Below are positions 1-64,000 of a DNA stretch of 64,000 bases, piece by piece. The notes under the pieces were generated by a model. That model was not told where the DNA came from. It ran no database searches and saw nothing but the letters and a program-made list of their open reading frames with translations. This DNA is from Euglena gracilis (Eukaryota). The translations under genes were made by a program, and so were the position numbers. The DNA lies in contig CP154954.1 in assembly GCA_039621445.1 (NCBI GenBank), positions 36,503,703 through 36,567,702 on the forward strand, in the 5' to 3' direction. How positions within the stretch are numbered: position 1 is the stretch's first letter; every line of letters begins with the position of its first letter.

Positions 1-250
1 CTACTTCGGCAGACGGGGGTTTTCCCTCGGTCCGCGGAGGTGCTAAACCGTCATTTTCAAAACGAAAAAAAGTCGATTTGCCCAGGAAAAAACCCCGGGA
101 TCGAAGGTGGTGGTACCCATTTTGGTACTAGTGGTTTCACTTGACGGGTCGGCCGCCCCGTCAAGTGGTGGCGACACACTTGGTCTCAAAAGAATGCGCA
201 GGTGCGCAAAAAACCACCAAAAGTGAAAAGTGCATTCCCGGCCGTCTAAG
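1..250. mobile_element. Right end of a second copy of the CTTAG-family element E1 (truncated by window edge)
   Basis: 1-250 is near-identical to 4292-4541, ends in the same TIR (GAAAAGTGCATTCCCGGCCGTCTAAG) and carries the E1 palindrome at ~192-210. Confidence 0.9.
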
Positions 251-310
251 ACTGAGTCACATTTGGACATTCCCGCCCCCCGCGTCACACATGCCGGCCA
301 CCCCAGGCCG

Positions 311-39527
<39,217 letters not shown>

Positions 39528-40246
39528 TGTTTCCCCCTGAATACGAACCAGACACACCGACCCGTTTGGGTGCCCGTAGAAACAAACCTCATCCAGGGAC
39601 CTGTCCTCGAAAAAAGCACAAAAATGTACAAAAATATTCAAAAAAGTGCAAAAAATGCGCGGAAATGTGCATTTTTTGAAGAAAAAAAAAGTGTGCAAAA
39701 TTTTCAAACCCTGAGAGAAAGGCCCAAAAATCACGAAAATGCAATAATTGCCCCAAAAAAACATGTGAAAAATGGCACCAAATTTGCAAGAATTGTGAGC
39801 GAAATGTCTTCAAAAAATGCAAAAATGGTCAAAAATGCAAAAAAAAAATGGTTGAATCACAAAAAAAAATGCACCAAAAAGCAAAAAAAAACTAAAAAGA
39901 AAAGGAAAAATACACAAAAAATGAAAAAAAAACACCGCAAATGTGCATTATTATGAAAAAAACTCAAAAAAATGCAAACCTAATGCCAAACTTAGGCGGC
40001 GTAAATTGCCCATGGAAAAAATGACTGAAGTGTCACCCGGAACAGCAGAAAAATGCTCTAAAAAACAGCCAAACTTTTCGAGTTGCACATCAAGTCAAAA
40101 AATTTTGATGGTATTGACCACAGAACAGATGAATCGGAAAACCGCTTCGATGATTTATGAATTTTATTTTTAGCAGAAAACTATGGAAATACGAAGCAGC
40201 AAAATGTTGTAGAAAATTTACTATTATGGACAAACAACGAATGATA

Positions 40247-41183
40247 CAGGTTGCCAACACAAAAAAAATAACCCCCCTGACAGCACAAAAAACATACCCC
40301 CCCCCTTTTTTTTCAGTTTTTGTGGCAGCCATAACTTCGGCTGTGCACCATGTTGAGGTCTCGGACATACTCCATATTGTTGCCTGTGAAATACCCATCT
40401 AAAGATGTCTCTGTGCATTTTCCTCGATTCCCCCTCCACCCCGAGTTATGGGCCCCTCAAAAGTGCTCCGCACACGACAAGCGAAAATTTTGAAAACATG
40501 GATTTTGGGCCGGGTTGGAATAATAAACAGCTCACCACTCGGGAACCCTAAGGAGTTGGGCTCTGGAACTTGGTGGGTCGGATTGGCCATGAAATAGGCT
40601 TCAAAAAATATCTACATCAAAATTTGCCATCTCGACACCCAGAAAAAGTTATTTTATGGTTTTTGGGGCCAGCTGCAAAAAAATTTAGCCCTTTTGGTGT
40701 GGAAAAACCTAAAAAATGTGTGTTTCCCACACAAAAAGGGCTAAATTTTTTTGGAGCTGGCCCCAAAAACCATAAAATAACTTTTTCTGGGTGTCGAGAT
40801 GGCAAATTTTGATGTAGATATTTTTTGAAGCCTATTTCATGGCCAATCCGACCCACCAAGTTCCAGAGCCCAACTCCTTAGGGTTCCCGAGTGGTGAGCT
40901 GTTTATTATTCCAACCCGGCCCAAAATCCATGTTTTCAAAATTTTCGCTTGTCGTGTGCGGAGCACTTTTGAGGGGCCCATAACTCGGGGTGGAGGGGGA
41001 ATCGAGGAAAATGCACAGAGACATCTTTAGATGGGTATTTCACAGGCAACAATATGGAGTATGTCCGAGACCTCAACATGGTGCACAGCCGAAGTTATGG
41101 CTGCCACAAAAACTGAAAAAAAAATGGGGGGGGTATGTTTTTTGTGCTGTCAGGGGGGGTATGTTTTTTGTGTTGGCAACCTG
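40247..41183. mobile_element. 937-bp foldback element (near-perfect palindrome), TA-flanked
   Basis: TA|CAGGTTGCCAACAC ... GTGTTGGCAACCTG|TA; ~450-bp arms centred at ~40714; mirror-image ORFs 40399-40590(-) and 40839-41030(+) are identical. Confidence 0.93.
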
Positions 41184-41262
41184 TAACATCTGTCTGGCAC
41201 ACAGACAGATACATAATGTGAGCATATATATAGCAAATACCTGTGTACACCTAACGCAAAAA

Positions 41263-41678
41263 TAAACCCCCCCCCAAATATAAATCCCCCCCGGTTTTAT
41301 AATTGGGCGGAAATTTCAAGACCCCGAGGGGGGGTTTTATATTTGGGGGGGTTTTATATTCGGTCGGAAAAATCAACTTCCCGGTGGGCTCCAGTAGACA
41401 CTTTTTTGGTCCAAAATAACAAATACGCCCACCCTTGGGGGTCCAAAAACTTCATTTTTCGGGCGAAGGAGCAATTTTCACATGTTTTTGGTAAAAATTG
41501 TTCCCAGATCGGCCAAAATGACAATTTTGGGAGATATTTTGTCGGAAATTTTTCCTTCCGGCGCTTTGCGCCGGAGGGGGGGGGGTTATATTTGGGCGGG
41601 ATTTCAAGGTCCTCAGGGGGGGGGGTTTATATTTGGGGGGGGGTTGTATTTGGGGGGGTTATATTTGGGGGGGGGTTA
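41263..41678. mobile_element. MITE with AACCCCCCCCAAATATAA ends
   Basis: Inverted termini; repeated TTATATTTGGGGGG. Confidence 0.65.
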
Positions 41679-42825
41679 TAACAACAAAAATAAATTAAAA
41701 TACCCAATGAAGCGGAATACCACTTCATCGATACCCATAATCGTGATATTACATGAAGTGCAACTGAATCAGAACTAACAGGAATACAATTACATTTATG
41801 CTTTACAGGATAAAAAGGAGGAGAGACCACGTTCTGTCTTCGTGATTCACTCTACCTGACACGGACGTTGGCCATCGTCGGAGTCGGTTGTTTCTGTGGG
41901 CTGCTCTCATCTTTGCTGTTTTTTTCTTATATTTTTTTGCAATACCCCCCCTGCGCAAAGGTCGAGTGTAAAGCGTCTTCGTCCCTTGCCTGTGCCATTG
42001 CATGTTCCTTCTGGTTTGTTAATGCCCAGGCACCCGGCAGCCCCGTGGCTCCCCGCCTTGCACTGCTGGAGACAGAATGGTTCTAGGTCTAGACTGAATG
42101 TAGAACTAACATTTGAGGTTCGTGGTGTACTTGGCAGTTGGGCGGTTGCGTAGTGCGCGGGACAAATGCGTAGGTCCATGAAAAGTAGGTAATGAAGACA
42201 AAGCAAGCGGTTTTCCGCTTGCTTTGCAAGTATTTGACAAAACTTCATAAAAAGGGGAGAGGCTGGATCGGGTCCAATTCACTTCTCCGTACCCCTGAAC
42301 GGTGCCCAGCCGTCAGGGGTTTGGTTACGGCTTTTGCTGGACCGGGCTGGCGATCGCACAGTCCAGGCTCCCCATTCATCTCGGTACATAAACGTTACGT
42401 AGTGTACGATGAACCTTGTATTATGCACTTTGTGGTTCAGTCAAACGTTAAACGGTTAACAACATCACGTATCGAATTCCAATGCCGACAAAGCCAGACA
42501 GAATACAACGGCAGAATGAACAGGAGGCGGTTCCGCTTCCTTTTAATAAGGTGTCCAATATGCTTACTGTCACTCGCGAGCTGGATAACTGTTTACTGGT
42601 TGCATGTACCGTGAACAGAGCAACAATCGTAATGTTAGCATCTAAATGGAAGAATGCGGACACAGTGGTGGACCGAAGCCAAGATTGGTCCACCGCAACT
42701 TGTCGTGCACGTATCTCATCCTTTGGCACGACACTTGCGCTGAGTTCATCGAGTCCATGAGAAATCCTCTGCAAACATGACCTTGGCGGAGCTTTTACAC
42801 CCAAAGTTATGACGGAAGACAGTTT

Positions 42826-45492
42826 CTTAGGCGACCAACTCGCACTTAGCTTTGAAAGTGACTGTAAATTTGCGCCGACGCGCAAATCCAAAAAAAAGTT
42901 TGGTTTTCGAACACCGTGGCCTGAAACTGTCCTGCAGGACAGTCTGAAAATAGTGTCTCCCTGCACCCCAGGGCCTGGGGACGACAGCAACGACCTGGAA
43001 CTTCACGGTCTACGGGCACAGCACTCCCGAGTCCCAGTGTGCATGAACACACAGCGGCGGGCGATGAAACGAGGGGACTCCATTGCGCATTTGCGCTTTG
43101 GCACAAATTTTTTATTTCATTACAAAAAAACATTTGCGCTTTGGCGCAAATTTTTTGACTTTTTTGTAATTCAACATGTGGGTGACCATTGCCGCACTTG
43201 GGTAATGATAACAACTTTGTGTCAACATGTGTTTCCCTTGCGCCAAAGCGCAATGGGCAGGCTCATGAAATATGGGAATTTAAGAGTTACCTTGCGCCAA
43301 AGCGCAAATAGAAATACAATTTTTAAAATTGCAAAAGCAACATGGCTTGTGCCGAAGCGCAAACATAAATACTTGAAACTTATCTCACAACGGAGGGAGA
43401 GAACAGCCCAGGTAGAGTGTGAACACCAGAGGTGATAGAGCACAAAAATGAAGGACAGGGGGATGGAAGCCTACTCTCAGTCTCGTTGCCTTAAAATTGG
43501 TCAACATTGCGCGTCGGCGCAAGAGCCACGTTGCTTTGCGATTTTAAAAAGTGCATTTCTATTTCTATATAACTCTTAAATTTCTATTCTTCATAAGCCT
43601 ATCCATTGCCTGTGGAGCAAAAGCCATCAATTTTTAATTTCTCATGTTTATCACTGCGGGTGGAGAGAGCAGTCTTGGATCAATCTTATCACCAGAGCGA
43701 ACAGGGCTAAGGTGGAGGGAAGCCTTGCCTGGGACAGGAAGCCAACCCCCTGGTGTGTGAAAGCAACCACCAACTACTTGATATCCAGACGTGTCTTGTC
43801 CTGTGCGTTGTGAGCCCAACTGCCAGTGCCAGAGGTTCCTCCCACTTGCCTCGCACTTAAGCGTGCCTGAGGGGCCCTTCTTTTTGGCCGACTTTTGAAA
43901 ATCGGAAAATTTCTGTTTGGAAAAGAACAGGTACCCGATAAACCCTGGGAATCACAGCCGAGGAAACAGTTTTGGACGCTGAAAAAGTGTTTTAAAGAAG
44001 CTCGTCACCTCCTTTCCTCACCCAGGATTTGAAGCACACAACTTTGGGGATGAGCGAATGGAATTGAGAAATTGAAAGGGCCCATCAACAAAGGCGGAGA
44101 AGGGAAGACATGTTGACACACCTTTTTCGGTAATTTGCAACCCACCAGACAGCCACATGCCACCAGGCAGATGGAGGGCATTGTTCAGCCGAAAAAATCT
44201 TTCTATCAACATCCCCAAAAACCCCACTTTGTGCACTGAGTGCAAGGTCACTCAGGCTCCACAGCCTACCACCCACAATTCGTCTTATTGGAACAACCAC
44301 TCCCTCCCCAGCACCTGAATAGTTCAAAAGCACCAACCCAGCTTCTGGCACAGCAGTGCTCAAACCCTCCTCGTCATTCTCCTCTATCGCCCACCTTCTC
44401 ACACAGCACGAACGCATTCAAACGCATCTGCCATTTGAAAAGACATTTGTGTTTAAGCGCAAATTTTAAGCGCAAATTTTTAACTTGCGCTTAAGCGCAA
44501 ATAAAAAAATTTCCGCTTAAGCGCAAGTTAAAACAGAAGGCCCTCCGTTTATGGGAGCCCCTCTGATGTGTTACGGTGTGTTGGGGGCCCCTCTCTGAAT
44601 GGCCAGTGTGCGGGCTTGGTGAGGAAATGCATTGCGCCGAAGCGCAAACCATCATACAAAAAAAATGAGAAGTGCAAACACGCGGCTGACGTGTAATCTG
44701 AATGAACAAGCAGTGCACTATGTAGGCATGTCCCTTGCGCTTCGGCGCAATGCATTTCCTCACCAAGCCCGCACACTGGCCATTCAGGGAGGGGCCCCCG
44801 ACACACCGTAACACATCAGAGGGACTCCCATAAGCTCAGGGGCTTCTGTTTTAACTTTCGCTTAAACGCAAATTTTTTAATTTGCGCTTAAGCGCAAGTT
44901 AAAAATTTGCGCTGAAGCGCAAATGTCCATAACCATTGCCTTCTGTGCCCGGCAGTGTGGGGCCTGGGTTGCTCACTAGACGTTGGGACAGGTCCCTGGG
45001 CTTGCCCTCAGCACCCCTAAACCCCCCCCACCTGGGTGGTACCCGCTGTACCGCTCCTCACGCTTCAAGCACCCAGGGATCACAACTCTGTGACATGCCG
45101 TTTTTTTCAAACTTTTCACAACGCGTGTGTAGAGTCCACCCTCTGGATGCCTCAACAGGCAACCCTTCAGGCACACATCGCAGAGCCCAAAAAAAGCAAC
45201 AAAAAGGGCCACGTTACTCCCTGACTGTGTAGCACCATCCCGGGAACACTGTCAAAGCTTCCAAAACGAGGGACTCACAACGGGGGTTTTAACCCAGGGT
45301 TTTGCACCTTTTTCAAAATGGTGCACAGGCTGAAAAACACCAAAATTGGGCCTGTTCTTCAGGTCCCAACATCGGAAAATGATGCAAACGCCACCGTGGA
45401 GGGTTCTACCGCCAGGTCTCAAAGAAATCGAAAATTTGCGCGAAAGCGCAAGCTAAAAATCAAAACCTTAAGTGCGAGTTAGGCCGCCTAAG
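42826..45492. mobile_element. CTTAG-family element E3 nested in E2
   Basis: TIR CTTAGGCGACC-AACTCGCACTTA / TAAGTGCGAGTTAGGCCGCCTAAG; 5-bp TSD AGTTT (42821-42825, 45493-45497); at least 12 copies of TTGCGC-N4-GCGCAA. Confidence 0.9.
44442..44927. repeat. Internal ~200-bp inverted repeat of E3 with ~87-nt spacer
   Basis: 44442-44647 is the imperfect reverse complement of 44735-44927; both arms begin and end in TTGCGC-N4-GCGCAA sites. Confidence 0.9.
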
Positions 45493-46603
45493 AGTTTTAT
45501 ATTTCACACTAAATAAAATGAAGCGGAAAACCGCTTCACCTACGACTTGAATCGCGATGATGTTTGTTCATACCGAGTGATGTGACCACAAAATACTACA
45601 CAATCCGAACCACACGCATTTAGGTGGTTTAACTGAACGTCCTCTGTGGGCTGCCGCTGGCTAAGGCCAGCAAAAGCCGTAAATGGCGGGGACTGCCCAC
45701 CCCCTCCACATGCGGCCGGTGGTTCCCTACCGGTGTCAGCCCACTTTTTGCTTTTACGAGAGGGAGCGGGATTCCGCTTCATACGAAGCCGCACGTGTGG
45801 GTAGCGATTGTAATCACGCAGGCAGTCGGGTTCATCAGTGTGCATTGTACGCAGTTTGTTGGTCGATGTTTGCTTTCTGGTATACTGCTAAGTCACATTT
45901 GTATGCACAGCTAAAGGCAGATGGGAGGACAGTGTATATACCGAGATCAGGATACTCCATATGCCTGTGATGCTGATCACTTGGTTAGTCAGCAGGGCAG
46001 GGACTGTAATCACGGCAGGCAGTCAAGCAACTGTGAGTGGTGACAGTGATCACCCACGCGGTTGTACCAAAAAATAACACACATTAAATTCAAAATGACA
46101 TCACGAGTGAAGCGTTTTTCCGCTGACAATAAAAAACTATGAAAAAAATCCCAAAGTCCAGCCCTACGCTTTTGTATTGCGAAGGTTCTAACCGCAATAA
46201 ACTGGCAGTTGTGCCACCAACCACATCAATTCACTATAAATTCCCAGGTACTCATGTTTTGGGAAGGATTTCACCTGACATAGCGCTCCAGATGCGCCCA
46301 TTTTGAGAGACCAACGTCCTGTTGCACCCCCCCCCCGTTTCAAAATCCAAATACCCTTGCCAAACAGCACCAAAAATCAGCAATACCCACTGTATGAAGC
46401 GTAAAACTGCTTCATATATGAAACTATAAGCAATTTACTAACGCGTTCTTAGTTTTTAACGGAAAAAAAAAAAAACCCCCCCCCACCCCTTTTTCCCCCC
46501 CCCCCTGTTTTTTTTTTTGTTTCAAGAGATTACCAAGAGGAAGCGGTTATCAGCTTCCTTTTGTCACAATATATACGTATCTGGTCATTGGAACAGAAAA
46601 CAC

Positions 46604-49600
46604 ATGCCTGCTGTTGCATCGCCCGTGGAATTGGTCCTGAACATTCGGGGCCTTCGCGCCTATTTGCAACGTGGTGGGCCTCGTTCGGGATGGGACCTCT
46701 TTCACAATGCCTTCGTAGCTCGTGAGGTAGGTGCCCAAGCAATTGTGGCACTGTGCTGCATGGTGCGGCTGAATCGGCATTCGCGTCGCACAGTGGAAGC
46801 GGTGCGGGAGGCCTACCTGCGGCAGAGGGGGGGGGGGCAAAAACTGCACACGGGCAGGTCAAAAACCGCACTGCAAAAAAACTGCAAAAAAACTGCAAAA
46901 AACTGCACATCAACAAAAAAATAACAATAAACAAGCTGAAATGGTGTGCATATGCAAAACAACGTAAATTGTGACCACATGAGCACGCCCTAATTCACTT
47001 AACTTTTGCACAGCTTTGGAGCTGATGACAATAAAAATGAAAGCAATCAATCAAGGTACACTGTACATGGGTTTTCATGCACTGAAACACAAGTCATGTG
47101 TTTGGTTTGGATGCTGGTTCACACTGGTTTTCCTGCACCAAAGCTTGTGACGGCCATGCCCACGGAGCCAAACAGCTAAATATGGAAAAAATGCACATAC
47201 CCATATGCAGAAAGGTTCTATGCTTTTAATTCTCGCATGGGATGTTCAGTTTTGGAACTTTCGGTCCATCACCTGGTGAACTTCACCCATGTCACGATGC
47301 AAAAAAATCTACAAAACTAAAAAAAATACAACAACCATCACAAACTTTGAATACTGTCTTTAGGGGATTGCCAAATGGTCTGGGAATTTCTTGCAAATAA
47401 GAATGACTTCTTTGAAGCATTTGGCTTGTGTGATATTTGGCCAAAATGCTTGGGACAAGGCCCAATCTTCTACAGGAGCTCGTGCTCCTTTGCGTCTCCA
47501 CGAATCTCGCAAACTCCAACTTCAACCAAAATTTGCACAAAAAAACAGTTTTTTGGATTTAGTCCCCAAATCCCAAAATAATAAGTTGAATCTGCTCAGG
47601 AGTGCGCAAATGACGATTGCCAATATAAGCATCGTGACATCTGTCACCACATGCACAAGTTGGAGATGGAGCGATTTTGGTTGGGGAGAAATTGTGGCGT
47701 TGTCACCGAAACAATCTGTTTTTTGGAATGGTGGCTATAACAATTTATGTTGTGTCGAGAGGCAAGGCAGTTGGCAAACAGTTGGGGGCAAGACAACTGG
47801 TGGGATTACTGTAGACAACACAACTCATGAAGATATTTTTTGAGATATACTTTTTCTTGAGAAACACCCTTCAAACAATATAACCCAGCGTAACAAGGCG
47901 CAGAGCACCAAAAAATGAGCACCTCAGGTTTCCTCAAAACTGAAATCAAAAAAAAACTGCAAAAAACTGCACGTGTGCAGTTTTTTCAGGAAAAAAGCTG
48001 CAAAAAACTGCAAAAAACTGCAAAAAATGCAAAAAACCCAAAATGTGAAAACTGCAAAAAAAACTGCAAAAACTGCACGGTGCATATTTTGCCCCTCCCT
48101 GCCTGCGGTCTTCCTTCCACTGTCCACGGTGGCTGGGACAACTCGCCACTGGGGCTTATGCTGTGTGGCGTACGCTGCATCGACAGGCGCAGCCCTTCAC
48201 AGACCCCAGTGCAGTGGCCGAGAACACTCCCAGCATGCGGGCGCTGCAGCAGCTTCCGAGGGCTACACGGAGAACGCTGCGGCACACTGGCATGGTGGGT
48301 CGTACAGAGGTGCCGGTGGCAGCACGGGCAGCCGTGGCGGCGCGGGACATCCTGGCCTCCCTGCGGAACCACCAAATTGTCCTCTGGCTGGACAAATTCT
48401 GCTGGCTACGCTGGGGAACAGACCCGGCCACGCCGAACCTGAGCCAGAACCTCACAGCTTTTGGAACAGTGCAGGATACAAATCACACTGAAGAGTGCAT
48501 TGAAAACATTCCTATACGTGAATGATACACTGGTTAGATCCCGAGACAGCTAATAAATGGACTGCTTTCAGCAAATGCTGATGAAGCGGATAACCGCTTA
48601 CTCTTGCAAGAAATTGATTTTGATTGATCATCTCTGTTTCAATTGCAAGAGCTAAATCATTCCAAAGGGTCATAACATGCATAGTTTGCACTGATGACGC
48701 TTTCTACAGCTGGAGAACCTATTACACCGACCGGGAACGAGAACATGCTCTGTGACCTTCCCGGTGTCTCCAGGACATCCAGCACTGTGCGACCTGATTG
48801 GCAACCTGGAGGTGGTGGCGGCCTCCTGTTGTATGGGTTCGCTGCTGCTGCACCAAGCCGTGGGTCGCATACGACGGATGCAGCTGACGGAGACGACCAT
48901 CAGGGTGCCGCTGGATGTGGCGCGGACCGACATGCGGTCCCTGTAGTGGCGTCCGCTGTCGCTGACCGAGCAGGTGGTGTCAGCCAACCTCGACCTGCTG
49001 CTGGTGCTGTAGACGGCCAAGTCCCTGCAGCATCTGACTCGTCGCCAAAACACCTCTCTTGGTGGATGAGAACATCCACTACCGGTGTCTGCGGCTGCTG
49101 TACTCCGCGTCGGCGTCGCGGTACTACATGTCCCGCTACCTGGCCGAGGTCCCCCTGCTGTACGGCATCTGGCACGCGTACAAACACACGGTGACCATCG
49201 TGTACCGGGCGTTCTTCCCGGTGCTGGCCCACCTGGAGGTGTCCCCCAGTGACCACCACCTGACGTGCAGCCTGCGGAGCCACTGAAAGGTGCTGTACAC
49301 GGAGAAGCTGTTTGCCACCCTTCTGTTGTCCCGCGAGTCGGTCATGTCCCATGTCCCACTCTGACTCGCATATAATGCCAGTGAAGCGGTTTTCCGCTTG
49401 ATTGGCCCCATGAATGCAATTTAAGGATGTGTGCTGACATGCTATCTGTGATTCAGTAGTCAATTGACGACCAGAATGGAGGACTGGACCCTCTCTGGTG
49501 ATCAACAACAACAACTCCGGTCGCACCCATACCAGCTGCTGCAGGGGCTGTGGAACATCCTGGTGTCCTATGCCCCGGCCTTGCTGCACCTGGGACATGA

Positions 49601-50597
49601 GGTCCGAAAGTGTACCTGGAGGAGGAGACCTGAGGACAAGGTGAAAAGCACCACCGCTTGGCAGGTGCTGCAGAAGTGCCTGTTGCTGCTGATGCACCTG
49701 GAGAGCCTGATGAGTCCCGGAAGGCTGCCTTCGGAGTACCAGCGGTCCATCTCCCTGGCTCTGCCGGGGTGGCAGGACTGGATGTCACGGTTGCCCGGCT
49801 GCGTGTTCGTGGAGGAGGCTGGTGAGGCCATGCTGTCGAGGCTGTCCTCTGCCTGCAAGCGAAACCCCCACGTGACCAGCTTCGAGGGTACGCTGCAGCT
49901 GTTCCTGAACCTCGGCGCCCCCTCCGGTGAGGCTCACCACAGCCGTGGCAGCCTGCGGAAACAGCTGGTGCAGGAGATGGGACGTCGTGTGCGCGTCCTG
50001 GTGGGAAGCCCTGCCGACCGTCCATTTCCCAAGAGGGTGGACAACACAACCGTGCGGTGGCTGGTGGACCCGGAGACCTACCCCACCTGGATGGCGCCAG
50101 ACCCCACCGCTGAGCAGCTGCTGCCTGTCCTCCGACACTCCCTGCAGACGCTGGTCAGAGGACAGCGCCTCGCGGAAGACGTGGTAGAGTGGCTCAGGAG
50201 CAACGTGAGCTGTGTGGATTCGGATCTTCTGCATGAAAGAGAAGAGGCCATGTCCCCGTTCTTGGCACGCAGAAGAAGCAGAGCTGACACAGCTGAACAT
50301 CCTCCTCGGCATCCAGATGAAGCGGAAAACCGCTTCCACGACACCGATGAAGCGGAGAACCGCTTCGACGATAACACAGCTGAGATGGAGGTGGCAGGGG
50401 CCTCGGTCGGGGTGGGTGGCATGGAGGAAGGTAGCAGCTTGTACGAGCCACCGGAGTCCCTCTACGCGCCGCCCGGTGACTTATCGGACGGCTACGTGTC
50501 CGTGGGGGCCTCCGATGGATTGGACTGGCTGGCATCACTGCAAAGCAGTGATATTTCCAACGCTTCGTCGGATGTCTCCGTGGCAGTGGTGTGTTAA
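46604..50597 (+). pseudogene. Decayed DDE (RNase H-fold) transposase-like gene with spliceosomal introns
   Basis: Segments 46604-46822 + 48109-~48468 (in frame once the 46823-48101 insertion and one TSD are removed), 48710-49340, and ~49470-50597. Motifs IVLWLDKF (D ~48391), WRPLSL, LVDENIHYR, PLLYGIWHAYK, FVEEAGEAMLSRL. Lesions: TAG 48944, TAG 49010, frameshift ~49050, TGA 49284. The family assignment comes from motif resemblance only. Confidence 0.65.
46823..48101. mobile_element. TIR element with 7-bp TSD inserted in the transposase exon
   Basis: CAGAGGG...GGCAAAAACTGCAC / GTGCATATTTTGCCCCTCCCTG; TSD CCTGCGG (46816-46822, 48102-48108); (ACTGCAAAAAA)n subterminal repeats; same design as 25380-25891. 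Confidence 0.88.
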
Positions 50598-50954
50598 TCC
50601 CTTCTGATTGCTCTGCGTCGGGAATATCAGTTGTATTACAGTATTTGGGACACGTTGGGTTCACATGCTGGTGAACTACCACCTAATACATAGGCAAATA
50701 GCAGCATCCCGGACAAAGACTCAAACAGATAGCAAGAAAACGGCTGCTTTTTTAAAGATGGTGCTGTTTGGTTCGGGTGGAGAGCGAAAAGCAGGGACTG
50801 TTTTGCAAACAGAAAGCAAAATTAAAATAAATGCACAATTTCAGTTTGTTCTACATCTTCTTTTTGGAAATAAATGATGCAAATCTATTCATTTCAGCCT
50901 CATTTTCCACAGATTGGAGGATTGTGTACATATTTTTCCATTGTTTCCCCACAG

Positions 50955-53486
50955 ACCAGTGCGCACGGCTCCGAAAAGGCTGGCGAAGGCAGACACCACG
51001 GGACAGTCGATCCCGAAGCTGCTGGAAGACGAGGAGATGTGGCTGCAGAGGGAACAGGGTTAGATTTGGTGCTGCTTTTGCTGAATGCATGGATTGAAAC
51101 GGTATGTCTGGGTACATTACCCACATTGGAAAGACGTCAGTTGACATTCGGCACTGAGGATGGCTGTTTGAGATGCAATGTCAGACAAAAATGTGTTCTA
51201 TGCACTAATGAAGTGGAAACACGCTTCATTCCTTTGAAATGGGTTTTTCCTTCTATAAAGAAAGATAACAAATGTAACCCTGCAGCCGGGCAGCTGGTCC
51301 TGGACGTTGACCTGAGCCGCGGGCAGGTCCGTCGGCCCCGACAGGAGCACGTGAACAACCTCATCACCGAGCTGCAGAACAACCCACCGCAGGAGCTGGT
51401 GCTGACGGTGTGGCCGGACAGAGGTGTCCACCAGCCCCCTTGATATCCGTTTGTCATATGCATGAGGATGAATCCGCTTCAATTCAAAATGTGTGTTTCC
51501 CAGAAGCGATATGGCATACATATAGTGATGTTATGTTTACTTCACAGTTTGGAAATATTTCCTATTTTCCTTGAGGCAATGTTCAGCAATGAATGGTACG
51601 TTTGTGTCCCTCTTTTCACAGCTACGGGGAAGTGGGTCATGCTGAGTGGTCAACATCGTTTCCTGGCTGCGTCGGCCATCGCCAACGTCTGGCGGCCTCC
51701 AGCCTTCACAGAGAAATTCTGGTGCAAGGTGGTGAAGGAGAACACCCCCATCAAGGAGCGCCAGCAGCTGGCCGGCAGACTGCAGGCCATGGATGGCAAC
51801 GTCATGGACATGACCCTGGTGGACCGCCTGCAGTGGCTCCTGAAGGAGGACACCAGCAGGGAGAATGCCGAGGTGGATGGGGTTCCCTACAACCCGACCA
51901 AGACGGAGCTGTTGAAAACCGTCTACAGCAAGACGGGATGCCGGGAGACGGTGGACGGCGCCCTGGTGTGTTCTGTGAATGAGATCTTCGTTTGCTAAAC
52001 ATAACACACAATGAAAGGGGGATGACATGTCACATTCAACGTTTAATATGCTTTTTTGATTGTTTGCTAAATGAGTGGTTGCAATAGGAAGTGTTTTCCT
52101 GCTTCATTAACTTTCTCTGTGTATTTTAACCATCTCAGGGGACCTGGGTGAAAGCCATGATCCCGGTGACGGAGTGGGTGCTGCAGAGTGGGACTGAGGC
52201 CGTGGAGGTGGTAAAGAGGATGGAGGCCCGAGGTGGGGACCGTGTGTCCCCACACACGTTCAAATGCCTGGAGGCCATCCACCATCCGGACGACTACGCG
52301 GAGCTGGCCCAGGTGATGTTGGACGAGAAGGCCAAGCCCACCACCCAGCGGTTGGTCCAGGCTTCACAGTTTGGTTAAACAGTTTTGGTTAAAAATGGGT
52401 AGTCTGCACACTCTGGAATTAAAAGGAAATTTTCAATTATGATGCAAGAAACGTGTTTCCGCTTCATGTACACATTTTCAAATTAACATGGTACTTTCTT
52501 CCTTTTTCCCTATAAACTGAAATGGGGTCTGCTGCCAGGCAGGCGACAGCCAAGCTGGTGCGCCGGAGGACCTGGACGTGGCTGCTGCAGCACCCGGAGC
52601 TGGATGCCGACGTTCTTCACCCATCAAGAAGTATGTACTGTTTTGTTTTATGGAAACTTAATGCACGACTGTCTGAGATGAGTTGACTTACCCTTTCTGG
52701 ATAACCGGTTTTCAGGACCACGTGGATGAGGCCGGTCTTCTGCACCTCAGACTGGGCGACCCGCTTGGCCGAGGCCCGGCCTGGCGTGGAGATCTCCTGG
52801 GTGCTGGGCACCTCTTCCTCCGGCCGCTTGGGCTTCCCTGGCGTTGACGGACCACGGCCAGCCAGGGTCATCCCGTGCAGGTCCAGGGTGCCGAAGATGC
52901 CCCCGACCTTGACGGCGGGCTCCATCACCAGGCCCAGCAGCCGCTGCCTCAGGCCCTCGTCCAAGCAGGGCGGCCAGGACCCGAAGGAGTCCAAGTCCAA
53001 GGAGACCAAAGAGTCCCAGGACAAGCCCAAGGAGAAGGAGTCCAAGGACAAGCCCGACAAGAAGACCAAAGTCACGCCCAAGAAGGGCGCTCGGGGGAAG
53101 CAGTTCCGCCTCCTCGCAGCCTACCCGGCACTCCTACGAGTCGTCCTCGGAACCGCCTGGGTGCCCGACACACAGGGAGAGGCCCAATGGTGCATTTGCT
53201 ATAATGTCTCTTTCATTATGTCATGTTTCAGGTTACCAATAATTTAATATTTATCTCAGATGAAGCGTTTTTCCGCTTCCTCAAAAAACAATCTCAATAA
53301 TTCTTCCACTATTTGATGCGCGTTCCCATTCTGCTGTAAATTGTTTGCATCAACGTTCAAAACAAAGACATCTCGTCGAAACTACGGTTATCTGTGTGTT
53401 ATGTCTCCGGTCTGCGCCGCTCCTTGATGCCGAGGAAGCGGTCCGCCCTGGAGAACATCCACGAGATGGTGGTGGACGACGAGTGA
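50955..53486 (+). CDS. Multi-exon ParB/Sulfiredoxin-fold (DGQHR/ParB-N-like) protein with Lys/Glu-rich C-terminal region; 3' half probably frameshifted
   Basis: Exons ~50955-51058, 51286-51423, 51622-51965, 52139-52360, 52543-52630, 52717-~53170, ~53410-53486. Phase-compatible GT-AG splicing gives LDVDLSRGQVRRPRQEHVNNLITELQNNPPQELVLTVWPDRATGKWVMLSGQHRFLAASAI, which matches the ParB-N layout (..xR...L...I...P.V....G...GxxRxxA). The junction at 52630/52717 is out of phase. Confidence 0.65.
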
Positions 53487-56334
53487 GCGGGCGGCTGTAG
53501 CGGCCGCGGTGGCAGCGGGCGGCTGGTGCCGCCGGCGAGGGAGGGACAAGCGAGACCAGACCCAGACCAGACCCAGACCAAGACCCAGAACCGGTCCTCA
53601 ACTGTTCACACAGCTTCGCACACCGCACACGCCCATTTCGCCGTGTCTTCCATTTGTGTTTGTCTTTGACATGGCTGTGGAACATGGGGCTTTGGGGGGT
53701 TGTCAGATCTGTCACCTTTGTGTAAGAAATGGGATGATAACTCCACAAAGTGCTCAGTTTATGCCTCAGCTTTGGGATACAATACAGCTTTTCAATAATG
53801 TTCGATGAGGTATTTATGTTTGTTGGGTATTTCATGTTTGGGGTTATGCTGATACACTCCCCATTCAGATGGTTCAGTGTTGTTCGCACTCAAATGGACT
53901 CAGTTTGGGAGCCTGATCTGCATAAAATTTCTGCACTCCAGCTTGAGGAAGCGGAAAACCGCTTCTTCGGTTTTCTGTTTGTTTTCACAGGTTTTCCCTC
54001 CCTGCCCACTCCTTATGGCTGAGTACCTGAAGCGCGGACACATATAACACAGGTCTGTATTGTTCCTTGTCTTGGATTTGCATTCCATTTATGGTGTTTG
54101 TAAAATGTGGACCATGCCTGTTAAACTGATGACAATTGTTCACTGCTGATTACATTTGATTCATTATACCCTTTTGAAATGATGAACAATGGTATGTCTG
54201 GAATGATTGCTGACTGCCTGATTTTGAAGCGGAATGTCATTTTTACCGCTTCATGTTTTTCTCCTTTCTGTTTTTTCACCCTTTGCAGGGGGTTTCGAGT
54301 TCTTCCGGCAGCGGCGGCATCGAATATCAGGTGTGAATCTGCTCATTCTGTGTGGGTTTGTAATTTTTGTACGGTTTTTGTTCGTTTGCACATGATTTGA
54401 AAAAAAAACTGTAGTTTCGGGTCTGTTTTGGAGTTTATAGGACTCCGTTAGTGCAAGCCAAACGTCCACCAGAAATGGCCGAAATCGGGACCCCTTCCAG
54501 AAACCTCAAAAAAAATGGGCCTTTTTTGGAAGCGGGTTTCCGCTTCCTTTTCCGTTTCGGACGGGTCAGAAATTTTGGGCAATTTACGTCTCCTAAGCCA
54601 AACGCTTCGCCCCCCTCTCCTTATCCAAGGTTTACTTCCTTTCAGCCATTTTCTTAGGAAATTGATGGGTTGTGCACATCAATCGTGTCAGTCCTTTTTG
54701 ACTTGCTCTTTCCTCTTTGACCCAAACTTGGGGGCAAAAATGGAGCCACCATAAACCCACGCCCAAAGGTCTTGGGTAGCTGGCATATGTTCAATTAAAC
54801 GTCTTCAAAAGGCACAACAACAGCACATTGACTAATTTTCAGAGCCAATTCATCAGCCCCCCCCCCCCATTTATAACCCCCCTTGGGCCAGCCAACCAAA
54901 GCACTACTTAACACCTTGGGAAAGAAAAACGAAAACGGTCACAGAGAGTTTGTTTGCCCTCAAACCCCCCAAATGTGAAATCAAAATATTTTTCACAGTT
55001 TTAATGTCCCGGCCGTCATAAAATATTTTACCAAATGTGCCAGAATGGGTGATTTGGGGCATTCTGGGTCATTTTGGGGAGTTTCCAACAATTCCTTGAT
55101 TTACACCGTCCTACTTATAACCCCCTCCCCTTCGGCTGACCAACCAAAACACAAACCCCCCGAAATTTAAAAGTGTGGGGATTTAATAGTTTGAACAATG
55201 TCTGAATTCATGGAAAAGACGACTCTGGAAAGTCATTGCATTGGTGGTGTTGGGGATCCGACCGGGCCACTGTGCCAAAGCCACCAACCCCAAGTGTGCC
55301 GAGACACAGGGTCCGATTTAGCGTCTTCCTGTCTGTCTCGCAGTGGGCCTGAATACCGGTGGGTCGGGTATCGGTTACAGTCTGGTTGGTAGGTGGGGGG
55401 GGATGGTCACCCCCCAACATATCCAGGAGGTGGGGAAGATGGATCCCAGGTGTCGCTGAAGCCGAAGGGCCTCCCCCACCAAGGGGGGAGCAGCCAGCCA
55501 GCAGCCTGTTTCTAGTCCTGGACCTCCCTCCCCCATCGACAAATTTCATTTCCAGTCCAGCCCCCCTTTGTGCGGCTGGACAGTGCTTTAGATGGCTGGA
55601 CGGATTTATTTTTGCTCTGGAGGTGCAACGATGGGCCAACGCTGGGCAAAAATGGGTCGGAAATGGGTTGCCCAGCTCAAAGTTGGGGTCGTAAATCGAT
55701 TTTTTGCATAGTTGCCAAGCATTTTTTGCAGTTTCAATTTTTGCCATATGGTTCGACCCCCAGTCGCTTCCACTTCTAGCCACACCCCTACTGAGCTATT
55801 GGGGAGGGCAACCAAGGGCCTTGTGGGGAGGGGAGTTGGCACCGGGCCGGGGGGGGGGGGGTCGCGGGGAAACACCCCCTGAACAGAGTACACAGAGAGT
55901 GGTTGTACCTGGCAAAAGACCGATCATCCATGTGAAGATAATATGCTGTTTTTTGGGGGGGGACTGAGAATGATGGATTCTAATTTCAAAAGACGTTTTC
56001 TTGAACAAAAACGTACAGCAGAGCCAGGGATTGAACCCGGAGCTCCCAGTGGCTGCATGGGCCGCATGTTTTGCACATATTTCAACCATGACATCTCTGA
56101 ACTGGACAGGGGTAACTGATCTGGCTGCACATCACTGGTTGTGGGATCTGACCAACCTCCTGATGGGAGGGGAACACCACCTCTGATCCCCAGGGTATGC
56201 CACCCCTGGTGCTGGGAGGTGTCTGTACCCCCACCCCCCCCCTTTTTTAGAGGTTCTGAAAATAGCAATAAGCATGTTTTGGGATGTTCTGGTGTTTTCC
56301 ATACAAAAAAAACATGGTGAAACTTCAATAAATG

Positions 56335-56676
56335 AGCATTTGTTGTGTGCACGAGCAAAGGGCCAGAAACCAAGGCAAATTGGTTGGAAAATCTGTGATT
56401 TTCTTTTTGGAGTTATTTCCAAAAAGAAAATCACAGATTTTCCAACCATTTTGCCTTGGTTTCTGGCCCTTTGCTCGTGCACACAACCAGAAACTTTCCC
56501 GGCCCAGCATTTGTTGTGTGCACGAGCAAAGGGCCAGAAACCAAGGCAAATTGGTTGGAAAATCTGTGATTTTCTTTTTGGAGTTATTTCCAAAAAGAAA
56601 ATCACAGATTTTCCAACCATTTTGCCTTGGTTTCTGGCCCTTTGCTCGTGCACACAACCAGAAACTTTCCCGGCCC
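56335..56676. repeat. Two tandem 171-bp units, each a ~146-bp hairpin
   Basis: Units start at 56335 and 56506; arms GTTGTGTGCACGAGCAAAGGGCC...TTTTTGGA / TCCAAAAAG...GCTCGTGCACACAAC. Confidence 0.93.
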
Positions 56677-57149
56677 CGTACTGTCTCGGGGAGGAGGCTC
56701 CGACCCCCCCCCATCAGGGCTTCCATATGTCCCTGCCCCAGCAACATCATCACATTGTTGGGGACCCCCTCCCACAGCAGGAGGTTTCTGAGGGCACAAC
56801 TATCCCCCGCAACAGTTGGAACTCCCCTGGAGCGTGGATACAAAAAAAATGATTCACATCGGAGAAGGTGAGCCCAGAGTCAGATGTAAAAAAAAAAGAT
56901 ACCAGTCGTATGTAACATCGCAGACAGTGAGGGAGGGAAGGAGGGGTGTGCCATAAAGTGCCCAAAGGCACTGATGCCCGTGCAGGCGGCAACCGTATTG
57001 GCGAATTATATTCACAGCACCTTGCAATGTGGTTGGAGGGTAAAAGGGTTTGCTCAAGAATACTGGTCACCAGAACAGACTGCGGCTGGGAAAGGTTGCC
57101 CTGATGCGCAAAGAGCGAAGGAGATTTGGAGGCCGGAAATTACCAAATA

Positions 57150-57150
<1 letters not shown>

Positions 57151-57221
<71 letters not shown>

Positions 57222-57222
57222 C

Positions 57223-57283
<61 letters not shown>
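57151..57283. repeat. (TG)n microsatellite
   Basis: Directly visible. Confidence 0.97.
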
Positions 57284-57284
<1 letters not shown>

Positions 57285-57519
57285 TTGGTGTATGTATTCA
57301 TATGTGTGTATATAATAATATGAAATAATCATTGCCGTCTACGCCATTTTTGGATGTCACAGTCATCAGCAATCACTTTGGGACTCCAACACAGAACCGC
57401 CCTCCCACCACCCCACGCCGCATGTGCACCAAAGCAGTCTTCCCACCGGCAAAGGGGCGGGAGAAGGAGGCAGGGAGCAGGGCCAAAAGGGGGTCAGGGG
57501 GAGAGGAAGGGGTGGGCGT

Positions 57520-60500
57520 CGCCCTCGTGGGGCACGCCCCGCTTGTGCCCGGCGGCAGGGCTGGTGACAGGACATGAAGTGAGAGGGGGGGGGAGGGGGG
57601 AAGGGGGGTGGACCCGGACCCCCATCCCCTCCCCAGGGCGGGGGGGCTCCCCCTCCTGCTGGGGGAAAAAAATGGCACAAGGCGCCGGGAAATTTTTTGA
57701 CGGGCTTCAAAAGTGCTCCAAGTTGTGTTTTCGGGATTTTTTTCCACCCAATTGACAACACCAGATGAAAAAAAAACATAAATCTGCCGGCACAAAGGCG
57801 CTAAGGCACCCAGGGAGTCCCCGGACCCTTCCATGGGGGGGTCGGACAGCGCCAGGCCTTAAACCAGACAGAAGGCGAAGTGCATCTGAGAGGGGGGTCG
57901 GACCCCCCTGTGTGCACTGTGGCTGTTTCGGTTGGTCGGACCCCCCCCCCTCTCCCCTGTGCAAAACCAACGATCACTTAATATCCTGGCTAGGGAGGGG
58001 GCTCGGCCGTGGCGCGCCGTATGCCCGGCCGGGGGTGAGCGGCGGGCGGGGTGGCTCGCGCACCGACAGGGCGAGCTCCATGCCGCTCAACAGGAGGGAC
58101 AGCTGCTCTCCCCTCTGTGGGGAGGTGGGGGGGGGGGGAGGGAGGTCGGGTCGACTGACTCAGGGACGGGTGTGAAGATTGCGGGGCTTCCGTGCCATCA
58201 GCACACAAATGGGTCGGCGGGAGGAGGCTGGCATCAGACCTATCCGTTGAAAAACTGCAAAAGCTTAATTCAAGAAAATAACAAGGTTGAGAAGAATGAC
58301 CATTTCATTTCATTGTATCAGCTGGGTGATCAAAAAAACATCAACTCCCCCCCGGGAAGCTGTCCTCTAGTCACCTGTCTCCATGGGGACCTGTCACCAG
58401 CCTCGATACTCGCTGACTTGTCTGGTGACAGTTTCCCGGCAGGGGGATAGCTCGGGAAGTTTTGCCTTTTTTTCAGCAAAAAAAAAATGCGAAGAGTGTC
58501 AAAGAGACAGGTCAGCAGGTACTAGGGTAGGAGACAGGTCCTTGTGAAGACAGCAGGTACAGAGGGTGGAGGACAGTTTCCCGGGGGTGGTGGGAGCCAT
58601 GCCCGAGAACCTGCCAGGGTGCTGCCCGGAAGCAGGGATGGGATACCCGCTGTCTGGTGGCACTGTCCTTGCTGCTGGTACTGCGGGAGCTGAGCGGGGG
58701 CTGGCTGAACGGCCGCTGCGGAGAGGCGAACCGGACCGGCTGCCAAGCGGTGGTCCCCAAAGGCCAGCTCAATGCGCCATGACAACTCGCAAAGCCGGCC
58801 GGCTGGAAAAAAGGTGCTGGCTGGACCCCCCCAAGGGGGTGGGGGTCCAGGGAGGTGGTTTGAACCCGGCTGGGACCCAAAAACGGGCAAAACAGCCCAA
58901 ATCCAGCTGGGATGCATTTTTTTCAGCTGAATTTTTGGGTGAAAACCCCCGAAAATGCCAAAAAATGACCATTTTTTTGGCCATTTTTGGACCACTTTTT
59001 CACTTTTTTGCACCAAAAACTGTTTTGGTCGAGCCCAGCCTGCGAAAAAATTTATAACTTTTCTTACCGCTTGACCCTGGGGTGGGGTCTGCAGCCTGGC
59101 TGGAAGGTGCTGGCTGGACCCCCCCCCCCCCGGGAGAAGGGTGGCAGCAGCAAGATTATACTTGCCCCCCCCCCAGGCTGGGGCGCCAAATAAAATCTCT
59201 GGGGGGGTCCAAAATTTATTTTGCGGATTTATTGATGGAGTAGGGTTAGGGTTAGGAGTTCGGCCTAACTTTAAGCCTAACACCTAACCACCTAACACAA
59301 TATATAAGTTGGACCAAAAGTTGAGCCTAACTCCTAACCCTAACCCTATTTCATCATTTCAAACAAAAAAATTGACCCCTGGAGATTTTACTTATTTCAA
59401 GGAAAAAGCACAAAAACAATTGGACACAAAAAAACACAAAAAGAAAAGTATTTGAATCCCCCACGCTAGAAATATCAGAACTTATGACATTAAAGGAAAT
59501 ACATGTTCACACAAAAAAAATAGTACAGTGACTACATAAAGCGGAGACCAGGTGCTCCATCCGACATTATCAATAATGCTTCAATTTATACTGAAGCATT
59601 ATTAAACATCCCGGGGAGGGATTTAATTGTTCTTTTATCACTTGAAGTCCGAGTATATAATTTTGTGACACATGGCTCCATTGTCCTTGCCATGCAAAAA
59701 TACACATAAAATGCTGTATTGTGCAGTGCTTTTGGTCATTTGAGATAAAAAAGAGGGGCCAGTTTTCAATCAATCAACATGGTTTCACCTTCAGATCCCA
59801 AATAGTGTACCCGGGGGCAAAGTATTTGGAGGGGTCGCTATTCCGCCATACCCTCACCCACGCGTGCCCCTTCCACAAATCAGAGTGGCTAGTGGATGGA
59901 CTTGTCGGTTGCTGCCAATGGGCCATCACAGCCAGTCGCCCCCTTGGACCAAACCAGTGATACCGGGCCACCGGGGAAGGGGAGGCTGCACACGTGCAAG
60001 GCGCGGCCGCTGGAGTCGGAGGCTCCACTGCGGGCGCTCAGCAGAGGCTCAATATGAATGGGGGGCACCGGGGGCCCCGCATCGCCGGCAGGGTTGCTCG
60101 CCCTCGGCTGGATGGACAGCCGGTGGGAAGGGGGACGGCCCATACATCTCTTTAAGGACCCCGGGGGGGGGGGGGGGTGCTGGGCTAGGGCTAGAAATTT
60201 GGGCTGGCTAGAAATTTGGGCTGGCTAGCCCGCCCCCCCCCCCCGGGGGGGGGGGGGGGGGGGGGGGGCTAGGCCCCGGCTGGACCCGAACCGGGGCGAG
60301 CTGGACTGAAATCGGAAAAATGCCCAAAAATGACCTGCAGAACACAGTTTTGAAAAAATGATGCATCTGAAACCCCCCAAAAATGCCCCAAACGCCCCCA
60401 AAACCCCATTTTTGGCCACTTTTGAACACAATTTTTCAAAAAATTTCGGCGCTTTGCGCCGAAAAATTTTGTGCTGGACCCCCAAAAAAGGGGCTGGCTA

Positions 60501-63500
60501 GCTGGGCTAGCAGCACCCCCCCCGGGGGGGGGGGTGCTGCTGCGGCTGGGCTGGGCCCAAATCGGGGCTGGCTGCAGCCGCCCCCCCCGGGGGGGGGGGG
60601 GGTTCGCAAAACCTTAGAGAGATGTATGGGACGGCCGCCAGGACGTCAGGGAAAGAAAAGCAGGAAAGAACCGGGGGGAGAAAGGGGAAGCACCGTGGAC
60701 ATTTTTTTTTAAAAAAAGACCAGGTGAAGAGTTGGTGCAGTCTCCCACCCACCCACCCAAACAGGTGGGGGTGGGGGCTCATTTCGACCTTTGGGGCCAT
60801 TTTGGAGACACGAAGCAACCTCCTGAAGGGGATATCCACTGGGTCCGATACTGTGCACACTCAATATGTCAATATGTGTGAAAAATGTTTGCCAGAAGCA
60901 GGTTTGCAAAAATGCTGGACTTCATCAGTATTTGTTTCAAATTCCTGGAGTTCCGGAATTCCAGACTGGGCTGGCCCAGTCTGAAACGTTTGACATAATC
61001 AGCATTGAAAACAAAAACTAGCTCCTCAGGAATTACATGCACACATCACATGCGCACATCTGTTGACGAAAGCATGGACTGACTGAATCACCCGAACACC
61101 GCTTCGCCCCCCCCCAAATATGAACACAACCAGCCATCGCGGCGGATCAATGCCTGTACAACCGGGCCGCCAGCCCTGCTTGTGCTCCTCGTGGTCAGTC
61201 TCCCCATCCCGGCGCGCCGCGGGGCCCAGCACGACCCGCGGGGTGCGGACGTGCACGATTGACGGCACACCGGCGAGACCACGGGGCGGCAACTGCCCCC
61301 CAAAGGGTTGGGACGTATTTCTGTCGGCAGAAAGTGGTGAAAAATTCTCTGCTGGATCAAGCTTGGCCTAACCCCCCCCCCCCCCAAAATAAGACTCGGG
61401 TCATATTTTTGGGTCCGTTGCTGGAAACCTCCAGGGGGGGTCTTATTTTTTGGGCGGTCTTAATTTCTTGAATTTTTTCTTGACCGACCCGGGCCCAAAA
61501 AAAAAACCATCATTTTTCAGGTTCCCAGAAGCATTAAAAATTTTCGTTTGGCACTTCGCACCATGGGTGAATTTGGTGTAAGTTGACATTTAGCATGTTT
61601 TTTGCCCTTCAAAAATGTGAAAATTTTTGAAGTTTCATCATTTTTGTGTGTGAAATCGGGGTTTTTTGCTAATTTCTCATCTTCGGCGCTTCGAGCCGTC
61701 AGGGGGGTCTAATTTTTGGGGTTTAGAAGAGAAAAAATCGGGGAGGGTTTGTGCCAGCCTGGCCAGGGCTGCAGCGGGGGGAAAGGCGCGTTGATCGCCA
61801 CTCCCTGGCTGGCTGGCAATCAAAAATAGGCATACACTTCCAGGTTCACAACAGGTTCACAAACGGAGGAAAACAACAACTCGGGAATTGCGTTGGGTGA
61901 AAAAAATAATGGAAGAATAGGGACAATAGAAAAAAGGCAACGTCCAGGCACAACAGCCCAAATGGCTGCCACAACCTTTCACCCCAGGGAACAGCACTTG
62001 GGTCAACGTCACCCCACGCACTCCGCTGGGGGGAGGACGCAGGGTTCGATATAAGGACAGGTGGGGGGGGGTGGTCCGGACCCCCCCCTGCGGGCCAGGA
62101 GGGGGGGGGGTGGGGGGGGACACCCCCCCCACCTAAACAGGTGCGCGGTCAGGGTGGCCGAAAATTTTTGACCCCCCAAAACGACCAAAAGTGCCATTTT
62201 GGGCACTTTTTGGGCAAAAATGTGCCAAAAATGCAAAAAAAATTTCGGCGCGAAGCGCCGGAGGAAAAAATTGACCCTTTTTGGGGGGGGTCAATTTTTG
62301 CCCCCGAGGGTCGGTCCGGACCCCCCTTGCAGGTGGGGGGGGGTGGTCCGGACCCCCCCCTGCGGGCCAGGAGGGGGGGGGGGGGGGGGGGGGGGCACCC
62401 CCCACCTAAACCATGTACGCCCTCCTTATATCGAACCCTGGGAGGACGGCTGTAGTGCGCAAAGAGCCCCCGGCGGCGTGGGCGAGTGGTCCAGGTCCAT
62501 TGTTGTGCTGCGGCGGCTCAGCGGACGGGCGGGGGACACGTCGTGGGCCCACGACCCCGGGGAGTGCCCCTCCCTCGCCGTACCGGAGTCTGCAGGGCGA
62601 GAGAGAAGAAAGGAACCCGCTTGGCACTGCTGCAGGTTGGCCCAAATCCGTCGTTTCTGCCGCAGGGCCCTGAGGTTCTGTGGCATGGCAATGTGCCGGG
62701 GACGCACGGTATTGCGCGGGATAGGGGACCTGCGCCGCCCGGCACACCACCGCTGCCGCCGCCCGGCACGCCGTCCGGCTTCAGGACGACGGCGGCCACC
62801 ACCGTCCGGCACCGCCGCAGCCCTGCAGTGCCGGGCAATGTGGGCGGTCCGCCCAGCAGCCACCACACAGGGGTCTCGGAGGTTTGGGGGTGCCCAGACT
62901 GGATGGCAAAGCGGGCCAACGGAGTGGATGGGGGCCAGCAAGGGCATACCCCATCACACCCCCAACCCTGGGGGACGGCCAGGCCCTTCCCCCAAAACGG
63001 TGCCACGGGAGGCGGCAGTGCGGGCGACCACTGCGGCCAACCCCTCCCGCGGGATGGCACACACCCGGCTGGTGCTGGGCCACGGTGGGCACCAGCTTGC
63101 ACGTGACGTACTTGTGCCGCCGCTGCGGGGCCAGGCCCCGGCCCGCCTTGTCCCCCCCCCCGAGGCGTTCCATTCGCCCGGACGGCCAAGCGCGAACCGC
63201 CGGGGCACCCCCACAAGCAGCGCCACCCAAACCTCAACGCTGGCGGAGCTGGGGAAAAATGAAAAAGCAAGCACCGGAGTGCATGAAAACCGCACGGATC
63301 GTCGGATGGATTTGAAAAGGCGTGGACGACCTCCACGATGAACAGTCGAGACCACCGCGCTGGAAAGCTCCCGCTGTGGGCGGGCAAAGACTGGGGGGAG
63401 GCTGTGCTGGGCCCCATCGCTGAAGCGGGGCACTGGCCTGTGCAGGACCAGCCGACACGGGCGGCCGGGCTGCAGCTTCTGGAACGCCGCCTTGAACAGG

Positions 63501-63550
63501 CGCAGGGACGGCGTGCGGCGGGAGTTGACCTGGACGATGAAGTCGAACAC
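57520..63550 (-). CDS. Ser/Pro/Arg-rich exons of unknown function; either the 5' part of the coiled-coil gene or a separate gene
   Basis: GC-rich islands, several with pyrimidine-rich AG acceptors: ~63440-63550 (VFDFIVQVNSRRTPSLRLFKAAFQKLQ), ~63068-63122 (RRHKYVTCKLVPTVAQHQP), ~62441-62589 (SGTAREGHSPGSWAHDVSPARPLSRRS), ~61170-61270, ~58660-58740, ~57992-58114 (EQLSLLLSGMELALSVREPP), ~57520-57550. Confidence 0.55.
59233..59356. repeat. Imperfect inverted repeat containing telomere-like TTAGGG/CCCTAA hexamers
   Basis: TGATGGAGTAGGGTTAGGGTTAGGAGTT ... AACTCCTAACCCTAACCCTATTTCATCA. Confidence 0.75.
62040..62440. mobile_element. hAT-like MITE (CAGGGTTCGATATAAGGA family), apparently within an exon
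   Basis: Perfect 18-bp TIR; perfect 8-bp TSD GGAGGACG (62032-62039, 62441-62448); homologous to 27441-27824. Confidence 0.93.
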
Positions 63551-64000
63551 CTGCGCCGGGGCGGAAGTGAAACGCGCCAGCCCAACCGTGCCGGGAGAAT
63601 GTTTCATGTGAAACCATTGGGCAGCAGCTGACGCCGGGAGGGGAGCAGACCCCCTCCATCCGGCCAAGGAGCGGAGAGTGGGGGGGGGGGGCACGGCACT
63701 CCTTGCCACCTTGACTCTGTAAACCCTCCAAATATCGAACCAGTCATCCCCCCGAGACCTGTCCCTGCTTCCTGTCTGCCTTTAGCGACCACCGGACAAC
63801 AGGACAGAAGGCGCGACGGGGGCAGCGGAGGGCCAGCGGTGCCACAGCCCCAGGGCTGAAGGGGGGGAGGACCTGGATCCCACTCCTGGCGGCTGGGCTG
63901 TGCTCCTTGACTCGGATGACCTGGGGAGGGCACAGCGGAAGACGTACAGGGCACAGGGCGACGGCACTGACCGGCAGGGGAAACAGATGCTCAATGTGTG

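Follow-up and report, generated by a model that had tools for sequence, protein, structure and literature searches.

The window, a 64,000-nt stretch of Euglena gracilis DNA, holds at 39991-54597 an element with terminal inverted repeats (F1) that reads CTTAGG...GTAAATTGCCCA and is flanked by a 5-bp duplication, CCAAA. These ends and flanks, together with the multi-copy state of F1 in DNA run X1, agree with an earlier note that had described a DNA transposon at this position; the same run contains a deletion derivative (joint 42185 to 54528, depth 2,869, 2 contigs). For counting, 9,298 bp of F1 were taken as its own body and 5,309 bp as nested insertions, one of which carries CCTGCGG on both flanks (46816-46822 and 48102-48108) and interrupts the first of two genes, A and B, on the + strand.

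39986..39990: target site duplication, left copy, CCAAA
39991..40012, + strand: left terminal inverted repeat CTTAGGCGGCGTAAATTGCCCA, 20 of 22 bases matching the right end
40241..41189: nested foldback insertion with arms of 410 nt (99% complementary), free of palindrome sites
46823..48101: nested 1,279-bp element with terminal inverted repeats, very high copy, splitting the gene A coding sequence
54576..54597, - strand: right terminal inverted repeat, CTTAGGAGACGTAAATTGCCCA as read on the - strand
54598..54602: target site duplication, right copy, CCAAA
46604..46822, + strand: gene A, first 73 codons from the ATG, stop-free, aligning to residues 1-75 of P0106-P0108
48109..48468, + strand: gene A, first exon continued, with the invariant WxDNW block
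48710..49350, + strand: gene A middle exon, VDENIHY and GIWHAYKH blocks; 3' boundary approximate
49460..50597, + strand: gene A last exon, LPGCVFVEE block, stop TAA at 50595; 5' boundary approximate
51286..51423, + strand: gene B exon, first half of the ParB/Srx-like domain, LVLDVDLSRGQVRR...NPPQELVLTVWPDR
51622..51965, + strand: gene B exon, second domain half, beginning at GKWVMLSGQHRFLAA
52139..52354, + strand: gene B exon, aligning to P0005, P0040, and P0034
52543..52630, + strand: gene B exon
52631..53486, + strand: gene B 3' part, provisional and read from sequence alone, with a possible last exon to a TGA near 53486

Gene A would encode a product of about 755 residues, and the copy here is broken by one insertion, three in-frame stops in the middle exon (TAG 48944, TAG 49010, and TGA 49284), and one frameshift between 49045 and 49053. 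No Pfam model matched it, those for Plavaka/EnSpm included, nor did we find a known family, fold, or catalytic triad; the gene described earlier as transposase-like is real and conserved, and we presume it to encode the transposase solely from its place within the element. The four supported exons of gene B, whereas gene A is broken, join into 261 open codons; the intron ahead of exon 51622..51965 appears to be conserved in relatives, and the 3' part includes Lys-rich 27-bp repeats (52983-53064). Three RNA runs, sampled at about 5-6%, gave a mean depth of at most 0.33 over genes A and B. We conclude that F1 is an old, disabled copy of a presumably once-autonomous cut-and-paste DNA transposon of an unclassified kind.

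Within the window, each palindrome is confined to its own family

About 20 copies of an 18-base palindrome, TGAAGCGG-N4-CCGCTTCA, are scattered through F1. Of 21 positions given for it in the earlier note, 18 are sites at no more than 4 mismatches, and the other three proved to be degenerate variants.

40130..40149: 2 mismatches; left subterminal, 140 bp from the end
41708..41727: 1 mismatch; left arm
42203..42222: 4 mismatches in outer bases, with all 8 arm pairs complementary; left side of the X1 deletion joint
42523..42540: degenerate, 2-nt spacer, GGAGGCGG-TT-CCGCTTCC
45519..45538: exact; upstream of gene A
45762..45781: 2 mismatches; upstream of gene A
46108..46127: 4 mismatches; upstream of gene A
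46395..46414: 2 mismatches; upstream of gene A
46539..46558: 3 mismatches; about 50 bp upstream of the gene A start codon
48582..48601: 2 mismatches; middle of gene A intron 48469-48709
49382..49401: 1 mismatch; gene A intron (about 49351-49459)
50318..50337: 1 mismatch; gene A coding sequence, reading DEAENRF
50348..50367: 1 mismatch; second in-frame DEAENRF, same gene A linker
51209..51228: 2 mismatches; 5' part of gene B, probably an intron, where the gene model has no homologue backing
51463..51481: degenerate, right half CCGCTTCA exact; gene B intron 51424-51621
52087..52106: 4 mismatches; gene B intron 51966-52138
52447..52466: 3 mismatches; gene B intron 52355-52542
53261..53280: 2 mismatches; 3' part of gene B (gene model provisional)
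53947..53966: 2 mismatches; right arm
54225..54253: split site, its halves TGAAGCGG and CCGCTTCA exact but separated by 13 nt; also counted at 5 mismatches, where counting is non-specific
54528..54547: 2 mismatches; right subterminal, ending 51 bp from the end; right side of the X1 deletion joint

With mismatches counted over 16 specified bases, the own body, the nested 5,309 bp, and the remaining 49,393 bp of the window hold 13, 0, and 0 sites at up to 2 mismatches; 15, 0, and 2 at up to 3; and 18, 0, and 2 at up to 4; at up to 5, specificity is lost (22 in the own body, 19 outside). The palindrome is therefore private to the own body of F1 at up to 2 mismatches across the 64-kb window, as had been claimed. 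Likewise, 17 stretches of the window match the 20-mer TGAAGCGGNNNNCCGCTTCA with no more than 3 mismatches, and 15 of these lie within 39991-54597; shuffles predict 0.38, and none of 100 shuffles reached 17. Since similarity between copies is limited to about 20 nt around each site, the sites are not copies of a longer repeat. They occur at about 1 per 500 bp across the whole 9.3-kb own body, in both loop orientations and also on the untranscribed flanks, which is in keeping with a symmetric site on double-stranded DNA. Coding sequence contains just 2 of the 18, in an acidic linker of gene A that is absent from the two distant homologues P0104 and P0105 but present in the 86%-identical P0103, as DEAENRL and DEADTRF; at least 4 of the 5 homologue-supported introns of genes A and B hold a site.

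Two gene-less relatives of F1 lie in the same window:

42826..45492: element F2, nested in F1, gene-less, very high copy; target duplication AGTTT
1184..4541: element F3, separate, gene-less; target duplication AGAGG
1..250: second F3 copy, of which the window start leaves only the right end; subterminal palindrome at 194

F2 has termini CTTAGGCG(A/G)CC.AACTCGCACTTA, and the terminal arms of F3, CTTAGACGGCCGGGAATGCACTTTTC, are identical over 26 nt (31-nt arms, 94% complementary). All three elements have common CTTAG-CGGC termini and 5-bp duplications, and we define the superfamily here by CTTAG(G/A)CG(G/A)C termini and 5-bp target duplications. They also have a common palindrome design, with 6-8-bp arms, a GCG core, and a 4-nt spacer, in a version of its own for each. 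Specifically, at up to 1 mismatch, i) GAAGCGG-N4-CCGCTTC has all 12 of its matches in the window within the own body of F1; ii) TTGCGC-N4-GCGCAA has 14 of 18 in F2, and 3 cross matches fall in F3 copies because the two patterns differ by one base per arm; and iii) ATGCGC-N4-GCGCAT has 11 of its 12 matches in F3 and the remaining one in the truncated second copy of F3, where chance would give 0.24 and 0.09 matches for the F2 and F3 patterns, respectively. The outermost sites lie 44 and 41 bp from the ends in F2, 62 and 41 bp in F3, and 140 and 51 bp in F1, and end-binding sites of transposons with terminal inverted repeats sit at such subterminal distances.

In tblastn, neither F2 nor F3 showed any likeness to genes A and B (no match better than E 0.02), and no presumed autonomous partner of either was seen in the 64-kb window. 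The sites thus need no gene B in cis, which speaks against gene B as their binder. Since F2 lacks genes yet has reached very high copy, its sites were presumably kept by selection for mobilisation rather than for gene expression. The palindromes of F2 and F3, which the earlier note had missed, argue that such palindromes are family-specific cis sites of a transposon superfamily, and move the reading from a gene and its sites to a superfamily-wide cis feature.

It is very improbable, in our judgment, that the sites belong to the host or are a by-product of repeat evolution, with only a coincidental link to gene B. Confinement is established within 64 kb, and the window does contain further hairpin-rich repeats (28353-30550 and 56335-56676), but at up to 2 mismatches the 9.3-kb own body holds 13 sites, and the flanks (49.4 kb) and nested DNA (5.3 kb) hold none; each family has its own arms; and the canonical base is kept in other copies where this one has drifted, position 40134 reading G, which restores the canonical arm, in 103,788 of 104,249 depth in DNA run X1. 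Slightly less improbable, though still unlikely, is that the palindromes act as nucleic-acid structures (a DNA hairpin or cruciform, or a pre-mRNA hairpin) rather than as protein sites, with possible effects on splicing, gap repair, or the making of small RNAs. When folded as DNA, the exact site forms a hairpin (-9.5 kcal/mol, z -7.3), at least 4 of the 5 supported introns hold a site, as noted, and the X1 deletion joint adjoins two same-orientation sites, suggesting microhomology in gap repair. Against a structural role, however, the sites face both ways and are also found beyond the transcribed parts, the two subterminal regions among them; three families with differing arms keep one architecture, where a structural role would tolerate any arms; and a 7-8-bp stem is short for cruciform extrusion in chromatin.

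Gene B and the ParB/Srx superfamily

The motif SGQHRFLAA, on which the earlier ParB/Srx assignment turned, does begin an exon of a spliced + strand gene. In profile-profile comparison (hhalign), gene B scored 39.7 against DGQHR (E 1.7e-5, 62 columns), 29.0 against GmrSD_N, and 28.4 against ParB_N (100 columns), with box I (GQVR), helix, strand, and box II (SGQHR) aligned in register. Unrelated families gave 13-18 (A1, 15.3; A6, 13.2-17.9), column-shuffled controls at most 18.4 (ParB_N) and 14.5 (DGQHR), and reversed ParB_N 11.3; block-shuffled ParB_N with the motifs intact reached 30, so that one or two motifs account for much of the score. Probabilities of these matches are modest (28-78%), and the N-terminal half of the gene B profile is built on 4 sequences. 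AlphaFold2 models that half at low confidence (pLDDT 31-64), and Foldseek and VIA-align searches with these low-confidence models returned no ParB structure among the matches listed. No Pfam or NCBIfam model reached E 1 against gene B and its relatives, and PF12520 (DUF3723) did not match the relatives. Language-model features place the family beside DUF3723 and ParB_N clusters at 0.94, a lead only, as that score draws on 164 of 256 shared features, under the tool's guide value of 170. The resolved parts of gene B contain no enzyme domain that we could find, and no ParA-like partner appeared among 53 element ORFs scanned.

Profile comparison thus upholds the assignment (39.7, 29.0, and 28.4 against 13-18 for unrelated families), whereas the three-dimensional models lend it no ParB match. 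Judged from sequence profiles, the protein of gene B stands alone and has an N-terminal domain of the ParB/Srx superfamily, nearest the DGQHR/DndB branch. Box II reads [S/D/A/H]GQH[R/K/Q/E/T], keeping the G-Q-H core, and its fourth residue varies, unlike that of ParB CTPases; the CTP-contacting arginines of ParB are therefore not kept, and the CTP-dependent sliding clamp once suggested for this element remains conjecture.

Candidate binders of the palindromes and known systems

The explanation we prefer, and to which we give about an even chance of being right, is that F1 is a decayed autonomous transposon whose family-specific palindromes are cis sites bound by an element protein, preferably that of gene B. 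The 18-20-bp palindromes would be double-stranded sites for a dimeric element-encoded protein and would work in cis during mobilisation, with one site just inside each end and others throughout the body, whether in introns, in untranslated stretches, or in a single coding linker that can be spared; gene-less relatives would retain their own version of the site. The gene B protein would be an accessory factor that marks and gathers the element DNA, letting the transposase pair two distant ends, a role that might resemble that of TnpA at En/Spm subterminal repeats or of ParB bridging from parS. The anatomy of F1, the restriction of each palindrome to its family, the superfamily placement of gene B, and the decay of gene A are observed, whereas we infer protein binding of the sites, gene B as binder, and gene A as transposase; the pairing of gene B with the palindromes is our preference on the basis of proximity within one element. 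Also counted in favor of this explanation are the canonical base at 40134 in nearly all other copies, the open exons of gene B beside a broken gene A, and a ParB-like accessory precedent in the available text on Plavaka elements.

The helical domain predicted at the N-terminus of gene A could equally be the site reader. On the whole we find it doubtful, though a real possibility, that this domain binds the palindromes, as at the subterminal sites of hAT, P, and Mutator elements, and that gene B does otherwise, for example as an NTP-dependent regulator, a nuclease, or an anti-silencing shield. In three families, nearly every end has a site 41-62 bp inward of it, the classic place for a transposase site; the N-terminal ~90 residues of gene A homologues are predicted as a confident helical domain (pLDDT 67-89); the gene-less F2 and F3 require transposase recognition alone to move; and bacterial DGQHR/GmrSD-type domains are tied to DNA-modification sensing, not site-specific segregation (compare PMC4619093). 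Transposase sites, however, normally lie in the terminal few hundred bp, not throughout the body and its introns; the termini are conserved between families but the palindromes differ, which fits two readers better than one; and no fold could be identified for the N-terminal domain from its predicted structure.

In bacteria, ParB and Noc are CTP-dependent clamps loaded at 14-16-bp palindromes (parS and NBS). F1 is like these systems in its ParB/Srx-type N-terminal domain, with box I (Q-x-R) and a box II at a helix start, and in its scattered palindromes of similar length; it differs in box II (GERRxR in bacterial ParB, GQH[R/K/Q/E/T] in gene B), in lacking a ParA-like partner among the ORFs scanned, and in that gene B has neither a Pfam ParB_N match nor recognised HTH or dimerisation domains. 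DndB/DGQHR (TIGR03187), the best profile match, and the lower-scoring GmrSD_N/DUF262 (PF03235) have the same register of box I, helix, strand, and DGQ(H/Q)R, but the NCBIfam and Pfam models themselves do not match gene B at E<=1, and gene B is spliced, has a transposon and not a defence or modification island as its setting, and lacks a partner nuclease domain. In En/Spm (CACTA) elements, TnpA binds 12-bp subterminal repeats and brings the ends together. The two-component logic is that proposed for F1: superfamily-conserved termini cut by the transposase, and short family-specific motifs in both orientations for a second element-encoded protein, which non-autonomous relatives keep, as do F2 and F3. 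TnpA is, however, unrelated to ParB, and En/Spm has its motifs within the terminal 200-300 bp, a 3-bp target duplication, and CACTA termini.

The earlier note knew of no such system, but ParB-like transposon accessory genes are in print (bioRxiv 10.1101/2025.02.11.637652; PMC12477816), and their pairing with adjacent inverted repeats was proposed in 2025 for algal giant transposons, so far as the available text goes. [quoted passage not shown]

Conserved termini and private palindromes

The decayed transposon F1 (39991-54597) carries CTTAGG(C/A)G(G/A)CGTAAATTGCCCA at either side, the 22-nt ends agreeing at 20 of 22 bases, and is flanked on both sides by CCAAA. The TIRs and 5-bp TSD described in the earlier note thus stand, and they are those of a class II TIR transposon. 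The multiple copies and internally deleted derivatives of that class are found as well: in the DNA sequencing run X1, contig depths, which are not copy numbers, sum to 12,000-79,000 across the body of F1 itself (single contigs in the table, 70-132) and to 358,000-637,000 over its nested insertions, indicating that F1 is multi-copy and its nested passengers far more so; and one deletion derivative in X1 joins 42185 to 54528 (depth 2,869), adjoining two palindromes of the same orientation. Mean RNA depth over 48338-55000 is at most 0.33 in every bin, in three runs with the same species label sampled at about 5-6 in 100 letters read, and none of the records listed as containing this stretch is entered as RNA.

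The palindrome TGAAGCGG-N4-CCGCTTCA occurs exactly once in the window; at up to 3 mismatches there are 17 occurrences, 15 of them within 39991-54597, where shuffles expect 0.38. For a finer count, with mismatches scored over the 16 specified bases, F1 was split into its own body (9,298 bp) and four nested insertions (5,309 bp), leaving 49,393 bp outside. The own body holds 13 sites at up to 2 mismatches, with 0 in the nested insertions and 0 outside; 15, 0, and 2, respectively, at up to 3; and 18, 0, and 2 at up to 4. Specificity is lost at up to 5 mismatches (22 in the own body, 19 outside). The observation that the palindrome is real and private to the element is therefore confirmed; 18 of the 21 positions originally listed are recovered at up to 4 mismatches, but the other three are decayed variants (one has a 2-nt spacer, one is a half-site, and in one 13 nt separate two exact halves). 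Sites occur in both orientations around an A/T-rich spacer, and the likeness among them stops at about 20 nt. At position 40134 nearly all other copies in X1 have the base needed for a canonical arm, and the sites are thus better kept across the family than in the copy before us. In public sequence, at least 118 metagenome stretches contain one copy of the 18-mer palindrome, and 5 bacterial genomes contain one copy of the 20-mer; we take these matches as chance, since none of the sequences resembles F1 or its proteins.

Two gene-less relatives share the window with F1. The first, F2 (42826-45492, nested in F1), has ends of the form CTTAGGCG(A/G)CC...AACTCGCACTTA at either side within AGTTT flanks, and its terminus begins RNA reads from other copies behind differing flanks. 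The second, F3 (1184-4541, 3.36 kb), has TIR arms CTTAGACGGCCGGGAATGCACTTTTC that are identical across the 26 nt shown (the 31-nt arms are 94% complementary) and an AGAGG TSD, so that both relatives, like F1, are bordered by 5-bp duplications. Each has its own palindrome. TTGCGC-N4-GCGCAA is found 18 times in the window at up to 1 mismatch (0.24 expected), 14 of them within F2; ATGCGC-N4-GCGCAT is matched 12 times (0.09 expected), 11 times within F3 and once in a second, incomplete copy that the window start truncates (1-250). At up to 1 mismatch each pattern is confined to its own family apart from an F2/F3 overlap, which is to be expected of two patterns with a single base of difference in each arm. 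From the element ends to the outermost sites the distance is 41-62 bp, except at the left of F1, where it is 140 bp. Neither F2 nor F3 shows any similarity to the two genes of F1. With three families each bearing its own palindrome, two of them gene-less, we conclude that the array belongs, as a cis feature, to a whole superfamily of transposons, in which the termini are conserved and the palindrome arms are specific to each family. That gene-less, high-copy members have kept their sites is as expected if the sites are needed for mobilisation.

The two genes of F1

A Pfam search of the 53 ORFs of F1 gave no family above cut-off and no ParA-like ORF, and we found no candidate genes beyond gene A, the presumed transposase gene, and gene B, the ParB/DGQHR-like gene with an SGQHR motif.

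Gene A in the window, modelled by mapping full-length relatives
46604-46822 and 48109-48468: first exon, split
48469-48709: intron 1
48710 to about 49350: middle exon, then the second intron
about 49460 to 50597: last exon

Gene B in the window, with AG/GT boundaries throughout
51286-51423: exon
51622-51965: exon, starting at GKWVMLSGQHRFLAA
52139-52354: exon
52543-52630: exon

The four gene B exons join into 261 open codons, the 5' and 3' parts of the gene lying outside this model. Palindromes are present in at least 4 of the 5 introns supported by homologues; exons hold only 2 of the 18 sites, both in an acidic linker absent from the distant homologues P0104 and P0105 (gene A relatives). F1 sites thus largely keep out of coding sequence. 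We considered and dropped an introner-like origin for the intron sites, because their likeness extends over only about 20 nt; such an origin is also opposed by the intron ahead of the GQH motif, which appears common to distant relatives.

The gene A copy in the window is dead: a TIR element of 1,279 bp, flanked by a CCTGCGG duplication, interrupts its first exon, in-frame stops lie at 48944, 49010, and 49284, and there is a frameshift near 49045-49053. The family has 7 members. Three relatives match the length of the ORF at 49452-50594, and four full-length ones, apparently intron-less, encode 754-811 residues on metagenome contigs. Acidic residues D160, D306/E307, and E511/E512 are invariant in all four full-length homologues, within the conserved blocks WxDNW, VDENIHY, and VFVEE. 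Nothing ties this conserved gene to a known family: i) gene A has no match in Pfam, NCBIfam, or PDB sequences, three of the four full-length homologues are without a Pfam family, and the fourth has a sub-threshold chance match; ii) a 9-row profile against PDB sequences brought up NSUN4 only (E 0.02); iii) it falls into none of the transposase superfamilies that have Pfam models (hAT, MULE, EnSpm/Plavaka, KDZ, PIF, piggyBac, Tc1/mariner, P, Transib/RAG1-like, and others); iv) the best ESM Atlas score, 0.84, gave no lead; and v) fold searches found no match from a poor full-length AlphaFold2 model (mean pLDDT 39), in which an N-terminal helical domain is confident. The gene called transposase-like in the earlier note is thus a conserved gene with 7 relatives, but one that matches no transposase family with a Pfam model, and it is presumed a transposase from its context. 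In viral contigs, scanned for relatives with the gene A alignment, 22 pattern matches came up and 0 were confirmed. Kinship with Transib, raised by the 5-bp TSD, was dropped: the termini do not resemble the Transib/RSS heptamer, and neither Transib nor RAG1 was listed in the PDB sequence search.

A C-terminal acidic/aromatic motif, SLYEPP(E/G)S..S(D/E)GY(V/I)S, follows a variable linker in all seven gene A relatives (P0103-P0109) and in the window (about 50440-50500); it may be a docking motif. The element interrupting the first exon (46823-48101) has CAGAGGGG...GCAAAA ends with AAAAAACTGC repeats inside both, its duplication is 7 bp long and lies within gene A coding sequence, it is very high copy in X1, and most RNA reads of the stretch fall on it (depth up to 8).

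Relatives of gene B are more numerous. A search of 1.84 billion representatives with the exon beginning with GKWVMLSGQHRFLAA gives 84 protein matches at E ≤ 0.001. Six were set aside as long, multi-stretch matches (of three looked up, two are named, both bacterial Ig-like proteins), and the remainder are short ORFs on short metagenome contigs. Most of these ORFs start just upstream of the GQH motif, which we read as a shared intron position, whereas in P0027, P0045, and P0054 the intron is read through and the upstream half of the domain is visible. Nearly all relatives that read beyond the exon at 51622-51965 have V-C after DGxx, which we take to be a conserved GTGTG-type splice donor rather than protein. 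Attempts to enlarge the family, or to obtain relatives along with their flanking DNA, yielded nothing further: P0027 residues 20-110, used as a query for more N-terminal halves, brought back no sequence but their own; among phage records, tblastn of P0027 had two matches, both due to chance (E 5); and pattern scans returned 53 matches in metagenomes and 85 in viral contigs with the gene B alignment, and 41 in genomes, 0 of them confirmed in each case.

The earlier note also saw a ParB/Srx-type motif in gene B. Gene B relatives have no match at E ≤ 1 in Pfam or NCBIfam, including ParB_N (PF02195; 8 family proteins, three of them spanning the whole domain), DUF3723 (PF12520), and the DndB-like DGQHR model TIGR03187 (7 family proteins, none reaching the NCBIfam cut-off); and PDB sequences gave nothing meaningful. 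Foldseek and VIA-align found no ParB with an AlphaFold2 model of P0027 (72 rows), whose C-terminal part is confident and whose N-terminal half is of low confidence, the first 110 residues being informed by four sequences (pLDDT 31-64); with that half so uncertain, this result counts little either way. We therefore compared a 69-row family alignment, with the spliced product of the window as master row and 15 of the 84 proteins left out (the six long matches and nine short or odd rows), with reference alignments drawn from bacterial genomes (19 ParB_N, 23 DGQHR, and 26 GmrSD_N sequences). Using hhalign, gene B scores 28.4 against ParB_N (E 5e-4, 100 columns), 39.7 against DGQHR (E 1.7e-5, 62 columns, probability 78%), and 29.0 against GmrSD_N (E 6.4e-4, 47 columns), and in all three comparisons the order is box I (GQVR to QPR), helix, strand, box II (SGQHR). 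For scale, ParB_N against DGQHR scores 20.4 and DGQHR against GmrSD_N 51.2. Column shuffles reach at most 18.4 (ParB_N) and 14.5 (DGQHR), reversed ParB_N 11.3, and unrelated families 13-18 (A1, 15.3; A6, 13.2-17.9); shuffles of 10-column blocks that leave motifs intact reach up to 30, and the signal therefore comes largely from one or two motifs. Protein-language-model features put the gene B family (0.94) beside a DUF3723 cluster (164 shared features) and a ParB_N cluster, a lead only. The profile evidence for a ParB/Srx relationship is thus of moderate strength, its N-terminal half resting on 4 sequences, and we place gene B with moderate confidence in the ParB/Srx superfamily, nearest the DGQHR branch.

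By its sequence, gene B is no canonical ParB. The window has SGQHR at box II, where at least 41 relatives spanning the motif have [S/D/A/H]GQH[R/K/Q/E/T], so that the CTP-holding arginines are missing; the GERRxR arginines and the PF02195 match of canonical ParB are both absent. A ParB/parS-like clamp in F1 is accordingly a hypothesis.

Candidate readers of the palindromes and known systems

These observations suggest two layers of recognition, in which conserved termini would be cut by the transposase, presumably gene A, and a dimeric protein encoded by the element would read the palindromes as symmetric double-stranded DNA, gathering the long element and allowing its ends to pair, much as TnpA gathers the element ends in En/Spm. 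Gene B is our preferred reader, at about even odds, since i) termini and palindromes evolve independently; ii) the sites run along the whole body, about 1 per 500 bp, without clustering at the ends; iii) ParB-type proteins bind such palindromes and bridge DNA; and iv) a comparable role has been proposed in algal Plavaka elements. Under the main rival, to which we give a clearly smaller though appreciable chance, the N-terminal domain of gene A, the part of its model that is confidently helical, would read the sites and gene B would have another role; the independence of termini and palindromes favours gene B instead. The sites might also act structurally, as hairpins, or be bound by a host factor; both readings are less likely.

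More ambitiously, gene B could derive from the nucleotide-dependent DNA clamps of the ParB/DGQHR type, now carried by a eukaryotic transposon, and could load at the palindromes and spread or bridge between them, a proposal that we regard as rather improbable. Such a clamp would coat and compact its own 10-15-kb DNA, bring distant ends into synapsis, and distinguish the element from co-resident families, the arm sequences serving as address codes, each co-evolving with the gene B of its family. Were this so, a eukaryotic self-recognition system for mobile DNA would have been assembled from parts of bacterial segregation and defence, and attached to the transposase of a hitherto undescribed superfamily.

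The interpretation offered in the earlier note is thus partly supported, but its remark that no such system had been described does not hold: eukaryotic DNA transposons with ParB-like accessory genes have already been published. A preprint describes the red-algal Plavaka PAG3 as a ParB-like domain with a 2OG oxygenase, with tandem inverted repeats adjoining the gene, and its authors suggest that the protein binds the element carrying it (bioRxiv 10.1101/2025.02.11.637652); another paper describes an Ectocarpus Sola1 element with a ParB-like and DNA methyltransferase gene (PMC12477816); and fungal Starships have DUF3723 genes whose function is unknown (PMC9156397). The idea of such an accessory protein that acts on repeats within its own transposon was thus raised in 2025 for algal giant transposons, and what F1 adds is a cleaner case open to testing, not a new principle. 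F1 differs from the Plavaka, Sola1, and Starship cases in that its presumed transposase belongs to no family, its ParB/DGQHR-like protein stands alone, its palindromes are single and dispersed from end to end, introns included, and sister families with differing palindromes lie side by side. In open-access papers and preprints we found no description of a DGQHR-type gene that stands alone and is accompanied by private palindromes across the element.

If the two-layer reading is correct, some eukaryotic DNA transposons use conserved termini for cutting together with a family-specific palindrome array read by a second, ParB/DndB-related protein, which would explain both how elements of at least 10 kb locate and pair their own ends and how related families coexist without cross-mobilising. 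The three families of this window, with the same termini and different palindromes, are ready material for specificity swaps. The gene A and gene B families, so far seen almost only on metagenome contigs, gain a context, and the former may be a transposase superfamily without a Pfam model.

Other repeats and open frames

Further repeats lie within F1. A foldback insertion at 40241-41189 has 410-nt arms, 99% complementary and 16 nt apart, within 73-nt outer inverted repeats. Inverted blocks of 15-17-bp G-run/TTATATTT repeats at 41265-41685 are probably another nested repeat, and their bin has one of the highest X1 depths of the stretch (533,860).

Long open frames in the G+C-rich DNA of the window are mostly not genes: 34 ORFs of at least 220 codons elsewhere in the window have no Pfam match at E ≤ 0.001, and the open frame at 4583-6055 (minus strand, 490 codons), also without a Pfam match, crosses simple sequence. 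A long TAA-rich microsatellite with a 9-bp period occupies 5564-5992, and tandem repeats of about 205 bp occupy 6035-6950. An Rfam search at gathering score found nothing, and the sole ARAGORN call, a doubtful tRNA-Ser at 30444-30536, is probably a hairpin artefact, falling inside one of two blocks (28353-28624 and 30389-30550) of 43-bp tandem repeats around a CCTCGAA...TTCGAGG hairpin. Finally, 56335-56676 consists of two identical 171-bp tandem units, each a hairpin with 70-nt arms that are 99% complementary.
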